Shown here: in pieces, positions 1-64,000 of the stretch | How the letters are laid out: the number at the start of each line of letters is the position of its first letter | Position numbering within the stretch: the stretch's first letter is position 1 | Origin: a virus | Direction: 5' to 3' (one strand) | Length of the DNA stretch: 64,000 nucleotides | IMG/VR virus record: IMGVR_UViG_3300044844_000428 | Notes under the pieces: model-generated | What the model was told of the DNA's origin: nothing | The model's database searches: none | What the model saw: only the letters and a program-made list of their open reading frames with translations | Position numbers and translations under genes: made by a program

Positions 1-140
1 GTGTCAGATACTGTTGCTGTTGATAATAGAGTGTTTTGGATTGTTCTGGTTTTTAGAATATTTCCAGGAGAAAATAAAATATTTTGATTAATACTACTAT
101 AATTTTTTAATACAGATAACGTGTCTTTGCTAAGTTTCAT
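1..140 (-). CDS. gp45: DNA polymerase sliding clamp (T4 gp45-like), 5' part, truncated by window edge
   Basis: Manual translation from ATG at 140: MKLSKDTLSVLKNYSSINQNILFSPGNILKTRTIQNTLLSTATVSDT, the typical gp45 N-terminus. GGAG RBS upstream. Confidence 0.85.
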   Translation of the reverse strand, partial: MKLSKDTLSVLKNYSSINQNILFSPGNILKTRTIQNTLLSTATVSD

Positions 141-166
141 AATAACTCCATAATTAATAAAATGAT

Positions 167-195
167 ATTATATCACAGTTTGCTTAAATTTTAAA
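167..195 (-). promoter_or_regulatory. sigma70/early-type promoter upstream of gp45
   Basis: TTTAAA-17 nt-TATAAT on the minus strand. Confidence 0.55.
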
Positions 196-197
196 CA

Positions 198-602
198 TTA
201 TTCCTTTGAATATTTTACTACATGTTCATAAAGGAACATTAAATTGCAGATAGCATGAGCAATATGATGAAGTTGAGATTCGGAATCTAATTCCTCACCT
301 TCACGATATTCCCATTGGTGTCTTTGCGCAGCATTAAAATATCTGCGTTTAGCATCTGGTACATGAATCCAGTTATCAGGTTCATATTTATGAGCACCAT
401 AAGTCATTACTCTGGCAGTTTCAGTAAGTGCTAATGGTGGAATAAGACCAAACTCTGGTTTACCACCATCAAATTTTCTTCCACCAGTAGTAGCTGTTTG
501 CGATGCTTTTACATCATTTAATTTTGAAACATATTTCTGATCATATTCAAATTGAGTCATTCTTGCTCCTCTGTCATAGTCATCTGAAAATGCTAAACTC
601 AT
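198..602 (-). CDS. dATP/dGTP diphosphohydrolase-domain protein (DUF5664-like)
   Basis: GRKFDGGKPEFGLIPP...VMTYGAHKYEPDNW...RYFNAAQRH...GEELDSESQLHHIAHAICNLMFL. Likely start MSLAFS at 602 after GAGG. Confidence 0.8.
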   Translation of the reverse strand: MSLAFSDDYDRGARMTQFEYDQKYVSKLNDVKASQTATTGGRKFDGGKPEFGLIPPLALTETARVMTYGAHKYEPDNWIHVPDAKRRYFNAAQRHQWEYREGEELDSESQLHHIAHAICNLMFLYEHVVKYSKE

Positions 603-603
603 A

Positions 604-810
604 TCATCTTCCTCGTTGAGGTAGAACCGTATAAGATTTTTCCGGGTCCACGTTGTTAACATTCTTAATTTTCATCCGTTTTGTCTTATATGGCGAAGTC
701 CATTTTGTGCCATCATATGTTGGTGAATATTCAAAACAATTCCATTGTCCATCAGCATCCTTTGCTATATATCGAGCCCAATATGGGTAAATCTCAACGG
801 AAGTTGTCAT
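604..810 (-). CDS. hypothetical phage protein
   Basis: ORF with PYWARYIAKDADGQW motif. Probable start MTTSVE at 810. Confidence 0.55.
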   Translation of the reverse strand: MTTSVEIYPYWARYIAKDADGQWNCFEYSPTYDGTKWTSPYKTKRMKIKNVNNVDPEKSYTVLPQRGR

Positions 811-866
811 CGTAAAATTCCATAATGATAATTGTAAAGATAATAATGGCAGCAATCATCGTAGTA

Positions 867-1313
867 TTAGTAATCATTTTTGTAGTCTCCTAATTCGTAA
901 TCTTCATAAATGTAAAGGCGATATGGAAATTGCACATTACCAGCATTGCAATAATTTCCACTATAGAATCGATCAACAACTCCAGTTACTAATTTGATGC
1001 CATATTCCTGTTCGAATTTTATCTTATCTTCATATAGAACATCGGTAAAGTTACCTTCAATATAAATTGGCAGTTTTGCTTTATAATATGACCAAGCTCC
1101 AAGATATTCATTTGCATGATAGAATTGAAATAAATTAGATTCTTTTACTAGTTCTTCATAATCATTATTGTTCTTAATGGTTAAGGTGTAACCACTTTTA
1201 GGTTCAAGTTCACGATAAGTAGTATTGGACAAAATATTTTTATGTTCAGTAAAATAATTACCACTAAAATAATCCTGAACTTCAATAATTTCTGGAAAGT
1301 TTTCAATTCTCAT
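867..1313 (-). CDS. hypothetical protein
   Basis: 148-aa ORF, start overlaps the upstream stop (TAATG). Confidence 0.65.
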   Translation of the reverse strand: MRIENFPEIIEVQDYFSGNYFTEHKNILSNTTYRELEPKSGYTLTIKNNNDYEELVKESNLFQFYHANEYLGAWSYYKAKLPIYIEGNFTDVLYEDKIKFEQEYGIKLVTGVVDRFYSGNYCNAGNVQFPYRLYIYEDYELGDYKNDY

Positions 1314-1690
1314 TATTCAACTCCTAAATCAACAGTACGAATTTTTCTACAAATGTGGAGTTCTGTCATTGGTCCATAACTAATTCCCATTGTAGATCTT
1401 CCCCATATTTGGTCATATAGGTATTTAGTACTCGACCAATGAGCTCCTAATGAAAATTCTTCTTCTGGAAGAGTGTCAAAAATGAAATCCCATTCTTCAA
1501 TAGTTGGTAAACGATAGTCATAATGACGTTCTTCATCTAATGTTCCTGTTAGTATCAATGGTCTATCAATGCAAGTTTTCCAAGTTTCAGAATATTCAGT
1601 TTCTTTACAAGCAAGAATTATGTGCGATTGTTTGCCATTTGGGTATGAAAATTTTCCGACATATATTTCGTCTTTATAATATGTAGTCAT
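1313..1690 (-). CDS. hypothetical protein with DUF1566/Lcl-like motif
   Basis: YRLPTIEEW...HWSST motif. GAGG RBS before ATG at 1690. Confidence 0.6.
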   Translation of the reverse strand: MTTYYKDEIYVGKFSYPNGKQSHIILACKETEYSETWKTCIDRPLILTGTLDEERHYDYRLPTIEEWDFIFDTLPEEEFSLGAHWSSTKYLYDQIWGRSTMGISYGPMTELHICRKIRTVDLGVE

Positions 1691-1727
1691 GATGTAGTTC
1701 CTCTTCAAGTTTATTTAGTATGAGTCT

Positions 1728-1756
1728 ATTATATACATGTTCCGTGAATATGTACA
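1728..1756 (-). promoter_or_regulatory. early-type promoter
   Basis: TGTACA-17-TATAAT followed by AGACTCATA, the same leader as the 3737 promoter. Confidence 0.7.
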
Positions 1757-1758
1757 CT

Positions 1759-2049
1759 TTATTTTTCAGTTTGTCCGGTTATTTTTAGCCATAGATTATG
1801 AACATAGATTGATGAAACTAATCCTAAAGCACCTCCAATGATATAACATGCGGATTCTGCTAGTCCAGCATTTGGTGTTGCTTTGTATAAGAATAATTGT
1901 AAAGAACCTACCATTAATGCGGTGCAGAATGACGGTAGTACTTCCTTATTTTTGACTAATTGTGATTGAACTCCTAATAACATTATTATGAAAAACGATG
2001 AGAAGAAGAGTGTAACCATTGAAACTATTTGATCTGAAATGCACAACAT
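1759..2049 (-). CDS. small membrane protein
   Basis: 96 aa with three hydrophobic segments. Confidence 0.6.
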   Translation of the reverse strand: MLCISDQIVSMVTLFFSSFFIIMLLGVQSQLVKNKEVLPSFCTALMVGSLQLFLYKATPNAGLAESACYIIGGALGLVSSIYVHNLWLKITGQTEK

Positions 2050-2057
2050 ATATGTCC

Positions 2058-2453
2058 TTAAATCTTTTTTCCAATAGTTTTAGCATCTGTTTCATCAGTG
2101 ATATACTGATAACTTCCCTTATTATATGCTATTCCTATTCTTTTGGAATTACGAATAATTTTTTCTGCAGTATCACCCGTAATTTTTCCTTGTGTTACTT
2201 TTTCTACCATTGAATTTTTACCTAGACTAGCTTTAGAATTTCCTATCAATGATGGTATATTATCTTTAGTTGCCCAACAAGGTCTTCCAACTATTATTGC
2301 TTTGTTAGATGCTTTAGGTTTAGGAGTTTTACCAAAAACCCAATTAGTATATTCGTCAAACGTCATTTTCAATTTTGGTTGGCCTCTGTATTGTTTATTA
2401 AAGTCCATCCAATCCTGTTTTAATTTGGCTTCTTTTGATAATTTCTTATTCAT
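2058..2453 (-). CDS. T4-like phage hypothetical protein
   Basis: Basic ORF ending IGIAYNKGSYQYIT. Likely start MNKKLS at 2453. Confidence 0.65.
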   Translation of the reverse strand: MNKKLSKEAKLKQDWMDFNKQYRGQPKLKMTFDEYTNWVFGKTPKPKASNKAIIVGRPCWATKDNIPSLIGNSKASLGKNSMVEKVTQGKITGDTAEKIIRNSKRIGIAYNKGSYQYITDETDAKTIGKKI

Positions 2454-2483
2454 TATAATTCCCATTTGAGTTAGTATGGTATC

Positions 2484-2511
2484 ATTATACACTAATTTTC
2501 CAGATTGTACA
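2484..2511 (-). promoter_or_regulatory. early-type promoter
   Basis: TGTACA-16-TATAAT, directly downstream of the tRNA-cluster terminator. Confidence 0.5.
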
Positions 2512-2512
2512 C

Positions 2513-2540
2513 AAAAAAAAGCTCAATATTTAATTGAGCT
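2513..2540 (-). terminator. intrinsic terminator closing the tRNA cluster
   Basis: AGCTCAAT-loop-ATTGAGCT followed by a T-tract on the minus strand. Confidence 0.8.
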
Positions 2541-2566
2541 ATAGTGTGTCACCTTAGGAGAGTGAT

Positions 2567-2640
2567 TGGAGCGGGATAAGGGAATCAAACCCTTACTAGG
2601 AGATTGGAAATCTGCTGTTCTATCATTAAACTAATCCCGC
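2567..2640 (-). tRNA. tRNA-Gly(TCC)
   Basis: Cloverleaf GCGGGAT...ATCCCGC-T-CCA, anticodon loop TT-TCC-AA. Confidence 0.9.
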
Positions 2641-2698
2641 AATATAAAGGGCGTATTCTGTTTTTAACGTGGGCCACGCCTAGCACCATTTCTACATT

Positions 2699-2774
2699 TG
2701 GAGCCACTGAAAGGAATCGAACCCTCAACCCCCTGATTACAAGTCAGGTGCTCTACCAATTGAGCTACAGTGGC
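2699..2774 (-). tRNA. tRNA-Thr(TGT)
   Basis: GCCACTG...CT-TGT-AA...GTTCGATT...CAGTGGC-T-CCA. Confidence 0.95.
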
Positions 2775-2791
2775 ATTTAAAATTTATTAGG

Positions 2792-2865
2792 GGTGACTAG
2801 TGGGACTTGAACCCACAAAATCTCGAATCACAATCGAGGACGTCTACCAATTCCGTCATAGTCAC
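2792..2865 (-). tRNA. tRNA-His(GTG), no encoded CCA or G-1
   Basis: GTGACTA...TT-GTG-AT...GTTCAAGT...TAGTCAC-C followed by CCT. Confidence 0.85.
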
Positions 2866-2886
2866 ACCTAATAAATCTTTGTAAAG

Positions 2887-2970
2887 TGGTGGAGATCCCT
2901 GGATTCGAACCAGGTGCCCTTTGGGCACGGGTTTACAGCCCGCTGCAGTCGCCTATGCCGCTCGACCTCC
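2887..2970 (-). tRNA. tRNA-Tyr(GTA)
   Basis: Anticodon loop CT-GTA-AA, long variable arm, ends ACCA. Confidence 0.92.
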
Positions 2971-2989
2971 ATTATTTCGTATTTATAAT

Positions 2990-3064
2990 TGGACTCCATG
3001 ATCGGATTTGAACCGATACCACAAGGTTTTGCAGACCTGCACACTACCATTATGCTACATGGAG
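2990..3064 (-). tRNA. tRNA-Cys(GCA)
   Basis: CTCCATG...CT-GCA-AA...GTTCAAAT...CATGGAG-T-CCA, U73 discriminator. Confidence 0.92.
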
Positions 3065-3074
3065 AAATTATAAT

Positions 3075-3203
3075 GTGCTTGTCTTTCCAAGCTGTCACCA
3101 GTCCACTCATTGTGCACAAGCTGGTTTGGTGCACTCCTATCTTATTTAATTCCCGATAGGCTAAGGAGAAACAAGAACCCCGACCCTTACGGTTAGGCTT
3201 GTA
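3075..3203 (-). ncRNA. candidate structured ncRNA between tRNA-Ile2 and tRNA-Cys
   Basis: GC-rich spacer with hairpins CC-GTAA-GG, CCTATC/GATAGG, GTGCAC/GTGCAC and GCTTG-GAAAGA-CAAGC, plus a possible ACCAG/CTGGT pseudoknot. Confidence 0.5.
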
Positions 3204-3205
3204 TT

Positions 3206-3281
3206 TGGTGCCCCCACCAGGACTTGAACCTGGAACCTACCGATTATGAGTCGGGTGCTCTACCAATTGAGCTAAAGGGGC
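3206..3281 (-). tRNA. tRNA-Ile2(CAT), lysidine type (alternatively Met)
   Basis: GCCCCTT...CGA-CT-CAT-AA-TCG...GGGGGC-A-CCA. The body resembles bacterial ileX-type tRNAs. Confidence 0.85.
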
Positions 3282-3288
3282 GTGTTAA

Positions 3289-3480
3289 TTATACAAATTT
3301 TAATTTATAGTCCAAAGTTTTCATTGCTTTTTTAGCGTGTTTCATTGCTTCAGTTTTTGTTCTTCCATTAAAAAACGATATTTTCATGGAGTAACCATCA
3401 TCAGTAGGAACGTATACCTTAACAACGAAAAAGCTTTTTGGCAATTTTGTTTCAGAAACTTCAGCTTTTATACTTTTCAT
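3289..3480 (-). CDS. small basic early protein (paralog B)
   Basis: 63 aa, shares KVYxP...FNGxTKTEA...K.KF with the upstream ORF. Confidence 0.7.
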   Translation of the reverse strand: MKSIKAEVSETKLPKSFFVVKVYVPTDDGYSMKISFFNGRTKTEAMKHAKKAMKTLDYKLKFV

Positions 3481-3498
3481 ATGTATTTACTCAATTCT

Positions 3499-3699
3499 CT
3501 AAATAAATTTTATCTTGAAGCCTTTAACTTTTAAAGTATTTCTTGCCTTTTGTTTTGCTTCAGTTTTGGTATTACCATTGAAGTACATCTTATCCATTGA
3601 GATACAACCTTCGATTGGAATATAAACTTTTGCAGTGAACGATTTACCCATATAACTTTTTACTTCTAAAACTTCAGCTTCTACAGTTTGGGTTTTCAT
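3499..3699 (-). CDS. small basic early protein (paralog A)
   Basis: 66 aa, GAGG RBS, first gene after the early promoter. Confidence 0.75.
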   Translation of the reverse strand: MKTQTVEAEVLEVKSYMGKSFTAKVYIPIEGCISMDKMYFNGNTKTEAKQKARNTLKVKGFKIKFI

Positions 3700-3736
3700 A
3701 ATTTAATTCCTCATCAATGTTATTTAATATGAGTCT

Positions 3737-3765
3737 ATTATACTATATCATTGTTGCAAAGTAAA
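3737..3765 (-). promoter_or_regulatory. early-type promoter, probably also driving the tRNA cluster
   Basis: (G)TTTACT-17-TATAAT-AGACTCATA. Confidence 0.75.
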
Positions 3766-3774
3766 CATTTATTT

Positions 3775-5487
3775 TCAAATAATTACACTAAAATCATTTC
3801 TTTTTTCTACCGTTAATACTCTGTCAAATTTATCCACTATTTGATCTATATTGTGGCTAATAACGAACACATTACAAATATCACCAAGTTGAGTCAATAA
3901 ATTTATAATGAAATCTGTACCATTAACATCAAGACTACCATCTAATACCTCATCCAGTAATAATAGATTAGTATTTGCAGAGTTCTTAAGTTTTGCTATT
4001 TCTCTCCATGCAAACAGTAATGCCAAATCTATGCGATTCTTTTCACCTTCAGAAAAGCTAGAATATGTAAAATCGTCGCGGTGTCTGGATTTTATAGTTT
4101 CTGAGAATGTTTCATCAAGTTCAAATTTAACATAAAAATCCATTGCAGAAAGGTACTTATTTATTAGTGTATTCATTACTGGTAAGTATTCACGAATAAC
4201 TGCAGATTTTATACCAGTATCTTTTAAAAGAATTGATGATATGTCTTCAATATTTCTTCTTTCTTGTAGAGAAGTTTTTTGTTTAACATTTTCCATAGCA
4301 ATGTTTGCTAATTCTTTTAATTTTAATTTCTCTTTATCTATATCACCCTTGTCTAATTGGAGGTTATCAATGTCAGATTGTAGTGATCTGTTTTGAGAAG
4401 TTAATATTTCTAATTTTGAATTGTAAGTATATATTTCATTTCTCAATTGACGAATTTTATTATCTATTTGCTCTATTTCTTTTTGTCTTTGAACATAACT
4501 AGTAATCTCTGAAGTTATGCTTTCAATTTCTGATTTGTTCATTTCATATTCTAAGACTAGATTGTCCTTTATGGAAAATTTATGTTCATGAGGGATTTCT
4601 TGTGAACACTGAGGACAGTTTTCATTATTGTCAAAGAATTTTATAGTCTTATCCAATAGATCATTATTATGAGTATGAGTTCTTAATAAAGATTTAGCAT
4701 GTGATATGACTTCAGTGAGTGTATTTGCATCGGATATGCTCATTACTAATGAATCAACTTCAGATTCAATTTTTGATATAGATTCATTAGTATCGTTAAT
4801 CTCAGTAATATTACTATCTATTCTTGTTCTGATACTATCAACATGTTTATTTTTGCTAGTTTCTAAATTCTTTATTATGGACTTTTGGCTTTCAATTTCA
4901 GACTTTGATCTATTAATAGTATTGTCTACTAATTCCAATTCTCTTTTAGTGGTTTGGATCTTTTCTTTTAGTAGAGAATTCATAGTACTAAAAATACGGA
5001 TGTCAAGAATATCTTCTATGACTTCTCTTCTGTTCCCTGTTGATAATTGCATGAAAGGAACGAATGATGATGAACCAAGGATTACCACTTGAGTGAATGC
5101 TCGATAATTCATTTTAAGAATTTGTTGTTCAAGGATTAGTTGATAATCTTTTAATGCCGCATCTTGTGTTAATAATTCTTCATTTTTGTATATTTCAAAA
5201 ATGTTTGGTTTTATTCCACGAATTACTTTGTAAGAACTTCCATTGGTATCAAATTCTACTGAAACTTTAGTATTTTTTCCATTGATAGAATTTATCAATT
5301 GGTTCTTACTGATGCTTCTGAATGATTTCCCGAATAACACGAAAGTTAATGCATCAAGAACTGTTGATTTTCCATTACCATTTTTTCCTATAATAAGAGT
5401 AGTGTTATGACTATCTAATTGGATTCTGTTAGGAACATTACCGGTAGATAATAAATTTGACCATTCTATTGACTTGAACTGTATCAT
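3775..5487 (-). CDS. gp46: recombination endonuclease subunit, Rad50/SbcC-like
   Basis: Walker A GKNGNGKST, CPQC zinc hook, FSEGEK signature, LLLLDE Walker B, VISH. Confidence 0.97.
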   Translation of the reverse strand: MIQFKSIEWSNLLSTGNVPNRIQLDSHNTTLIIGKNGNGKSTVLDALTFVLFGKSFRSISKNQLINSINGKNTKVSVEFDTNGSSYKVIRGIKPNIFEIYKNEELLTQDAALKDYQLILEQQILKMNYRAFTQVVILGSSSFVPFMQLSTGNRREVIEDILDIRIFSTMNSLLKEKIQTTKRELELVDNTINRSKSEIESQKSIIKNLETSKNKHVDSIRTRIDSNITEINDTNESISKIESEVDSLVMSISDANTLTEVISHAKSLLRTHTHNNDLLDKTIKFFDNNENCPQCSQEIPHEHKFSIKDNLVLEYEMNKSEIESITSEITSYVQRQKEIEQIDNKIRQLRNEIYTYNSKLEILTSQNRSLQSDIDNLQLDKGDIDKEKLKLKELANIAMENVKQKTSLQERRNIEDISSILLKDTGIKSAVIREYLPVMNTLINKYLSAMDFYVKFELDETFSETIKSRHRDDFTYSSFSEGEKNRIDLALLFAWREIAKLKNSANTNLLLLDEVLDGSLDVNGTDFIINLLTQLGDICNVFVISHNIDQIVDKFDRVLTVEKRNDFSVII

Positions 5488-6545
5488 AATGACTCCTGAG
5501 CTTCCAAATATAATGTTCTAAGAAATAGTTTAATATCAGACTTGTTAGATTCATCGGCAATAGAATCAATATAATTTTCTAATACATCAAGAGTATTTTC
5601 TATATTGATGGATTCTGAATCAATATCTCCTTCAGAGAAATCTGAAAGGTCTTCCAGTATTTTTAGTTCGTGAATATTAGAGTCATATAACTTGTTAATA
5701 AATTGGTCAAATTTATAAAAGTCAGTTTTCTTTACTACTATGATTTTGATATACTTTTGACGAAACTGTTCAATATCAATCTTACCATAGTCTATCAATT
5801 CATCATTGTATTCATGGCGTAGGAACATAGTATATGGGTTCTCGATGAATTCAATTTGTCTAGTTACTGTATCAAATACATGGAACCCCTTTTGGTCGTT
5901 CAAGTCGGCATAGGTGTTTTCGTATGGAGTTCCAACATAAAGAATATTATCTTTATCAGACCTTGTATGAAAGTGTCCAGATAATACCTTTTCATACTTT
6001 GCAAATATATTAGTACGTATTCCATCGTGAGATTCCATACCTTTCTGCATTGAGAATCCTTGAATTTCAAAATGACCAAAGCATAAATCTGAGTTACTAT
6101 TAAGCATAAACTCAAATGTATCTAACTCATTATCTTTACATATCCAAGGTATAACATCAATGGTCGTATCATCAAACATAACCTTAGTAGGTTTGTCATA
6201 CATATGAACATTATCAAATTCACCAAGCAACAATCCCGTTGAGTTTATTGATAAGGATTCTCTGTAATACAAATCGTGGTTGCCGAGAAGGGTATGGAAA
6301 GCAATTCCTGCTTCCTGCAACGGTTTGAATAAAAACCTCTTACTCTCGGCCAATGAAAGAAAATCTATAGAACGTCTCTTGTCAAAAAGGTCTCCTAGTT
6401 GGAATACAGTTTTGATGTCATTATCCGCTAGATATGGCATAAATACGTTAGTATAAAATTTATCAAAATACGAGATAAATTTAGGATTCGCATTACGAAT
6501 TCCGAGGTGGCTATCGCCGAGTATACAGATTTTAATTGGATTCAC
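5484..6545 (-). CDS. gp47: recombination endonuclease subunit, Mre11/SbcD-like
   Basis: GDSHLG, GDLFD, GNHD and SGHFH phosphoesterase motifs. Adjacent to gp46. Confidence 0.97.
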   Translation of the reverse strand: MNPIKICILGDSHLGIRNANPKFISYFDKFYTNVFMPYLADNDIKTVFQLGDLFDKRRSIDFLSLAESKRFLFKPLQEAGIAFHTLLGNHDLYYRESLSINSTGLLLGEFDNVHMYDKPTKVMFDDTTIDVIPWICKDNELDTFEFMLNSNSDLCFGHFEIQGFSMQKGMESHDGIRTNIFAKYEKVLSGHFHTRSDKDNILYVGTPYENTYADLNDQKGFHVFDTVTRQIEFIENPYTMFLRHEYNDELIDYGKIDIEQFRQKYIKIIVVKKTDFYKFDQFINKLYDSNIHELKILEDLSDFSEGDIDSESINIENTLDVLENYIDSIADESNKSDIKLFLRTLYLEAQESL

Positions 6546-6570
6546 CTTTATGATTTATGTTACTTTACTT

Positions 6571-6599
6571 ATTATACTATAGAGTTATCTAAAAGTAAA
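6571..6599 (-). promoter_or_regulatory. early/middle-type promoter for gp47-gp46
   Basis: TTTACT-17-TATAAT. Confidence 0.65.
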
Positions 6600-6618
6600 T
6601 AGCAGAGATTTCAATTAT

Positions 6619-6626
6619 TATAAATA
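6619..6626 (+). promoter_or_regulatory. T4-type late promoter for the endonuclease gene
   Basis: TATAAATA about 60 nt upstream of the ATG. Confidence 0.7.
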
Positions 6627-6685
6627 GTTATAGGTCACGATACTAGACATATCTACCTATTCTAAAACTTTCAAGGAGTATCAGC

Positions 6686-7480
6686 ATGAATATTTATACC
6701 TCAATAATTCCAACTCGTCTTTATATTAAGCAACATTCAATAACCAAAAAGAAATATTTTGGCAAGACTACTAGAGACCCATACAAATATAATGGTTCTG
6801 GCGAATATTGGTCCAAACATATCAAGAAGCATGGCAAAAGATTTGTAGAAACTATCTGGATATCAGATTTGTATTATGATACATCTATCTCGGACTATGC
6901 TCTTCATTTCTCAGTCGAAAATGATATAGTTAATTCTAAAGAATGGGCTAATCAAAAACCAGAAAATGGGTTAGATGGGGGTGCTATGTCTAAAGATTCA
7001 GCAGCAAAATTATCGACATCTTGGGCAAATAAATTAGAGGCAGAAAAACATATTATTATATCAAAACGTATATCCACTAGAAACGCTAAATCGGAAGAGG
7101 AATTATTAGCATCAAATATGTTGATGAAACTAAGCATAGCCTCCAGAACTCCTGAGCAAGAACAAACTAGAAAATTGAAAGAAAAAATTACCAAGGATTC
7201 TAAGTCTATAGAAGAAAAACAAGCATCATTACAAAAACAAGTAGATTCTTATAATTCTAGAACGATAGAACAAAAACTAGAAACTAAAATAAAGAAACAA
7301 CATAAACGAGACAATAAATCTTCTCAAGAACTGAAAGAAATAGAATTAAAAAAGAAAGAAACTAGAAAGAAAAACGGAACTGGAGGTAAAATTCCGTTCC
7401 TTTCTATGATCCATAATAAAAAAACCTACGATAAAGGAAATTTATCAAAATGGTATCCAGAATTCAAACAGTTCTATTGA
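6686..7480 (+). mobile_element. free-standing GIY-YIG (Seg-like) homing endonuclease
   Basis: LYIKQHSITKKKYFGKTTRDPYKYNGSG catalytic N-terminus and a K/E-rich repeat C-terminus. Inserted on the opposite strand between gp47 and gp55. Confidence 0.85.
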
Positions 7481-7489
7481 ATGCAATCT

Positions 7490-8032
7490 TCATACTAATT
7501 CTCCGTATAATGAATCAAGAGTAGAAGTGCTTAATAATTTCTCTTTTAATACTTTATCTTTTTTTAATACTTCTGGCTGTTCAACATTAGAAAATTGTTG
7601 TAAGAATTCTCTGTAAGAATTCACAAATTCTACGTCGTCATCATGCCCCTGCAGATCTAAGACTTTATTTCCAACAGATTGTATAATTTTGTGTTTAAGA
7701 AGAAATTGATGTTTTTCTTTTGCAATTCTTCTAAGATAAGCAAAATAGACTATTTGAGTAAAGTATGCAAATGGATTAGAATATTTTTCGTGATCGAATT
7801 TATCAAAGTATAGTATGCAGTTTTCAATAGCATCAGAAATCATTTCGTCTTTGAATGAATAACCATTAAAATTGCCTTTTGCTGCTAATTTTGAGGCGAT
7901 TAGTAAGATACATTCACCAAGGTATTCAGTAATGACTGGTTTAGGAAGACCCTGTTCCTCTGATAATTTTAATAGTTGTTTTCTTTCTACAATAGCTTCA
8001 TAGAAGGCTTTGTTGTCTATATAATCTGCCAT
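7490..8032 (-). CDS. gp55: late-transcription sigma factor
   Basis: YIDNKAF...NFNGYSFKDEMISDAIENC...NPFAYFTQIVYFAYLRRI. Start MADY at 8032. Confidence 0.95.
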   Translation of the reverse strand: MADYIDNKAFYEAIVERKQLLKLSEEQGLPKPVITEYLGECILLIASKLAAKGNFNGYSFKDEMISDAIENCILYFDKFDHEKYSNPFAYFTQIVYFAYLRRIAKEKHQFLLKHKIIQSVGNKVLDLQGHDDDVEFVNSYREFLQQFSNVEQPEVLKKDKVLKEKLLSTSTLDSLYGELV

Positions 8033-8062
8033 GATATAACTCCAATTAGTTTTGTATTCTTT

Positions 8063-8091
8063 ATTATATAATGCAAACACACATTTGTAAA
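8063..8091 (-). promoter_or_regulatory. early/middle-type promoter for gp55
   Basis: (G)TTTACA-17-TATAAT. Confidence 0.7.
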
Positions 8092-8318
8092 CATTATGAT
8101 TTTCGTAAGATAGTCAGAACCGTGTGTTTTTCATGAAATTACTAGTAATAGAATCATTGACTTAGGGACTAGTTTTTCATGATTTTCTTGAAGATGATGG
8201 AATATATGTCTTATTTTTAAAAAAGCTTGTCTGGTTGACCCGTTCTGAATAAATCCATTACATATCATTAACTTATATTAAAGTTACCATTTTCATTAAA
8301 AATAATTATTTCATAATG

Positions 8319-8347
8319 TTTACTTTTGACCAGAAGTGATGTATAAT
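8319..8347 (+). promoter_or_regulatory. orphan early-type promoter convergent with uvsW
   Basis: (G)TTTACT-17-TATAAT with no credible plus-strand gene downstream. Confidence 0.6.
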
Positions 8348-8374
8348 TCTATTAACTGGTTTTATCAATACTAA

Positions 8375-9859
8375 TTAAAGATTAATATTAATAATTTTCA
8401 TATCAAATTCTTCATTTGTATAAGTCTTAATTCTTTCTGCTAAATGACCTAAAGTATGATTAGATTTTGATTTATAAGAAAAGTTATCAGCAATGTCATA
8501 CAGATTACAACTATTCTTTCCTTCTTTTAATCTTAGTCCTCTACCAATGGATTGTAAATTTCTAATTTTTGATTTTGAAGGACTAGAGAAGATAATATTT
8601 TCTATTGATGGCATATTTACACCAGTAGACATTGTTCCAAAACTTGCAAGAATAATAGCATTAGATTCTTTTTCAGCAGTATGTCTTATTAGTTCTCTTT
8701 CTTCTGTAGCAGTTTCACCACTTATATAATAAACTTTTCTATTGTTGTCTATTTTTTCATTAATCATTTTTTGTAATACTTTTCCGTGTTTCTCAACAAA
8801 TTGGAAAAGTATTAGAGTATTTCCTGACTGTTGTAATGCTAAATTGACTATGAATTTATTACGTTTTTCATTTGAAATAATATAGTCCATTTCTGCTTGG
8901 TATTTAGCAGAGCACATAATCTTTCTAATTTCTTCAGGGTATTTTAACAACAAACATTTTATAGAAAGATTGACTACTCGGTTTGAATCCATTAATTCTT
9001 TAGTAGTAATTACTCGGTGAACTGGACCAAGTATTCCTTCTAATTGAAGTTGTGAAATTTGTGTATTGTCTATTGTACCAGTAGTTCCAATTCTATACTT
9101 TACATCTGTCATTTTTTCAAACATTGAAGTTTGACTTGTAGCCTTTGCTAAATGTGCTTCATCTGAAATTACTACGTCAAATTGATTACACCATTCTTTG
9201 GACAATTTAAATGTTGATTGCCATGTTGTTAATAGTACGTTTTTTTTGAAATCCTTAGACAGCCCTGAATATAATTTTTGACAGTTGTTCTCAGTTGACC
9301 AACCATTATGAGAAGAATAATCCACAAAATCTGAGTATAATTGTTCTACTAATGACGTATTAGGAACGATTATTAGACACTTTAAATTCTTTGCAGTGAA
9401 CCATCTTATTAGAGTGTAAATGATTGCTGATTTTCCACTTGAAGTAGGGCTTATTAGTAATGTTCTGCATTCATTCAATGCCTTATGTATTGCATTGAAT
9501 TGATAATCGCGTAATTCTATTGGCTTATTCTTTGAATGAAGTTTCAATAATTTAGCAAAATCTTCTACATGATTTAGCTTTATTCCATTGTCGTAAGTAA
9601 TTCCGTCATCAATTTGTAATTCATAATCATTTCTTTCTGCAAATTCTTTTACATAATTTATTAGTCCAGCATATAGGGTTTTTGTTTGAGTATTATAAAG
9701 TCTGCAATATCCATCCCATATTTTGGCTTTAAATTTGGGCATGTACTTTGCTCCAGGAACCGCAAATTTAAAAAACTCTGAAAGTTCCTGTTCAACTCCT
9801 CTGTCAGAGAATATTCTAATAAAGGCTTCATTGTATTTTTCGACTTTAATAATTGTCAT
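8375..9859 (-). CDS. uvsW: SF2 RNA-DNA/DNA helicase
   Basis: LRDYQ, SPTSSGKS, DEAH, TGT and QSIGRGLR motifs. Confidence 0.96.
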   Translation of the reverse strand: MTIIKVEKYNEAFIRIFSDRGVEQELSEFFKFAVPGAKYMPKFKAKIWDGYCRLYNTQTKTLYAGLINYVKEFAERNDYELQIDDGITYDNGIKLNHVEDFAKLLKLHSKNKPIELRDYQFNAIHKALNECRTLLISPTSSGKSAIIYTLIRWFTAKNLKCLIIVPNTSLVEQLYSDFVDYSSHNGWSTENNCQKLYSGLSKDFKKNVLLTTWQSTFKLSKEWCNQFDVVISDEAHLAKATSQTSMFEKMTDVKYRIGTTGTIDNTQISQLQLEGILGPVHRVITTKELMDSNRVVNLSIKCLLLKYPEEIRKIMCSAKYQAEMDYIISNEKRNKFIVNLALQQSGNTLILFQFVEKHGKVLQKMINEKIDNNRKVYYISGETATEERELIRHTAEKESNAIILASFGTMSTGVNMPSIENIIFSSPSKSKIRNLQSIGRGLRLKEGKNSCNLYDIADNFSYKSKSNHTLGHLAERIKTYTNEEFDMKIININL

Positions 9860-10296
9860 TATGCACCAGCTAGAAATTGTTTGAAACCAATAGAATTTTT
9901 AATTGACCATGTTCTATCAGAAATTGATTTTAGAATCGATTCTAAAAGATAAATCATAGTATCAATATATTCTATTTTTAATTTCATATTAGCAATTTCA
10001 GTATCACCTTCTAGCAATTGTTCCATTTCATTTTTTAATGGTTTTGCATATTGCCATTGTTCCCATCCTAAATCTATTAATTCTTGACGAGATAATTCAC
10101 CACGATAATAACGAAATTTAGTTTTCTTTAATACAACAAAATCATTTTTAATTTTACTTAATCTAAGTTTGGCGTCAATTAGTAGTCTAATATATTTAGA
10201 ATGAAGTTTTGCAGTTTTTACAGATTCCGTATCTAGGTGGTCGTTATTGATTTCACAGTCAATTTCCCAATTTGCTTGGATTTCATCAAGTGTCAT
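9859..10296 (-). CDS. uvsY: recombination mediator
   Basis: LHSKY...YYRGE...R.WSIKNSI.FKQF.AGA. Adjacent to uvsW. Confidence 0.92.
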   Translation of the reverse strand: MTLDEIQANWEIDCEINNDHLDTESVKTAKLHSKYIRLLIDAKLRLSKIKNDFVVLKKTKFRYYRGELSRQELIDLGWEQWQYAKPLKNEMEQLLEGDTEIANMKLKIEYIDTMIYLLESILKSISDRTWSIKNSIGFKQFLAGA

Positions 10297-10311
10297 AATA
10301 TCTCCAATAAT

Positions 10312-10836
10312 TTACTCAAAAATAAAGTATGTGTACTCAAATGTAGCCGATGCAGTTATATATGTGACGTCCGTATTAGTTGTAGCAAAAGTTAATCCTG
10401 AAAGATTAGTAGGAATCAAATCAACAAATCTTACTGTTTGGACCACCGTATTATTTGAACCTAAAATCTCAAGAGTACCGTCTGAAAAGTTTCTTGCTGA
10501 ATCAGACATAACAAACTTTGGATTTCTATTTTGAAATGAAGTGTACTGTTCATATTCTTGAGGATGACCTAATCCAGCAATCCAGTTAAAGATAGCAAGA
10601 TAGTTTGCCATATTCTCATCAACTAGAAAATTAATAGTCAATGGTTCGAATTCCATTTTAGTACTAGGAAGTTTTATCTGAGTGAATGGAGTGTCCATAT
10701 CCATTCTAGGAAGTGATATGCCTGGCAATGGTACTTCTTGAGTAAAGTAAACCATTTCGGGTATTTTCTGAATAACAAATTGGAATCCATTAGGAGATAA
10801 CGGATTTAGATTTTCTGGTATAAGAGAGATTGCCAT
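10312..10836 (-). CDS. gp3: tail completion/tube terminator protein
   Basis: NPLSPNGFQF...PGISL...FLVDENMANY...F.DL.PT.LSGL.F. Confidence 0.88.
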   Translation of the reverse strand: MAISLIPENLNPLSPNGFQFVIQKIPEMVYFTQEVPLPGISLPRMDMDTPFTQIKLPSTKMEFEPLTINFLVDENMANYLAIFNWIAGLGHPQEYEQYTSFQNRNPKFVMSDSARNFSDGTLEILGSNNTVVQTVRFVDLIPTNLSGLTFATTNTDVTYITASATFEYTYFIFE

Positions 10837-10860
10837 GATAGTTCCTTACGATGTTTGAAC

Positions 10861-10868
10861 TATTTATA
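10861..10868 (-). promoter_or_regulatory. late promoter for gp3-uvsY-uvsW
   Basis: TATAAATA on the minus strand. Confidence 0.75.
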
Positions 10869-10870
10869 TA

Positions 10871-10899
10871 TTTACATTGTGGTAAGAATGGTGTATAAT
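10871..10899 (+). promoter_or_regulatory. early-type promoter for the Hef-like endonuclease
   Basis: TTTACA-17-TATAAT. Confidence 0.65.
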
Positions 10900-10935
10900 T
10901 ATACTAATGGTGCTTTATTGTTAAAGGAAATACTT

Positions 10936-12669
10936 ATGGATGACTTGAAAACGAGATTGATAGAATACAGAAAAACAGCAAATAATACATGGACAAAAAA
11001 AATTACAGATACTGATCTGGAACAAGATTTACTTGAATATCCAAACTATTCAGAGCTACCCCCAAATCAAAAGGCAGCTGCTATTATTCTGGGTAGAATT
11101 CCGATATGTGAATGTGGTAATGCAGTATCATTTCAGGGTAAACGAAAAGAAACTATCAATGGAACTCCATTTGGAGGATGGTTGGAATTCTGTTCATCTA
11201 AATGCGCTAAATCATCTAATAAAACAATAGAAAAAAGAAAACAGACGTGTATCGATAGATTTGGAACTGACAGTTGGTCAAAGACTGATATTGCTAAAAA
11301 GACTATGAGTTTACCATGGTCAGAAGAAAAGAAAGTAGCATATAATGCTACTGTATCAAAGACATGTATTGAAAAGTATGGTGTTGACCATTATAGTAAA
11401 ACAGAAGAATATTTAGATAAGCGGAATGCTACAGTACTTAGGCAAACTGATGGCAAATATACCAATCATTTTCAGAATGTTGACAAGATAAAAGAATCTA
11501 ATCTTGAAAAGTATGGTGTTGACCATTATAACAAAACTGAATCTGGTAGAAATAATCTTAGAACTAATAATGGTATGTTTAATCATGACGTCGCTATTAG
11601 ATCAAAATTTAACAAGATGAAATCTAAGTATTCTGAAGAACTATTGGAAATACTTATCAATAAAGATAATATAAGATTCAAATCATTCATTGATAGTATT
11701 GTTACATCGAATCAATATAAACATAGACACCAAATTGCAGAACACTTGAATTTAAGTTATTCTTATCTTAATGCTATATTTAGAGAGTATGGAATGCAAA
11801 ATGAGTATCTAACACTAGGAACTTCAATCTCATTTAAAGAACAAGAAGTATTCGAGTATGTACAATCATTAGGTTTTACTATTAAGAGAAGCGATAGAAC
11901 AATACTTGATGGTAAGGAAATAGATATACTTATTGAACAAAAGAAACTTGGAATAGAATTTAATGGGTTATATTATCATTCTGAGTATAGTGGAGGAAAA
12001 GATAGTAGATATCATCTTGATAAAACTGAACTATGTGAATTAAAAGGTTACCAACTTTTGCATATATTTGAAAATGAATGGAATGATTCTAGTAAGAATA
12101 AAATATGGAAATCCATTATCAAATCAAAATTAGGTCTTATTACTAATAGAATATTTGCTAGAAAATGTACTGTCGTTGAACTAACACCAAAAGAAAGCAG
12201 AAAGTTCTTTGATGCAAATCATTTATCTGGATTCGTGGGAGCAAGTTTACATGTTGGACTATATTATAATGATACCTTGGTTTCTGCTATATCTTATGGT
12301 AAATCCAGATTCTCAAATAATGAGAATGAAATTTATAGATTTGCTTCACTACTAGATTACCAAGTAGTTGGAGCATTGGGAAAATTAATATCAAAAATAC
12401 CAAATGACAATTTAGTTTCTTTTGCAGATAGAAGAATATCAGGAGTAGATTCAGCATATTCTAAATTCTTTAATTTCAAGCATAAAGTTGGTCCAAATTG
12501 GTGGGGAATTGAATCTGGTAATCTTAAACATAGAATGAGTTATACTAAGAAGAATGTTAAGATGTTACTTGGTGAATTATATGATGAAAACTTATCAGTA
12601 AAAGATAATATGTTTGCCAATAAGATTGATATCATTCACGACTGCGGAAATTGGAAATTCTATAATTAA
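10936..12669 (+). mobile_element. Hef-like free-standing homing endonuclease (PD-(D/E)XK/Vsr-like core)
   Basis: Zn-finger CECG...FCSSKC, KYGVDHY repeats, EIDI.I...LGIEFNGLYYHSE, LLHIFENEW, IFARKC, C-terminal IHDCGN. Likely start at 10936 after AAGGA. Convergent with gp23. Confidence 0.8.
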
Positions 12670-12681
12670 ATTTCAGACATA

Positions 12682-12708
12682 AGAAAGGGGCCGTTAAGCC
12701 CCTTTTCT
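12682..12708. terminator. bidirectional intrinsic terminator between gp23 and the endonuclease
   Basis: AGAAAGGGGC-CGTTAA-GCCCCTTTTCT. Confidence 0.8.
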
Positions 12709-12735
12709 ACAACAACAAAAGTTGTTATAAATCAA

Positions 12736-14079
12736 CTACATAAGATTTGCTACCGCGACCTTGCGATAATATGAGTTTGCATTAGCATACAAACCATTTG
12801 GATCTTGTGGACCTGTATAATCAGCTACGGCAAATGGATTGCTAGCAATACCATAACGTGTTTTGAAGCCAATTTTTGGTTGGAATGTATTAGGATCAGT
12901 TGCACGAACTAATTGCAATGGTACATATGGGCAGTAGAACATACCAGCATCAAATGCTGAACTACCTTTATAACCAGCAACAAAGAATTGTGTAGCTGAA
13001 CTGTTTGCTGCATATGGATCAACATAAACTTTATAACGACCGTTTAAGATACCAGCAAAAGTTGTTGAAGTATCATCAACATTCAATGAAGTAGATAATG
13101 CAGGAGCATAATCAAGTACACCAGCCATAGCAAGTGCAGATGCTACGTCAGCAGAAGTGATGATGAAGTTAGCTTTACCACGACGTGTTAATTGGCCAAC
13201 AGCATTTGCTTCACGTTCAATTTGGAACAATAAACCTTTGAATTTTTCAACTGACCAACGACCATTTGAATCGATATCAAGATCGAATGAACCAGCAACA
13301 GCAGTACCAGTTTGAGCACCAACTTTAGCAGAGATATAAACGCGACGAACAACTTCACGGTTGATTTCAGCAAGAATTTCTTGAGTTAAGATGTTGCTCA
13401 ATTCAGCAGCAGCATCTAAACCATGAACTGATTTAAGATCTTGTGCTAATTCATCTGTGTATTCTGCTTTCAACGCGCGGGTTTGAGCAGTAACAGATGT
13501 TTTTTCGATTGAGAATGCCATTTCAGCAAAAGTAGTTGCTTCACCTTCAGCAGTAGTCATACCATAACCTGTAGTAGCGTTAAAGATGTCTGTTAATGCC
13601 GATTGTGTACCAGAAGCGGGAGTACCAGTACCGTCAAACAATGAAGCTGAACCAGAGAATTGAGTGTTTGCTTCGTTAACCAACGCTTCAGCACCATTTT
13701 GTGATGTGTAACGCGATTTCATAGCAAAGATCAAACCAGTAGGTTGAGTCATTGGTTGAACACCACAGATATCATAAGCAATCATTTGTGGCATTGCACG
13801 ACGTACTAATGAGATTAATACTGGATCGTAACCTTGAACAGCTGCAGTAGTTGCACCAGCAGCCCAACCAGCAGAACCTAAAGCGATAGATGAACCACCA
13901 GCGTTAGCGTGTGTTTCATACAAGCCCATGCTCATTGAACCTTCTTCACGCATTGCTTTTTCTTGGTTTTCTAATAATACCGCAGTAACTTCTTTACGGT
14001 AGTTGTCTTTGATAGGACTTAAAGATTCGTGCTCTAAGATAGGAGCCCATTTTTTTACTAATTCAGGACGAGTTTGCAT
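12736..14079 (-). CDS. gp23: major capsid protein
   Basis: KWAPIL, GVQPMTQPTGLIFAM, RALKAEYT.ELAQDLK, FQPKIGFKTRYG. Confidence 0.99.
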   Translation of the reverse strand: MQTRPELVKKWAPILEHESLSPIKDNYRKEVTAVLLENQEKAMREEGSMSMGLYETHANAGGSSIALGSAGWAAGATTAAVQGYDPVLISLVRRAMPQMIAYDICGVQPMTQPTGLIFAMKSRYTSQNGAEALVNEANTQFSGSASLFDGTGTPASGTQSALTDIFNATTGYGMTTAEGEATTFAEMAFSIEKTSVTAQTRALKAEYTDELAQDLKSVHGLDAAAELSNILTQEILAEINREVVRRVYISAKVGAQTGTAVAGSFDLDIDSNGRWSVEKFKGLLFQIEREANAVGQLTRRGKANFIITSADVASALAMAGVLDYAPALSTSLNVDDTSTTFAGILNGRYKVYVDPYAANSSATQFFVAGYKGSSAFDAGMFYCPYVPLQLVRATDPNTFQPKIGFKTRYGIASNPFAVADYTGPQDPNGLYANANSYYRKVAVANLM

Positions 14080-14097
14080 TTTTGTAATTTCCTTATT

Positions 14098-15576
14098 TTA
14101 AAGTTTAATTCTGTTAAAAGTTTCTAAATATTGAGCTACATTTGGATCAATGTTTTGTACACTTTCAGTAAGTTGTACTGGTGAATCAGTTACGATAGAT
14201 TGTACTGTACCAGCAGTGGGTTTTTTACCAAAGTAATTTTCTTTGATGATTTGCAATTTAGAAGAATATGTGTCTGAATCTTCAAAAGATAATTCTTCAG
14301 CAAGAGATTTGAATTTCTCTACTTCAGTATCAGTCATTGTTTTGCAGAATTCTTCTGTAATTGTATTTCTTTCTACATAATTGATGTACTTAGACATCTC
14401 AACATTCGATTCCAAAGATTCATCAAGTTTAGATTCCAAAATAGCTACTGATTCTTGTAATTCAGCAACAAGATCAAGTTTTTCATCTGGAACTTCAATA
14501 TAATGCTCTTGGAATAAATTTTTCATTCCACTAACAAATCCTTCAAGAATGTCATTTTTAATGCCGGTTGTAACGGCAAGTTCATTATCATTCATCCACT
14601 GCTCAACAACATAGTTGAGGTATCCATCAACTTTTTCAACAATTTCTTCTTTAGCACCTTCATAGTATTCTACGAGGCGGTCTTGGAATTCTTCTTCTAA
14701 TGATTCAACTTCTTGAGTCACTCTTGACATTACAGCAGCTTCAAAGATTGCAGTAGCTTTTTCTCTGAATTCTTCTGTAAGGTTTTCGCCATTCATTAAA
14801 GCATCAACATCGGCATCGATATCTTCTTTAGTCAATCTATCGACTGCTCTATTAATACCAACCTTACGTTTTTTATTCATACTAGCTGCGTGTTCATATT
14901 CTTTACTTCTTGTGGGATCAGTAACAGTTACACCCTTAACAAAACCCGCAAGACCAACATCAGATGTTGCTTTCTTGACATAAGAACCCAAAGTTTTCTT
15001 TGATAATTCATCAAGTTGCTCATAATCTTCTGACATCATAAAGTCTTCTAATTCTTCAATTGAAAAATCTTCAAGATCTTCTTTAGTCAATTTGTTGACT
15101 GCTTTAGCAATACCTTTTTGTCTCGTATGTATTTTTCTTCCATGATATGCTGAATTTTCGATATCTCCTCTTTCAAGAGAACCGACCATATTAATACCAT
15201 GAGATGAAAGTTTATCAGATGCTTTCTTGACATAAGAACCCAAAGTTTTCTTTGACAATTCGTCAAGTTGTTCTTCATCAAGATCATCAATATCTTCGTT
15301 GACATTAGTATTTAGAACTTTTTTAGTTTTTCTTTTGAATGTATCGTGTGGTTCATTGTGCTGTTGACCAGAACGATGTAATGACCAACCTGGACCTTTA
15401 GGTCTTTCGCCTACTGGAACCTTGACTTTTTCCACATCTAATGCTTCATCAAGATCTTCTTCAGAATCTTCATCATCTTCTTTATCAGACTCTTTCATTT
15501 TGGTTTTGCATGCTTCAGCCATTTGCAATGCTTCAGATTCTCTTAATAAATCTGCAATTTTATCTTCTATAGACAT
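14098..15576 (-). CDS. gp22: prohead core scaffold protein with a large N-terminal repeat insertion
   Basis: C-terminal EEFREKATAIFEAAV...VDGYLNYVVEQWM..NELA. Lies between gp21 and gp23. Confidence 0.9.
   Translation of the reverse strand: MSIEDKIADLLRESEALQMAEACKTKMKESDKEDDEDSEEDLDEALDVEKVKVPVGERPKGPGWSLHRSGQQHNEPHDTFKRKTKKVLNTNVNEDIDDLDEEQLDELSKKTLGSYVKKASDKLSSHGINMVGSLERGDIENSAYHGRKIHTRQKGIAKAVNKLTKEDLEDFSIEELEDFMMSEDYEQLDELSKKTLGSYVKKATSDVGLAGFVKGVTVTDPTRSKEYEHAASMNKKRKVGINRAVDRLTKEDIDADVDALMNGENLTEEFREKATAIFEAAVMSRVTQEVESLEEEFQDRLVEYYEGAKEEIVEKVDGYLNYVVEQWMNDNELAVTTGIKNDILEGFVSGMKNLFQEHYIEVPDEKLDLVAELQESVAILESKLDESLESNVEMSKYINYVERNTITEEFCKTMTDTEVEKFKSLAEELSFEDSDTYSSKLQIIKENYFGKKPTAGTVQSIVTDSPVQLTESVQNIDPNVAQYLETFNRIKL
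14968..15255. repeat. 36-bp exact direct repeat in gp22 (14968-15003 and 15220-15255)
   Basis: TGCTTTCTTGACATAAGAACCCAAAGTTTTCTTTGA occurs twice and encodes SKKTLGSYVKKA. Confidence 0.9.
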
Positions 15577-15595
15577 CGTGTCTCCCTTGTTATAG

Positions 15596-16237
15596 TTACT
15601 TAATACGTGTTAAGAAATTTTGAAATTCTTTCAGTGATACTTCATTTATTAAACTAGATTTGGCACCTGAAATTGCTTTGCGAGCATCATCAATATGGCG
15701 TTCTGTAAAGATACCATTAACGTAAACCCATTCTTTACCTTCCATGATACCATTAACCCAACAATCAATACCACTTGGTTCGTGGACAATATCCACTGTA
15801 TTCAATTTATAGTCTGACTGGACTTCATTGATATTACCTTTACGAACTACTGAACCAAGTCCTCTTGAAGATACTCCTAACTTAACACCTTCTTCTAAGA
15901 AGTTCTGAGCAATCTTACCCATAGGGGTATCAAGGATTTTAGCTTTACCAACAATGTCATTACCATCAAATCTCAATTCAGTAATCAAGTGAGATACTTT
16001 ATCAAGATTAAGAGAAGGAGAGTCTGGATGACCAAGTTCGCCAAGTGAGCGTTTTTCTTTTATAGAAGATTGGTATTTTTTGAGTTCTGATTCCATAATA
16101 GACTTAGGATAAGTTCTTCCATTTCTATTAGGTGTATCGGCTTGCATAAAAACACCACTGATGTAATGGGATTTCTTTGTGCCATCTGATTCGACCAGAT
16201 ATTGCACATCCATTACTTGTTCTGTGATTAATTTCAT
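15596..16237 (-). CDS. gp21: prohead protease
   Basis: MKLITE, NRNGRTYP, GELGHP, GVSSRGLGS. Confidence 0.97.
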   Translation of the reverse strand: MKLITEQVMDVQYLVESDGTKKSHYISGVFMQADTPNRNGRTYPKSIMESELKKYQSSIKEKRSLGELGHPDSPSLNLDKVSHLITELRFDGNDIVGKAKILDTPMGKIAQNFLEEGVKLGVSSRGLGSVVRKGNINEVQSDYKLNTVDIVHEPSGIDCWVNGIMEGKEWVYVNGIFTERHIDDARKAISGAKSSLINEVSLKEFQNFLTRIK

Positions 16238-16245
16238 ATCTGTCC

Positions 16246-16653
16246 TTAGATTGATTGGATAGTACTTAATTGATCTGTATTTTTATAACCAGAAACCTTT
16301 TTAAGTCTAACCCAAAGTTCCATATTGCCAGTACCAGTAACAGTAAACACTAATGGATATGTATTATTGATTGGATCGTTAGCAAATCCAGCTTCTGATA
16401 AATTGATACTACCAATAGTATTAGATTGGAAGGTATATGACCTTACAGAATTTCTATCAATAGCAATAGTACAATCAGCATTGCCAGACCAAAATAGATT
16501 AGCAATATTAACTTTCTGAGTAGCACCATTCAGTGCTTCGTTTACTGCAAGGATATCCGTTGTCAAGTTAAGTGTTGCTGAACCAGCAGTGCCTGCAACT
16601 TTAACAACAACATCGCTATAGGTTTTTGATACAACTGTTATAGTTACAGCCAT
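16246..16653 (-). CDS. hypothetical virion protein
   Basis: 135-aa beta-rich ORF in the head operon, ending LKKVSGY. Confidence 0.7.
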   Translation of the reverse strand: MAVTITVVSKTYSDVVVKVAGTAGSATLNLTTDILAVNEALNGATQKVNIANLFWSGNADCTIAIDRNSVRSYTFQSNTIGSINLSEAGFANDPINNTYPLVFTVTGTGNMELWVRLKKVSGYKNTDQLSTIQSI

Positions 16654-16656
16654 CTT

Positions 16657-17007
16657 TTATTCCTTAATTGTTTCTTGAATAACACTAAAGAAGTTATCTT
16701 TAGATTCATTCATAAAATTAATTGCTTTAGTATTATTTATTAAAATCTGATTTAGGAGATTCTGTGTTTCTTCGGTAATTGAAACACAAGAACCGTCATC
16801 CAAAGTATATTCATACCGACAACTTAATGAAGATTGTTTCTCTCTTAACTCCAATATTACTGGATCAACTGTAAATCTATTGGTTTCCAATAACGAAGAA
16901 TAAGATTCAATTAAAGATGGACTTGCTTCAACGCCGTAATGTTCTTTTATAGAATTGGATATATTCTTTTTGATACCAATAGATTGTACAAAAGATGAAT
17001 AGTTCAT
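16657..17007 (-). CDS. prohead core protein, gp68-like position
   Basis: Synteny gp20-gp67-gp68-gp21; LDDGS.V.I motif. Confidence 0.55.
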   Translation of the reverse strand: MNYSSFVQSIGIKKNISNSIKEHYGVEASPSLIESYSSLLETNRFTVDPVILELREKQSSLSCRYEYTLDDGSCVSITEETQNLLNQILINNTKAINFMNESKDNFFSVIQETIKE

Positions 17008-17168
17008 TAGTCGTCCGTGTCTTTAAACATAGTTTGAGCAACTTCCATTTTTCTATCTTCAATAGCAGATGAAATCTTATCAGACATTACTGCTTGAAAA
17101 GAGTTCTCGATATCAGTTGCTTTACCAGAAATAATAGCATCAACTAAATTTGAAGTAAATTCTGTCAT
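17007..17168 (-). CDS. gp67: prohead core protein gp67-like (not in ORF track)
   Basis: Manual translation MTEFTSNLVDAIISGKATDIENSFQAVMSDKISSAIEDRKMEVAQTMFKDTDD. Follows gp20. Confidence 0.75.
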   Translation of the reverse strand: MTEFTSNLVDAIISGKATDIENSFQAVMSDKISSAIEDRKMEVAQTMFKDTDD

Positions 17169-17177
17169 AATATGTTC

Positions 17178-18683
17178 CTATTGTTGTGTTGTATCTTGAG
17201 TAACTTGTCCAGAATCTTGTTCTTGATCTACTGGAGAAGGTTCCTTTTTAATCTGAGCAGCAATCTCTTTAATATCTTTTTCTGATTGCATCAATACATT
17301 CTTTTGTACCCAATCGATTGAGAAATATTTACCAACATAAGGATCCAATAATTGAAGAGTCTGGAGTCTGTTTTGCAGAATCTCAGTATCTTTCATTTCT
17401 TGGAAATGATTATCTTGGTTGAAATCGTATCTTATACTATTAGCAAATTCATCCCATTCATCTTCACGAATGATACCCTTTGTGACAAGTTGGATTCTTA
17501 ATATTTCATTGAATACATTAGAAAATTTATTTCTTAATCTATTTATAAACTTACCAAACTTAATCTCATCCCGAGTAATTTCTGAACTTCTACCAAGAGA
17601 GAAACCAGTATCTGGTCTAAGTCTTGAAATAGGAACATTAAGTGCTTGGAATAATTTATTTTGGAAGTAGTTGATATCTTCAATTTGACCAAGATTCTGT
17701 GCACCATCAAGAGTAGTAATTTCAGTACCTTTACCACCTTCTCTTCTAGGCATCCAGAAATCTTCCATCATAGAAAGATTTTTCTTATCAGTTTTAACTT
17801 CACCTGTAACAGCATCATAAACAAGTTTGTTTCTAAACTTATTCATAATGTCTTGAACGTATTGTTCAGCTTTCAGTTTAGGTAAATTACCAACATCAAT
17901 ATAGAATACTCTACGTTCTGGTGCTCTTGATACTCTGTAAATTACTAGAGCATCCTCAATCATTTTCAATTGGTTTGTAGGTTTGATTGCTTTATGCAAG
18001 TATCCCATAACCATATTAGTATTACCATCAAGAATACCAGAATGACAATAGGCAACTGAATCCAAACTCATACGAACACCTTGAGTAGTTTGGGTAGTTA
18101 ATCCTTTATCATTGTATAGGTAGTATTCTTCTTGGATACTTGAAAGTTCTACACCTTTAGGAGAACGCGAAGATTTTACAACTTTAACACGTCTGATTTT
18201 TTGTGGTTCGATGATTCTTAATTCAGTGATGCCAGATTTCTTATTATTCTCATCAAGCATGATGTTATAATAGATTCTACCATCAATGTACCAAGTTCTG
18301 AAAATATCATGACCTCTATCATTGAACTTCAATAGAGTAAGTACATTCTCAAATTCATCTCTAATTTTCTTTTTGATGCCATCGGAAACTTTAGTATCGT
18401 CAAGAACGATATCGACAGTTTGGCCAGTATCACTAGTAACGATTGCTTCATTAACAATATCTTCAATTGCTGAATCGCAATCTGGGTATTGACTGATTTC
18501 ACGATATTTCCGAATTAGATCATTTTCGTTTTTAATGCCGCCATCTAAATCTACAGAAAGACCATAGTAATTTGCGGCAGATACCAAAGCAGAACCGTCT
18601 TCAAGAGACGGTGGCACTACTGAAGCCACCACCGCCTTTTGATTCGCTTTCTTTTTGGTTAAATTAATTCCAAAAATTTCCAT
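17178..18683 (-). CDS. gp20: portal vertex protein
   Basis: YLHKAIKPTNQLKMIEDALVIYRVSRAPERRVFYIDVGNLPK, EDFWMPRREGGKGTEITTL. Confidence 0.99.
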   Translation of the reverse strand: MEIFGINLTKKKANQKAVVASVVPPSLEDGSALVSAANYYGLSVDLDGGIKNENDLIRKYREISQYPDCDSAIEDIVNEAIVTSDTGQTVDIVLDDTKVSDGIKKKIRDEFENVLTLLKFNDRGHDIFRTWYIDGRIYYNIMLDENNKKSGITELRIIEPQKIRRVKVVKSSRSPKGVELSSIQEEYYLYNDKGLTTQTTQGVRMSLDSVAYCHSGILDGNTNMVMGYLHKAIKPTNQLKMIEDALVIYRVSRAPERRVFYIDVGNLPKLKAEQYVQDIMNKFRNKLVYDAVTGEVKTDKKNLSMMEDFWMPRREGGKGTEITTLDGAQNLGQIEDINYFQNKLFQALNVPISRLRPDTGFSLGRSSEITRDEIKFGKFINRLRNKFSNVFNEILRIQLVTKGIIREDEWDEFANSIRYDFNQDNHFQEMKDTEILQNRLQTLQLLDPYVGKYFSIDWVQKNVLMQSEKDIKEIAAQIKKEPSPVDQEQDSGQVTQDTTQQ

Positions 18684-18699
18684 TATATACCTTTATTAG

Positions 18700-19296
18700 T
18701 TATAGACTAACTGTTCCGAATGGAGTATCTATTGATACATTAGCACCGAATCCATTACCTGGTTTGGTTGTATTAGAAGTCCAATAGTCATATAAGAAAG
18801 TAACATCGAAAGATTCGATTGCTGTGCCTGCTTCATAACTTAATTCGATAGAACCAATCATTTGTGGAAATGCATTGATGAATGTGTACTGTTTCATAGT
18901 ATCGCCATTTCTATCAAGTTGTTCTACTCTCAATTGAACTTGATAAGCTAATGGATTAACGATGCCTGTAGTAGAAGCAGCATTTTGGATACCTTCAATC
19001 CATTCTTCAAAGCGGTTACGGATATTGAAGTTTGTATCATTATAGATGCTTACTGTCCATGGTTCGTAAGTACGTTCTCCAGCAATATGAACTTCACGAC
19101 CACGGTATTGTACAGGAATAGTACCTAAATTTGAAGCTGGCAACTGAGCTGCATGACATAAGAATTGAGATTCTTGTGCAGCTAATAAACCAGAACCACC
19201 ACCAACCCAACTTGGCATTGATAACATTGCTCTAAAGTGATTAGCTCTAGCACCGCCACCCTTTAAGGTGCTCTTGAAATCGTTAATTTGCGCCAT
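18700..19296 (-). CDS. gp19: tail tube protein
   Basis: GGARANHF, AAQLPAS, YRGR....AGERTYEPW, FDVTF.YDYW. Confidence 0.96.
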   Translation of the reverse strand: MAQINDFKSTLKGGGARANHFRAMLSMPSWVGGGSGLLAAQESQFLCHAAQLPASNLGTIPVQYRGREVHIAGERTYEPWTVSIYNDTNFNIRNRFEEWIEGIQNAASTTGIVNPLAYQVQLRVEQLDRNGDTMKQYTFINAFPQMIGSIELSYEAGTAIESFDVTFLYDYWTSNTTKPGNGFGANVSIDTPFGTVSL

Positions 19297-19306
19297 TTAT
19301 ATCTCC

Positions 19307-21211
19307 TTATGCACCAACAGTTGAGAACTCAACGCTTTGACGAGTAGCGATGAAGTTTAATGTGATGTAATTGATTGAGTAGTTTGGTTTGATGTATATA
19401 TCAGCAACAAAGTTATAACTTTCAATTACAGCAGCTGTATTGTTAGTCGTGTCACAAACCACTTGGAAATCAGTAATACCACGTCTTCCTTGAATATCTC
19501 TCAAGAATGGTTCAAGCATATTTTTGAACTGTGCTCTTGTGAAAGAATCATTGTATTCAAACAATTGGTATTTTGCCGCAACTGAAATAGATCTTTCAAG
19601 AATGATGAACAATCTACGAGTTCCAATACGGTCAAAAGCAGATGGTTTAGCTAATAGAGTTTTGTCGCCGTATAACACAACACCTTGACCAGGGAAAGAA
19701 ACCACTGGGTTAATGCCGTTGCTATAAATTGCATCTCTAGCACTTTTATCTGGATTGTAAGCTAATTTAACTACATTTTTAACTTGACCGCGTGTATAAC
19801 CACCAGGAGAGAACCAAGGATCATTTGTGCCATCTGTACGAGCACATAATCCAGCAGTGTCACCATTTAATGGAATCCAACGGTAAACGTCATTATATCT
19901 GTCATACTGATATTTATAACCAGAATCAAGAACAGCATAAGAAGATGATGGAAGTGCATCACGATATGCTGAAACTTTAGCAGTAATATCGGAACCATTA
20001 CCGATTAAAATATCGCCAGTAGTATCTTCTGGAGAAGCAAATACGATAATATCTTTACGAACTTCAGCAATGTTGCTAATTAATGAAGTAACAGTTGCAG
20101 ATGATGCTTTACCAGCAGCAATGTAAGCAATAGGATATAATTCTGGGTTAGCAATTAAATTGTATGCTTCTAATTGATTTGCTGAAGTTGATGTTAAGTC
20201 ACTAACACCACCAGTCAATTGGTAGGTAGCATAAGCAGTAAGATTAGTATAAACTGTAGCACTAGTTAATGTAGTATCCCAATCTGTTGCTAATTTAGAA
20301 GTCCACCAAACGTAGTTAGATTGGTTATTCAATACGTTTTTATAGTAACTGCTTGTTCCGTTATCGGTTTTAGCATTAGCTGCTTTAGAAACAAATGGGA
20401 ATTTTTCAAGAATCGTTCCAGGAACGCCAGTCCATTCACCTTTAGAATCAATAATAAGAATATGCAATTCATCAGAGGCAGTAGTAGCACCTTTTTGTGT
20501 AGCAAAAGATGAAGTGCCAGGAGCAGTAGAGAATTGACTTACGTATTGCCAATCAGCTTTAATAGCACCGTTTGTTAATGCAATAGTAGCATTAGCAGAA
20601 AGAGTAGCTACGCTATCAGAAGTAATTGAAGCAACTGTACCAACAGTAGCACCAGTTGAATCTTTTACAACAGCGCCAACATATAATTCAGTTAAGAATT
20701 TAGTTTGAGCCGCACCTGAAGTTCCACCAGTTAAGGTAGTAGCAGATGTTAAAGTAGTAACAGTACCTGAAAGAGTAACTGCTTTAAATGTAGCAGCATC
20801 AGCAACAGCAATTGCAATAGAATTACCTAATGCGCCAGGATATTTTGCTGTAAATTTAATTGTGCCTGTACCAGCAATGAAATTTTGTTCGTATACTGTT
20901 CTGTTATTGATGGTAGAAGCAGTGCCTGAAGAAACCGCATTTCTTTGAGCAGTAGTTCCAGTACGAATGTTTAATAAGTTACTAGAATAAGATAAGAAGT
21001 TTGCTGCAGTAAACCATGATTGAGCATTGGTGTCAGTTGGTTTACCAAATTGAGCAACAAGTTCGTTTTCTGATGAGATAGTAGTAGGTTCTAATACAGG
21101 ACCCCATGAATAAGCACCAGCAACTGCGGCTGCAGAAGATGCTATTGTAGGTACAACATTAGTAAAATCCTTCTCTACAACTGCAACACCAGGAGATAAT
21201 TGGATTGGCAT
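19307..21211 (-). CDS. gp18: tail sheath protein
   Basis: SPGVAVVEKD, WGPV, PWFSPGG..RG, LYGDKT, SAFDRI..RRLF. Confidence 0.98.
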   Translation of the reverse strand: MPIQLSPGVAVVEKDFTNVVPTIASSAAAVAGAYSWGPVLEPTTISSENELVAQFGKPTDTNAQSWFTAANFLSYSSNLLNIRTGTTAQRNAVSSGTASTINNRTVYEQNFIAGTGTIKFTAKYPGALGNSIAIAVADAATFKAVTLSGTVTTLTSATTLTGGTSGAAQTKFLTELYVGAVVKDSTGATVGTVASITSDSVATLSANATIALTNGAIKADWQYVSQFSTAPGTSSFATQKGATTASDELHILIIDSKGEWTGVPGTILEKFPFVSKAANAKTDNGTSSYYKNVLNNQSNYVWWTSKLATDWDTTLTSATVYTNLTAYATYQLTGGVSDLTSTSANQLEAYNLIANPELYPIAYIAAGKASSATVTSLISNIAEVRKDIIVFASPEDTTGDILIGNGSDITAKVSAYRDALPSSSYAVLDSGYKYQYDRYNDVYRWIPLNGDTAGLCARTDGTNDPWFSPGGYTRGQVKNVVKLAYNPDKSARDAIYSNGINPVVSFPGQGVVLYGDKTLLAKPSAFDRIGTRRLFIILERSISVAAKYQLFEYNDSFTRAQFKNMLEPFLRDIQGRRGITDFQVVCDTTNNTAAVIESYNFVADIYIKPNYSINYITLNFIATRQSVEFSTVGA

Positions 21212-21289
21212 GTGTGTCTCCGTTAGGAATAAGGTTAAAATTATCTATTATAAATTTGTAGATCACATTGTAAAAGTTGGTTCTGTATT

Positions 21290-21297
21290 TATTTATA
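21290..21297 (-). promoter_or_regulatory. late promoter for gp18
   Basis: TATAAATA on the minus strand. Confidence 0.7.
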
Positions 21298-21301
21298 CTA
21301 A

Positions 21302-22993
21302 TCAGAAATTCATCATGATTTCTTTATCTGATTCATTCCCATCATTCAACCAACCAGTAGGCACCATCTGTTCATCTATAAGTTTCATTCTATCTTCATA
21401 GATTGACTTTCTCATATCAATGTTATTAAGTGCAGTAAAATATGGATCTGTAGTTAACCATGCAAAAAGGACCAATGTCATGACAAGATCATCGTGATAT
21501 CCATCATCGGCTGCATAAGAACCTTTCGATTCGATAAACGTCGAGAATTCTGCAATGATATCAGCATCATATACTAATAGTTTATTTTCTTCTATTAGTG
21601 TTTTAAGATTATTACAACCTATTCTCTTTATTTTCTTATCAGTATTGACACCTAATCTTGATTGCCCACCAAAGCCACCGGAAATACATTGACCTTTGGA
21701 ATTTCTTCCAACTGATAGTATATTTTCATATTCAAGATCTGCATGGAGAATATAACTAACTTGTTCAGAACTATTTATCTCCATAAGTACAAATGCTTCA
21801 TTATAGTCATTAGCAATTTTATAGATGACATTTGGATATAGAAGTGGACTTATGTTATTATCTCTATATTTTGCCACAACTTTATATGGAAGTTGGGTAA
21901 CATCTATAACTGTAAATGCTGAATAGTCACCACCAACACCTTTTGATGTATCCACAACCATAACATAACTATGGAATTGTATTGGATATTCAATAATGTC
22001 TAATCCATTATTGGAGTGTATATAAGAAATAGGTCTCATTTTGGACATTACATCACTACCAATAAGTGTATAAGATGAACCCAGAAAGTGCATCAAAACT
22101 TCTTGGTTGTACTTAATTTCACCTAAAAGTTGTTTCTGTTTGGCTGCCCATACTTCATTATGTAAAGGATGTTCCCAGTATTCAACTCGTTTATGAATAA
22201 ATCCATTTATATTTCGTTCTGCTTCATCCCACATCTTCCAAAAATGGTTGAAACCAATTGGTGTTGATGTTATAATAACCTTTGAAGATTCACCAGATGA
22301 GATTGTAGGATAAGTTGAAGCAAAGAATTCTTCAGCTACTGTGCCAGGTACGCTGGACAGTTCATCAAGATATAATAGGTTAACTGACTTTCCCCTAATT
22401 CCAGACGCAGTCGTGGCAGCAATAAATGCTTTGCTTTTGTTCTCTAGAGCTACTGAACCTTTATTCCATTCGACAACACCCTGTTGAAGCCATATTGGAA
22501 GTTCTTCATACATAAGTTGAAACCGTGCCATAACTTCACGAGCAGCAGCAACTTTGTTACCCAACATAGCTACATTTTTACTTTCATTGAATACACAATA
22601 CCAGACAAGATAAGCGGCAACCGTGGTTGTATTATGAGATAGAATGTCATTAGTATAGAATGTATGTTTATCGGAATCTATAGATAAGTCATACATATTT
22701 TCAGAATATCCCAAATTATCTAATCGGATGACTTTAGAGTTTCCTAACTTAGTTCTTATATGACAACCTAATGAATTCTTGGCAAATATTTCGTTATAAT
22801 CGGAATCGATGAGAATGTGTGTATCTGCGCATTTAAGACGTAATCCAGTATCTAATATTATTTCATATACTTCATATTCTATAGTTTTATTGGATGATAG
22901 TATATCAACAAAACCATCTTCAGTTTCAACTTCCCAATCCGAAACATTGATGGATTCTACGAATTTTCTAGTTACATTATCAGAAAGACTCAT
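21302..22993 (-). CDS. gp17: large terminase C-terminal part fused to a split-intein IntC (aa 1-121)
   Basis: Intein blocks KCADTH, MYDLSID and FYTNDILSHN, then TTTVAAY. Walker B LLYLDE, ITSTP, nuclease motifs VDTSKG and HDDLVM. Confidence 0.95.
   Translation of the reverse strand: MSLSDNVTRKFVESINVSDWEVETEDGFVDILSSNKTIEYEVYEIILDTGLRLKCADTHILIDSDYNEIFAKNSLGCHIRTKLGNSKVIRLDNLGYSENMYDLSIDSDKHTFYTNDILSHNTTTVAAYLVWYCVFNESKNVAMLGNKVAAAREVMARFQLMYEELPIWLQQGVVEWNKGSVALENKSKAFIAATTASGIRGKSVNLLYLDELSSVPGTVAEEFFASTYPTISSGESSKVIITSTPIGFNHFWKMWDEAERNINGFIHKRVEYWEHPLHNEVWAAKQKQLLGEIKYNQEVLMHFLGSSYTLIGSDVMSKMRPISYIHSNNGLDIIEYPIQFHSYVMVVDTSKGVGGDYSAFTVIDVTQLPYKVVAKYRDNNISPLLYPNVIYKIANDYNEAFVLMEINSSEQVSYILHADLEYENILSVGRNSKGQCISGGFGGQSRLGVNTDKKIKRIGCNNLKTLIEENKLLVYDADIIAEFSTFIESKGSYAADDGYHDDLVMTLVLFAWLTTDPYFTALNNIDMRKSIYEDRMKLIDEQMVPTGWLNDGNESDKEIMMNF
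22631..22993 (-). mobile_element. split intein C-fragment (IntC, 121 aa)
   Basis: Ends His-Asn, followed by Thr+1 of the Walker A GKT. Confidence 0.92.
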
Positions 22994-24057
22994 CTTTTAT
23001 AGGTTTCCTTAAAAAGATTCTCACAGTACTCTTTAGATGAAAGATTATTATATTTTGCCATAAGATTAGAAATATCAGATTCTTCAATAACTTCTGTCCA
23101 ACCAAAACTACCATAATCATTTTTGCGTATAGTGTCTTTGTAATCAAATTTTAATATTTGTTCTATGTAAAAAGCGTGCTTAATAGAATCAACTGCTTCA
23201 AATAATAAAACTTTGTATTTCGACAGATATTCTTTATGATATCTATGATATATTGTCGGTTTTGAGGTTATTCCAATCTTATATTTATTTTCAGAAATCT
23301 GAATGATATAAAAACTGCCAGGATCAGTAAGATCTTTATTCCATAAAGATTTAAAATTTATCTTTGTAGATTTACTTCTATTTATAGATTCAATCTCATC
23401 TGGTGATTTACTCAATAGTGTCTTTTGCCAATTCAACTGTCTTTCAGTCCAGATTTCCCGACCTCTGTTTTTGCCATGTTTAGCAATACATATTTCCAAA
23501 CTAAAAGTTCTCTGTCTATCTGACAAGGAAGTATTTGCTTCTTCAACAGTCATACCTCGAGAAGTGTAATATTCTATCTTAGTGTTATCATTATTGTTTA
23601 TATTCTTAGTGACAACCCCCTTTTTCTTAGTGTTAGTTATTCTTTCTAACATCTCATTCTCGGGGAGTTCATTATATTTTATAAATTTCTCACTAAAAGG
23701 CGATAATTTTCCTCCATGATTATGCCAGGGATTATTATCGCCTTTCATCTTATCTATTGCCTTTTGACTGTGAACTGGACCATATTTTGTTATATACTCG
23801 CCAGGAGTCATATCATGGGACAATGGATGAGTGCCAAGATTATATGATCTGAATCCACATAATGCGCATTCACTATAATTATAGGGATCAGAACCATCAG
23901 GATATTTTAGTAAAGATTTCTTGGCTTTCATCGCGCGATAATTTCTTGTTTGATATTTTGATTTGCAATTATCTGAACAGAATTTTGCATTATGATGGCG
24001 TGGTATAAATACATCATCACATTCTTTGCATTTTATGGAATTCTTCAGCAGTGACAT
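22990..24057 (-). mobile_element. free-standing homing endonuclease between the split-intein halves (Zn-finger N-terminus, GIY-YIG/T5orf172-like C-terminus)
   Basis: CKEC...FCSDNC, CALC...H...H, GSFYIIQI...YKIGIT...R, GWTE. ATGA overlap with the IntC gene. Confidence 0.8.
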
Positions 24058-24370
24058 TTAAGGTTTCTCCAGTTTTTTTATTTCGTACCTTATATATCGT
24101 TTCTTTGCCGACACACTTCCCATGCTGTCTCGGAAACATCCCAATTGATCTAGAATTGTTATGAATGGTATTGATAAAATCTATTTGGTAATCAAATAGT
24201 TCAAATGGAACTAATCCATAATCAAGAGTAATGATTTTTATGTAAGTTCTTATGAAATATATGGGGTCGGATTTGCATTTTACATATTCTTGGACTTGGT
24301 ATTCCGTATAATCGACAGAAACACCAATAGATTTTAGGTTTGGATTTGAATTGTATGTCAAAGAAGCCAT
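24017..24370 (-). CDS. gp17: large terminase N-terminal part fused to a split-intein IntN (last 32 aa)
   Basis: YNSNPNLK...EYVKCKSDPIYFIRTYIKI...LFDYQ...PRQHGK, then CVGKETIYKVRNKKTGETLNVTAEEFHKMQRM and stop. Confidence 0.95.
   Translation of the reverse strand: MASLTYNSNPNLKSIGVSVDYTEYQVQEYVKCKSDPIYFIRTYIKIITLDYGLVPFELFDYQIDFINTIHNNSRSIGMFPRQHGKCVGKETIYKVRNKKTGETLNVTAEEFHKMQRM
24020..24115 (-). mobile_element. split intein N-fragment (IntN, 32 aa)
   Basis: Cys1 directly after the Walker A Lys; block A-like CVGKET. Confidence 0.9.
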
Positions 24371-24378
24371 AATTAGTG

Positions 24379-24407
24379 TTTACTTTTTCGTATAAATAAG
24401 ATATAAT
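24379..24407 (+). promoter_or_regulatory. overlapping early-type and late promoters facing a non-coding structured region
   Basis: (G)TTTACT-17-TATAAT with TATAAATA (24391-24398) inside the spacer. Confidence 0.7.
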
Positions 24408-24412
24408 TATCA

Positions 24413-24700
24413 CATAGCCTATATAATTACTGGACAATGGGACACCAGTTGCATGAGCAGGAACCTACCCCTGCCAGATGAGGATCGGGAATTTTCCTGT
24501 ACCCTGTAGTAGCCAATCTACAAATACGTCTGCCGTTATAGCAAAACTTGCAATGCAGACATGGACGATAAAGTTCAATATTATTCGCAGGTCGGATGTT
24601 TCTTTATCAGAATTCCAGTTTTTGCATCGGACCTACACGGCGCAGTTTATATAAACCATCAATGTAGGGCTGGAAAAATACCAAATAATCTAGTAGTCAA
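24413..24700 (+). ncRNA. candidate structured ncRNA or origin primer RNA
   Basis: ORF-free, GC-enriched, serial stems ACTGG/CCAGT, GCAGG/CCTGC, TGTAG/CTACA, GTCTGC/GCAGAC, AGGTC.GATG/CATC.GACCT, CCTACA/TGTAGG. Confidence 0.55.
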
Positions 24701-24818
24701 GTGGTTGCGAACGCAGTGAGCAATCCACCATTCGTGAACGCAGTGAGCGAATTAAAAGGTCAATATTAGTATTAATCTGTTCAACCATTCACTGCGTTCA
24801 TGGTTGCGAGCAAGCTCG
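24701..24818. repeat. three GAACGCAGTGA-capped hairpins (two on plus, one on minus) and a fourth small hairpin
   Basis: Motif at 24709-24719 (+), 24736-24746 (+) and 24789-24799 (-), each closed by a different stem. Confidence 0.85.
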
Positions 24819-24828
24819 TGTATCAACA

Positions 24829-25554
24829 TTAGAATCCAGTTGGTGTATTATTTGACCATGTATCTATTATAAAAGTATCAGGTACATTAGATTTAACAAA
24901 ATAATCCAATGGTTGATTTGGTAAAGTAACATTGGCTTTCTTGATAACACCAGATGAAGTAATGGATCCAAATATATTTACTTTCATGGTAAAGTTAAAT
25001 GTATAAATTATTTCCCGTCTTGATTGAAAATCACCATCATAAGAATCCTGGAAACTTACATTATTCAAGATGATTGGTACATCGTTTACTATATTCAAGT
25101 CTGGAATAGCATTAATCGATAGTGTATAATCTGGTGTAAAGACTGGCAAGATTTGTTCAACTACTGCTAATGCATCTTCTGTTGTTTTGGTTAAAAGACT
25201 TAATTCTATATCCAGATTGTATGGAACGGGACTGAATTGAGTTTTTAAAGTAGTTTGGTCATAACTAGCAATCTTGGTCATCTTGTTGGATTTTCTTGAG
25301 GCATCGTAAGTATAACCAACAATTTCAAATGCCATTCTAGGAAGAATAGTATTGACGTTATTTTCCAGGTTTGGATCTTGTTCCAATCTAACTAGCCATT
25401 TTTCTTTTGGACCATAAGCAATTGGTACATTGATGGTTTGTAATACAGCACCTGCTTCATCCATTCGCTCGATCTGGATTTCTGAAAACATCCGTCCGAA
25501 TGCTACAATTGCTTTCTTTATAATGCCAAAATAATATGGAGGATTGTTTAGCAT
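24829..25554 (-). CDS. gp15: tail sheath stabilizer/completion protein
   Basis: VPIAYGPKEKW, LPRMAFEI, PVPYNL, VEQILP.F.P. Confidence 0.95.
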   Translation of the reverse strand: MLNNPPYYFGIIKKAIVAFGRMFSEIQIERMDEAGAVLQTINVPIAYGPKEKWLVRLEQDPNLENNVNTILPRMAFEIVGYTYDASRKSNKMTKIASYDQTTLKTQFSPVPYNLDIELSLLTKTTEDALAVVEQILPVFTPDYTLSINAIPDLNIVNDVPIILNNVSFQDSYDGDFQSRREIIYTFNFTMKVNIFGSITSSGVIKKANVTLPNQPLDYFVKSNVPDTFIIDTWSNNTPTGF

Positions 25555-26207
25555 TATAGTTCACCGAATGGATTTGTTTCTGAAAAGATAACATCAGTTG
25601 CTTTATCTATAAATTTAGAATTATCGCCATAGGATTGTTGATCGTCTGTATTAGGATTAACTGTAATGTCGAATGACTTTAATGTCTCAAATGCATCAAT
25701 AGTATCATCTCCAGTATTAATATATTCTGAAGAATACGAATATAATTCAATTTGGAGTTTGTAAACATAAAGTTTTCCAATTTGATAGAACGGATCCTGA
25801 TGTTGAACAAACTTGATTTCGAACAATCCTTTTGTTAATGGAAAGTAAATCAAATCGCCTTCACAAGGTCTATTTGGAAGAATGGTATCTTCGTATATTC
25901 CAATCAGTTGTTCCCAACGCTTTCTAGCAATTACTAGAGTAGCAGACTGTTCAACCATAAGACCAAACTTTTGGATGAATGACCCTTGACCTTCAAAGTT
26001 ATCTATGTTCTCAAAGTATGCTTCTATTGGATATTGACTATTGAATTGCGATAATCTATCCTCACCAAGTATTTCATCTTTAGCAATCAAAGTTCTTGGA
26101 ATGTATCTAACATCCTGACCATAAATCTTTAAAGATTCGATGATAATATCCTCCCAAACATTCTGTTCGGAAGTAGTACCCATTGTAAAATATTTATTCC
26201 GTGGCAT
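25554..26207 (-). CDS. gp14: neck protein
   Basis: ESLKIYGQDVRYIPR, RPCEGDLIYFP, F.ETNPFGE. Confidence 0.95.
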   Translation of the reverse strand: MPRNKYFTMGTTSEQNVWEDIIIESLKIYGQDVRYIPRTLIAKDEILGEDRLSQFNSQYPIEAYFENIDNFEGQGSFIQKFGLMVEQSATLVIARKRWEQLIGIYEDTILPNRPCEGDLIYFPLTKGLFEIKFVQHQDPFYQIGKLYVYKLQIELYSYSSEYINTGDDTIDAFETLKSFDITVNPNTDDQQSYGDNSKFIDKATDVIFSETNPFGEL

Positions 26208-26211
26208 AGTA

Positions 26212-27174
26212 TCAGCCCATAAACCATGAGAGTGGAGCTGCTAATGTTATTAATTCATCTTCAAGATCTTTAATTTCTTGCATTGCCATATCGTACATGC
26301 CTTGACCATCAATAGAAACCCCGCCAGGTAACAACATTCCGGAAAATTTAGATAAATTCTGTCCCCATTGTCTACGAAATAAAGCAGTCACATAATGTTT
26401 CAACCATCTTTCATTCCAAACATTAGCAAATTCAGCAGGATCCAATGCTCTATAGCATTCTGCAATAACATATGTCCCTAAAGTAACATCAGTTTCCCAA
26501 TTGAGGTCCAAATGTAATCTGCCTTGGTATCTGTTGAATCTTATCGACGGTGCTCTATTCAACACAAAAGACATCAAATCAAGATAACTCATAGCAGTAG
26601 TATAGTAAATCATTGATGTGGAAGTCAAGTCATGTAAATCATTTAATCGTAGTTGGTACTGAAGATTGAAAATAGTATTGGTCGATGTCGTACTATTGCT
26701 GATGGGTAGAATATTAGTAATACCATAAACCAAATCGGGAATCTCAATATACTTGTTATCATATACGCCAAGAACACAAGATACTATAGTTGTGTCGTAT
26801 CCCGATTTTGAACCAACAATGTGTTCACCTGGTACGAATGTGCCTTTAACCATTTTGGTCATTAGACTAGCACCAGAAGATGATTCGAAGATTTCTGTAG
26901 CAACTTCAGCGGTAGCACCAGAAGTTAATCCAGTAACAGTTTCACCTACAGTAAAAGAAGTAGCAGTCTGTGTAGTTAATGTTATGATTGATGCTGAAAT
27001 CTTGTGTTTCATATAGAGTTTTTCAACCCCATCTGGATGATACTGTCTCCAGTATTCCAATGCTTCGTCTAATCTATCTTCTAACTGGTCATCATCAACA
27101 TTCACTTCAAGTACAGGGGCGCCTAATGCACGAAGGCAATATTGTTTAAGTTGTTCTCTACTATGTGTTGCCAT
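26212..27174 (-). CDS. gp13: neck protein with an internal beta-repeat insertion
   Basis: LKQYCLRALGAPVLEVNVDDDQLEDR...QWGQNLSKFSGMLLPGGV. Confidence 0.95.
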   Translation of the reverse strand: MATHSREQLKQYCLRALGAPVLEVNVDDDQLEDRLDEALEYWRQYHPDGVEKLYMKHKISASIITLTTQTATSFTVGETVTGLTSGATAEVATEIFESSSGASLMTKMVKGTFVPGEHIVGSKSGYDTTIVSCVLGVYDNKYIEIPDLVYGITNILPISNSTTSTNTIFNLQYQLRLNDLHDLTSTSMIYYTTAMSYLDLMSFVLNRAPSIRFNRYQGRLHLDLNWETDVTLGTYVIAECYRALDPAEFANVWNERWLKHYVTALFRRQWGQNLSKFSGMLLPGGVSIDGQGMYDMAMQEIKDLEDELITLAAPLSWFMG

Positions 27175-27176
27175 TC

Positions 27177-27482
27177 TTATACTCTCTTTCTAACATCAAG
27201 TCTTATCAAATCTTTACAAGTAAGAGTTTGAGTAGTTGAAGTGTTTGTTAATACTACATCAAAAGACATTGTTCCAGCAGTTAATTCATTTGCTATAAAA
27301 ATGTACCGGACTATGCCATTAATATTATCGACCTTCTGCATAAGTTTAGATTGAAGAATTTTATTTTTTCTCCACTGTAAAGTAGCAGTATAATCTGTTA
27401 GATCGATAGGATCGAAGTTATTTGAATCTACACAAGTAAATTCTATAGCACTTCCTGTGTCGCCTTCTACAAAATCCGTCAT
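27177..27482 (-). CDS. small virion protein, BppU N-terminal-like
   Basis: GDT....F......PIDLT.YT.......GIVRY.F...L.AG pattern. Confidence 0.55.
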   Translation of the reverse strand: MTDFVEGDTGSAIEFTCVDSNNFDPIDLTDYTATLQWRKNKILQSKLMQKVDNINGIVRYIFIANELTAGTMSFDVVLTNTSTTQTLTCKDLIRLDVRKRV

Positions 27483-30295
27483 GTAAATTTACCTTTTATT
27501 CTATGAGTTTCAATAAACTGTAGTGAATCTTTATTGTTATGTACAGTAACAAATTGCAATGCTGTTTGTCCAATATGAGACTGAACAAACTGAACATTTC
27601 CAAGATGTTTGATGTATAGTGGCTGAGTAGTTTTTACTATTGATACTGAACCTGTACCTAACACTCCAGATAATACAGTATCTCTTGTGATTGATAAACT
27701 ATTTATACTGTTGGATAATTGATTACCTGATACTGATATTTCTTTGGTAATTGATATCGAATCTAAAGTGATTGTGCTAGTAACACTGGATAGTCCAATA
27801 GTTTTATCTTTTCCATAATCACTAGACTGGGTATTACATTGAACGCCATTAAGATCAATTAACAGTGATTTTGTGCAAGAATTTATTTGAGTACTAGAAT
27901 AATTTCCGCTTATTCCAATAGTAATATTGTTCGATTCTTGACTAATACTGATATTAGATTGAACACCGGTAAGGTTTACAGTAGATGAACTTGTAATTCC
28001 AAATGTGCCAACATTAGTATTTGCTGTTACTTTTGATAATGGGTTAGATAATATTTTTACAACTGAACCGATATTACTAGAAGAAACTATATCAGTAATT
28101 GCTATCAAATAGTCGTCAGTAGTTCCAATATATCCTGCAATAGACGTACCAGCATTTCCTATTAATCCAACTGTAATGGATTTGGATACAGAACCAATAT
28201 TAATACTAGTTGATACTGATGATGGTTGTACAGATTTAATAACTAATGCTGTTCCAATAGAACCAGATGCTGATGTTCCTGTTATACCTTTTGTTCTAGT
28301 ATTAGATAAGGTACCAACATAAGAAGTAATACTAGAACCAAATAATGCATTATTAGTAAATGATGGTTCGTTTCCTATACTACCAGAAGCATAGTTTCCA
28401 GATAATGAAGTTGAACCAGATTTAGTATAATCAAGTTGGCCAATATTAGTAGCAATTTGGTTACCAGAAGAACCTGATGATGTTACCGGTAATAAAGTTC
28501 CTGTTGATATACTAGAACTATTACCAGATATTGCTATTACTGAACTATAAGATGGAGAATTTACTTCACCTAATAGTTGATTACCAGCAAGAGATGCTCT
28601 TCCAGTTTGTACTGCAGTTAAATTACCAACTGAAGTACTCGATGTGTTTTTAGTGACAGCAGTTGTGCTTGATACTGAAAGAGAACCAGTTTCAGTTGTA
28701 CTAATAGCACTGGTCAATCCAACGATGATATTATTAGGTTCGGTTCCTATTGATGTGGAACCAGTATTACCTGTAAGATTACTTGAACTTATAGCACTGA
28801 TAGAACCAATATTAGTATTGGACTGGATACTAGTAATCGATAGTGTGTTATAAGAAGAAACGGAATCAATATTAGTTGATGTTTGAACACCGGATGTGGA
28901 TAAATCTATAGTATAAGACAGATTACCAATATCTGATGCTAATGCATTTCCACTAGTTGTTAGTATATGATTATTAGGTTCAGTACCGACTGAGGAAGAA
29001 CCAGTATTACCAGCAACATTTGTTTCTATAGAATAAACAACAGAACCAATTGAACTTATTAAACTAGTAGATAATATTTCCGAAGAAATTGTGCTAGTAA
29101 GATTACTTGTGCTGATGGTAGAATTTAATCCACTCAAACTCAAGGTCAATTCTGTATTAGGATTATTCAATTCTGAAGTAATTGAATTTCCTGTTGTTGC
29201 TACTTCAAGATAAGAATTTGTATTACCAACATTTGCACTAATAGAATTATTAGTTATAGGTGCAGTAGTGCTGTTAGGTTCTGTACCTAATGCAAATGTT
29301 CCTGTGTTACCTATTACACCATAAGAACGGGCATGGTTTACTGAACCAACATCTGTAGTGCTAGTTACTGAAGTAATTTCTGACGATACTACAGAAGAAA
29401 CTGAATTTAGTTGGCTTGATGCAGATACTGATGATAATCCGATAGTTATATTGGATAACGTATTACCAACATAAGATTGAATTTCATTGGCAGTTAGTAA
29501 TACCGAACTGAATGTAGTTGATGAACCAACAGAAGTGCTACCTGTTACATTAGTAACTGATAGTGTAGTATTATTAGGTTCAGTTCCTATTACAAATGTT
29601 CCTATATTACCAGTTAATGCAATGGTTGTAGCATTGGCAATAGAACCAATTGAAATCGATGAAACAACACCACTAGTTGTCAGTATATGATTATTAGGTT
29701 CTGTACCAACTGAAGAAGAACCTGTATTGCCTTGTAATGAAACTGTAGTTGATTCTAATACGGAACCCGAAGCACCAGTTCCAGATAAACCAGACAATGA
29801 GGTTGAAATATAACCAACAACGGAATTGATACTAGAAGTGGCATAATTTCCAGATGATGTAACTGTATTGGATATTAATACTGAACCAATAGAGTTTGTT
29901 CCTTGGTTACCAATATTTGCTGTAGTAGATGATGGTAATACTGAACCAATCGAACTAGAAGATGATGTTCCTGATATAGCAATACTGACATTAGAAACTG
30001 TTGTTCCTATACTACCAGAAGAAGTTACATTTAGAGTAGATATTGCGTGATTATTAGGTTCTGTTCCAACAGAAGTAGTTGCAGTATTACCGGTAAGACT
30101 AACGCCACCAGAAACTGTATAACCAAATGAACCTAAAGAAGAAGTGGCAGAAGTGCCTGAAGTAGATACTGAAAGATTGACGTAAGCTATTGAAGAAACG
30201 AAACCCGTACCAAGGGTAATATATCCTGGTACGGTATAATCGAGTGCTATCCAATCACTAGCATAATAAGATGAATTGTTAGATATAATAGCCAT
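27479..30295 (-). CDS. 938-aa Ser/Thr/Gly-rich repetitive fibre-like virion protein
   Basis: ~22-aa periodic repeats (GNTGSSSVGTEPNN) and very few charged residues. Confidence 0.8.
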   Translation of the reverse strand: MAIISNNSSYYASDWIALDYTVPGYITLGTGFVSSIAYVNLSVSTSGTSATSSLGSFGYTVSGGVSLTGNTATTSVGTEPNNHAISTLNVTSSGSIGTTVSNVSIAISGTSSSSSIGSVLPSSTTANIGNQGTNSIGSVLISNTVTSSGNYATSSINSVVGYISTSLSGLSGTGASGSVLESTTVSLQGNTGSSSVGTEPNNHILTTSGVVSSISIGSIANATTIALTGNIGTFVIGTEPNNTTLSVTNVTGSTSVGSSTTFSSVLLTANEIQSYVGNTLSNITIGLSSVSASSQLNSVSSVVSSEITSVTSTTDVGSVNHARSYGVIGNTGTFALGTEPNSTTAPITNNSISANVGNTNSYLEVATTGNSITSELNNPNTELTLSLSGLNSTISTSNLTSTISSEILSTSLISSIGSVVYSIETNVAGNTGSSSVGTEPNNHILTTSGNALASDIGNLSYTIDLSTSGVQTSTNIDSVSSYNTLSITSIQSNTNIGSISAISSSNLTGNTGSTSIGTEPNNIIVGLTSAISTTETGSLSVSSTTAVTKNTSSTSVGNLTAVQTGRASLAGNQLLGEVNSPSYSSVIAISGNSSSISTGTLLPVTSSGSSGNQIATNIGQLDYTKSGSTSLSGNYASGSIGNEPSFTNNALFGSSITSYVGTLSNTRTKGITGTSASGSIGTALVIKSVQPSSVSTSINIGSVSKSITVGLIGNAGTSIAGYIGTTDDYLIAITDIVSSSNIGSVVKILSNPLSKVTANTNVGTFGITSSSTVNLTGVQSNISISQESNNITIGISGNYSSTQINSCTKSLLIDLNGVQCNTQSSDYGKDKTIGLSSVTSTITLDSISITKEISVSGNQLSNSINSLSITRDTVLSGVLGTGSVSIVKTTQPLYIKHLGNVQFVQSHIGQTALQFVTVHNNKDSLQFIETHRIKGKFT

Positions 30296-30390
30296 TAACT
30301 TGTCAGTATCCTTTGCAAGTAGTTAAACCAAAACTTATATCATAGCAATTATCTAATTCTCTATAATAATATAAGATTTATAGTTATTTA

Positions 30391-30849
30391 TTAAGCAATT
30401 CTAATCAAAGCATTTGTTGAGTCGTTAGTAGGCATAGTCAATGTGAATGTACCTGCAGTAACGGTTTGAGCACCAAATGTATGAACTGATACAGCATTTT
30501 TACCACTAGCAGTATCGTTATAAAGAAGTACTGCATCAAATGCTGTAGTTAAAGTCACGTTAGAAAATACGATTGATGCTGATGGAGTAAAGAACGCTGT
30601 CGTACCTGAAGTTGATGGAGCAGTAGCTGTAGTAACTGCAACACCACCAGGAGTATAACCTGTTCCTGATACTTCACCGGTTGATGAATAAGCACCAGTG
30701 CCTGCACCGATGTTAGCAGTAGATAAGTAAAGTGCTGCTTTGAAAGTGTCTTTAGTAGTTGCTGCACGGACAACTGTTGTTCCGAAAGCGTGAATACCGT
30801 TTAGAATATCTTGTTTGAAACTGGTTGCCATTGCCTGAGTATTGGCCAT
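30391..30849 (-). CDS. hypothetical virion structural protein
   Basis: MANTQAMATSFK...FKAALY...EVSGTGYTPGG...TAGTFTLTMP, a pattern common in phage structural modules. Confidence 0.8.
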   Translation of the reverse strand: MANTQAMATSFKQDILNGIHAFGTTVVRAATTKDTFKAALYLSTANIGAGTGAYSSTGEVSGTGYTPGGVAVTTATAPSTSGTTAFFTPSASIVFSNVTLTTAFDAVLLYNDTASGKNAVSVHTFGAQTVTAGTFTLTMPTNDSTNALIRIA

Positions 30850-31044
30850 TTAAAATTCTCCTATTACTGTTTCTGTAAATGTAGCTGGTTGTTTAAGTGT
30901 TAAATGAACATCACGTCTTACCAATTCTCCATCAAGATGGTATTCGGTCCAATTTGAAATTTCATTTTCTGTTTCATCTGAACCTTCTGTTTTGATTAAC
31001 AAAGATTCTTCAAGATCACCGTGTGTTGTAAAAATTAAAGCCAT
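30850..31044 (-). CDS. hypothetical protein
   Basis: 64 aa, WTEYHLDGELVRRDVH, GAGG RBS. Confidence 0.7.
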   Translation of the reverse strand: MALIFTTHGDLEESLLIKTEGSDETENEISNWTEYHLDGELVRRDVHLTLKQPATFTETVIGEF

Positions 31045-31060
31045 ATTATTTCCTCATTAT

Positions 31061-31068
31061 TATTTATA
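31061..31068 (-). promoter_or_regulatory. late promoter
   Basis: TATAAATA on the minus strand. Confidence 0.75.
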
Positions 31069-31078
31069 AAATATCACA

Positions 31079-31642
31079 CTACAGTATATTTATACTATCT
31101 ATTGACTCCGAACTTCCAGCAGGTTCAGATACGACTTCAACGGGAACACTTTCTTGTGTGGTTGATACTGGCGGTAATTCTTGTACAATTTCAGGTTGAA
31201 CTGATTTATGCTGAGATGGCCAAATCACATCAAAAGGAAATCCAGCTTGGGTTGTAATATCTCTTAGTGCTTGTCTATATTCTGCCCAGATTTGTTTATC
31301 AACTTGAACGTCAGCAACCTGAGTCCAGTCTGTTTCTAGGAGCAACTGGTTACGTTTTGCTCGAACTTCGCTAGCCGCTACTAAGGTATCGGATTCAATA
31401 TCTTCTTCAGTTTTATCAACTACAGCGACAGTAAACACTTGATTGTCTTCGATATAGGGAGCAACAGAAATAAGTTTTTGAGTTGCTTTATCGTGTTGTT
31501 TCCAAACTGTTACACCAAGAGCATTGTTAGCTGCCATAAAATCTGCGTCTGGTCCAGTTGTTGGAAAAGACGTAGCAGGGAATAATTTTTTGTAATGACC
31601 GACTTCTATGATTTGGTCGTCTTGTATAAGTGCGATTTCCAT
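31079..31642 (-). CDS. tail fibre assembly chaperone-like protein
   Basis: RAKRNQLLLETDWTQ..D.....W..YRQALRDITTQAGFP..V.WP. Confidence 0.85.
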   Translation of the reverse strand: MEIALIQDDQIIEVGHYKKLFPATSFPTTGPDADFMAANNALGVTVWKQHDKATQKLISVAPYIEDNQVFTVAVVDKTEEDIESDTLVAASEVRAKRNQLLLETDWTQVADVQVDKQIWAEYRQALRDITTQAGFPFDVIWPSQHKSVQPEIVQELPPVSTTQESVPVEVVSEPAGSSESIDSINIL

Positions 31643-31651
31643 TTATTATCC

Positions 31652-34600
31652 TTATGAGTAAGAGGTTGGTAATGGTGCTGTTGGTGGTGTGAAGTTTTGG
31701 GTGTATCTAGCAACACCTTTGGTTATACGAAGGTCGTCAGCATACCCATTTAAACTGTTTAGAGTTCCTGGTGGAACTCCTGTTTTGCATGCACCTATAA
31801 AAGTAGAATATGCTGAATTGCTACCAATTGCGTCAATAGTTCCAGACATTTTAGAAACCCCATTAATATACACAGTAGCAGAAACTCCAGCCGTAATAAC
31901 TACCGCAAGATGAAACCATTGATTAATTGGCAAATTAGATACAGCAGCCGTCAAATAAGTTGATTGCCCTCCACCTCCAAAATAAATATATGTACCATCA
32001 GCAAAACACCAAAAATTAGACCCACCAGATGTTGAGGAGTTAGTTATATCAGTTTGGCAAAAGAAAGGCGCAGTGCTTCCTGGTCCGCCTGGAGATGCGT
32101 TTAGATAAAACCAACCTTCTAACGTAGAGTTTACGCTATTTAATAGCAAATTTGTGCTATAAGGAACACTCAAATAATCTCCACTACCATCAAAATACAT
32201 ACTACCAGTACCAAATTTTTTCTGAGCAGTACTAATCTGAGCATTACCGTAAGCCGTAACAGTCTTAGGACTGCTACTCAAATCCTTGAATACCGTACTA
32301 CCATTCGTCCCATCACCATTCAATAACAACGATACCTGCGGATAGTTATAATCATACACAGTACCCGTAACAATTGGGTCTTCGTAGGTTGGTGGGGTGA
32401 AATTAGATGTGTATCTGGCGTAGCCTTTGGTTATACGAAGGTCGTCTATGTAACCGTTTAAGTATAAACCTGAAGCGTCCCATAATCTTCCAATTAACGC
32501 AGTAGTATTATTGGTGTTGATGATTCCTGATTGTGAAAATCCAGTAGCGTTATCGACAATGCCATTTACATAATGTTTAATTATTCCAGAATTTCTTACT
32601 GTAGCTATATGAACCCACTGATTGGTTGGAATATTGTTAGTTGTTTTACAGTATGTACCAGCCAGATATAAATTTAGTTTAGGTCCGGATTCAAAGTTCC
32701 AAATATAGTTTGTTGCAGTTTGACCGGAACGGGTATCGAATAATCCTTGTACTGTAGAAACTGTTGCATATACCCATGCTTCTAATGTAAAATCCCCTGT
32801 ACCAAAATCAAATATTGAATTACATGGAACACTCAAATAATTACTACCACCAAACGCCATACTACCCGTACCATACTTCTTAGTGGTTGTATTAACAGTA
32901 ACAGAACCAGTATTAGTAACAGTCAAGTTATTAGGTGATTCATCTGTAAACGAGGTACTACCATTAGTACCATTACCTCTTAGCAATAACGATGTATCAA
33001 CACGGTTAACGTCAAATGCTGTGCCAGTTGTAGTAGCTAATGCGTAGGTTGGTGGTGTAAAGTTGGTTGTATAACGAGCGATGCCTTTGGTTATACGCAG
33101 GTCATCAATGTAGCCAGTAAATTTTGAACCTGTGGAAGCTAAATTATAATTTATATATCCATCTCCAGCAGAATAACTTGTTGCTATAGTTCCAGATACC
33201 ACAGAAATACCATTTAAATATATATTTACTATATTAGCTGTATTTCTACTCACAGCAATATGATTCCAGGTATTTAATGGTAATGTAGTTGTACTATTTA
33301 ATTGAAAAGTTACTCCTTGTAGTGCAATAGCTAGATAACCATTTACATCAAGACCAATTTGAACGCCACCAGTTATTCCTAAAAATACAGAATAACTAGG
33401 AGCAGCTGAACAATACGCCCAAAATTCAATAGTAAATTCATTAGGGAATGCTAGATACGTAGAATTAGATATTGTTAAATAATTACTACCACTGAATGCA
33501 ATACTACCAGTACCATATTTCTTAGCAGTTGTACTAGTAGTAACAGAATTGCTATTAGTAATAGTCTTAGGACTACTACTCAAATCTGTGAATGTTGTAC
33601 TACCATTAGTCCCTTCACCTGTTAATAACAACGACACGTCAGCGTAATTAGGGTCAAAACCTGTTGAGATATACTGATTGGCAAATGACTGGCTAGGTGG
33701 AGTAAAGTTTTGGGTGTAGCGAGCGTAGCCTTTGGTTATGCGGAGGTCGTCGATGTAACCTAAGTATGGATAATATGTAGTGCCGCCATTATAATGAGCG
33801 CCCACATAGGCATAATTTAAAGTTCCGATATAATCGCTAGCACCTGCTGCACTACCAACAGAAACTCCATTTTGATATATAGTTATAGTTCCGGAACTTC
33901 GTATAATAGCAAAATGTACCCATTGATTTAACGGAAACGCTGTACTGGAACTTGTGATAACTGAAGAACCAGATTGTACAGCTAATTTATCGGTTCCAAC
34001 TCCACCGGAACCTCCATAAAATACAGGAACGTAGAAATTACTTGTAGAACCTTGTAGCGTAACTATTGCTTGGTCAGTAGAATTATTAATTTTATACATC
34101 CAACCTTCAACAGTAAAATCGCCCGTACCAAAATTTAAATTGCTAGATGGCGATAGATTTACATAATCCCCAGTACCATCAAAGAACATACTACCAGTAC
34201 CATTCTTCTTAACATCAGTGCTAAGTTGAACATTACCGTAAGGTGTAAGTGTCAGGTTGTTCTGAGTACGGTCTTGGATTTTAAATGCTGGTAATGCTGC
34301 GATAGGTGGTGTAAAATTAGCTGTGTATCGAGCTACACCTTTTGTAATTCTTATATCTGATAGTATCATATAAGAATTTGTTGAATACCCTGGGTCTTGA
34401 TTATTACCAATAGTGAGCTTTTCTGTGCCAGCATATATTGCACTAATTGTTGTGGTCTTAACTAATGAACCATTTACAAACATACGTAATGTTGTTCCTG
34501 ATACAGAAACCGCGTAGTGTGTCCAAGTATTTAGAACCGGTGCAACCCCGCTAAATATGAATACATTCCCGCCTCCACCCCCAGTTGTAGAGTATATAAA

Positions 34601-36409
34601 GAAGAATCCATTACCCACTGTAATATCACATCCAATATGATATGAAAAATTACCATTTGCCCATTTAGATAAAACAACAGGGTTAGTTGACAAATTTGTA
34701 AATTTTGCCCAATATTCCATTGTGAAATCACCAGTCATATTTAATGCTGTGCTACTAGGTATAGAGAGATACGTAGTACCAGTGCCATTAAATTGTATAG
34801 CACTTGTTCTATATTTTGTGTCAGATGATATTAACGTAGTTGAACCACTCGTTGTTACTACACCATGCTGATTAGACCAATCAATAAAATCGTCACCGGT
34901 TAACATCAGTGACACGTTCTGCCAATACGGGTCGTATGCGTCAGTTGTGTTACCGTCTAGTAATAGCGATACATTGCCCCACCAAGGGTCAGCTGCAATA
35001 GTTGGAGGTATTGTTGGGAATGCTGCAGTTGGTGGTGTAAAGTTAGCTGTGTATCTTGCGTAGCCTTTTGTTATTCTTAGGTCGTCTATGTAGCCTTGGA
35101 AATAATTAGCTACTTGCGTATCTCCAAAATAACCTAAACCAACAGTATTAGCCCACGTTGTTGAGCTACCAAAATCAGTACAACCAGTCTGAGTACCTAT
35201 TAGTAAACCATCTGCATAAGCATACATAGTAGTACCAATTCTAGTAACTGCAATATGTTGCCATGATGTTAATGATGGGGTAAATGAGGTTGTTAACCCA
35301 ACAGCACCAGAAGAAATGGCTGAAATACTAATACCGGCATTAGTAATAATAAACAAGAAATTACCTTGAAGTCCACCTGTCCACCAACCATTACCTTGAA
35401 CCATAATTGGTTGGATAAGCCCGCTACCAGCTCCAGCACCACTACCTGCTGCTCGTGTTGGCCGAATCCAACATTCAATAGTAAAATCAACACCATTAAG
35501 TAATGTATTAGAACTAGCTGGTAACGTACAATAATCCCCACTGCCATCAAAATACATAGCACCAGTTCCATATTTCTTAGTAGCTGTATCGATTCTAGCG
35601 TTACCGTAAGTTGTCACAGGTAATCTATAAACTGAACTATCTAATATCTCATGCGATGGTAATGCTTGCGTAGGTGGGGTGAAATTGGCTGTGTATCTGG
35701 CAATGCCTTTGGTTATGCGGAGGTCGTCAAGATATAAGTTAGATTGATATGATGCATTAGTAGGCACATCGAAAATAGTTCCGGTTAAACCTCCAGTACC
35801 AATTAAATTATTCGTGAATGTAGCAGAGTATCCACTAACTCCATTAATAAAGGTTTTAATTGTACCGCTAGCACGACACACTGCAACATGCGTCCAACTA
35901 TTTAATGATGTAGAATTTGATGACGATGGCGATATACTACCGCTATATAACCATAATTTATTACTCGCATCAAATAAGAAAACAATTCCCATTCCGTCTG
36001 CGCCAGTTGTACTATCTCTTGTATCAAATATGGTATGATTTTTTGAAGATAATAGATATACCCAACATTCAATAGTAAAATCTCCAGTTCCAAACGCAAA
36101 ATTGGAACTATTTGAAACTCTCAAATAATCTCCACTACCATCAAAATAATAACTCCCAGTTCCAAATTTCTTATTAATACTTGTTACTGCCGCATTACCA
36201 TAAGTTGTAACAGTTGCTTTATTATTAGACTTATCCAGCAAATCATTACCAGTCAACAGCAACGATACATTAGCAAAGTTAGTATCAACATCATTGTCAC
36301 CATTTAACAGTAATGACACCTTATCATAATATGGATCACTAGCACCTACTACTGGATAATAGCCGATACCACCAGTTGCTGCTGCATTTATAATCTTACG
36401 ATTGCTCAT
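31652..36409 (-). CDS. 1585-aa adhesin/fibre protein with seven LamG/ConA-like domains
   Basis: Seven copies of FTxExW...WxHxA...DxRITKGxARYTxNFTPP. Confidence 0.9.
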   Translation of the reverse strand: MSNRKIINAAATGGIGYYPVVGASDPYYDKVSLLLNGDNDVDTNFANVSLLLTGNDLLDKSNNKATVTTYGNAAVTSINKKFGTGSYYFDGSGDYLRVSNSSNFAFGTGDFTIECWVYLLSSKNHTIFDTRDSTTGADGMGIVFLFDASNKLWLYSGSISPSSSNSTSLNSWTHVAVCRASGTIKTFINGVSGYSATFTNNLIGTGGLTGTIFDVPTNASYQSNLYLDDLRITKGIARYTANFTPPTQALPSHEILDSSVYRLPVTTYGNARIDTATKKYGTGAMYFDGSGDYCTLPASSNTLLNGVDFTIECWIRPTRAAGSGAGAGSGLIQPIMVQGNGWWTGGLQGNFLFIITNAGISISAISSGAVGLTTSFTPSLTSWQHIAVTRIGTTMYAYADGLLIGTQTGCTDFGSSTTWANTVGLGYFGDTQVANYFQGYIDDLRITKGYARYTANFTPPTAAFPTIPPTIAADPWWGNVSLLLDGNTTDAYDPYWQNVSLMLTGDDFIDWSNQHGVVTTSGSTTLISSDTKYRTSAIQFNGTGTTYLSIPSSTALNMTGDFTMEYWAKFTNLSTNPVVLSKWANGNFSYHIGCDITVGNGFFFIYSTTGGGGGNVFIFSGVAPVLNTWTHYAVSVSGTTLRMFVNGSLVKTTTISAIYAGTEKLTIGNNQDPGYSTNSYMILSDIRITKGVARYTANFTPPIAALPAFKIQDRTQNNLTLTPYGNVQLSTDVKKNGTGSMFFDGTGDYVNLSPSSNLNFGTGDFTVEGWMYKINNSTDQAIVTLQGSTSNFYVPVFYGGSGGVGTDKLAVQSGSSVITSSSTAFPLNQWVHFAIIRSSGTITIYQNGVSVGSAAGASDYIGTLNYAYVGAHYNGGTTYYPYLGYIDDLRITKGYARYTQNFTPPSQSFANQYISTGFDPNYADVSLLLTGEGTNGSTTFTDLSSSPKTITNSNSVTTSTTAKKYGTGSIAFSGSNYLTISNSTYLAFPNEFTIEFWAYCSAAPSYSVFLGITGGVQIGLDVNGYLAIALQGVTFQLNSTTTLPLNTWNHIAVSRNTANIVNIYLNGISVVSGTIATSYSAGDGYINYNLASTGSKFTGYIDDLRITKGIARYTTNFTPPTYALATTTGTAFDVNRVDTSLLLRGNGTNGSTSFTDESPNNLTVTNTGSVTVNTTTKKYGTGSMAFGGSNYLSVPCNSIFDFGTGDFTLEAWVYATVSTVQGLFDTRSGQTATNYIWNFESGPKLNLYLAGTYCKTTNNIPTNQWVHIATVRNSGIIKHYVNGIVDNATGFSQSGIINTNNTTALIGRLWDASGLYLNGYIDDLRITKGYARYTSNFTPPTYEDPIVTGTVYDYNYPQVSLLLNGDGTNGSTVFKDLSSSPKTVTAYGNAQISTAQKKFGTGSMYFDGSGDYLSVPYSTNLLLNSVNSTLEGWFYLNASPGGPGSTAPFFCQTDITNSSTSGGSNFWCFADGTYIYFGGGGQSTYLTAAVSNLPINQWFHLAVVITAGVSATVYINGVSKMSGTIDAIGSNSAYSTFIGACKTGVPPGTLNSLNGYADDLRITKGVARYTQNFTPPTAPLPTSYS

Positions 36410-37038
36410 TATTTTAAGTCCTTACCAATCACATATCCAGTCCAAGTTGCGCCAGCGTCATAGGTATAAAAACCAAATGAGTCTCTACCAGAAGATGTTA
36501 AACTTGATGGAGCAGTACCGCTTACCCATTTAACTGTTGATGTACCGCCAGCGGTTACTGACAATGTCCATGTGATAGTTGCTAAGCCAGCATTAGTTAA
36601 GTCTAATATAAATGAACCAACTGAACCAGTAGCAGGAATATTACTTACAGTAAATGTAGTTGCACCAGCGGTTAATGTCTTAGTAAAGTATGAACCTAAT
36701 GACAAATCTATGTTTAATGCAGCCATTGCTACTCTGGTTTCATAAGAACCCAATGCGGTAATAGTTTTGTTAGTTAAAGTCTGAGTATCAGTTGTACCAA
36801 CAAGTGTTCCTGTTGGAGCAGTGACCGCAGTAAAAGCACCAGACCCATTTCCTTTAAGAATACCGGTTAATGTAGTAGCACCAGAACCGCCTTGTCCTAC
36901 TGATAATGCTGTAGTTAAACCCGTTAATGATGTAATATCACTATTAGCACCGGATGCTGCTTGACCAGCTAGAGTATCTGCTGTTTGTAATTCTTGTATA
37001 GTTGTTCCATTTAATACTAATGGATATCTGGCTGTCAT
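36409..37038 (-). CDS. tail fibre-like protein
   Basis: SGANSDITSLTGLTTALSVGQGGSGA, TDTQTLTNKT, C-terminal D.F.FYTYDAG domain. Confidence 0.75.
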   Translation of the reverse strand: MTARYPLVLNGTTIQELQTADTLAGQAASGANSDITSLTGLTTALSVGQGGSGATTLTGILKGNGSGAFTAVTAPTGTLVGTTDTQTLTNKTITALGSYETRVAMAALNIDLSLGSYFTKTLTAGATTFTVSNIPATGSVGSFILDLTNAGLATITWTLSVTAGGTSTVKWVSGTAPSSLTSSGRDSFGFYTYDAGATWTGYVIGKDLK

Positions 37039-37955
37039 TAACTAACTCCTACTGGTATGGATGTCCCTGAACGATTGAGTACGGATAGTATTCCCGACAA
37101 TACAGTTACACCTATTAGATTAACTGAACGATTCAATACTTGTAAAGTGGTTGAAATGCTTTGCCAAGTAGCAGTTGTACCATCCGTTTTTAAGTATTTA
37201 TTTGCGTTGCCTGTCTGACTTGGTAATGATACTGGGGCAGGAGCAGATGTCCATTCTGTACCGTTGGAAGTCAGTATATAACCAGACGTTCCTGGAGAAG
37301 TTAATCCAGTACCACCAGATGCCACCGGTAAGGCATTAGATAGACTTAATGTTGGAATCGTTACCGAGTAAGCACCGCTGAATGTAAGATTACCACCAAG
37401 TGTCCAAGTCTGTGCTGCTATGTTGGTAATATTACCAGAATTCATATAAAGTGCATAGTTATTTGCACCATTTGCGGCATCAGCATAAAGACCAATATTC
37501 ATACCACCAGCATGAGTATCGTTAGCGTAACCTCTTACGCCAATGGCAGAACCTGTATCGCCTGTAGCCGATACATGACCTTCACCAACGACACCACCAG
37601 AACGAGTGGCAGCATTAGTATAGCCTTTACCATAAACACCAACACCATAGATTGAAGTATCAGTAGCATGAGCAGTTCCTTCTGCCACAAGACCAATATT
37701 ATGTGCTTCGTTCTTTTGGATTCCAGTAGCAGTATTTGATATTGCTGTTAATGAATTTGGGAATCTAGTAAGGTTAGCGGCGGTTGATGGACCAATCAAA
37801 GCAACAGTAAGAATTCTTGGTGAGTCTAAAGTTGGACCATTAGAAAGAACAAGATTGGTCGTTCCTGTTGATGTTGTTACACCTGTGCCTCCATTGAGTA
37901 CAGGCAAGGTACCATAATTGGTACCTCTTAATGTAGATGATAAACTTTTAGACAT
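37038..37955 (-). CDS. tail fibre-like protein (paralog of 44090-45553)
   Basis: LPVxNGGTG repeats, a GVxG beta-solenoid segment, LPSQTGN..KYL.TDGT. Confidence 0.75.
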   Translation of the reverse strand: MSKSLSSTLRGTNYGTLPVLNGGTGVTTSTGTTNLVLSNGPTLDSPRILTVALIGPSTAANLTRFPNSLTAISNTATGIQKNEAHNIGLVAEGTAHATDTSIYGVGVYGKGYTNAATRSGGVVGEGHVSATGDTGSAIGVRGYANDTHAGGMNIGLYADAANGANNYALYMNSGNITNIAAQTWTLGGNLTFSGAYSVTIPTLSLSNALPVASGGTGLTSPGTSGYILTSNGTEWTSAPAPVSLPSQTGNANKYLKTDGTTATWQSISTTLQVLNRSVNLIGVTVLSGILSVLNRSGTSIPVGVS

Positions 37956-37998
37956 TCGTTATTTCCTACTTAATTATAGTTTATTATCATATTTATTC

Positions 37999-39102
37999 TT
38001 ACGAAGTTGGGAATGCTGCGGTTGGTGGAGTAAAGTTAGCTGTGTATCTGGCGATGCCTTTGGTTATGCGTAGGTCGTCTATGTAGCCCCACCAATCACT
38101 ATCAAAGCCATTACGCCCAATAAATACTGTAGATACTCCTCCGTCACTAACACTGGATGTATTATTATAAGTTGTACTGCTTGCTACACCATTTATGTAC
38201 ACTGAAACAGTATTATTTCTTTTAACTAACGCTAAGTGATACCAAGTATTAATTAATAATGGTGTTACGGGAGCTGGGATAGGAAAGTCCCATCCGCCTT
38301 GAGCCTCAGTCTGTCCATTATACTGGGCAAACGCAATTGTAGATGAGTTAGTAATACGAAGATTCCAATTACCATTCATACCTGCAGTATAATATCCACC
38401 AGTAGAAACTAATCCTCGTTGTGCCGCAAAAGATGAGGAGTTAAACCATAATTCAACAGTAAAATCTCCAGTGCCAAAATTAAATGCAGTATTTGCTGAT
38501 AATGACAGATAATCCCCACTACCATCAAACAATAACGAAGCCGTACCAAATTTCTTTTGAGTCGTGCTAATCTGAGTAGTTCCATAAGCTGTAATAACTT
38601 TAGGGCTACTACTCAAATCCGTAAAGGATGTACTACCATTCGTCCCATCACCATTCAACAATAATGATACCGAACTAAAGTATGGGTCAGCCACAATAGT
38701 AACACTATTTGATGTTGCTGAACTATCACTTGTTCCTAGAGCACTTGTAGCAGTCACTGTAAACGTATAACTTGTTCCCGTAGTCAATCCAGAAACAACA
38801 ATAGGACTACTCGCACCTGTAGCAGTTTGTCCGCCTGAACTTGTCACAGTATAACTGGTAATAGCAGAACCGCCATTTTGAACTGGAGGAATAAATGCTA
38901 CTGATATGGTTGTCGCACCTGTTGCAGTTGCTGTTCCAATAGTAGGTGGATTAGGTCTTGTTTGACCTATTGCCCATAATGATGAACTTTTTGCCACAAT
39001 CTGTTGAGGTAATGGAAACACTCCATTTGCCCTACCGGTATATGCAGTTCCGCTTGTAGCATTAGCGACACTGCCAATCATTCCGCCTTGATATTTCGAC
39101 AT
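37999..39102 (-). CDS. FN3 + LamG virion protein
   Basis: PNPPTIG...NGGSAITSYTV...GL..GTSYTFTV.A (FN3), followed by a LamG domain. Confidence 0.85.
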   Translation of the reverse strand: MSKYQGGMIGSVANATSGTAYTGRANGVFPLPQQIVAKSSSLWAIGQTRPNPPTIGTATATGATTISVAFIPPVQNGGSAITSYTVTSSGGQTATGASSPIVVSGLTTGTSYTFTVTATSALGTSDSSATSNSVTIVADPYFSSVSLLLNGDGTNGSTSFTDLSSSPKVITAYGTTQISTTQKKFGTASLLFDGSGDYLSLSANTAFNFGTGDFTVELWFNSSSFAAQRGLVSTGGYYTAGMNGNWNLRITNSSTIAFAQYNGQTEAQGGWDFPIPAPVTPLLINTWYHLALVKRNNTVSVYINGVASSTTYNNTSSVSDGGVSTVFIGRNGFDSDWWGYIDDLRITKGIARYTANFTPPTAAFPTS

Positions 39103-39491
39103 TATGAAATCTCTTCGTAAGAAACCGTATAATTAATTTTGCTAGCAGTACCTGAAGTAACAATCACAGACACATTTTCCTCAAGATATATTGATTTATC
39201 TAACAGAGATAATGCTGATCCAGCAGGAACTGCCACAGTATAAATTAAAGGGTAAGCTGTACCGCCACTTGGAGCACTACCTTGAGCAACCGCACCATTA
39301 GTATAGAGTGAGATTGTAGCATTGATTGAATTCGTACCATCAACATTACTAGCCATAAGATTGTTTAACTTTATGACTTTACCACTAGATGCTGGATTAG
39401 TTAATAAGACAACATTAGTATTAACTGATGGTGTTAGATAAGTTGTTTTGCCGTATATGTTTGCTACACTGACAATATTAGGTGCTGACAT
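39102..39491 (-). CDS. hypothetical virion protein
   Basis: MSAPNIV...SNVDGT...IYLEE...SYEEIS. Confidence 0.75.
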   Translation of the reverse strand: MSAPNIVSVANIYGKTTYLTPSVNTNVVLLTNPASSGKVIKLNNLMASNVDGTNSINATISLYTNGAVAQGSAPSGGTAYPLIYTVAVPAGSALSLLDKSIYLEENVSVIVTSGTASKINYTVSYEEIS

Positions 39492-40052
39492 TTAACCCCC
39501 AAAGACGATAGACATGGCAATTGCTTTGCCGGTTGAAAGTACTGCTGTAGCAGGAACTGATGGTGTTTGTAATAATCTCCAATTCGTTGATGCTAAATTA
39601 TAAACGAATGAGACTGAAGTGCCATTAATATCCAATATGTACGAGGTAGAATCAGATTCAATAGTTTTACCGGTATTAGGTAAAACCGTAAGATTACTGG
39701 TGGCAAATGTACTAGCCATATCTAAGAACGCAATAGTAGCACCATCAGCAGGACTAGCAGGTAAAGTTACCGAGAATCCACCAGAAGTCGTATCACATCT
39801 TACCAAATCATTCGTAGAAGCAGTATATGCAGAAGTTTTTACAGCAGTTGGAGTTAAACTTGATCCACCACCAGAAATGACAATGTCACCAGATCCTAAA
39901 ATGCTAGTGTTATTGATGGTTTTGATATTGGTACCAGAAACTAGTGTTGCTTGCTTAGTACCTAGTTCGGTATTAAGAGCTGATAGATTATCATCGGCTT
40001 CTTGGTTTGTAAGAGGAGAACCCTTAACATTTCGTAGGGTTAATGATGCCAT
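39492..40052 (-). CDS. short fibre/adaptor protein
   Basis: N-terminal LRNVKGSPLT anchor, LVSGTNIKTIN..SILGSG, DTTSG.F.VTLPASP. Confidence 0.75.
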   Translation of the reverse strand: MASLTLRNVKGSPLTNQEADDNLSALNTELGTKQATLVSGTNIKTINNTSILGSGDIVISGGGSSLTPTAVKTSAYTASTNDLVRCDTTSGGFSVTLPASPADGATIAFLDMASTFATSNLTVLPNTGKTIESDSTSYILDINGTSVSFVYNLASTNWRLLQTPSVPATAVLSTGKAIAMSIVFGG

Positions 40053-40083
40053 TGTTCATATCCTTATAAAGTATCTATAGTAC

Positions 40084-40091
40084 TATTTATA
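40084..40091 (-). promoter_or_regulatory. late promoter
   Basis: TATAAATA overlapping the lipase stop codon. Confidence 0.7.
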
Positions 40092-40800
40092 AAGAATTTC
40101 TCTTGATGTTCTCGATATAGTTATTCATGAAGTGATTATCAAGCAAATTCAGTTTTCCTTTCTTTATTCCAAACCAGAATCCTTTTACTCGGTCTTTGAT
40201 TCTTTGCCAACTGTTGAAAGTTCTTATGTCACCATAGTGGTCAAAGTACATCATTTTGCCATGATGTTTATAAGGAAAGATTGGATTTCGAGTAACAATA
40301 TCAGTATTATTAACAAACCGATAGTGTTCTATGTTAAGACTATTCAAGAATCTAATATAGGTAAGGTTACCAACTCTAGGAGAACCAAAGGTATAAAGTG
40401 TTGGATTAGGTACGCCTTCTGTTCGATGGCATCTTGCAGCCATTAGAGTAGCCATTGCGGCACCTAAGGAATGTCCAGTAAGATAAACTCTACGATTAGG
40501 ATATTTCTTGAATAGTTTGACTATATCATCCCAGACATGGTCAACAGATGCTTTGAATCCTTTATGGACTTTACCAATACCAGAACTACTAGGCACAAGT
40601 TTGAATCTAATATCAGCAACTATATCTTGCCATTCGGTAACTTGAGTACCTCGGCAAACTATGATGATAGTGTCTATATTGAATAGGAAATAGGCTTGAG
40701 AACCTTTTCTATCAATAAGAATACTTTGATAGCCAGGGAAGTCCTGGTTATCGTTATAAGCAAGATTGCTAAATTGTGCTAGTAGTAATGGTGTTGTCAT
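40087..40800 (-). CDS. class 3 lipase (alpha/beta hydrolase)
   Basis: VCRGT, VHKGF, TGHSLGAA, TFGSPRVG, DIV..NP, H.M..Y. Confidence 0.92.
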   Translation of the reverse strand: MTTPLLLAQFSNLAYNDNQDFPGYQSILIDRKGSQAYFLFNIDTIIIVCRGTQVTEWQDIVADIRFKLVPSSSGIGKVHKGFKASVDHVWDDIVKLFKKYPNRRVYLTGHSLGAAMATLMAARCHRTEGVPNPTLYTFGSPRVGNLTYIRFLNSLNIEHYRFVNNTDIVTRNPIFPYKHHGKMMYFDHYGDIRTFNSWQRIKDRVKGFWFGIKKGKLNLLDNHFMNNYIENIKRNSL

Positions 40801-40804
40801 AGTC

Positions 40805-41206
40805 TTATACGATTTCGTCTAATTCTTCATGAGTAGTTGCCGATGAAATTGCTTCCAGTTTGGCAATCATATCTAATCTTGTTTGTTCTACTACTACAGC
40901 ATCATAAATCTCAGAATTATCTGCAATTTCATTGTGTGCTTGTTGATTTGCAGTCTGTAAAAATAAACTTCTTGCTTTGTTTTTTTCATTAGATTTTCTT
41001 TCATCCAATGACGCTTCTATAATAGAATATGAAACTTGTATTGGTGTTTTCGATAAATCGTATTGAGGAATTGCCAACTGTTTTGTAGTAAGTGTAGGTT
41101 CTTTTTCAGTTAAAACTGCATCTCTCCAAGTAGAATCTAGTTCTTGCGGAAGTTTCCATAAGTTAATTGAACCATCATCGTTTATTCTTACTTTAACTAT
41201 ATTCAT
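40805..41206 (-). CDS. hypothetical protein, possible fibre assembly chaperone
   Basis: SLDERK...AISSATTHEELDEI tail. Start MNIVKV after AGGAG. Confidence 0.55.
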   Translation of the reverse strand: MNIVKVRINDDGSINLWKLPQELDSTWRDAVLTEKEPTLTTKQLAIPQYDLSKTPIQVSYSIIEASLDERKSNEKNKARSLFLQTANQQAHNEIADNSEIYDAVVVEQTRLDMIAKLEAISSATTHEELDEIV

Positions 41207-41217
41207 TTTATTCTCCT

Positions 41218-41970
41218 TTAAATGTAATTGATTTCTGTTGTTTTCTTCTTGTGGATCCATTTTCTGTAGAATCCAGGTGCCGTAGTTCTATAGGTAAAAT
41301 CTGCTTTGCCACTTTCTTGTTGTGTTATATATCCAACATCTGCTGTAATATTTTCTCTTTTATATGGTATAACATGAAGTAACGGCGTACCGGCGTAAAT
41401 CTTAACGTGCATTTTTCTCAAAGGAGAAAACATTACATTTATAGTATGATAAGCGTCATAATCATTTATACCAGGATACAAAAATAAATCTCTCAAGAAA
41501 GGAGAATGAAATAATGCTGGCATAACAAAGGCAGAATATCCTGGTTTAGTAAAAACTTTCCATGGACATGGCAGTTTAAGAGCATGATGATTGATATCGT
41601 CATCTATATTAGCTGAACCTGCAACTACTCTATAATCCATTCTTTGAAATGGTTTGCAAGGAAATTGTGGTCCATTACCTATAATTATATCCGCTTTTTC
41701 TTCATCTACAATGATTTCAAAATCTTCCCAAGCAGGAATAATATATCCAGTTCTGTAATAATCGTGCATTCCAGGACACGCAGAGAACTTATGAGTTCCA
41801 TTTTTCTCAGCATCCTTTAACTGTTTAGTTAACCAATCCGGTTTAATATCCATTGCTCGTTTTACTGGTTGACCAACCTCATATCCAGGAACGTCACACT
41901 TGAATTTTATCATAGGAGATGTGTCTATAGAATTCAAAATTGCATTTTTAACATTAGATAATATAGACAT
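41218..41970 (-). CDS. hypothetical protein (DUF6065-like), paralog B
   Basis: PDW...CPGM.D....GYIIP.W...PW...T.PGYS..V.P...GI.D.D...AGTPL..VIP.KR. Confidence 0.7.
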   Translation of the reverse strand: MSILSNVKNAILNSIDTSPMIKFKCDVPGYEVGQPVKRAMDIKPDWLTKQLKDAEKNGTHKFSACPGMHDYYRTGYIIPAWEDFEIIVDEEKADIIIGNGPQFPCKPFQRMDYRVVAGSANIDDDINHHALKLPCPWKVFTKPGYSAFVMPALFHSPFLRDLFLYPGINDYDAYHTINVMFSPLRKMHVKIYAGTPLLHVIPYKRENITADVGYITQQESGKADFTYRTTAPGFYRKWIHKKKTTEINYI

Positions 41971-42689
41971 TATTTTTTCACTCTTAGATTGTTAACATAA
42001 TAACTGTTTTGGTTGTCTTGTCTAGCTCTTGTTATTTCTCTTTTCTTCCATTCCTTATCGTTAAACGGTCTCACTGAAAATTTTGATATAGTATTTTCTC
42101 GTTTGAATGGGATGCATTGAATTATAGGAGTTCCTGCTGGTAAAATCTCGTCGAAATTATTTGCCAACCATACTGATGGAAAATTTATTTCTCTATCATA
42201 AACATCAGTATCTACTACCGCACCCAATGTCAAAAATCTTGTTTCTAGATGATTTATGGGAGCCACAAATAGACACGAATATCCAGGCGGAGTCTTAATA
42301 ACAAAATGATTTAAAAACTTTACCAAGTGTTTGCCTGGAAAAGGAAATACTGGTCCAACTTGTTCCTTTGAATGTTCTTCTGTCAATTTAACATAAGGAT
42401 TTTCTGTTATATCAATAAGTGATGCGTCTTCATTAGTTCTAATATGAATATCGCCAGCAAGAGGTATAATAAAGCCATTAGTCATTCCGTCTATCATAGG
42501 AAGACATTTCTTGGCTGACATAGCAGGACATCCTTTGTGGTCCCTAGTATTTTTACTATATGCCGGAATTGATTTATACCAATCTGGTATAAATTTACCA
42601 GCTGGTGCTGGAGGTATTAGAACATTGGCATGTTGTTCGGTTGTTAGAAATTCAATCAAAGGCGTTTTGAAAATTGATATCAAAGACAT
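41970..42689 (-). CDS. hypothetical protein (DUF6065-like), paralog A
   Basis: PDWYK...KKCLPM.D....GFIIP...KTPPGYSCLF..P...VVDTD...AGTPI.Q.IPFKR. Confidence 0.7.
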   Translation of the reverse strand: MSLISIFKTPLIEFLTTEQHANVLIPPAPAGKFIPDWYKSIPAYSKNTRDHKGCPAMSAKKCLPMIDGMTNGFIIPLAGDIHIRTNEDASLIDITENPYVKLTEEHSKEQVGPVFPFPGKHLVKFLNHFVIKTPPGYSCLFVAPINHLETRFLTLGAVVDTDVYDREINFPSVWLANNFDEILPAGTPIIQCIPFKRENTISKFSVRPFNDKEWKKREITRARQDNQNSYYVNNLRVKK

Positions 42690-42705
42690 AATATAATCCA
42701 GTTAA

Positions 42706-43308
42706 TTATTTAAATTTTGGACCAAGTACCCAGCACACTAGACTTTTACGCTTTCCAGATGTTACTTCAGTTACTTGATGTGGTACAAAGGCTGGGAAAA
42801 CTAAAACATCACCCTTTTTAACCTTTGTACTATGTATCTGTTCTGGATTTCCGCCAGGAATAAGTTGAAATTCTCCACCAGTATATTCAGTCTCTGGATC
42901 AGAGAGTATTACTGAAATTCCTAATTTTCTATGATTAGGTCCATAAGTATCTTTTGAATCACCATCAATGTGCCATCCATAGAATCCACCTTCGGTGTAT
43001 GTGGTATATTGGAAAGCATCAATATGAGACAAGTCAAATTGGAATTTATCGCTGTTGATTTTAGCAATAATTTCTGCCATTTTATTGAATAACCAAACTG
43101 TATTTTCTGCTGGATGTATCCAAGATACTTTGCTCTGTCTTATCTTAGAATCTACATCTCCACCTTCTTTAGAACTACCAACTTTAGCTTGTTGGAATTC
43201 TAAATTATCGCCAATTTTTATAATTTCTTCAATGTCTCGTTCAGAAAAAGCTCCAGACCAGCAAACGATTGGTTCTAATGCAGAATGAATATCAGGTATT
43301 GTAAACAT
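42706..43308 (-). CDS. 2OG-Fe(II) oxygenase (prolyl-hydroxylase/PKHD type)
   Basis: Q.T.Y..GGFYGWHID, RKL, Y.GGEF, VFP....H.VT.VT.G.RKSLV.W. Confidence 0.93.
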   Translation of the reverse strand: MFTIPDIHSALEPIVCWSGAFSERDIEEIIKIGDNLEFQQAKVGSSKEGGDVDSKIRQSKVSWIHPAENTVWLFNKMAEIIAKINSDKFQFDLSHIDAFQYTTYTEGGFYGWHIDGDSKDTYGPNHRKLGISVILSDPETEYTGGEFQLIPGGNPEQIHSTKVKKGDVLVFPAFVPHQVTEVTSGKRKSLVCWVLGPKFK

Positions 43309-43322
43309 AATAAAGTCTCATA

Positions 43323-44078
43323 TTATAAAGTAAATGTTATAGTAACGTATCCGCCAGAAGGCACGGTTACGGAATAAGGGGTTCCGTAATTAGGAATAGA
43401 AGTAGCTCTTGTTGATGGAACTACAGAAGCGGCTCCACCATATCCACCAGGCAAAGAAATTCCTAATATATTTGTGGCGGTTCCTGTATTAGTTGTTGGT
43501 GAATTTGTTCCTGCATAAGGATATGACGTAGGATTAGTTCCTGTGTTCCCAGGAACGTATGTATTATAACTATATGAAGTGCCAGGAACGGTATAATAGT
43601 TGGTACCGGAATTATAAATTGCTGGTTGATTACCTGAACTCGGGTAGAAATCATTGGTATAATAAGTAAAGCTCCAGGCTGGTTCATAATTAGAATAAGG
43701 ACTAAATCCAGATGCTCCAGTAAAGGAATAATATGCGGTCCAATTGCGATAGTGATATACTAATTTAGTCGTGGAATTCCAATTTTCTCCAAAAGTGCCC
43801 GCAGTAACAGTATATGTAAAATTACCTTGAACCGGATAGGATGGACTATTCGTTCCGTTTGTGGAGTAAGAATACGAGTTATCGAAGTAATTTCCTGGTA
43901 CAACATTATAATATGGAGTTCCTGCAGCATAACTGCCATCACCACCTTTTCCTGATACATAAACTTTCTGTTTTCCATATCTAGGATTATACGTACCAGA
44001 AGAATTAAAAGTTACTGTACTAATGTCTTTAGTATTAGTAGTTTCTTTGAATAGTGCTTTAACTAATTTCGAAAACAT
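43323..44078 (-). CDS. small Tyr/Asn/Pro/Gly-rich fibre-tip-like virion protein
   Basis: Framework TFNSSGTY..VSGKGG ... GISLPGG.GG ... VTVPSGGYVTITF around a low-complexity Y/N/P/T core. Confidence 0.7.
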   Translation of the reverse strand: MFSKLVKALFKETTNTKDISTVTFNSSGTYNPRYGKQKVYVSGKGGDGSYAAGTPYYNVVPGNYFDNSYSYSTNGTNSPSYPVQGNFTYTVTAGTFGENWNSTTKLVYHYRNWTAYYSFTGASGFSPYSNYEPAWSFTYYTNDFYPSSGNQPAIYNSGTNYYTVPGTSYSYNTYVPGNTGTNPTSYPYAGTNSPTTNTGTATNILGISLPGGYGGAASVVPSTRATSIPNYGTPYSVTVPSGGYVTITFTL

Positions 44079-44089
44079 TTAATTCTCCA

Positions 44090-45553
44090 TTAAGCATTTC
44101 TGACATCAGCCATTGATAAACTACCAACAAGTGAACTTCCCGCATCATAAGTAAAGAATGTCCAAATGTCAATTGCATTTGCAGTTACTGTACTGGGCGG
44201 AATAATATTTCCAGTCCATTTAGGTAATAATGCTGAACCATGTCTCCATGCAACTGAAGTAGTATTAGTCAATGCTGTTACATGAGATAAAATTACCGAG
44301 AATGAGAATATAGTTCCTGATGTAGCTTTACTTGCTAAATTCGTAAATGTGATAGTAGCAGAAGTTGTTCCAGTTGGTAAAGGAATAATAATAGTTGATG
44401 AACTGACAGTAGAAAAATCAACTGCAATAGTAGCAGCAGTTCCAGAAATGCCTGTTACCGTGTATGTATTATCGACCAAGGGAATGGAAGACCAAGTAGC
44501 AGTTGATCCATCGGTTGTTAGAAATTTGCCACCAGCCCCAGATTGGCTTGGTAATGAAATTGGTATAGTTCCCCAAGAAGCAGTAGTTCCGTCTGTTGTT
44601 AGGAATTTACCATTATTGCTGGTTTGTGACGGTAATGTAATAGGAGCAGCAGCAGATACCCAAGTTGTACCATTGCTTGTTAGGATATTACCATTTGTTC
44701 CTGGAGCTACTACTTGTAATGCATTAGTACCATTACCTAATAAAACATTATTAGCAGTTAATGAGGTCGAACCTGTACCACCACTGGCAATCGGTAAAGC
44801 ATTACCTAAACTTAATGTTGGAATCGTTACTGTATAAGCACCGGATAAAGTCAAGTTGCCATTCAGAGTCCAACTTTGAACACCAGCAGAATAGATACCA
44901 CCTCTATTCAAGTACAATGAGTAGTTTGAAGCACCACCAGTAGCATCGCCATATAGACCAATATTCATACCACCAGAATGGGTATCGTTAGCATAACCAC
45001 GAACACCAATAGCAGAACCAGTGTCGCCAGTTGCTGATACATGACCTTCACCAACTACACCGCCGGATCTTGCTGCTCCAGCCGCATAACCTTTACCATA
45101 AACACCAACACCAATATTACTAAATGTTCCAGTGCCAGATACTGTTCCAGTATTAGCAAGAGATACAGTTATTGTAGTACTGACGATATTAGTAACAGTA
45201 GCGTTAGGAGCAATGCCAGTGCCAGTTATTAATTGCCCGATTAAAATACCAGTTGCAGAACCTACAGTAATAGATGTAGCGCCAGAAGTACCACTAATAG
45301 TAGTAGTTAAAGAACTTCCTGTTCCTTCAGATATTAAACCTGCATTATGAGGTTCATTTTGTTGGATACCAGAAGCAGTATTACTAATAACAGTTAAGGC
45401 ATTAGGAAACCGAGTGTTGTTGGCTCCTGTTCCAAGATATAAAGAAGTACCGCCAGTTTTATCTAGTTTGCCTGAATCGAGTGTAGTAAAGTTGCCATCC
45501 ACTTCAGTGATGGTTAAAGGCGAACCTTTAACGCTTCTTAGAACGATTGCCAT
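44090..45553 (-). CDS. tail fibre-like protein
   Basis: LRSVKGSPLT anchor, GVxG solenoid, two LPSQ..KFLTTDG repeats, DIWTFFTYDAG end. Confidence 0.8.
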   Translation of the reverse strand: MAIVLRSVKGSPLTITEVDGNFTTLDSGKLDKTGGTSLYLGTGANNTRFPNALTVISNTASGIQQNEPHNAGLISEGTGSSLTTTISGTSGATSITVGSATGILIGQLITGTGIAPNATVTNIVSTTITVSLANTGTVSGTGTFSNIGVGVYGKGYAAGAARSGGVVGEGHVSATGDTGSAIGVRGYANDTHSGGMNIGLYGDATGGASNYSLYLNRGGIYSAGVQSWTLNGNLTLSGAYTVTIPTLSLGNALPIASGGTGSTSLTANNVLLGNGTNALQVVAPGTNGNILTSNGTTWVSAAAPITLPSQTSNNGKFLTTDGTTASWGTIPISLPSQSGAGGKFLTTDGSTATWSSIPLVDNTYTVTGISGTAATIAVDFSTVSSSTIIIPLPTGTTSATITFTNLASKATSGTIFSFSVILSHVTALTNTTSVAWRHGSALLPKWTGNIIPPSTVTANAIDIWTFFTYDAGSSLVGSLSMADVRNA

Positions 45554-45577
45554 TGAATTTCCTTATTTGCGTTTTGA

Positions 45578-45799
45578 TTATATCTTATTTATTAACAGTT
45601 GAAGCATCTGTTTGATATCAGACATCTCATTTTTCAAGACCGAGATGTCCTCGGCATTCTTCATAACCATTCTAGCAGCATCCCTTTTGGATTGATGTTC
45701 ACGCAATTTACTATTATTAACTGTCAATAGTGCTTTAGAGTGAACATCTCGTACTAGGTCTTTAGTATCATCTAGTTCCATCAAATCCATTTTAATCAT
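45578..45799 (-). CDS. small conserved coiled-coil virion protein
   Basis: LVRD..SKALL...LKNEMSDIKQML. Follows the DUF4815-type gene. Confidence 0.75.
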   Translation of the reverse strand: MIKMDLMELDDTKDLVRDVHSKALLTVNNSKLREHQSKRDAARMVMKNAEDISVLKNEMSDIKQMLQLLINKI

Positions 45800-48700
45800 C
45801 CAGTGCCATTACTCTCAAATCTCTAATTTTAGGAACCACAACTGTGTTGGCTGATAACATAACAATCTTAATTGAGAACTGATTGAATCTTTGTTTATTT
45901 GGTAATGCATATCTTACACCAGGAAGAATATTGTCACCATAATCACATATAAATTTATGTTCAACAAAAGAACCAGCATAATTGGCATCACGTTCCGAAA
46001 GAACCATTTCGTGATATGGAGATTCTTCAAGTGTAGTATTACCATCAACGAATGCAGCTTTGTAGTAAACTTTAACAGTAGAACCAATAGGAGTATAAGC
46101 ATTAAATCTTACTACAATATCAGTCGATTCGAACCCATCAGCAAGAACTACCTTTCTTGTCATGTATCTTGATAATGCAGTACCCCCAGCAGGAAGAAGT
46201 TCAGTGTCACCATTGTTAGTTTCACCCACGTATCTTAATAATGCCGTTCCATTCAATATATCACCACCAACAAATACTGGTGCGGCAGTTGATGTAGTTC
46301 CTGAAGTAATAACAAGATACATTCTATAAGTTGTTCCAACAAGAACTTTTATATAATCGCCAGAAGTAACATCAGTATTGGCAACAAAATCTGGAGCAAT
46401 AGTATCAGCATTAATTAAGTTTCTAACCAAAACATTTGATAATCTAGTGATATCAATAATTGGTGATAGTTTAGAATCATTGGTACTCAATTCAATTTTA
46501 GAGTAGATATCCTTAACATTAGAATCTAATACCTTTCTTGATTCCATTTCGTAGTTTGAACCTATCATAATTTCTTTGAAATCTGTATCAAGAACACCTG
46601 ATGAATTGGTACCTTTATAGTAATGTTTTGCTTCAGAATTCTTAAATAATACATTCTCACCTTGAGCAAAATATACATCATAAGGTACTTCTGTATCTTG
46701 CCATCTTGTTGCTGTTGCTATAAACTGCAATGAAATTGTACCATTAGTAACAGTACCGGTAGTATGAGTTGGGGCACTAGCTCCAGAAGTCCCTGAGTTC
46801 ATGACTTGATAAACTCTATCAGTATTAGTCGATGACTGTACTCTAATATAATCATTAATATTATAATGAGTAACTGCTTGGAACGTATTATAAGCTAAAG
46901 AATAGTTATTAACTGGTTTATCCGATTTGAATGCAACTGTTCCAGAAGCACTAAAATCTGCACGGTTAATCACAAAACACATATCTTGGTATGGAGATGG
47001 CAACCAAGTCTGACTGTTAGAACTCTTGAATAAGTCACCAGTATAAGGAATTTCAGCAATTCTGGAATCCAAATCACTTAATCTAAATCCACCAACCGTA
47101 GAAGTAAAGATCGAGTAATCTTTTGATGCTGATATAACAACAATGGCATAAGTTCCTGGAGTCAAATAGATTGGAGAATCAAATTTGAACTTTGTATAAG
47201 AACTGCTATCAGTAGCATTAGGATAAGATGTAAGATTAACTGAATCTGGAGTTAGACTTGAAATTGCAAACGGTACGATTTCAGATGAACTTGGAAATCC
47301 ATTTATTACAGGTCTAATCTGAACAGTAATATCTTCTGTTGTCGATTTCTGTTTGAAGAATAAGTCTACAGAAGAAACAAAGTAACCGTCAGGATGATTA
47401 GATGAATCTATAAAGAATGTTTGCGCCAATGGATCATTCTGAACAATACTAGATTTAATAAAAGAAGTCATATAGATTTTTAAATCATTTGGTAATACGT
47501 CATCATTAGTATAACCTATGAGCATATCCCAGCTTGAAAGAAATCCACCACCTGCATTAGTTGTTGTATTAAAAATATAATCTCTAATAACTTCTACTAC
47601 ATTTTCTTTGTATCTGGCAGCTATATCTTTCCAATTAGATAATTTTTTAAATTTAGACTGTGTTATAGAACCAACTAAACCAGTTTCTACATTCCAATCC
47701 CATGTAGGTTTCCAATAGGTAAATGGCCATGTGAAAGTGATGTCGTATGTAAGATTTCCACCTGCAGGTATAGTAACAGGAAATCCAGAATAAGATGTTT
47801 TAATTTTATTGATGTCAGTTACTATAAGATTTGAAACAACTGCACTAGAACTAACAATGCTACTCCCATAAGGAGTTATAGTTATCGATGTTACATTGCC
47901 AGAATCAGTACCTGAATTTCTAGTAATATAGGTTAATTTTTTTGTTCCTGCTGGAATTGCTATAAATCCACTAGTATCACCATATACAGTTTTTCCAGCA
48001 GCATTTTTATATTTCCAATTATCATGAACAAAAGTACCGTTTAAAACTAAACTTTCCCAACCGCCCTCATTAAAATGCTCCCAGCCAGTAATACCGTCCA
48101 TAGAAACCGGTGAGAAATAATCGCCGTCTCCAGTAATATTAGACGTTTTAAAGTTTGCTTTTCCTGCAATCGGAGTTACTGATGCTGGTAATACTTGATT
48201 CCATTCAAATGGTCCATTTGCAGTTATTTTCAATAATGCAGTGGTAGGATTTGCTTTGGTTTTATTGAATCTATACTTTAATGGATTAGTAGATGATACA
48301 CTTTGAGATATAGTGGCAAAAGTTGCCCCTGTAAATTTCTGAGATAACCAGAATTTATTATCTATTGGTCTATCTGAAGTCGAGACAAAACATGGTTTAT
48401 CAATCGTTCCTCCAGTACCAGCAACTGGTACTTTATTACCATCCCAGAACAATTGAGCAGAAATGCTTTTTCCAGTCATATCAGTAGTAATATCAAATCC
48501 GCATTCGCCAGTAGCTGTAGTAAAATCAAGAATATAATCGTAAGTATCACTACCAGCCCAATGACGATATCCAGAAGTAGCAACTGCTTGTACAGATGGC
48601 ACTACAGATGGTGATACGGTAGTAAAATCATAAGTCGTCGTTCCTACCCAGAATACTGGCGAACCTGCAGTATCTTTTATAGCAGTACCAGGGATGTCCA

Positions 48701-50192
48701 AATAATAATTAGTAGATTTTGATAATAGATTAGTAAATACAATAGCAACAGTATCATTAGCAATAGTAACATTAGTTGAAGTTGCTATGTTTATAGTTTC
48801 TACAGTTCCTGCTGATGTTCTTAATACAAGATTACCAGTACCTTTAGCAATTGCTCTATTGAATTGAATCGATACTTTAGATGACACATCAATATCCAAA
48901 GAACCGTCTGATGGAAAATATGCAGTTGGTACTAATGCTGATGTTGCAGCAGGTTCACTTGTAGTAAATGAATAGTCAGAAACTCCAGCAAAAGAATTCC
49001 CAGTTCCATCTTGGACGCAAGCATAAGGTAAATCTATAATGTAAGAAGTGCTATAATTCAAATCCGTAGTCGGATTGATTGTCATTACTGCACCTGAAAT
49101 AGTTACCAATGAACTGCCAGGCATATCAAAGGTTTCTCTTATTGTGCCATTTGATTTCTTTAAGGTAATTGTACCAGTGTATTTTGTGACATTTTCACTG
49201 AAAGTTATAACGATATTATTACCAACGGCAACACCAGTAGCTCCTTTAGATGGACTATAAGAAACAATTGTAGGAGCAGTCGTATCAGTAAGAATAGTTA
49301 CTGGAGCAACTGCTGATTTTGCAGTCGGATATGCTACGGTGTTTGATGTTTCAGTTGATGACGATTTTAATAGTGGATTAATCGTTACCTGATTGATTCT
49401 AGTAGATAAGGTTTGAGCCTGTTTGGTTTGAGCCATTCCACTAGCATAGTACATAAATTCAGCAGAAGTTGAAATCTCTGCAGCATTATTGTTTACGCTA
49501 TCACATAAAAGGAATGCTCTTGAACCTGTATTGAAATGGATATCTGAATTGTTTGGAATCATAAATGTTCCAGCAATATAACCATTCTCATCGGTAGTCA
49601 ATGTATCTGATTTGGCAATACTAGCAACTGTATAGGTAACACTATCCCAAGTAAAAGTATCAGCAGCAGCCAAATAACCGTTTGCTGATGAACTATCAAT
49701 TGGCGATTGAGTGATGTAAATAGTTTTGCCTTTGGCAAATAATACATCGCAATTGCTATTCGTTCTAGCAAAAGACTTTGTTCTATTAGTATGAACAACT
49801 TTATTCAGCACTACTCTGTATGCAGGAGCAATATAAGCATCCACATTGATATTATCAAAGAATGCATGTAATTCAGTCAATGGTTTTAAATGATAAGCAC
49901 TGAAGTATACATTCTTAGATCTGATATTGGATATCAATGAAGTATCAATAACCTTTTCACCAAGATTGGTCTCAAAGGTAGATTGAGTAGACGAGAATTG
50001 TAATCCTACTTTAGATTGGGTTGTAGTAGTAGTTGTAGTGGCACTAATGTCCACACTTACTTTAGGAGGAACTTGAGCAGCTTGTAATGCCGCCGCAGCC
50101 AAATCTCTGGCAACAGTATCGACAGGATTTACTGGAGTAGTTGCAGTTTGAGTAGTAGTACTACTTGGGTTTGTTGCTGATTCTATTGCCAC
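45792..50192 (-). CDS. large baseplate-associated protein (DUF4815/VrlC C-terminal half) with Ig-like (Big_5) inserts
   Basis: TDENG...G.F.IP....F.TG.R.F, DPLAQTF, SSVDLFF, Ig-like DTTAPTIV..SP, final VPKIRDLRVMAL. Confidence 0.8.
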   Translation of the reverse strand: MAIESATNPSSTTTQTATTPVNPVDTVARDLAAAALQAAQVPPKVSVDISATTTTTTTQSKVGLQFSSTQSTFETNLGEKVIDTSLISNIRSKNVYFSAYHLKPLTELHAFFDNINVDAYIAPAYRVVLNKVVHTNRTKSFARTNSNCDVLFAKGKTIYITQSPIDSSSANGYLAAADTFTWDSVTYTVASIAKSDTLTTDENGYIAGTFMIPNNSDIHFNTGSRAFLLCDSVNNNAAEISTSAEFMYYASGMAQTKQAQTLSTRINQVTINPLLKSSSTETSNTVAYPTAKSAVAPVTILTDTTAPTIVSYSPSKGATGVAVGNNIVITFSENVTKYTGTITLKKSNGTIRETFDMPGSSLVTISGAVMTINPTTDLNYSTSYIIDLPYACVQDGTGNSFAGVSDYSFTTSEPAATSALVPTAYFPSDGSLDIDVSSKVSIQFNRAIAKGTGNLVLRTSAGTVETINIATSTNVTIANDTVAIVFTNLLSKSTNYYLDIPGTAIKDTAGSPVFWVGTTTYDFTTVSPSVVPSVQAVATSGYRHWAGSDTYDYILDFTTATGECGFDITTDMTGKSISAQLFWDGNKVPVAGTGGTIDKPCFVSTSDRPIDNKFWLSQKFTGATFATISQSVSSTNPLKYRFNKTKANPTTALLKITANGPFEWNQVLPASVTPIAGKANFKTSNITGDGDYFSPVSMDGITGWEHFNEGGWESLVLNGTFVHDNWKYKNAAGKTVYGDTSGFIAIPAGTKKLTYITRNSGTDSGNVTSITITPYGSSIVSSSAVVSNLIVTDINKIKTSYSGFPVTIPAGGNLTYDITFTWPFTYWKPTWDWNVETGLVGSITQSKFKKLSNWKDIAARYKENVVEVIRDYIFNTTTNAGGGFLSSWDMLIGYTNDDVLPNDLKIYMTSFIKSSIVQNDPLAQTFFIDSSNHPDGYFVSSVDLFFKQKSTTEDITVQIRPVINGFPSSSEIVPFAISSLTPDSVNLTSYPNATDSSSYTKFKFDSPIYLTPGTYAIVVISASKDYSIFTSTVGGFRLSDLDSRIAEIPYTGDLFKSSNSQTWLPSPYQDMCFVINRADFSASGTVAFKSDKPVNNYSLAYNTFQAVTHYNINDYIRVQSSTNTDRVYQVMNSGTSGASAPTHTTGTVTNGTISLQFIATATRWQDTEVPYDVYFAQGENVLFKNSEAKHYYKGTNSSGVLDTDFKEIMIGSNYEMESRKVLDSNVKDIYSKIELSTNDSKLSPIIDITRLSNVLVRNLINADTIAPDFVANTDVTSGDYIKVLVGTTYRMYLVITSGTTSTAAPVFVGGDILNGTALLRYVGETNNGDTELLPAGGTALSRYMTRKVVLADGFESTDIVVRFNAYTPIGSTVKVYYKAAFVDGNTTLEESPYHEMVLSERDANYAGSFVEHKFICDYGDNILPGVRYALPNKQRFNQFSIKIVMLSANTVVVPKIRDLRVMALDD

Positions 50193-50223
50193 TGTTTATT
50201 CCTTATGTTAAACTTTATAATAT

Positions 50224-53200
50224 TTATTTAACGACAGTTACTTGTGATTGTACATCTACTTTAGTATTCAATGATATTGCAGTAATACCAACACCAGTAG
50301 TTTGCCAATCTGACCAAACCTGACCATTACCACCAGTAATGTGGTCGAATTCACCGTTCAAGTTAACCACTGAAGTTGCTGCAGATGTAGTATCAACCCA
50401 GATATCTGTTGGAGGATCCATATCCATTACACCATTCCAATCGAATGAATTGAATGGTTGGACTGACTCGTATTCAGATGCTTCTGCTTGAGTAATAACT
50501 GGAACTTCTGAATATTCAAGTACTGCATGGTTATTCGAAATCAGTACTGAAGAATTTCCAGACTCATCTACCACATAATCAAATGTGTCTTTAACGTAAG
50601 CCGGTCTTAATACTCTTTGAACGAAATCAATGGCACAATTATAATAAGGACTGAATACATCACCAACACTATGACCAGCAAATGGATCAACCAGAATACC
50701 ATTTTTGAATTTATCAATACCAGGAACATCTGAAGGAATTGCTTCGTCTGTTGCTTGTTTTTCTAATAATGATAATGTAGCATAATATTCAAGTCTATTT
50801 ACACGCTTATCAATCTTTGCTATGTCCTTCATAGTATAGCGCTTATTATCAACGTATTCAGCAACAATATCTTTATAGTCAAATGTGTATGCTGGAATTG
50901 TTAAAGTGTATAACGTCATAGCATCACCAGCATCTGGTACTAATGGATATTTAGAAGGAATGCCTTTTATTACAGCAAAGTCTCTTGATGAAGATAAGAT
51001 TGCTACTCTATCGATACGAGGTAGATAATATTCATAATCAGTTGATAAGTAACTGCCAAAGTTTGGTTTCTTATACGAATCGAATAGCAATGTAGTAGAA
51101 CCATCTGTTCTTCTAGGTCTGAAATCAAGAGTATCCGAAAGTCTTAATATGTCACCACTTTGAGTTCTATAAACTGGAATTGTTTCATATTCAAGTACTC
51201 CAGTATAAGAATCGACTGTAAGCGGTCCTGTTCCGGTATGACTAAAATAATCAAATGTTATGGTTAAAGATGTTATTCTAGGATTGCTAGATTTTGGAGT
51301 AACTCTATCATTTACTAATTTGATATAAGCATGGTCATAATAAGCATCTTTCTGACCAGTATAGAATTCATATTTTGAAGTATGGTCTATTGACATATCA
51401 TCGATAACACTTACTAATCTATAACCATCAGCCTTCAATAATGAAATTGTAGATGAAGTTAATGATTCTCCAGATACAGTTAAAGTAGCATTGGTATTCT
51501 TAACTTTGTTTCTGTTATTAGCTACAGATTCGCCAATAATAGTAAATACATCCAATGTCAAGTTATAATCTATTGGCAGTGTTACTGTTGCAGAAGTATC
51601 GCTAGCAATATTAACAGTACCCGATTCTAATTTGATTATAGAACCAACTGTTGGGGCAGTACCTGTGCCACTTCCAACTGTCTTAACAACAGCATACCAC
51701 TGCGTAGCTACTGTAGTTGATGGTACGATTCCACTACCAATAAAGAACTGATTTCCACTTAGTGTAAATGAACCAACTGTACTGCCAGAAGATCTTGAAA
51801 AAGTCGTGCTGAGGAATTCCTTATAGTATTGGTAAGAAATATCAGTAGTACTAGTCAAAGGATTAACATGAGTCTTTACTGGTTTATTCAATAACGGAAA
51901 TAGTTGGGTATAATTCTGTGAATTGAATACGGTAACATCAGTAACAGTAGCACCAAGAATATCTAACTTGTCATAAGTTTCTGTACTATAATCTGCTTTA
52001 AATGTCCAAGTATATGTACCAGAACCAGTTTTGATAATAAACGAACGAGCACCACTAATAGTTTTACCAGTATTCATCGCTATATTAGTAATGAATAATT
52101 TGTAAGCATTAGTAGTTCCAGAATTCAAACTATCAAATGTCGTACCAAATACAGTAGCAGTACCAATTTTAGTATTGTTATATGTGGCTGAACTTGTAGA
52201 TACTGTTGTCGAATTATGGATATCCACAGTCAACATAGAATACGGGAATATTAATCCAGTAAGATTTTCTACTACAATATAAGGACCTTTATCTATAGTT
52301 ACTTGACTATTATTAAGGAATGCAGTAGTTCTTGCTTTATCAATTGATAAGGAAGTTTGTGCTTCTTTTTTAACTTCAAATCCTTTTATGTAAGCAGTAC
52401 CAGCATCTAATTTGAAAGTTGCTTTTGTAGTATTCGTAGGATCATCATAGACTTGACCAATGAACGGAACTACTGTATAATCTCCAGATTCATTATATGT
52501 TCTTTCAGCAATAAGATTTTCAAAATCAGATGTTTCTGGTTTATTTGGTGAAGATACTATGACACCATCTACAAGTTTATTTAATAGAAAATGTTTGCTA
52601 TTGGTAGTCAATCCAGAACTTGATAATGTTGTCTGAAGAATCAATTCCATCGAATGTCTATCAGCACCAGGAGCAGCATAGTTTGGTGAACCATAAGCAT
52701 TATCTAATAAAGATTCATCGTCGTTAGAAGTTATGATATATTCATTAGCAACCAAATAGATGTCAGATGAAACTTTTATGTTAGATAATGAAACTACTAT
52801 AATCTGGTCTTCAGCCTTTGCAAATACTCCACTCACATAGTATATGCTAGGGAGTAATCTATACAATAATGATTGACCATAAATTGTAGTTACTGTAGAA
52901 GATTCAACTGTCAATGAGTATGTAGAATATCCTTCAACCAACAAGGTCGAATTTTCTACAATAGCACCATTAGTTTTATCTACAGTAAAGATATAATCAA
53001 TACCGTTTATAGTTTCTGTATGAACTACTTCTTTTCTAATGCTACCAATATAAACAATCTTGTCCTTAAAGAAACTTAAATCTGAAGTTCCTGTGAATGA
53101 ATTGATAGGAATAGAATTAGCGGTTATGAGAGAAGTATCACCACCATGAACTTTGTATCCGTCAGTAAAAGCCCAATTACCAAATCGTTCAATCTGGTTT

Positions 53201-53328
53201 TGGATAATAGTCTGAAGTTGAGTTAATTCTCTTGCTTGAACCGCATAACCAGGTTTGAACAAGATCTTATGAAAATGTTTGGTCTCATCGAAATCATCAT
53301 AGTAGGGATCGGCCGAGAAATTAAGCAT
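50224..53328 (-). CDS. large baseplate-associated protein (DUF4815/VrlC N-terminal half)
   Basis: PYYDDFD.....KILFKPGYAVQARELTQLQ, APGADR, RTY.ESGDY, RYTMKDI, FKNGILVDPF. Confidence 0.88.
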   Translation of the reverse strand: MLNFSADPYYDDFDETKHFHKILFKPGYAVQARELTQLQTIIQNQIERFGNWAFTDGYKVHGGDTSLITANSIPINSFTGTSDLSFFKDKIVYIGSIRKEVVHTETINGIDYIFTVDKTNGAIVENSTLLVEGYSTYSLTVESSTVTTIYGQSLLYRLLPSIYYVSGVFAKAEDQIIVVSLSNIKVSSDIYLVANEYIITSNDDESLLDNAYGSPNYAAPGADRHSMELILQTTLSSSGLTTNSKHFLLNKLVDGVIVSSPNKPETSDFENLIAERTYNESGDYTVVPFIGQVYDDPTNTTKATFKLDAGTAYIKGFEVKKEAQTSLSIDKARTTAFLNNSQVTIDKGPYIVVENLTGLIFPYSMLTVDIHNSTTVSTSSATYNNTKIGTATVFGTTFDSLNSGTTNAYKLFITNIAMNTGKTISGARSFIIKTGSGTYTWTFKADYSTETYDKLDILGATVTDVTVFNSQNYTQLFPLLNKPVKTHVNPLTSTTDISYQYYKEFLSTTFSRSSGSTVGSFTLSGNQFFIGSGIVPSTTVATQWYAVVKTVGSGTGTAPTVGSIIKLESGTVNIASDTSATVTLPIDYNLTLDVFTIIGESVANNRNKVKNTNATLTVSGESLTSSTISLLKADGYRLVSVIDDMSIDHTSKYEFYTGQKDAYYDHAYIKLVNDRVTPKSSNPRITSLTITFDYFSHTGTGPLTVDSYTGVLEYETIPVYRTQSGDILRLSDTLDFRPRRTDGSTTLLFDSYKKPNFGSYLSTDYEYYLPRIDRVAILSSSRDFAVIKGIPSKYPLVPDAGDAMTLYTLTIPAYTFDYKDIVAEYVDNKRYTMKDIAKIDKRVNRLEYYATLSLLEKQATDEAIPSDVPGIDKFKNGILVDPFAGHSVGDVFSPYYNCAIDFVQRVLRPAYVKDTFDYVVDESGNSSVLISNNHAVLEYSEVPVITQAEASEYESVQPFNSFDWNGVMDMDPPTDIWVDTTSAATSVVNLNGEFDHITGGNGQVWSDWQTTGVGITAISLNTKVDVQSQVTVVK

Positions 53329-53369
53329 CTGTATTCCTTATCTGTAACAGTAAATTATAAGCGTATTTA

Positions 53370-55391
53370 TTAAAATTTTAGGATAGTTTGTAATGTTACT
53401 GTTTGGTCTGAAGTCTGGTAGAATGCTGACCGATTATCAATATACAATAAGTCGCCACTATATTTGTCAACTGTAGGTTCATAGTTAATGAAAGAAACAA
53501 AGACAGACATATTTCCATTCGTCAATGTAGTACCAGTTAGCAAAGTAGAATTGTCTCTTGGTTGCAAAAGTAAACTAGTAGAACTTTTTGCTATGACAAC
53601 ATACCCTTTACCATCCGAATCTGTAAGAATCATATCTTCTACCACAATACCATTCGATACAGTAGCATTAACAGAATAGCAAGCAATACCAAGTTTATTA
53701 TAAAATAACTGAGTAGAGTCATATTGAGTTGGATTCTTAATGATACCAAATTGGCGATAGTCATTATTCATAGTAAATCCAGTGCTATTATCTTGAGTAA
53801 TAGTAGAATAGAACATCAAGGTGCTAGCAAATAATCCAGATAATGCGTTCTTACCATGTCCATATTTTGGCGATATTATAGCACGAGCGGTAGGAGGAGT
53901 AGAATTGGTTCCACCATTTGGCGTGAGTATTATATTGGCGTAAGTATAATCAATTCCTCTAGTTACTATATCAATTGAAGTTACTACACCGTTAGTAATA
54001 TTAGCAGTAGCAGTAGCTCCAGTACCATCACCAGTAATATTAACAGTTATGTTAGAATAACCATAACCGCCATCAACAACTTTAATGTAATCGATAGCAC
54101 CATCAACTGTCAATAATTCGACATTAGCTTGAATGGTATCAAGTTGACCGCCAGTTACTATAGCAGTCAATTTAGCACCAGATCCTCCAGTACCAATTGC
54201 TGTTATTTTAGCATCTTTGTAACCAGAACCAGGATTATCAATAATCACATCAACAATCTGTCCAGATTCTACTATAGCAGAAAGTCGAGCATCTATTCCT
54301 GTGTCGCTTTGTATAGTAAGATTGGTTGCATTATTATTATAATCTTTGCCGGGATCAGTTATTACTACATGAGAAATAACTCCATTCACGATTGATGGAG
54401 TAAGCAATGCAGTAGCATTACCGGTAAATTTACCAGTACCAATTCCAGTCACCGTTAATGTGGTTCCTGATGGATATCCTGTTCCACCATTAGTAATCTT
54501 AACGGAAGCAATAGAACCATCTACAGTAGAAATATAGGGTTTTAATACCGCACCATTTCCTTTGACTTTTGCTCCAGTTAAATTGGAACCATTAGTAGCT
54601 GCAGTAAATATAGAACCAACAGCATAAGTCACACTAGAAGTTCCAGCAGCAGTATTCCATTTAGCTTGAAGTGAAGTAGCAGTTCCTAGATTAGTAATGA
54701 TATAAGTTTGTCCAACCACAAATGATCCATTTGATACTTCAGGACTAGTAACAGCAATTGCTGCAGTTGTGTTAGAAGGATAACCTGTTCCTGAAGTATC
54801 TATAGTAATAGTATCAATAGCACCATTATTATAGAAAATATTATTGATAGCATTAGTAATTGGCATATAGAACCCAGTAAGAAATTTGGCTCTTAATGCT
54901 AATGGAATGTTCATCATATATTTCCATTTGTAACCATCGCTAGTAGTAAATGGCAATACGTCATAACCAGTTGGCATGACTGTAGATGGAGAGTCGTAGT
55001 TATTGTCCAAACACATATAAAGATTATATGTAGAAGTTAGTACATAAAATTGAGCATCATTAATACTAGTAGCACCAGATTGAGCTGGATTATCTTCAGT
55101 ATATGAATCATCATAATGGTCATAGATTGTATCCAATGTCCAGTCTATTCTAGGCACCACATAACTAACATCATTATTAGTAATCTGTTTAAGTGATATT
55201 ATCTCGCGTCTTGTTGATAATTCATACTTGTAAGAAGTCAATGGAGTTTCTACTTGCTCAACTCCATTGACTAGAGAATAAGGTACAGTTTTGCCCAAGA
55301 AATAGTAATACTTAGACGATTTTGAAATTATGCTACTATAGATAGAATCTGCTATAGTATTATGCATTAATGGGCAAATTGCTGCTGTCAT
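53370..55391 (-). CDS. gp8: baseplate wedge subunit
   Basis: VVPRIDW, FYV.T..YN.Y.CLDN, DGYKWKYM, P..GHG, DYRQFGIIKNP, SGDLLYIDNR. Confidence 0.88.
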   Translation of the reverse strand: MTAAICPLMHNTIADSIYSSIISKSSKYYYFLGKTVPYSLVNGVEQVETPLTSYKYELSTRREIISLKQITNNDVSYVVPRIDWTLDTIYDHYDDSYTEDNPAQSGATSINDAQFYVLTSTYNLYMCLDNNYDSPSTVMPTGYDVLPFTTSDGYKWKYMMNIPLALRAKFLTGFYMPITNAINNIFYNNGAIDTITIDTSGTGYPSNTTAAIAVTSPEVSNGSFVVGQTYIITNLGTATSLQAKWNTAAGTSSVTYAVGSIFTAATNGSNLTGAKVKGNGAVLKPYISTVDGSIASVKITNGGTGYPSGTTLTVTGIGTGKFTGNATALLTPSIVNGVISHVVITDPGKDYNNNATNLTIQSDTGIDARLSAIVESGQIVDVIIDNPGSGYKDAKITAIGTGGSGAKLTAIVTGGQLDTIQANVELLTVDGAIDYIKVVDGGYGYSNITVNITGDGTGATATANITNGVVTSIDIVTRGIDYTYANIILTPNGGTNSTPPTARAIISPKYGHGKNALSGLFASTLMFYSTITQDNSTGFTMNNDYRQFGIIKNPTQYDSTQLFYNKLGIACYSVNATVSNGIVVEDMILTDSDGKGYVVIAKSSTSLLLQPRDNSTLLTGTTLTNGNMSVFVSFINYEPTVDKYSGDLLYIDNRSAFYQTSDQTVTLQTILKF

Positions 55392-55404
55392 ATTCTATTC
55401 CTGA

Positions 55405-55851
55405 TTAAGAAAGTGTTATTACCCAAGTAATTACAATTGAGTCACCTGCTGCTTTATTAACTACTGGGAATGTAGTACGACATAGCATAGTACCTGAAGT
55501 AAGTGCATTGAAGATACCTGCTTCAGTAATCGCACCAGTAGAAACACCAGCCGCAAATGTACCAACATAAGTTACTGTATTTGTATTTTGAGTTGCAGAA
55601 GTCAAAGCAATTCTAGCACTCAATGGTGTTTCTAATGCAGTATTTCCAATAACTGGACTAGTAACACCGGTACCAACGCCCATGTGGGTCATTACCCCAT
55701 CTGTAGTTCCTAATAATCTCGAAATCATCAAGTTTTTACCTGATGATACGATTAGATTAGGAATTTTTTTCTGTTCAATAAGTTGACCATTAACATCAAA
55801 TCTGTCAATAGTTAATTCACCTTTCATCGATATATTTTCTTGAGTAAGCAT
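55405..55851 (-). CDS. hypothetical baseplate/virion protein
   Basis: NLIV..G, M.VGTG, ITEAGIFN, R..F..VNK..GD...ITW. Confidence 0.8.
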   Translation of the reverse strand: MLTQENISMKGELTIDRFDVNGQLIEQKKIPNLIVSSGKNLMISRLLGTTDGVMTHMGVGTGVTSPVIGNTALETPLSARIALTSATQNTNTVTYVGTFAAGVSTGAITEAGIFNALTSGTMLCRTTFPVVNKAAGDSIVITWVITLS

Positions 55852-55861
55852 TAAAGTTCCT

Positions 55862-57682
55862 TTAGTTTGTTAATGATATAGAATAAATTGATCCGGCTTT
55901 AGAAATTATTGGTTCAATATTACTATCTATATACGCAATATCAGCATATAAAGTATCCCAATAATAGATTCCCAAAAATGTAAATGTGTCTGTTAAGTTT
56001 TTACTGAAATCTAATAATTCAGATTCTGATAATGTAGTGGTTTCTGTTAGATTTTTACTTAATCGAAGTGTTTCTGTTTCAGCAATAGATAAAGTTTCAG
56101 TTGTCAGTGACTTATATATAGCAACAGTTTCTGTTTCATATATAGCAACAGTTTCTGTTAGATTTTTACTTAATCGAAGTGTTTCTGTTTCACCAGTTAT
56201 GCTTACAGAATCGACTAACGGTTTACTTAATCGAAGTGTTTCTGTTTCAGATAATGATAATGTATCAGAAATAGATTTATTAATTGTAGTATATCTAGCA
56301 TAATCACCAATATCTGATATTGTAAGAAATTCCGTAATTGGTTTATTCAGTACATATTTATTAACATCGATCAGTCCAAATGAATCGTTTAAAGCAGTTT
56401 GAAAATACCGATTGACTAACTGTAAAGTACTAAGAACATTAAATTCATTATTAAATATCTGATTACCAAAAACTTTAAATCCAGATGGATGCAATAGCGA
56501 CTTTATGATATTTCTATAAGTATTGATAGATTCTACACAAGATATAACATAAGAAAAATCTTGGTAATAGTAACCATCTTGAAGGTAATATGCATCTGAT
56601 AAGAATCCAGAACTATTAGAATAGAAACCTGGATATCTTCTTATGGCTCCAATATTAACTAACAATACTGCAACTTTTTCATCATCCAATGTCGTTCCTT
56701 CTGGAACATCTATTCTAGTATAAAATTCTCTTATAGTTTCGCCAGAATATGAACCCGTAGTATAATCTAGTTCGGAATAGAAATTGGAAGAAATATATCC
56801 ACTATCAATAAATCCTAATGTTTGAGAAGTTAATTCTCCAGTTACTATCAATGATGGAGTTGAACCTGAAATAATTGTTGTATTGAAATCTGAAACATAA
56901 CCAGATCCAAAGTCCAATATTTGTATTTCTAGTAATTCTCCAATTGGTCCAACTTTAGTAACTTTTATTCTAGCATTAGCACCAGATACCGAAGGCAACA
57001 CGAATATCTGTCCAACATAAAAACCTGTTCCTGCTTTATATACTGTAATCTTTGATATGGTTTCTACCACAGTAGCACTCATATCATTCAATACTAAAAT
57101 ACTTCCAATGGATATTAAATCTCTTTGGAATTTATCAAGAAATACTTCATAATTACCATCATCAAGTAATCGTACTCTATTAGCAATTACTTTAATAGTC
57201 TGTTGATTAGTAAAAACAGATATCTGTTGGTCAATGATACTGAAAATGTCGCCAGAAGTAACATTTACCAGAACAGAAATATCTTGTGTCCATGTGCCAT
57301 CTGAAGTTTTCAGTATCTGTTCTTTTGGATACTTGATTTCAATCTCTGTATTATACAGATGGCGGAATAGCATTCTGAAAGATTCTTCACTGCCTTTAGC
57401 AGAATAGAATTCCTTGATATGCTTTAAAAAGTACCTGTCATTGACACTATTGGTTCTTGGTAAATTGATACCATATTCTTTCCATAGTTCATCAATAAAC
57501 TTATCAAGAGTATTATCAACATCTCTTATAGAATCAAAACTTTGTCCAATACCAGCAACCTGAGTATCGTTAAGATGTTTGTAGTATAATTCTACAAATT
57601 TAATGAACGCTGGATAGTCTTCCCTTGTAAACTCAGGAAACTGGTTTAAAATAACAGAAACAGCTGGTATTTTATAAGTCAT
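55862..57682 (-). CDS. gp7: baseplate wedge initiator gp7-like
   Basis: QFPEF....YP.F..F...YY, FYSAKGSEES, LQD.YYYQDFSYVI, HPSGFKVFG. Follows gp6. Confidence 0.75.
   Translation of the reverse strand: MTYKIPAVSVILNQFPEFTREDYPAFIKFVELYYKHLNDTQVAGIGQSFDSIRDVDNTLDKFIDELWKEYGINLPRTNSVNDRYFLKHIKEFYSAKGSEESFRMLFRHLYNTEIEIKYPKEQILKTSDGTWTQDISVLVNVTSGDIFSIIDQQISVFTNQQTIKVIANRVRLLDDGNYEVFLDKFQRDLISIGSILVLNDMSATVVETISKITVYKAGTGFYVGQIFVLPSVSGANARIKVTKVGPIGELLEIQILDFGSGYVSDFNTTIISGSTPSLIVTGELTSQTLGFIDSGYISSNFYSELDYTTGSYSGETIREFYTRIDVPEGTTLDDEKVAVLLVNIGAIRRYPGFYSNSSGFLSDAYYLQDGYYYQDFSYVISCVESINTYRNIIKSLLHPSGFKVFGNQIFNNEFNVLSTLQLVNRYFQTALNDSFGLIDVNKYVLNKPITEFLTISDIGDYARYTTINKSISDTLSLSETETLRLSKPLVDSVSITGETETLRLSKNLTETVAIYETETVAIYKSLTTETLSIAETETLRLSKNLTETTTLSESELLDFSKNLTDTFTFLGIYYWDTLYADIAYIDSNIEPIISKAGSIYSISLTN
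56040..56250. repeat. tandem ETETLRLSKNLT-coding repeats at the gp7 3' end
   Basis: TTTACTTAATCGAAGTGTTTCTGTTTCA three times; TATATAGCAACAGTTTCTGTT twice. Confidence 0.85.
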
Positions 57683-57684
57683 CT

Positions 57685-59490
57685 TTATCTACTTGCAGTA
57701 AAGGTGTGAGTTAAACCAGAACTACCAGATTCTGGAATTGATGTTACTGTTAATGATGCAGGTTCAATTCTAACAATATGGTCCCTAACTGACAAGATAT
57801 CGTTGGATTGCATTTTAAATGAGATAATCAATTCAGTACTTGCTAATCTAGTGACATGTAATGCAGTCAGTGATAATGAACCAGTTGAATAATTTATAGT
57901 ACCTTGATTTGTATTAGTAAAGACTGGCAATAATGTGATTGGATCAATATAGTATCTCTGAATAATTCCGTATCCATCATCTTTCAAGTACTGAATATTT
58001 GTGTTATCACCAAAAACATAGAATCCATTTGAGGTTACTGCATCCTCAGGAACTCCTGCACTATAGACAGGATTATCAATATGAAACAAATAGTTTGTAG
58101 TAACATTAAACTTTACTGGTAATGTTCTATCAATAACCAAAGTCGATATGTTACTATTGATAGCAATATCAGCACCATCAATAGCAGCCATTAGTTTTGA
58201 GTATCTAAAGATTGAATCGAATTTCTTCAAGTTTGTATTGTTATATTCCAATATAGCATTAGTAGCAGCAACCGAAATATCATAAGCAGATTTTGAAGTT
58301 GTATCTGAATTGTAGTATACTGTAGTATTGAGTTTGATATTCAAATAGAATGGTTCAACAAATTCAGGAACAATCGTTACAGTCTTTCTCGATTTCAAGA
58401 TATCATTTTTAATAATATCCTTTTCAGCGGTAGTCAATACTCCATTATATTTTGGTAGTATGGAAATGAACACTTTACCATAGACTGGAGGAATATTATC
58501 ATCTCCGCCCCACACATTAATAGAATCAATATTTGGAAACTTTGCAATAAGCAATGAACGATAATCTTCGGAAGTTACTGCTCTGTTATTAGCATTATAA
58601 AGACGTGGCGCATTGAACTTAATATCTTCAATAGTTTCGGCATCACCACCACCACTAGAAGTAGTCAATGCGACAATGTTTGTACTACTACCAAGACCAG
58701 TTGTATTGAATACTCTAGCACCATTAGCATTAGCTCTATTGGATACCATGTAGTTCATTACAATCATATTACCATTACTTACAGCACGACCAATTCGTCC
58801 ATTACCAAATTGAATTTCATACTTACCACCTTCAATTTCCTTAATGAAGTATACTGGTTCATCTACTTGAACTGATATAATGTCATCAACTTGACTGAAT
58901 TTAGTTTTTATGCTAGAGTTTGGATTGTCATAGACGTCCACAGTTAGAGTAGAAATATCACAGTTCTGATTAGATATAATATAACTTGTGGTATCAGATA
59001 CGATGTATGATTGAGTTAATGGAATGCCTTCAGTCAAAACTACATTAGTAAACTTATAAGTGCCGCCATTATTCTGAGCAACAGCAGGCGCCAAATTGTA
59101 GAATGTATATGTTGTTCCATTTACATTGGTAGTAAATGGAGTATTAGCAGAAAGTGAATACAATCCAGGATTTCCAGTAACACCAGATACAGTAATATTA
59201 ACTGTAGATTTGGCAGAAGTTGCTGATTTTGGTAAGTAACCCAATTCAAATGCTTTTGATACAACACTATTTCTTTTAACAGCAGAATCTAAGAATGCTT
59301 CATTGACTGCAAGATTAGTATAAAGTGCATTATAATGAGTATTATATGCTAGGACGTCCAGAAGCAAAGCAAGACCAGAACCCTCAAAGTTATAATCTGA
59401 TAGTTCGGTCTGACCTTGAAAGAAGGTTTTCAGATTGGATTTTATACCATCAAAATCTAAATCTTGAGTTGTGATTTTGTTATTGGCCAC
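57685..59490 (-). CDS. gp6: baseplate wedge subunit
   Basis: LDFDGIKSNLK, YNFEGSGL..LLDVLAYNTHY, RAVT..DY, PPVYGKVFISI. Confidence 0.96.
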   Translation of the reverse strand: MANNKITTQDLDFDGIKSNLKTFFQGQTELSDYNFEGSGLALLLDVLAYNTHYNALYTNLAVNEAFLDSAVKRNSVVSKAFELGYLPKSATSAKSTVNITVSGVTGNPGLYSLSANTPFTTNVNGTTYTFYNLAPAVAQNNGGTYKFTNVVLTEGIPLTQSYIVSDTTSYIISNQNCDISTLTVDVYDNPNSSIKTKFSQVDDIISVQVDEPVYFIKEIEGGKYEIQFGNGRIGRAVSNGNMIVMNYMVSNRANANGARVFNTTGLGSSTNIVALTTSSGGGDAETIEDIKFNAPRLYNANNRAVTSEDYRSLLIAKFPNIDSINVWGGDDNIPPVYGKVFISILPKYNGVLTTAEKDIIKNDILKSRKTVTIVPEFVEPFYLNIKLNTTVYYNSDTTSKSAYDISVAATNAILEYNNTNLKKFDSIFRYSKLMAAIDGADIAINSNISTLVIDRTLPVKFNVTTNYLFHIDNPVYSAGVPEDAVTSNGFYVFGDNTNIQYLKDDGYGIIQRYYIDPITLLPVFTNTNQGTINYSTGSLSLTALHVTRLASTELIISFKMQSNDILSVRDHIVRIEPASLTVTSIPESGSSGLTHTFTASR

Positions 59491-59505
59491 GGCACTTCCT
59501 TATGG

Positions 59506-60138
59506 TTATCGTGTTCGATTAAGAACTAAATCTATTTTTAGTGGTTCTGTTGTATTTATTATCTGGAATATGATTGAAATATTTACAGAATAAGATTCTG
59601 GTTTCATATCGACAACTACATCCAACAACTGAACTCTAGGTTCGTAAGCATTCACGGTATTGATAATGGACTGCTTTAACTTGATATGAGTAATTGGATC
59701 CGCAGGTTCAAACATTAATGCTTTTACCTGAGAACCTAGTTTACTATTAAAAGGTCTCTCATGATTCATAGTAAGAATCAAGTTACGTAAGGAACCTTTG
59801 ATAGCATTAGCATCATATCTTAATGCTATATCGCCAGGAGTAGAATACTTCAATTGAGTACCAGAAACTTGAAGTGATTGAGTGCTGTTAGCAATAAGAG
59901 TAAGTTGAGTATCAGATTCTATTGATTTGATTTTACCAATGAATGAACCATTAATGTAAAGATTATCATTAGGTTTAATCATATAGGAAAATAGAGTATT
60001 GGAACCTATTATGATTGGTGAAGTATCTTCACAAGTTATTAAGGAATCCGTATCCACAGGAACATCGTATCTATCTTGAGACGATGCTACTGGATTGAAG
60101 TTTAAATCTATGTCCGAAAAGGTGCGAGTGTTTTTCAT
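59506..60138 (-). CDS. gp25: baseplate wedge subunit with an inserted beta domain
   Basis: FSDIDLNF ... AIK.SLRNLILT...ERPF...GS...YEPRV. Confidence 0.9.
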   Translation of the reverse strand: MKNTRTFSDIDLNFNPVASSQDRYDVPVDTDSLITCEDTSPIIIGSNTLFSYMIKPNDNLYINGSFIGKIKSIESDTQLTLIANSTQSLQVSGTQLKYSTPGDIALRYDANAIKGSLRNLILTMNHERPFNSKLGSQVKALMFEPADPITHIKLKQSIINTVNAYEPRVQLLDVVVDMKPESYSVNISIIFQIINTTEPLKIDLVLNRTR

Positions 60139-60141
60139 TTA

Positions 60142-60450
60142 TTATCCTGCAAATACGTCTGTTGAACCTGAAGATATTGAACCAGAATCAGCACTATCGG
60201 TGTCTCTAGCAATAGCAATCCCATTTACAAATACTGAACTTGATGCTGAAGTTATTGAAGCAGTATGAGGAACACAACTATCACCAACTTTATGATTATG
60301 GATAGTAATAGTATCTCCTAATCTGCATACACCTTTGCCATTGATTATAACATCAGATGAACATTGATTGGTTGTAGTTGTAGCATCACATTGATGACCA
60401 GTTAACACAGTATCCTTTCCTGCACCTCGTGCTATTCCTTTACTTGACAT
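60142..60450 (-). CDS. gp5.4: PAAR-type spike tip protein
   Basis: TGH.C, S.DV.INGK..CR.GD, H, SS.VFVNG..IAR..D, SGS.DVFAG. Confidence 0.88.
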   Translation of the reverse strand: MSSKGIARGAGKDTVLTGHQCDATTTTNQCSSDVIINGKGVCRLGDTITIHNHKVGDSCVPHTASITSASSSVFVNGIAIARDTDSADSGSISSGSTDVFAG

Positions 60451-60467
60451 TTAGTTTCCTTATAATG

Positions 60468-60497
60468 TTGACAAGACCCACTAGATGGGTATATAAT
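60468..60497 (+). promoter_or_regulatory. orphan sigma70-consensus promoter convergent with gp5
   Basis: TTGACA-18-TATAAT; the spacer contains an ACCCA/TGGGT inverted repeat. Confidence 0.5.
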
Positions 60498-60559
60498 ATA
60501 TCTAATGGGTTTTAAACGATTCATAAGATATAACCTGAATCAATTACAGGTACATTCTA

Positions 60560-63394
60560 TTAATCCTTAGCAAAGAACTTAAATAATCCAGTTGAACCAG
60601 AAGCAGGTTGTCCTGATGAATTAACTGGTTTATCATTAATCATAGTAAATGCTCGTTTCTGATTGCCTTGAGTTGAATAAGATACATGAATCCAGTTTGA
60701 AGCACCACCATTTCTATATTCAAATATCAATTGATTATATGGCAATAGTTTTTCTATTTTCATTACCAATGTGTACATTTCTGTAATGGATCTTTTAGGA
60801 TGTAATTGGAAATCACAAGCACGACCTTTATTATGATCCGAACCGTCACCTGAACCAGCAACACTTCCAGGATTCCGTAGTCCAGAGTTAATTTTCCAAG
60901 TGCCATTACTACTCATATCAGTACATGGTCCTAATAAATCATATATTGGTTCTAAACAGTTTTCACACAATGCTGCTAAATTAGCCACCAGTTCCTGTTT
61001 GGTATACATTCTAGTAGGAGTTCCAGCTTTTTCACTCTTACCACCAGGTAACATTTGGTCTCGTAGAACATTCTTATCCTTAATGAGCATTCCAAGAGTA
61101 AAGTGTTTGGATAGTGGGTAACTCATAGGGAAATCAGATTTAGCATCAATTTCTGCTTTCTTGGTAGCCGATAATCCTTTAGATGAACTTGACCCACCAG
61201 ACAAAGAAGGTGCGTCAACTATATTACCGTCATCATCTTTAATAGTATTAGTAGAAGATTCTCTGTTTGCTAATTCATCTTTTGCTTCTTCTGTACTATC
61301 TCTAGCAGCAATTGCTTTAGCACCTTTTACGCTAGCAGCATCTTCTTCGGTGTCATATCTCATTTCTGATATTCTATCAGGTGATGGTAAATTATCCAAT
61401 ATTGTATTATTTGGTATTGCTACTGGAGGAACTACCAATCTTCCTTTAGAAACCCCTGCTGCTTGAAGTGACGTTTTAGTTTCGATTGGCTGATCAGCAT
61501 ATTTCTTATCATATACATCTGGAGTAGTTCCACCAAATAATCCTTTAATATCATCTGACAATGGTAACTTATTAATAACAGAATCCATTACCGATTCACT
61601 TAAAGTATTAGGATTGAAGTCCCCTGCTGGATTAAGTGACGTATCAACCAATACGTGTTCTTCTGTATTAGATTTAGTATCACCTTTAAAGTCTACTGGT
61701 TTCTTAGGAGTTCCTAATTTATCCAATGTTGGTATTGTTTCATCAGGATCATTAAGATTAATTTTTGTTCCTTTAGCACTTAATTGACCACCAGCATTTA
61801 ATTTGAGAGTCTCGGTCGTTTCGAATTGAATAGATTTGGCTTTAATTTGATAAGCACCATCTGTTTCTATTTTGATATCACCTGAAAGTTTCATAAGAGT
61901 TTCAGCAGTAGATTGAGTATCCCCACCTTCCATACTGATATTCTTTTGAGTCTTCAATTTTAATGCATCGTTGGATTCAAGTGACATAGTACCAATAGTA
62001 CGAGTATTGAATGTCTTGCCAACTTCAAGATTATAGTTACCTTCAACAAGAACATTCATATCGCCACCGACAGCAATATTCAAGTCTTTAGCAACACCAA
62101 TATTAGCATCATTATGAAGAATAATATCACTAGTACCATTTACTTCAACGGTAGCATCTCCACCACATAATAGATTGGTATTTCCATTGATTGTAATATT
62201 ACAACATCCATTAACAAATATGTTACCATTATGTTCTACGATATAATATCCATCACCAATGATATGATTGACTTGAGTACCATTAGCATCAATTTCAATA
62301 AATGTGCCTTTCTTATGATACAAGTTTACACGTTCACCAGCAGGACTATCATCAAATTCAAGAACGTGACCACTTTCAGATTCAAACACTTTATTGTAAG
62401 GATAAACGGAACTAAATCCTGCTCTAGGTTGTTCGTAACTTCCTCCATTAGGAGTTGGTATCGATTTGTGTCTAGTCTGGTCTTTATATTCGATATTTGT
62501 ACCTTTAAGAATTCCACGAGCAAGACGATTAGTATCTGGCTCATTCATGTAATCCCTTAAAGGATACTTACCTTCTGGATCTGTAAATCCATTCTTATCA
62601 AAATTCTCATCCCTTGGTTCGGTGTATGCTTCTTTCTTATGTGGAGGAGCAGTAGCAATTTCTTTAGGAGTTTTCTGAATTGTAGATGTAGCTGGATCTT
62701 TATCTGATGCCGGAGCAGGAGCAGGTTTTCCACCTAAAAAGTATTCATTATATCTTCTTTTTAATGGCCATCTATCTTGAAGTCCTCCAACAGCTTTCAA
62801 CGCATATTCCATAAATCCAGGACTATGCTGAGCAGTCTTCCAATCTTTCATTTTCCATTTGAGGAATGCTACAACATATTTTGCATTAGTAAGAATTGCT
62901 TCATCACTTTCACCTTCAAGTAATTCTGGATTCTTTAAAAGATCGATATTTGGATCACCAATACGCTTTGACATTTTATCATAAGCATCAGAAAATGTCA
63001 ACTGAATATAACCACGTCCGTAGTAATTACCTTCAGCAGCAGATTTTCTTAATCTAGTACCATACAACCATCCAAAATATTCAACCTTTGAGATTCCATT
63101 CTTCTTTGCATTACTATATTTCTGTGCATCGGCTTCTGATACATTTGAAAATTTACCACTAGTCAAAAGTTTATAACTATGTGGATATCCTTCAGCAATA
63201 CATTGCCATGCAGATTCACCTCCAGCAATAGCCAACATAGCACATTGAGCATATTTTGAAGTAAATCCTCCAGCAATCATTTGTTCTTTGATTGCCTTAA
63301 TACCTTTCATAGCAATCTGGGCTTTGTGTCCAGTCAGTTTTGCTTCAGGTGGCGGAGTATCTGGTATAGGTGCATCTACTATTGGATCTGCCAT
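60560..63394 (-). CDS. gp5: baseplate hub/spike gp5 C-terminal gene: GH19-like lysozyme, beta-helix and peptidase M15
   Basis: YYGRGYIQLT...LLKNPEL (GH19-like); YPYNKV.ESESGHVLEFDD.P.GER (gp5); INSG.R, SDH..G.ACD, QLIFEY, WIHVS (M15). Confidence 0.9.
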   Translation of the reverse strand: MADPIVDAPIPDTPPPEAKLTGHKAQIAMKGIKAIKEQMIAGGFTSKYAQCAMLAIAGGESAWQCIAEGYPHSYKLLTSGKFSNVSEADAQKYSNAKKNGISKVEYFGWLYGTRLRKSAAEGNYYGRGYIQLTFSDAYDKMSKRIGDPNIDLLKNPELLEGESDEAILTNAKYVVAFLKWKMKDWKTAQHSPGFMEYALKAVGGLQDRWPLKRRYNEYFLGGKPAPAPASDKDPATSTIQKTPKEIATAPPHKKEAYTEPRDENFDKNGFTDPEGKYPLRDYMNEPDTNRLARGILKGTNIEYKDQTRHKSIPTPNGGSYEQPRAGFSSVYPYNKVFESESGHVLEFDDSPAGERVNLYHKKGTFIEIDANGTQVNHIIGDGYYIVEHNGNIFVNGCCNITINGNTNLLCGGDATVEVNGTSDIILHNDANIGVAKDLNIAVGGDMNVLVEGNYNLEVGKTFNTRTIGTMSLESNDALKLKTQKNISMEGGDTQSTAETLMKLSGDIKIETDGAYQIKAKSIQFETTETLKLNAGGQLSAKGTKINLNDPDETIPTLDKLGTPKKPVDFKGDTKSNTEEHVLVDTSLNPAGDFNPNTLSESVMDSVINKLPLSDDIKGLFGGTTPDVYDKKYADQPIETKTSLQAAGVSKGRLVVPPVAIPNNTILDNLPSPDRISEMRYDTEEDAASVKGAKAIAARDSTEEAKDELANRESSTNTIKDDDGNIVDAPSLSGGSSSSKGLSATKKAEIDAKSDFPMSYPLSKHFTLGMLIKDKNVLRDQMLPGGKSEKAGTPTRMYTKQELVANLAALCENCLEPIYDLLGPCTDMSSNGTWKINSGLRNPGSVAGSGDGSDHNKGRACDFQLHPKRSITEMYTLVMKIEKLLPYNQLIFEYRNGGASNWIHVSYSTQGNQKRAFTMINDKPVNSSGQPASGSTGLFKFFAKD

Positions 63395-63402
63395 AATGTA
63401 TC

Positions 63403-64000
63403 CTAAAAATTAGTTTCGAAATAAGAAGAAATTGAATCTATAGTATCAAATTCTTTCGGTAATGCAAATGGAGTATATTGTTCTACTGTATATTTTTCTT
63501 GATTCAGTAAAGTGACTTCATATAGATTGGTGTATTCGTTTATGAGTGCAGTGCCAATAATCGTACTATCTTCCATATTAACAATATTGTAAGTAGTAAC
63601 AGGACCATTAGATGTCTGAACTGTAACTGCTTTGATTTGGTATTTGTCACCACGTTTCTGTTCAGTACCCGAATCGGCATTGATTTCGTCAGCAATCTGA
63701 GATACTAAATCAGTAACAATGTCACCAGTTGAACTAATAAGATCACCATCTTCGTCGGTCGATACAACACCATTAGTAACTTCAGCAATTAATGCAGCAG
63801 ATTTGGTCATTGGAATACCACCAATAGTGCCAATCATTATTGGTTGCTGTTTGAATTCATCCATAAAGATAACAATGACCCAAGTACCTTGAACCACTCC
63901 AGTAGGTGACCAACCAATGCCATTCATTGAAGCACTAGTAATTGGTCCCATAGGATGAGCCCATGGTAAATCTTTCGTTGGCAATTCAACCTTATCATGT
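63403..64000 (-). CDS. gp5: gp5 N-terminal OB-fold gene (5' end outside window)
   Basis: LPTKDLPWA.PM.PITSAS..GIG.SPTG.V.GTWV...F.D...QQP...GT. Confidence 0.88.
   Translation of the reverse strand, partial: HDKVELPTKDLPWAHPMGPITSASMNGIGWSPTGVVQGTWVIVIFMDEFKQQPIMIGTIGGIPMTKSAALIAEVTNGVVSTDEDGDLISSTGDIVTDLVSQIADEINADSGTEQKRGDKYQIKAVTVQTSNGPVTTYNIVNMEDSTIIGTALINEYTNLYEVTLLNQEKYTVEQYTPFALPKEFDTIDSISSYFETNF

Follow-up and report, generated by a model that had tools for sequence, protein, structure and literature searches.

How does a phage obtain a working packaging motor when the gene for it is broken in two, with a further gene lodged between the pieces? This question is raised by a locus in IMG/VR virus record IMGVR_UViG_3300044844_000428, of which a stretch of 64,000 nucleotides was analysed (the window). 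The source is a marine T4-like phage, and the only terminase in the window is its DNA-packaging motor gene in two parts. It is very probable that this gp17 (large terminase, TerL) is a genuine fractured gene, the product of which is joined in trans by a split intein, with a selfish homing endonuclease encoded between the halves.

Organization of the gp17 locus

All three open reading frames lie on the minus strand, in the order N gene (24017-24370), middle ORF (22990-24057) and C gene (21302-22993) according to the ORF listing. An earlier note, made from the sequence alone, had described gp17 as two ORFs with intein parts at their ends, separated by a 355-aa zinc-finger/GIY-YIG-like ORF in another frame that overlaps the N gene and is coupled to the C gene by an ATGA; all of these features were recovered from the sequence at the positions claimed.

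The N gene encodes 117 aa and ends with ...FPRQHGK/CVGKET...HKMQRM and a stop codon, the slash marking the intein boundary. Its residues 1-85 (24116-24370) form the N-extein, which closes with the first half of the Walker A motif (PRQHGK). The gene matches terminase PHROG 5989 (5e-22), and the N-extein can be aligned to residues 7-85 of Syn9 gp17. The remaining 32 codons, from Cys1 to HKMQRM, represent together with the TGA stop (24017-24115) the IntN, which comprises intein block A and the first helix only. Within the IntN coding sequence, a GGAG ribosome-binding site of the middle ORF was read at 24067-24070, 9 nt 5' of the ATG. The middle ORF, a free-standing putative homing endonuclease of 355 aa, has 41 nt in common with the N gene, differs in frame from both terminase halves and shares its stop with the start of the C gene in the ATGA at 22990-22993; an AAGGA is located 12 nt upstream of this start (23006-23010).

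The first 121 of the 563 aa encoded by the C gene are the IntC (22631-22993) with block B (C-A-D-T-H-I), block F (M-Y-D-L...H) and block G (S-H-N). It ends with ...FYTNDILSHN and is followed by TTTVAAY, the Thr+1 of which completes Walker A. The C-extein of 442 aa plus stop (21302-22630) then continues into Walker B and the nuclease domain. The C gene is matched by Pfam Terminase_6N and Terminase_6C, its profile alignment equates position 123 onward with T167 onward of T4 gp17, and the C-extein is colinear with Syn9 gp17. Removal of the intein parts gives a conceptual product of 527 aa that aligns with the intein-less Syn9 gp17 at 47% identity (E 2e-179) and free of gaps at PRQHGK/TTT. The host protein is thus colinear after removal of a class 1 intein, and the boundary lies within Walker A (RQHGK/TT), as the earlier note had proposed. 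By profile alignment, the junction corresponds to K166/T167 in T4 gp17 numbering, that is between the Walker A Lys and Thr.

An Rfam search of positions 21000-25200 gave no match, and promoter-like sites at the locus were no more numerous than in shuffled sequence. Since the three ORFs lie on one strand and no terminator-like site was found at the locus, they are probably made from a single late transcript. It would carry, in this order, gp17-N with the IntN, the endonuclease with its own ribosome-binding site, and IntC-gp17-C, the start of which overlaps the endonuclease stop.

The intervening endonuclease gene

For the middle ORF, 36 homologues were found, and an AF2 model with a pLDDT of 86.6 was obtained. 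Three parts can be distinguished. Sequence motifs indicate two zinc fingers at 23815-24030 (C10-x2-C13...C27-x3-C31 and C64-x2-C67...H77-x3-H81); this region has weak NinG/treble-clef Pfam matches, and in the homologues ROS/MucR zinc-finger matches were obtained (best E 3.5e-8). Residues 106-230 (23368-23742) form a helical DNA-binding module with the motifs G-x-N-N-P...H-G-G-K-L-S-P-F-S and R-Q-R-T-F-S-L-E. This module is the best-conserved part of the homologue alignment and is common to intervening ORFs with a Vsr-like or a T5orf172 nuclease domain; relatives often pair it with the Vsr-like (DUF559/MTES_1575) type.

The third part is a T5orf172 domain of the GIY-YIG superfamily (23014-23325) with the motifs G-x-F-Y-I, Y-K-I-G-I-T, R-Y and G-W-T-E. 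The copy in the window matches Pfam T5orf172 with E 0.004, which is below the Pfam cut-off, whereas all ten of ten aligned homologues match (best 5.3e-6), and G-x-F-Y, Y-K-I-G, R53 and G-W-T-E are invariant in the subfamily. The closest domain-sized structures are weak matches, namely Slx1 (Z 4.5, rmsd 4.1 A, 89 aligned residues) and At-HIGLE (Z 4.4, rmsd 3.4 A, 82 aligned residues). Slx1 was also the top match of the nuclease models in Foldseek, with a weak E of about 0.5, and the VIA search likewise yielded weak GIY-YIG matches only.

Selection on the locus can be judged against L005, an independent assembly of about 88% nucleotide identity. The dN/dS values (N gene 0.057, middle ORF 0.20, C gene 0.046) place all three ORFs under purifying selection. 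The higher value of the middle ORF relative to its neighbours, together with the sub-threshold T5orf172 score of the window copy, would fit a protein that is no longer a homing nuclease, being either decaying or domesticated as a DNA-binding protein (a regulator or a CapR-like exclusion factor). Decayed nuclease remnants do occur in relatives (L016, L017, L048, P0058), and T5orf172 genes are known to have been domesticated (PMC10448857). We regard such a fate as rather unlikely here: the middle ORF is full length and under purifying selection, the above motifs are invariant in its subfamily, its position is typical of a homing endonuclease, and alleles with and without the gene exist, as exemplified by L024 and L025, which are near-identical except that the nuclease gene is present in one and absent in the other. 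Most likely, the middle ORF encodes a selfish homing endonuclease that would cut intein-gene alleles devoid of the endonuclease gene, which we infer to be its target, and would so be maintained and spread.

The synonymous divergence between the two assemblies is 0.26-0.36 in the intein-nuclease cassette vs 0.97 in the C-extein. This was set aside as a proof of recent homing, since equally similar stretches occur in gp18 and the neck genes; given the identity mosaic along the whole region, the low dS of the cassette may reflect general mosaicism instead.

The split intein and its predicted splicing

The intein is divided after its first helix (the A-E-E-F-H helix) into an IntN of 32 aa carrying block A only and an IntC of 121 aa carrying blocks B, F and G. 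This corresponds to the S2 split type, for which PMC13014065 gives an IntN of 15-37 aa with block A only and an IntC with B, F and G. In the PDB, the IntC matched the gp41-1 intein (2.5e-5) and CatC (1.4e-3), and as a profile gp41-1 (7.5e-9), VidaL (6.1e-8) and CatC (1.2e-5). Pfam Intein_splicing gave a score of 21.1 bits, below its threshold of 35.8, and the IntN alone had no significant match among solved structures. An IntN profile run over the window detected one copy only; the window holds no second intein or nuclease copy.

Across 14 N halves, the IntN retains the core C-[VF]-x-K-x-T-x-Y-x-[VI]-R-N-K-K-T-G-E-x-L-x-[VL]-T-A-E-E-F-H, and the position-1 nucleophile Cys1 (Cys86 of the N gene, directly after GK) is invariant in all of them. 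The 115 relatives compared show no or almost no variation at Cys1, His59 of block B, Asp102 and His110 of block F, His120-Asn121 and Thr/Ser+1. Block G reads S-H-N/T, with H120 and N121 invariant and a +1 residue that is Thr in 72 and Ser in 43 relatives. Block B deviates from the usual T-x-x-H: its H59 is invariant, but the Thr position is occupied in the 115 relatives by an invariant Ala (A-D-T-H here vs S-E-E-H in gp41-1 and S-D-N-H in Cat at the aligned place). The CADTH, listed by the earlier note as a non-canonical block B, is the norm of the family and nothing special to this copy.

Structure prediction of the IntN-IntC complex gave an ipSAE of 0.86 against 0.02 for the best control; 58 of 80 solved complexes attain the applied mark, compared with 2 of 110 mismatched pairs. 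Contacts agreed to at least 80% between runs, the partner pLDDT was 79, and in the predicted interface K85/C86 face block B and S119-T122. As the Cat complex (6dsl) has already been solved, this prediction documents likeness and is no proof of binding.

The short IntN, consisting of block A and the first helix, would dock onto the 121-aa IntC and complete the HINT fold. Class-1 trans-splicing could then proceed via the Cys1 thioester, attack by Thr+1 and cyclisation of Asn121, and would release a 527-aa TerL with Walker A rebuilt as RQHGK-TTT. Since Walker A would be restored by splicing, packaging would depend on it. A terminase working as a non-covalent heterodimer, the halves of which associate via the intein pieces without splicing as in the fragmented Aeh1 NrdA, would make this step dispensable. 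Assembly of a fractured phage gene without splicing has been documented (PMC3045599), and the missing block B Thr could be seen in the same light. Such an assembly is nevertheless highly improbable in gp17, where an unspliced 153-aa intein would separate the P-loop Lys from the Thr; moreover, mere association would not need Cys1, His59, Asp102, His120, Asn121 and Thr+1, which are retained in the 115 diverged relatives.

The intein family and the origin of the fracture

With the 121-aa IntC as query, 478 protein clusters were matched at E<=1e-10. Among the best 150 of these, 129 are split, and the +1 residue is Thr in 102 and Ser in 45. A word-indexed search delivered 214 relatives, and all 120 of those listed end with ...SHN/T or ...SHN/S; in IMG/VR, the family is represented by 232 viral loci. 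Most members are split at the identical point and share Thr/Ser+1 and an invariant A-D-x-H block B. Their host sites are P-loops of terminases, DnaB-like helicases, SMC-like ATPases and one AAA_2-type ATPase. Among cultured phages, Delftia phage PhiW-14 has a split copy without a nuclease gene and Vibrio phage Kuja a one-piece copy. The N halves escape annotation, for example in the GenBank record of PhiW-14. Further candidates came from tblastn: the row for S-TIM4 was rejected as alignment over-extension, since S-TIM4 gp17 is intein-less, and the same is expected for the rows of P-RSM4 and P-SSM4, the latter having an annotated gp17 of normal size.

Our literature search found no paper on an atypically split intein in a P-loop and none on the PhiW-14 intein, and the intein apparently belongs to a very large family without laboratory characterisation. 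The earlier note had called it a probably new intein. The 32-aa IntN, Thr+1, P-loop site and CADTH named in support are all present; the novelty was overweighted, as the natural relatives number in the hundreds, cultured phages carry some of them, and a fractured gp17 with an unusually split intein was already described in 2009 (PMC2677866).

The fracture of gp17 is real and not an artefact. L005 contains the same three ORFs with equal lengths and equal overlaps. The layout found in the window, with adjacent same-strand halves bearing split-intein parts and an endonuclease ORF between them, was also observed in L005 and L002 and, among about 60 fetched IMG/VR loci in which both halves were located, in about 50, where the halves are separated by a same-strand ORF having the DNA-binding module in common with the middle ORF. 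That assembly or sequencing frameshift errors have broken up a one-piece intein carrying its endonuclease domain in frame is hardly conceivable, even though one-piece inteins at the same site (Kuja, P0067, P0120) and nucleases fused in frame (P0054, P0058) are found, because independent assemblies from other samples show identical ORFs, lengths and overlaps, 60 stop codons interrupt the frame common to the N and C genes between them, the middle ORF is preceded by a ribosome-binding site of its own and is conserved at its N-terminus, and in none of these about 60 viral loci do the two halves share a single reading frame.

One nuclease family, defined by the common DNA-binding module and a Vsr-like or T5orf172 cutting domain, occurs between the intein halves regardless of whether the host gene encodes a terminase, a DnaB-like helicase or an SMC-like ATPase. 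This suggests recognition of the conserved DNA of the IntN end and IntC start, not of the host gene. We tentatively put forward the possibility that intein and nuclease form one composite mobile element with the intein gene itself as landing pad, the intein moving from one P-loop ATPase to another, unrelated one at the GK/[TS] codons. If true, a large unstudied clade of naturally S2-split inteins with Cys1, Thr/Ser+1 and an exchangeable nuclease cutting domain would come into view.

Implications

As judged from the sequence, the locus presents an essential single-copy packaging ATPase with an ATP-binding loop that would form only once two polypeptides meet and splice. Together with its relatives, it covers the stages of a proposed life cycle: one-piece intein, split intein with nuclease gene, decaying nuclease, and adjacent halves without nuclease. 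Among the relatives, two nuclease domains of unrelated type are seen to be swapped on a single DNA-binding module. Naturally S2-split inteins with a short, synthesisable IntN are few, and those found described with a stated +1 residue have Cys or Ser (AceL-TerL, GOS-TerL, PolB16). Inteins of a Cys1/Thr+1 clade would leave Thr, not Cys, at the ligation site. The conserved IntN core of this clade measures about 27 aa, and its natural variants, which number in the hundreds, would serve as a starting point for consensus design.

Comparison with known systems

A two-gene split-intein terminase with a nuclease gene between the halves is a layout known since 2009. As the earlier note stated, such 'fractured genes' with intervening endonucleases are known. 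Dassa et al. 2009 (PMC2677866) described an unusually split gp17 locus from GOS Lake Gatun. It has in common with our locus the adjacent same-strand halves, the intein part on each and the free-standing endonuclease gene between them; its break point is unusual, and its 122-aa IntC has all motifs except N1 (121 aa here). The endonucleases reported there are classical GIY-YIG or Vsr-like, that in the window is of T5orf172 type, and the majority of its relatives have the Vsr-like type.

T5orf172 genes are established phage homing endonucleases which frequently adjoin terminase genes, and their domains are modular and swapped (PMC10448857). Those of ICP1, T5-like and other phages (Barth et al. 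2023, PMC10448857) combine T5orf172 with zinc-finger modules like the middle ORF; they are not described there between split-intein halves, where the middle ORF sits. 'Classic P-loop' inteins (TerL1-a) were reported from mycobacteriophages (Kelley et al. 2016, PMC5050341). They are one-piece inteins in actinophage proteins of the Terminase_1 family, whereas the present intein is split and resides in Terminase_6 (T4 gp17-type).

By sequence, gp41-1 (PDB 6qaz) is the closest solved structure to the IntC. It has a cyanophage-like source, a fractured gene origin and the C-terminal motif F-Y-A-N-D-I-L-T-H-N, but differs in its canonical split (about 88 + 37 aa), its non-P-loop site in a helicase and its Ser+1.

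AceL-TerL, GOS-TerL and the consensus Cat (PDB 6dsl) are atypically split TerL inteins (PMC11766414, PMC13014065). They share with our intein the TerL host, the S2 split and class 1, with an IntN of 25-37 aa compared with 32 here. The C-terminal motif is Y-Y-T-N-G-I-V-S-H-N in published TerL inteins and F-Y-T-N-D-I-L-S-H-N in ours. CatC matches a pre-Walker-B intein in the relative P0031 (RGKS/C..LYVDE) at 1.8e-13 and the present IntC at 1.4e-3; from the position of this match we infer that the published TerL insertion site lies before Walker B, which fits the statement in the earlier note that the characterised TerL split inteins use Cys+1 at a different site. The intein described here is thus not the same allele: AceL-TerL, GOS-TerL and Cat have Cys1 or Ser1 with Cys+1, whereas ours combines Cys1 with Thr+1 at Walker A and has A-D-T-H instead of S-D-N-H in block B.

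Organisation of the split terminase locus

The large terminase (gp17) locus of this T4-like phage comprises three ORFs on the minus strand, which are flanked by a gp15-like gene on one side and the gp18 tail sheath gene on the other. At 24017-24370, the N gene (117 aa) corresponds to the N-terminal region of T4-type large terminases (PHROG 5989, 5e-22) and ends with ...FPRQHGK, 32 intein residues (IntN; C-V-G-K-E-T...H-K-M-Q-R-M) and TGA. The C gene (21302-22993, minus strand, 563 aa) opens with 121 intein residues (IntC) up to F-Y-T-N-D-I-L-S-H-N, continues with T-T-T-V-A-A-Y and contains the Terminase_6N and Terminase_6C domains. Both genes are in one frame, yet 60 in-frame stop codons lie between them. 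The middle ORF (22990-24057, minus strand, 355 aa) uses a different frame; its ATG is located 41 nt within the N gene and 9 nt downstream of GGAG, and its TGA overlaps the ATG of the C gene (ATGA). This layout had been described exactly in the earlier note, including ORFs, termini and overlaps.

The locus is neither an artefact nor a pseudogene. An independent assembly (L005, ~88% nucleotide identity) contains the same three ORFs, identical in length (117, 355 and 563 aa) and in overlaps, and other samples yielded more near-identical copies of the N half, the C half and the middle ORF. Comparison of the window with L005 gave dN/dS values of 0.057 for the N gene, 0.20 for the middle ORF, 0.046 for the C gene and 0.10-0.12 for the intein parts. 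Within the window there is only one terminase, and no second copy of the intein or of the middle ORF was found there.

The adjoining stretch 24371-24828 (458 nt, raised G+C of ~0.41) occupies the slot of the small terminase (gp16) in T4-like phages. It contains no ORF >80 aa in any frame and no Rfam match. It is kept in L005 at 84-88% identity and is missing from the related locus L002, where gp15 adjoins the N gene. The plus strand, antisense to the neighbouring genes, folds better than shuffled sequences (z -2.95, against z -1.6 for the minus strand); the plus-strand fold includes a long hairpin formed from G-A-A-C-G-C-A-G-T-G-A repeats.

Identity and position of the intein

Among solved structures, IntC matched the gp41-1 intein (2.5e-5) and CatC, the C fragment of a consensus intein built from AceL- and GOS-TerL (1.4e-3), in nearly full-length alignments. 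A family profile strengthened these matches (gp41-1 7.5e-9, VidaL 6.1e-8, CatC 1.2e-5) and aligned the C-extein from T167 of T4 gp17. The conceptual spliced product (N gene 1-85 plus C gene 122-563, 527 aa) is 47% identical to the intein-less gp17 of Syn9 (E 2e-179). Since the junction PRQHGK/TTT is gap-free in this alignment, opposite PRQSGKST, the intein is placed between the Lys and Thr of Walker A, at the 'classic' P-loop position described for one-piece mycobacteriophage TerL inteins (PMC5050341).

When IntN (with 10 extein residues) and IntC were modelled together, the predicted complex reached an ipSAE of 0.86; the best control scored 0.02. Of 80 solved complexes 58 attain this ipSAE of 0.86, as do 2 of 110 mismatched pairs. 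At least 80% of contacts agree between runs, the partner pLDDT is 79, and K85/C86 contact block B and S119-T122. Since the structure of a comparable complex is known (Cat, 6dsl), the model is a likeness and not proof of binding.

A family of P-loop inteins

A word-indexed search with IntC returned 214 proteins; the 120 matches listed all have T or S directly after ...S-H-N, and in nearly all of them IntC begins at residue 1-5. When 1.84 billion cluster representatives were searched exhaustively, 788 matched at E<=1e-3; of these, 478 have E<=1e-10 and 35 have E<=1e-30. The best 150 include 129 split forms; over all 150, the +1 residue is T in 102, S in 45 and never Cys. Hosts include T4-type terminases, DnaB-like helicases, SMC-like ATPases and an AAA_2-type ATPase, and post-junction residues such as S-T-M-L-D... 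and T-E-T-A-K... resemble the remainder of a GK[ST] P-loop.

The non-canonical block B noted earlier (CADTH) was found as read, but it is not a peculiarity of this copy: Ala, Asp, His and Ile of C-A-D-T-H-I are invariant in 115 relatives, so that the motif characterises the family as a whole. IntN is likewise strongly conserved and always ends a few residues past A-E-E-F-H, matching the S2 split position after the first intein helix defined for AceL-/GOS-TerL (PMC13014065).

Two cultured phages carry the intein at the same site. Delftia phage PhiW-14 (L001, NC_013697) has a split copy without a nuclease gene. Its N half (L001 3893-4360) has 155 aa, of which the last 43 are IntN, and is unannotated in GenBank, where the name 'terminase large subunit' is given to the C half only, which bears IntC; the split-intein terminase of this cultured phage has thus gone unrecognised. 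Vibrio phage vB_VchM_Kuja (L089 2033-4279, NC_048827) has a one-piece copy in a 749-aa large terminase (...R-Q-S-G-K/C-V-D-H...S-H-N/T-T-V-V...), which could serve as a cis-splicing comparator. Metagenomic one-piece forms were also detected (P0067, P0120), as were forms with a nuclease fused in frame or reduced to a remnant (P0054, P0058).

The putative homing endonuclease

The AlphaFold model of the middle ORF is confident, with a pLDDT of 86.6. The protein has a pair of zinc fingers, C10-x2-C13...C27-x3-C31 and C64-x2-C67...H77-x3-H81, followed by a helical module that is strongly conserved (residues 106-230) and a C-terminal alpha/beta domain with invariant G-x-F-Y, Y-K-I-G-I-T, R and G-W-T-E. 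The window ORF itself matches Pfam T5orf172 only weakly (E 0.004); all ten aligned homologues match it as well (best 5.3e-6), and four of them also match MUG113. In structure, the closest domain-sized counterparts belong to two GIY-YIG nucleases, Slx1 (Z 4.5, rmsd 4.1 A, 89 aligned) and At-HIGLE (Z 4.4, rmsd 3.4 A, 82 aligned), both at low score. Phage genes that combine T5orf172 with zinc-finger DNA-binding modules are established as homing endonucleases and are common next to terminase genes (PMC10448857).

From 232 IMG/VR loci encoding the P-loop IntC family, 80 were fetched and both halves were located in ~60. In ~50 of them the halves are 0.9-1.5 kb apart with a same-strand ORF inside; adjacent halves occur in about a dozen and short remnants in a few, and none of the ~60 loci has both halves in one reading frame. 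Independent of the host protein, almost every full-length intervening ORF (~300 aa or more) shares the DNA-binding module of the window ORF, joined to a Vsr-like domain (DUF559/MTES_1575) in the majority, including loci L002 and L008, or to T5orf172 in about a dozen. The ORFs at L002 3033-4025 and window 22990-24057 have a common 210-aa N-terminal DNA-binding region (43% identity) and unrelated C-terminal nuclease domains, Vsr-like DUF559/MTES_1575 and T5orf172, respectively. This pair clearly illustrates how nuclease domains have been exchanged on a single recognition module.

Loci L024 and L025 have near-identical intein alleles with the nuclease gene in one only, inserted exactly between the IntN E-F-H codons and the IntC start, and L017 retains only a zinc-finger remnant. 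These alleles and the remnant agree with the model of Dassa et al. (PMC2677866), by which the target of nuclease invasion is the intein gene, not the host gene, with later decay and loss possible. Between the window and L005, dS is 0.26-0.36 for IntN, nuclease gene and IntC and 0.97 for the C-extein; as identity is mosaic over the whole region, the low cassette dS is only a hint of recent transfer.

Comparison with known TerL inteins

Relatives of the window terminase have inteins at two more sites, R-G-K-S/C..L-Y-V-D-E, immediately preceding Walker B, and N-Q-E-I-L/C-x-F-L-G-S. Up to three inteins per terminase, at these sites and the P-loop, occur in P0024, P0031, P0084, P0011 and other relatives; the pre-Walker-B intein is Cat-like and in some cases carries a GIY-YIG domain in frame where the atypical split falls. 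The T4-type TerL of marine phages is an intein hotspot.

CatC matches the pre-Walker-B intein of P0031 (1.8e-13) far better than the P-loop intein, and all characterised AceL-TerL, GOS-TerL and Cat inteins use Cys+1 (PMC11766414); from these sequence features we infer that they would belong to the pre-Walker-B site. Dassa et al. (2009; PMC2677866) described one fractured gp17 locus, whose 122-aa IntC has every motif except N1. This length fits the P-loop family (121-125 aa) better than Cat (104 aa), making that locus a candidate member.

No description of the P-loop split-intein family was found in the searchable literature; it is abundant in public sequence data. The earlier note had correctly recognised a real fractured terminase, its atypically split intein and the free-standing endonuclease. 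A fractured gene of this make-up, including a putative homing endonuclease, is of an already known type, and this locus is distinguished by its intein site in Walker A of a T4-type terminase, by Cys1/Thr+1, by a block B that reads A-D-T-H and by the T5orf172-type nuclease domain.

Follow-up and report, generated by a model that had tools for sequence, protein, structure and literature searches.

T4-like phages rank with the most abundant aquatic viruses, yet, to our knowledge, their non-coding RNAs are next to unexplored apart from tRNAs and two orphan species of T4. Few multi-helix RNAs of at least 250 nt combine invariant loops with heavy covariation, and historically such RNAs have proved to be ribozymes, riboswitches or RNP cores. 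GOLLD and ROOL, from phage, lake and ocean metagenome DNA, are large orphan RNAs of unknown function with many helices that covary strongly. Phage phi29 produces a structured RNA from an early promoter, the pRNA (RF00044), which is tied to the packaging ATPase; we know of no phi29-like phage with a T4-type large terminase (TerL). At T4 oriF and oriG, and in the case of ColE1 RNA II, a promoter fires into a non-coding stretch to prime replication. The two T4 orphans, rnaC and rnaD (species 1 and 2 RNA), are 139 and 119 nt long and lie in the T4 tRNA cluster (annotation of NC_000866). PeSL cassettes of T4-type phages consist of a strong sigma-70-like promoter and stem-loops and serve as recombination points that shuffle modules; they are short, flank ORFs and occur in many copies in hyperplastic regions (PMC2839356). 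PMC10690425 describes more than 10,000 unnamed candidate viral RNAs and mentions 14 candidates located upstream of a different terminase family.

The locus described here is the gap between the gp15 and TerL genes on a 64-kb stretch of phage DNA (64,000 nt of IMG/VR record IMGVR_UViG_3300044844_000428; hereafter, the window), which covers under half of a ~143-kb genome (Table 1). All genes around the gap are on the minus strand, with 9 nt separating the ATG of the TerL fragment and the -35 box of a promoter on the opposite strand. An initial annotation described the gap as lacking a credible ORF and carrying an early-type plus-strand promoter with a late motif inside it, followed by GC-enriched serial stem-loops and then a hairpin array, and this description was confirmed. 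The longest plus-strand ORFs are 58 and 52 aa and the longest minus-strand ORFs 37 and 29 aa, and none is conserved among relatives. GC content is 40% in the gap, compared to 34% in the window, and reaches 42-48% in most 50-nt bins of the conserved core described below. The promoter scores 10/12 and is the top promoter-like site in 24000-25200. We think it probable that the plus strand from 24379 to ~24820 is a free-standing gene for an undescribed structured non-coding RNA, which would be made early and act in trans as a folded particle or RNP.

Table 1. Predicted features of the gp15/TerL gap and its borders (window coordinates; helices are given as 5' arm/3' arm)
Feature	Position	Strand	Remarks
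Intergenic gap gp15/TerL	24371-24828		458 nt; uncultivated T4-like phage
gp15 (tail sheath stabiliser) gene	24829-25554	minus	PF16724, E=1.1e-69; convergent with the RNA gene
TerL (large terminase) N-terminal fragment	24017-24370	minus	alignable to the beginning of the 527-aa TerL, which is unsplit in L004, L005 and L103
Sigma-70/T4-early-type promoter	24379-24407	plus	-35 TTTACT 24379-24384; 17-nt spacer; -10 TATAAT 24402-24407
T4 late-promoter motif TATAAATA	24391-24398	plus	inside the spacer of the early-type promoter
5' domain of the RNA	24413-24531	plus	starts at the CAUAGCC box (UAUAGCC in L110 and L111; AUAGCC invariant); five helices
Helix Ha	24429-33/24445-49	plus	loop AcaAUGGGACA
Helix Hb	24457-61/24470-74	plus	loop AACCUACC
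Helix Hd		plus	5' domain; listed between Hb and Hc
Helix Hc	24486-90/24495-99	plus	
Helix He	24506-09/24518-21	plus	loop UAGCCAAU
3' domain of the RNA	24526-24673	plus	
Helix Hf	24528-33/24555-60	plus	inner hairpin and conserved ACUUGCAAU
Helix Hg	24562-66/24573-77	plus	
Helix Y	24590-98/24625-33	plus	weakest; zero two-sided changes
Helix X	24632-37/24663-68	plus	
AU hairpin	24645-49/24652-56	plus	
3' hairpin module	24701-24818	plus	three hairpins
Hairpin 1	24701-24728	plus	loop GAACGCAGUGA at 24709-19
Hairpin 2 (long)	24735-24800	plus	same 11-mer in the 5' arm (24736-46), complement at 24789-99
Hairpin 3	24807-24818	plus	

Relatives were gathered from gp15 loci in IMG/VR, by a gp15 protein search with contig look-ups, by an exact 18-mer search of metagenomes and by two gapped motif scans. 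Homologues of a conserved core of ~260 nt (24413-24673, plus strand) were found as 9 sequence variants on ~20 environmental phage contigs: the window type (window, L004, L005 and L088; ~99% identical), L003, L006 (with L100), L103-105, L107-109 (with L117 and L120), L110, L111, L119 and the divergent L118/L121/L122. Profile (nhmmer) and covariance-model searches of the ~0.8 Mb of DNA gathered detected a single copy on every carrier contig, the window included. Covariance model R1 matched the 5' domain of the window with E=3.5e-28 and recovered all relatives; the L121/L122 homologue scored E=3e-4 with R1 and E=1e-8 with nhmmer. Nucleotide identity to the distant L110, L111 and L107 is 67-71% in the core and 63-67% in the flanking gp15/TerL coding DNA. 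The first metagenome scan returned 4 true and 12 chance matches; beyond the known family, the second viral motif scan and the genome-contig scan returned only chance matches in coding DNA (L124-L130). When 185,579 species genomes of bacteria and archaea were scanned once for an exact motif, three chance matches came up, all in coding DNA, and no bacterial copy.

On the comparative evidence, with compensatory pairs in both RNA domains, the core is a real structured RNA with at least eight helices upheld by compensatory changes. In the 5' domain (MAFFT alignment A6), 94% of cells are paired and 12 of 22 pairs are altered on both sides. None of 500 shuffles, a control that ignores the shared descent of the ~9 distinct, related sequences, matched the observed pairing, the two-sided pairs or cells, or the covariation score of this domain, and the count of further pair types was no different from that in shuffles (270/500). 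When partners were slid by 1-3 columns, 35-53% of cells paired. The 3' domain was taken from an untuned alignment (A7) in which some rows are shifted by indels; 82% of its cells are paired, two-sided changes affect 11 of 28 pairs, one shuffle in 500 did equally well, and the slid controls reached 27-44% pairing. Eight sequences were also aligned by hand over ten helix segments, with two invariant C residues of the window type counted in both X and outer Y and the short inner Hf hairpin arms positioned by eye. The resulting hand-aligned table contains 327 Watson-Crick, 25 G.U, 3 A.C and 13 other cells, and shows at least two Watson-Crick pair types at 25 of 46 pair positions. X and outer Y compete for these two C residues in the window variant.

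The individual helices show how freely the stems change. Ha occurs as ACUGG/CCAGU, GUUGG/CCAAC, GUCAG/CUGAC, UCUGG/CCAGA and GCGUG/CACGC, and its 11-nt loop retains AUGGGACA in most variants (AUAGGACA in L119). Similarly, Hb occurs as GCAGG/CCUGC, CAUCG/CGAUG, AUAGG/CCUAU and CAAGA/UCUUG around the loop AACCU(U/A)CC, and Hg as UGGAC/GUUCA, UGGUC/GAUCA, GUCUA/UAGAC, UGUCA/UGACA and GAUCG/CGAUC. Invariant loops and joining strands separate the stems. L119, which was found after the helices had been defined and was not used to define them, keeps all helices checked, with the same loop sizes and new pairs. The case for structure is one of covariation and not of stability, because the folding energy is unremarkable: the z-score of the whole gap is -2.95 on the plus and -1.60 on the minus strand, the core scores +0.6 to -2.2 across eight variants and both strands, most variants are no better than shuffles, and the z-scores do not separate the strands from each other.

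Several further contacts were considered. A closing helix between AUAGCC and a 3' GGCU can form in the window, L004, L110 and L111, is bulged in L103 and L107, and is lacking in L003, L006 and L119, and it was rejected. Kissing of the Ha and Hb loops and pairing of the Hb loop with GGAGAGG show no compensating changes and were set aside, and no complementary pair of the kind that joins phi29 pRNA molecules into a ring was evident among the conserved loops AUGGGACA, AACCUUCC and UAGCCAAA. The long-range TTCCAG/CTGGAA pairing suggested earlier exists in the window sequence and is not kept in the alignments of relatives. Helix Y, the closing helix and all tertiary contacts are unsupported.

Rfam 15 cmscan of 24200-25000 on both strands with E up to 10 matched no family; chance-level scores to two miRNA families and a thermometer were 14-21 bits compared to gathering scores of 50-130. 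The lack of an Rfam match, the covariation and the conservation of the promoter support the earlier proposal of an undescribed promoter-driven structured non-coding RNA on the plus strand. The RNA is like GOLLD, ROOL and the viral candidates of PMC10690425 in being multi-helix, strongly covarying, of unknown function and carried on phage or metagenome DNA; unlike GOLLD and ROOL, it matches no Rfam family. It is also like T4 rnaC and rnaD in being phage-encoded and non-coding, the T4 pair being stable, transcribed by host polymerase and without an assigned function (NC_000866). However, the RNA described here is at least 260 nt long and lies outside the tRNA cluster, which in the window is at 2567-3281, 21 kb from the RNA gene. 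R1 run with filters off over T4 68000-76000 found nothing on rnaC/rnaD (70908-71171), and the best T4 matches were elsewhere, with E of at least 0.6. By comparison with Rfam and T4 rnaC/rnaD, the sequences define a new family of orphan structured phage RNA.

The promoter layout is kept in the family while its bases change. A -35 box, a 17-nt spacer and a -10 box are present in 8 of 10 variants, with -35 boxes of TTTACT, TTGTTA, TTGTAA, TTGACT or TTGACA and -10 boxes of TATAAT or TATACT. This layout stands at a fixed distance from AUAGCC in L003, L006, L103, L110, L111 and L119 (L107 is ambiguous), where the -10 box is 6 nt (9 nt in L119) ahead of the invariant AUAGCC; L122 has a near-consensus TTGACT/TATAAT ahead of its own, different 5' end. 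The RNA is predicted to start near 24414. The late motif recurs as (T/G)ATAAATA at the same promoter position in the window, L004, L003, L006, L103, L110 and L111, and is absent from L119 and L122. A gp55-like late sigma factor is encoded at 7490-8080 of the window. TATAAATA is meaningful in this phage, because a gp55-type factor is encoded and several other intergenic copies of TATAAATA precede genes, and the copy in the spacer may be used as a late promoter.

Watson-Crick pairs fit both strands equally, and the strand was therefore called from wobble pairs. On the plus strand, the hand-aligned table contains 25 G.U compared to 3 A.C cells. In the model-aligned 5' domain, the plus strand has 158 Watson-Crick, 11 G.U and 7 unpaired cells (96% paired), and the minus strand has 158, 1 and 17 (90% paired). 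The second pair of Hc is G.U in all of the first 8 variants and in L119 while its neighbours vary, and is G-C in L121. The G.U excess together with the positionally conserved promoter implies that the RNA is read as a plus-strand transcript, antisense to gp15 and TerL and thus to the late structural operon; its start, end and expression are likewise deduced from the sequence.

The opposite strand choice would make the functional molecule a minus-strand sense RNA, a structured spacer or 5' leader of the gp15-TerL mRNA that sets TerL levels via termination, processing or translation. We consider this unlikely. The Watson-Crick helices do all form on the minus strand, where the 5' domain is still largely paired, and the element is directly upstream of TerL in six lineages. 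TerL apparently lacks a promoter within the gap, which means that late mRNA must include this sequence, and L107, and less clearly L110 and L111, have hairpins with U-runs after gp15 in the sense direction. However, the G.U to A.C ratio favours the plus strand, the constant G.U pair of Hc would be an A.C mismatch on the minus strand, and the fixed-distance promoter is conserved on the plus strand. Moreover, the L121/L122 homologue is located away from TerL and gp15, where its own promoter drives the plus orientation.

In our preferred reading of a plus-strand, trans-acting RNA, host RNA polymerase would transcribe the gene as soon as infection begins, and perhaps again at late times by way of the embedded TATAAATA. 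The RNA would not be the leader of a downstream gene: no plus-strand ORF was found that it could regulate as a leader, and only the antisense of gp15 lies downstream. It would instead act in trans as a folded particle, most likely protein-bound, in the role of scaffold, decoy or cofactor. This reading follows from the lack of a downstream ORF and from loops of 8-11 nt and joiners that stay invariant while the stems change freely. Invariant loops on varying stems are the anatomy of protein- or ligand-binding RNAs and of ribozymes, not of seed-pairing sRNAs or leaders. A trans-acting RNP role is thus our best guess from anatomy.

A second effect may be local. We found no promoter-like site on the minus strand of the gap, which implies that late mRNA reaching TerL must carry the complement of the RNA. 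The late gp15-to-TerL transcript would read through the RNA gene and so carry its exact complement, and RNA-RNA pairing with that complement could also tune TerL expression in the window phage. In most carriers, the RNA gene stands back-to-back with the terminase gene, and the complement in late mRNA provides a testable link to TerL expression. A phage-specific, cassette-like RNA with an early promoter would be a candidate for a new function in host take-over, anti-defence or regulation.

The initial annotation also raised the possibility that the promoter-driven transcript primes replication, as in an R-loop origin like T4 oriF/oriG or ColE1 RNA II. As at those primers, a strong promoter faces a non-coding stretch; the element is also location-independent, as an origin module could be, and three AAGCAGATT repeats in direct orientation follow shortly after the core in L111. 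Yet these repeats occur in one variant only, and the locus shows the conservation pattern of a folded RNA: covarying hairpins with invariant 8-11-nt loops exceed what a simple R-loop primer needs and do not point to a mere RNA-DNA hybrid. In addition, direct reading of 24371-24407 revealed no MotA-box-like TGCTT at -30 (the sequence around -35 is GTTTACT), inspection by eye found no conserved AT-rich unwinding element downstream, and the GC skew, flat across 14-36 kb, gives no signal. An origin at this locus gained no positive support and is quite improbable.

We next consider the slot itself, which was first described as that of gene 16, for the small terminase (TerS), with the element in its place. 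The statement that T4-like phages normally carry gene 16 here is correct for 51 of 89 gp15 loci, which have the order gp15-TerS-TerL, and incorrect for the window's clade and its nearest outgroups. Among relatives without the RNA, gp15 abuts TerL in L007, L008, L055 and L116, the slot holds a small Mtd_N-like ORF in L112 and L114, and it holds a 299-aa fibre-like ORF in the L009-L025 group (including L022). The absence of a slot TerS from these RNA-less relatives as well implies that TerS had left the slot or become unrecognisable before the RNA arrived, independently of the RNA. Replacement of gene 16 is therefore unsupported as first framed, and the divergent homologue speaks against it too. 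L118, an 80.6-kb IMG/VR contig, encodes a TerS between gp15 and TerL (E=7e-23 to the Melnitz TerS), and the divergent RNA of L118/L121 lies elsewhere, in a region of early type with PhoH-like and topoisomerase genes as neighbours. None of the ORFs around the L121/L122 homologue has a counterpart in the window.

These comparisons also bear on whether the RNA is a packaging cofactor, that is, a pRNA-like ring or a DNA-recognition RNA for TerL that replaces or assists a missing or unrecognisable TerS. The RNA gene adjoins TerL in the same six lineages noted above, and searches of the 64-kb window by tblastn with three TerS proteins, and of 20 small ORFs by Pfam and PHROGs, detected no TerS. A word-index search of limited sensitivity with the L123 TerS gave 115 matches, none on a contig whose length fits the 143-149 kb genomes of the window's clade. 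However, more than half of the genome lies outside the window, and the apparent absence of TerS is therefore not evidence; pelagimyophages, which are related T4-like phages, have TerS in all 35 genomes compared (PMC7029224). Moreover, the L118/L121 phage has a canonical TerS as well as the RNA, L007, L008, L022-type and L112-116 phages have neither a slot TerS nor the RNA, and the promoter is of the early type. Unlike phi29 pRNA, the RNA gives no match to RF00044 at E up to 10. The suggestion of a packaging element thus gained no positive support, and we regard this role as very improbable.

Even less credible is that the gap holds a decayed protein gene, either gene 16 or a homing endonuclease remnant, or a gene for a small peptide. 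The gap is roughly the size of a 140-aa TerS gene, inteins and endonuclease genes have a hotspot in the TerL of this clade, and a 29-aa minus-strand frame is similar in the window, L003 and L107. However, tblastn detected no similarity in the gap to the TerS of Melnitz, MbCM1 or L123, and the gap has no ORF longer than 58 aa (PF11053 TerS proteins are ~140-150 aa). These negatives, together with the RNA-less relatives in which gp15 adjoins TerL, rule out a gene-16 remnant. No frame is common to the variants. The 29-aa frame, the only peptide-like one, has an indel in L006, and its changes are the paired compensatory changes of Ha and not synonymous ones. Likewise, the fourth codon of the AUGGGACAC frame is a stop in L006, and the frame begins with UUG in L003 and with AUA in L119. 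The core is also more conserved than coding DNA in distant relatives. These results contradict the reading as a decayed gene or a peptide gene.

The free-standing RNA gene also appears to travel as a unit. The window is 98.5-99% identical to L004 over the whole gap, including the variable tail, compared to 88% in gp15 and 87% at the start of TerL, and this pattern is reversed in the comparison with L003. This discordance between gap and flanks, the two genome sites, and the early promoter and hairpins at the ends fit exchange by recombination, and the sequences seem to describe a promoter-plus-hairpin cassette that moves between phages and between genome sites. The element is like PeSLs in its early-type promoter, its hairpin module, its two genome sites and its near-identity despite 12-13% divergence of the flanks. 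Unlike PeSLs, its hairpin motif occurs at one locus of the 64-kb window, where it is confined to 24709-24799, and the cassette bears a conserved structured RNA of 260 nt.

We infer that the 3' end of the RNA lies within the downstream hairpin module or beyond it; the module may terminate the RNA, form part of it or work on the sense gp15 transcript. A terminator scan of 24000-25200 found no hairpin with a U-run, but one is present in both L121 and L107; in L121, this long hairpin follows the homologue and is itself followed by a new promoter before the next ORF. GAACGCAGTGA occurs in the hairpin array of the window twice direct and once inverted. A related motif (GARCGMAGYGAG) is present in hairpins past the core of L003, L006, L103, L107 and L121, on differing stems. 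Its 11-12-mer forms are GAACGCAGUGA in the window and L103, GAACGAAGUGAG in L107, and GAGCGAAGCGA in L003, L006 and L121, with looser forms in L110 and L119 and none seen downstream of the core in L111. In both the window and L121, the 11-12-mer occurs twice direct and once as its complement, and therefore two mutually exclusive pairings are possible.

The large terminase gene (terL) is a hotspot for insertions in the clade of the window, because relatives bear differing intein or endonuclease insertions. In the window, TerL is split within its Walker A motif, where the N piece ends in ...RQHGK, followed by C, and then by an endonuclease-like ORF (355 aa). The C piece opens with an intein tail that ends in SHN (weak PF14890 match), followed by TTTVAAY. 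The same split is present in the RNA carrier L006. Insertions different from that of the window occur in L107, L110, and L111, which carry the RNA, and in L114 and L116, which lack it. TerL is unsplit (527 aa) in L004 and L005, which have the window-type RNA, and in the carrier L103.

The gp15-TerL slot is itself a variable cargo site. In relatives without the RNA, its occupant is either a small ORF (106-114 aa) encoding an Mtd_N-type domain, as in L112 and L114, or, as in L022, a fibre-like protein of 299 aa, whose N-terminus (MAKQDLNIGTLANDGTGD...) resembles that of the Mtd_N-type ORFs. Elsewhere in the window, five ORFs of 116-151 aa gave no Pfam or PHROG matches, and none of the five resembled TerS by sequence; two lie between the portal and prohead-protease genes, at the position of gp67/gp68 in T4.

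Coordinates of the features described
Feature	Contig	Position	Strand or orientation	Remark
UAGCC copy (AUAGCC)	window	24413-24419		predicted RNA 5' end
UAGCC copy (UAGCCAA)	window	24510-24516		helix He loop
11-mer, direct copies	window	24709-24719, 24736-24746	+	hairpin module
11-mer, inverted copy	window	24789-24799	complement	hairpin module
GAGCGAAGCGA copies	L121	about 498-508, 517-527, 571-581
TerL region, split	window	21302-24370	-
Endonuclease-like ORF	window	22990-24057	-
TerL	L004	2318-3901
TerL	L103	2886-4469
TerL	L006	6936-10088
Slot ORF	L112	1759-2103
Slot ORF	L114	1792-2112
Slot ORF	L022	6766-7665
Unmatched ORFs	window	16246-16653, 16657-17007, 867-1313, 1313-1708, 40805-41260	-
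AAGCAGATT repeats	L111	1745-2004	sense

UAGCC occurs twice in the RNA, each time at an invariant single-stranded place, and the two sites may be duplicates of one recognition element. Downstream, in the hairpin module, an 11-mer is present in two direct copies and one inverted copy, so that either direct copy can pair with the inverted one. In the distant homologue in L121, three copies of another 11-mer (GAGCGAAGCGA) are arranged in the same way, and this arrangement may constitute a conserved two-state switch or terminator/antiterminator. Among the variants seen, only L111 contains three direct repeats of AAGCAGATT, which look iteron-like and lie in an AT-rich stretch that adjoins the core of the RNA at its 3' end.

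What the first reader, a model, noticed from the sequence alone, without database searches (positions are those of the whole stretch)
24701..24818. Three hairpins with an identical GA-AC-GCA-GT-GA cap on different stems and both strands
Seen: GAACGCAGTGA is closed by GTGGTTGC/GCAATCCAC (+), ATTCGT/GCGAAT (+) and CAACCAT/ATGGTTG (-). The stems differ but the cap is invariant, so the cap is the conserved element. Established: c(GCA)g triloops and tandem sheared G.A pairs form exceptionally stable single-stranded DNA hairpins. A similar GAGCGCAGCGAG occurs near the ColE1/pBR322 primosome assembly site. Inference: these are ssDNA or cruciform signals for primosome, helicase or terminase loading. 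Their orientation on both strands fits bidirectional initiation downstream of the candidate primer RNA.
Basis: partly seen in the sequence, partly recalled or inferred. Interest (0 to 1): 0.75.

Follow-up and report, generated by a model that had tools for sequence, protein, structure and literature searches.

The report
GA-capped hairpins ending a phage cassette
Three small hairpins in a lake T4-like phage share an 11-base self-folding cap that also turns up on unrelated stems in many viruses, bacteria and archaea. Here they form the swappable end of a non-coding cassette next to the packaging gene, and nothing marks them as a replication origin.

Summary
GAACGCAGTGA occurs exactly three times in 64 kb, all within 91 nt (24709+, 24736+, 24789-), each on a different stem.

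The cap is not special to this phage. It fits a grammar, GA-RC-GNA-GY-GA, made of a C-G-closed GNA triloop, two pairs and a tandem G.A. Two caps within 8-38 nt hit more than 117 viral and more than 120 cellular contigs. Stems co-vary, N is free, and the mismatches show that only the cap strand folds. Earlier notes of this scan saw the same cap on other DNA.

In this window the hairpins make up a 160-nt hypervariable segment (24669-24828). It ends a 458-nt ORF-free cassette between gp15 and the large terminase, in the slot where distant relatives carry gene 16. Sister phages replace the segment with 75 nt holding two other GNA-looped hairpins on the same strand. Both alleles coexist in one lake sample. 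The whole cassette is about 99% identical between phages whose flanking genes differ by 12-20%.

A DNA-level, REP/MITE-like hairpin element is nearly as likely.

The origin, primosome or terminase-loading reading has no support: there are no replication genes nearby, T4, RB49, T7 and N4 lack the cap, and cruciforms are disfavoured. Whether the cap acts as RNA or as single-stranded DNA is unresolved.

The parts
24701..24728 (+). Hairpin 1: stem GTGGTTGC/GCAATCCAC (one bulged T) with cap GAACGCAGTGA at 24709-24719
24730..24752 (+). Hairpin 2: stem ATTCGT/GCGAAT (T.G next to the cap) with cap at 24736-24746
24782..24806 (-). Hairpin 3: stem CAACCAT/ATGGTTG with cap at 24799-24789. It starts 22 nt after the gp15 stop codon, on the gp15 message strand.
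24807..24818 (.). 12-nt perfect palindrome CGAGCAAGCTCG between the gp15 stop codon and hairpin 3
24735..24800 (.). Long inverted repeat formed by copies 2 and 3. Arms are 24735-24765 and 24770-24800, with a 12-13-nt exact core. This is the alternative fold.
24702..24809 (+). The hairpin trio bracketed by the 9-nt direct repeat TGGTTGCGA (24702-24710 and 24801-24809). It looks MITE-like, but each repeat is also a hairpin arm.
24669..24828 (.). Hypervariable 160-nt segment (allele A). In L001/L004 and in one contig of run X9 it is replaced by 75 unrelated nt with two other GAA-looped hairpins on the same (+) strand.
24405..24668 (+). Conserved structured non-coding body of the cassette. It has 14 compensatory pairs on the + strand against 10 on the - strand, and the G.U/A.C asymmetry weakly favours +.
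24391..24398 (+). TATAAATA, invariant in both alleles. It matches the T4-type late promoter and lies inside a sigma-70-like match at 24379-24407 (10 of 12).
24829..25554 (-). gp15 tail-sheath stabiliser, the upstream neighbour
24017..24370 (-). N-terminal piece of the large terminase, the downstream neighbour. Its Walker A motif is interrupted by an intein-like Cys.

Best explanation
The three hairpins are copies of a widespread, self-folding, strand-specific hairpin module. The module is any stem capped by GA-RC-GNA-GY-GA.

In this phage they form the exchangeable distal end of a 458-nt non-coding cassette between gp15 and the large terminase.
- Hairpins 1 and 2 (+ strand) close the 3' end of a + strand RNA. 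That RNA starts at the conserved TATAAATA (24391) and carries the structured body.
- Hairpin 3 (- strand), 22 nt after the gp15 stop codon, closes the gp15 message.

The caps have no U-tract. They would therefore act as barriers to 3' exonucleases and to read-through, not as classic intrinsic terminators.

Shown: the hairpins, the cap grammar, the strand specificity, the cassette architecture and its allele swap.
Inferred: the transcripts, their ends, and that the fold acts in RNA rather than in single-stranded DNA.
For: - The cap sits on co-varying stems. 31% of 132 distinct viral caps have at least 4 flanking pairs, against 3.5% in a shuffled control. The closing pair is C-G or T-A, and N takes any base. 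Cellular genomes give the same picture.
- GA/GA dominates all other dinucleotide pairs at that position, 138 against 7 or fewer.
- Only the cap strand folds well.
- The orientation in the window is convergent (+,+,-), and each cap lies on the strand of the unit that approaches it.
- Allele B also has two GNA-looped hairpins on the + strand at the same distance from the body.
- TATAAATA on the + strand is invariant in both alleles, and the same motif precedes other genes in the window.
- The body co-varies, slightly better on the + strand.
- There is only one cluster in 64 kb, so it is a local feature of this junction.
Against: - There are no expression data, because no RNA run holds the stretch.
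- None of the three hairpins has a U-tract.
- Across other carriers the cap strand does not follow the neighbouring genes: 25 antisense, 18 sense, 17 divergent.
- Near gene 3' ends the cap is more often on the antisense strand, 15 against 8.
- Next to tRNA genes the cap is antisense in 4 of 5 cases.
- GNA triloops with sheared G.A are the classic stable fold of DNA. RNA usually uses UUCG or GNRA loops instead (PMC13037366, plus my own knowledge).
- G.T pairs are rare in the stems, at 3.7%.
- The + strand call for the body rests on only three distinct sequences.
Confidence: 0.4

Rival explanations
1. DNA-level, REP/MITE-like hairpin element. The caps are hyperstable single-stranded DNA fold-backs. 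They spread or get duplicated during replication or recombination, by template switching or slippage at the hairpin, and they mark recombination-prone cassette borders. Any benefit to the phage is secondary.
For: - The cap grammar equals the DNA rules for these folds (PMC13037366).
- The cap strand shows no bias relative to the neighbouring genes.
- In cellular genomes the caps sit among ordinary housekeeping genes, with no transposase or integrase nearby.
- In 5 of 60 cellular loci the caps lie 5-44 nt from a tRNA 3' end. Tandem units there re-duplicate the last 13-15 nt of the tRNA.
- The window trio is bracketed by a 9-nt direct repeat and has inverted caps at its ends.
- The segment is swapped between alleles that coexist in one sample.
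- A 574-nt tract around the cassette has only 5 differences between phages whose flanks differ by 12-20%.
- Other carriers hold dispersed copies (L124, L168, L295, L392).
Against: - There is only one cluster in 64 kb, and only one in the 103-kb SSU5 genome.
- No empty site was found.
- Each 'target duplication' is also a hairpin arm, so it may be a coincidence of similar stems.
- Both alleles keep two hairpins on the same strand at the same place, which looks selected.
- The mechanism has no identified enzyme.
Confidence: 0.33
2. One reading: single-stranded DNA or cruciform signals that load a primosome or helicase at a replication origin primed by the upstream RNA.
For: - Plain mini-hairpins occur at the G4, St-1 and alpha3 priming sites, at RSF1010 ssiA, and in N4 hairpin promoters (PMC13037366).
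- phiX174 and G4 carry C-GNA-G or GNNA mini-hairpins in their relevant intergenic regions.
- ColE1 has GAGCGTAGCGA in the non-coding stretch next to rop.
- Some arrays lie near helicase, RNase H or SbcD-like genes.
- A promoter plus a downstream element resembles T4 oriF/oriG in outline (my own knowledge).
Against: - The flanks are gp15 and TerL, inside the late structural module.
- T4, RB49, T7 and N4 have no such cap.
- The body downstream of the promoter is a co-varying structure, not an AT-rich unwinding element.
- Purine mismatches on one strand argue against a cruciform.
- The nearest relatives L005, L006 and L053 have no cassette at all.
Confidence: 0.1
3. Packaging signal: the hairpins recruit or position the large terminase, standing in for the gene-16 protein and its site.
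For: - The cassette occupies the gene-16 slot, and no gp16 homologue is found in the window.
- TerL lies within two genes of 5 of 36 distinct arrays.
- In L100 the caps sit right upstream of a gene with a terminase-type Walker A motif.
- In Mycobacterium abscessus prophages the caps lie near the start of the deposited record, upstream of the small terminase gene.
Against: - L005, L006 and L053 lack both gene 16 and the cassette at this junction.
- The SSU5 locus lies among DNA-metabolism genes.
- Allele B has different hairpins.
- The enrichment near TerL is weak and includes the window's own lineage.
Confidence: 0.07
4. No function: a local duplication artefact of short repeats.
For: Several short direct repeats are interleaved in the cluster.
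Against: - The same cap on co-varying stems recurs in hundreds of unrelated contigs.
- The segment is 160 of 160 identical in L002 and L003.
Confidence: 0.05

Closest known systems
Mini-hairpin DNA, d(GCGNAGC)/d(GCGNNAGC) (Hirao and co-workers; review PMC13037366)
   Same: A C-G-closed GNA triloop with a sheared G.A pair, a free middle base, and a strand-specific compact fold. It is found in phage regulatory and priming regions.
   Different: Here the triloop sits on only 2 pairs (A-T, C-G), followed by a fixed tandem G.A and then a variable stem. This 11-nt grammar, as a recurring genomic module across viruses and cells, is not described in that review. I found it in no paper by sequence search.
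REP/BIME extragenic palindromes of Enterobacteria and Pseudomonas
   Same: Short imperfect palindromes outside genes, often at gene ends. They are strand-asymmetric and multi-copy in some carriers, and are thought to cap messages and to be mobile.
   Different: - Only one cluster is present here.
- No RAYT-type transposase lies near the caps.
- The conserved part is the loop cap, not the stem foot.
- The same cap is shared across domains of life.
PeSL promoter/stem-loop cassettes of T4-type phages (PMC2839356)
   Same: A promoter plus stem-loops forming an intergenic cassette that is exchanged between related T4-type phages by recombination.
   Different: - PeSLs have sigma-70 early promoters and G-run/C-run stems.
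- They flank ORFans in hyperplastic regions and are multi-copy.
- This cassette lies in the core g15-g17 junction, has a late-type motif, carries about 260 nt of structured non-coding body and uses GA-capped stems.
Single-strand initiation signals (G4/St-1/alpha3 complementary-strand origins, phiX174 PriA site, RSF1010 ssiA) and N4 virion-RNAP hairpin promoters
   Same: Hairpins with GNA or GNNA loops acting on one DNA strand.
   Different: Those sites lack the tandem G.A cap. They belong to ssDNA replicons or to phages with a virion RNAP. N4 promoters carry GGA or GAA loops, and mini-vRNAP interacts with the central G (PMC13037366). Here the middle base is C.
CUUCGG hairpins in T4 intercistronic RNA (my own knowledge: Tuerk et al. 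1988)
   Same: An unusually stable loop motif reused on many different stems at gene borders.
   Different: That is an RNA tetraloop. Here the loop is a triloop of the type best known from DNA.

Membership tests
Mini-hairpin DNA (GCGNAGC class) | GNA triloop closed by C-G | tested here: met
   All three copies read C-GCA-G. Across carriers the middle base is A, C, G or T.
Mini-hairpin DNA (GCGNAGC class) | Second pair G-C, giving GC-GNA-GC | tested here: not met
   The window has A-T (AC-GCA-GT). The GC variant is the second most common inner pair, 23 of 138, and occurs in allele B.
Mini-hairpin DNA (GCGNAGC class) | Extraordinary thermal and nuclease stability as DNA | not testable with these tools
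   The ViennaRNA DNA parameters carry no terms for this fold. Melting of oligos is needed.
Single-strand initiation signal / origin | Lies at a mapped origin or beside replication genes | tested here: not met
   The flanks are gp15 and TerL. T4, RB49, T7 and N4 have no cap.
Single-strand initiation signal / origin | Primase- or PriA-dependent priming on the folded strand | not testable with these tools
   This needs a biochemical assay.
Intrinsic terminator | G+C-rich stem followed by a U-tract | tested here: not met
   No terminator-like sites in 23900-25000. Only 13-15% of family members have a T-rich tail.
REP/BIME-like element | Many dispersed extragenic copies in one genome | tested here: not met
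   One cluster in 64 kb. The rest of the genome could not be searched. The feature is met in other carriers.
REP/BIME-like element | Associated RAYT/IS200-type transposase | tested here: not met
   No transposase appears among the most frequent families for 115 viral and 137 cellular neighbour ORFs. Only the top 25 families per search were listed.
MITE | Terminal inverted repeats plus a target-site duplication | tested here: inconclusive
   There are 11-nt inverted caps and a 9-nt direct repeat. But the repeats double as hairpin arms, and no empty site was seen.
PeSL cassette | Sigma-70 early promoter with a G-run/C-run stem-loop flanking ORFans in hyperplastic regions | tested here: not met
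   The cassette lies in the core g15-g17 junction, has no ORF, uses different stems and has a late-type TATAAATA (PMC2839356).
PeSL cassette | Cassette exchanged between related phages by recombination | tested here: met
   Allele swap and a 574-nt near-identical tract inside diverged flanks.
N4-type hairpin promoter | 5-7-bp stem with a GGA or GAA 3-nt loop, read by a virion RNAP | tested here: not met
   The middle base of the loop is C in all three copies. The feature is as described in PMC13037366.

The most novel reading that the evidence does not exclude
It may define an undescribed class of protein-free mobile or recombinogenic DNA hairpins, or a universal single-strand end signal. The phage cassette here is one domesticated instance.
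Probability: 0.25. Interest if true: 0.8.

Novelty: new variant of a known kind. Interest (0 to 1): 0.55.

Why it matters
If the cap is a general module, it gives a simple sequence rule for finding strand-specific hairpin signals in any genome. It also raises a testable question: why do phages and cells reuse a fold known for its stability in DNA at gene and RNA-gene ends?

For this phage, it marks the border of a non-coding cassette that moves between lineages and sits where the small-terminase gene is expected. That makes the g15-g17 junction a good place to study cassette exchange in T4-like phages.

If instead the hairpins are ordinary message end-caps, the finding is modest but still corrects an origin annotation.

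Tried and rejected
- The whole genome is not held. The 143-kb and 69-kb metagenome contigs that carry the locus could not be pattern-searched. 'One cluster only' therefore holds for 64 kb, not for the whole genome.
- Megablast against phage records found no match.
- Rfam shows no family on the hairpins or on the body, at gathering thresholds and at E up to 10, and none in ten other carrier loci.
- Full-text searches for the cap, its variants and likely spurious peptides found only unrelated primer hits or nothing.
- No RNA holder was listed among the sequencing runs, so expression could not be examined.
- Laying contigs gave the allele swap but no empty site.
- A covariance model of the conserved 3' part of the body found no further homologues in 45 sources. 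Exact-word scans found only the same two alleles.
- tblastn with gene-16 proteins of distant relatives found nothing in the window. The cassette is not a decayed gene 16.
- The terminator scan found nothing.
- The neighbour-gene tally gave only a weak TerL signal (5 of 36 arrays). It gave no enriched family in cells.
- A protein-binding operator or iteron reading was rejected. The stems co-vary around the cap, and the same cap occurs in unrelated hosts.
- A k-turn reading was rejected because there is no 3-nt bulge.
- A hammerhead or other small ribozyme was rejected because the conserved cores are absent.

Full report
**Observation.** The window reads GTGGTTGC-GAACGCAGTGA-GCAATCCAC at 24701-24728 (+) and ATTCGT-GAACGCAGTGA-GCGAAT at 24730-24752 (+). 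On the - strand it reads CAACCAT-GAACGCAGTGA-ATGGTTG at 24806-24782. The 11-mer, exact or with one mismatch, occurs nowhere else in 64 kb. The chance expectation is 0.43, and 1 of 100 shuffles reached three hits anywhere. A relaxed search for GA-NN-GNA-N'N'-GA adds one chance-level hit.

With RNA parameters each hairpin folds as stem, tandem G.A, two pairs and triloop. The cap strand is 0.9-2.9 kcal/mol more stable than its complement. The DNA parameter set has no terms for these motifs. Copies 2 and 3 can also pair with each other over 13-16 bp.

**Context.** The window is a T4-like myovirus from lake water, with its genes on the - strand. The hairpins lie in a 458-nt ORF-free gap (24371-24828). 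On one side is gp15 (24829-25554). On the other is the first piece of the large terminase (24370-24017), whose Walker A motif runs into an intein-like Cys.

More distant relatives, at 41-51% gp15 identity, mostly have a gap of about 420-970 nt here. In ten of the twelve such gaps I inspected the longest ORF is a 134-143-aa protein in the gene-16 position. I did not test it against any family. L005, L006 and L053 join gp15 directly to TerL. Only the window's own clade (L001-L004) has the non-coding cassette. No relative of that ORF is detectable in the window.

**The cassette.** TATAAATA on the + strand (24391-24398) is invariant in both alleles and lies inside a 10-of-12 sigma-70-like match. 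In the window as a whole TATAAATA is no more frequent than chance (14 found, 13.5 expected). Several copies do stand just upstream of gene starts, for example at 10861, 6619 and 40084.

Downstream lies about 260 nt of conserved sequence with compensatory changes. There are 14 such pairs on the + strand and 10 on the - strand. Several G.U alternatives on the + strand would be A.C on the - strand. This favours the + strand, but it rests on three distinct sequences.

Next comes about 30 nt of variable linker, then the hairpins.

**Allele swap.** In L001 and L004 the 160 nt from 24669 to 24828 are replaced by 75 unrelated nt. These contain two other hairpins whose GAA triloops lie on the same strand as copies 1 and 2. 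One is a 15-nt GT-GA-GC-GAA-GC-GA-AC fold. The other is a 7-bp stem with a GAA loop. Both alleles occur in one freshwater run, where a contig skips exactly those 160 letters (24669-24828) and has 75 other letters in their place.

Between the window and L002/L003 the hairpin segment is 160 of 160 identical. A tract from 24285 to 24858 has 5 differences in 574 nt. In contrast gp15 is 88% identical, and the adjoining TerL coding sequence (24150-24299) shows 8-10 differences per 50 nt. L001 has the closer gp15 (97% aa) but the other allele. So the cassette is exchanged between lineages as a unit.

**The cap elsewhere.**
- Of 132 distinct viral caps, 31% have at least 4 consecutive flanking pairs, against 3.5% when the flanks are shuffled. 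Stems are unrelated in sequence. The closing pair is C-G or T-A. The triloop's middle base is A, T, G or C. Cellular genomes give 26% against 3.8%.
- In the fetched loci, hairpins of the form stem-XX-2 bp-GNA-2 bp-YY-stem have GA/GA 138 times. Every other combination occurs 7 times or fewer. The inner pairs are AC (the anchor), GC (23) and CC (6).
- This grammar, Y-GA-R plus C-GNA-G, is what structural work on DNA mini-hairpins and sheared G.A pairs predicts (PMC13037366, plus my own knowledge).
- Stem mismatches on the cap strand are purine.purine 17 times and pyrimidine.pyrimidine twice. G.T occurs 7 times and A.C twice. So only the cap strand is selected to fold, which argues against cruciforms.
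- Only 13-15% have a T-rich tail, and G.T pairs make up 3.7% of stem pairs.

**Carriers.**
- SSU5-like phage-plasmids of E. coli, Salmonella and Klebsiella have a single double-cap locus next to RNase H. It is the only one in SSU5's 103 kb.
- Mycobacterium abscessus prophages have caps near the start of the deposited record, upstream of the small terminase gene.
- Giant-virus bins and other T4-likes also carry it.
- T4, RB49, T7 and N4 have none. Lambda has one, inside the coordinates I know as gene P, at chance level.
- The phiX174 F-G intergenic region and the annotated G4 complementary-strand origin have only plain mini-hairpins. ColE1 has GAGCGTAGCGA at 1332, in the non-coding stretch next to rop.
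- Rfam has no matching family, and sequence searches of the literature found nothing.

**Neighbours and orientation.** Around 36 distinct viral arrays the commonest neighbour families are TerL (5), helicase (3), SbcD-like (3), RNase H (2) and late sigma (2). Around 48 cellular arrays no family is enriched and no integrase or transposase stands out.

The cap strand does not follow the flanking ORFs: 25 antisense, 18 sense and 17 divergent. In 5 of 60 cellular loci a tRNA 3' end lies 5-44 nt from the caps. In L356, L384 and L349 tandem units each repeat the last 13-15 nt of the tRNA, and the caps are antisense to the tRNA in 4 of 5. This is a DNA-level duplication signature. It agrees with earlier notes of this scan, which I treated as leads.

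**Interpretation.** The cap is explained by folding rules, so its invariance need not mean a sequence-specific protein. It is a single-strand element.

For this window two readings remain close.

*RNA reading (0.4).* Two converging late units meet here, and each is closed by hairpins that are stable on its own strand. This fits:
- the +,+,- order;
- hairpin 3 lying 22 nt after the gp15 stop codon;
- the conserved + strand TATAAATA;
- the same two-hairpin tail in allele B.

*DNA reading (0.33).* The hairpins are REP/MITE-like fold-backs at a recombination-prone cassette border. This fits:
- the DNA-type loop;
- the lack of orientation bias in other carriers;
- the tRNA-end duplications;
- the 9-nt direct repeat around the trio;
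- the allele swap.

The origin or primosome model (0.1) and a packaging-site model (0.07) have only circumstantial support, and several observations count against them.

**Novelty.** The fold is a variant of the known mini-hairpin class, and the cassette behaviour resembles PeSLs (PMC2839356) and REP elements. However, defining features of each family are not met. I found no description of the 11-nt grammar as a cross-domain genomic module. The scan itself has met this cap before on other DNA.

Noticed in passing
window 21302-24370 (-): The large terminase is in three ORFs. The N-terminal piece ends in Walker A 'PRQHGK' followed by an intein-like Cys and then stops (24370-24017). A 355-aa ORF with weak HNH/NinG-like hits lies in another frame (24057-22990). 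The rest of TerL has an intein C-terminal motif at residues 85-121 (22993-21302). The first and third ORFs share a frame. L002 diverges completely from the window beyond about 24116.
   Followed up: partly
window 24285-24858 vs L002/L003: A 574-nt tract covering the whole non-coding cassette plus the ends of both flanking genes has 5 differences. The flanks differ by 12-20%. L001 has the closer gp15 but the other cassette allele. This points to recent horizontal exchange of the cassette.
   Followed up: yes
window 24371-24828; L005, L006, L053; L024 and others: The gene-16 slot between g15 and g17 comes in three states among relatives. It holds a 134-143-aa ORF in ten of twelve gaps inspected in distant relatives, nothing at all in L005, L006 and L053, or the structured non-coding cassette in the window's clade. 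No relative of that ORF is found in the 64-kb window.
   Followed up: partly
L356 1600-1845; L384 4005-4300; L349 3730-3990; L342 4820-5062; L315 2380-2625: In Nostocoides, a Woesearchaeote and haloarchaea, cap hairpins lie 5-44 nt from tRNA 3' ends. They sit in tandem units that each repeat the last 13-15 nt of the tRNA. The caps are antisense to the tRNA in 4 of 5.
   Followed up: partly
L392, L399, L424, L372, L335 and viral L295: A sub-family reads GTCATYCY-cap-RGRATC, with almost the same short stem in Nitrospina, Bacteroidota, Calothrix and a viral contig. It partly occurs as 30-nt tandem arrays, and AC and GC cap variants are mixed in one contig (L295).
   Followed up: no
L311 (SSU5 79133-79168, - strand): The only two caps in the 103-kb SSU5 genome form a nested double hairpin that overlaps the annotated start of the RNase H gene on the opposite strand. 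It lies at the edge of a 437-nt non-coding gap and is conserved in the E. coli, Salmonella and Klebsiella phage-plasmid relatives that matched.
   Followed up: partly
L107 5274-6207: An unrelated viral contig with a five-cap array also carries a GOLLD RNA (202 bits) and a tmRNA-like match about 3.5 kb away.
   Followed up: no
window 2567-3281 (-): A cluster of six tRNA genes (Gly, Thr, His, Tyr, Cys, Met).
   Followed up: no
L435 (ColE1) 1332-1342: GAGCGTAGCGA lies in the non-coding stretch next to rop, without a flanking outer stem. I did not check whether it lies in a mapped primosome assembly site.
   Followed up: partly
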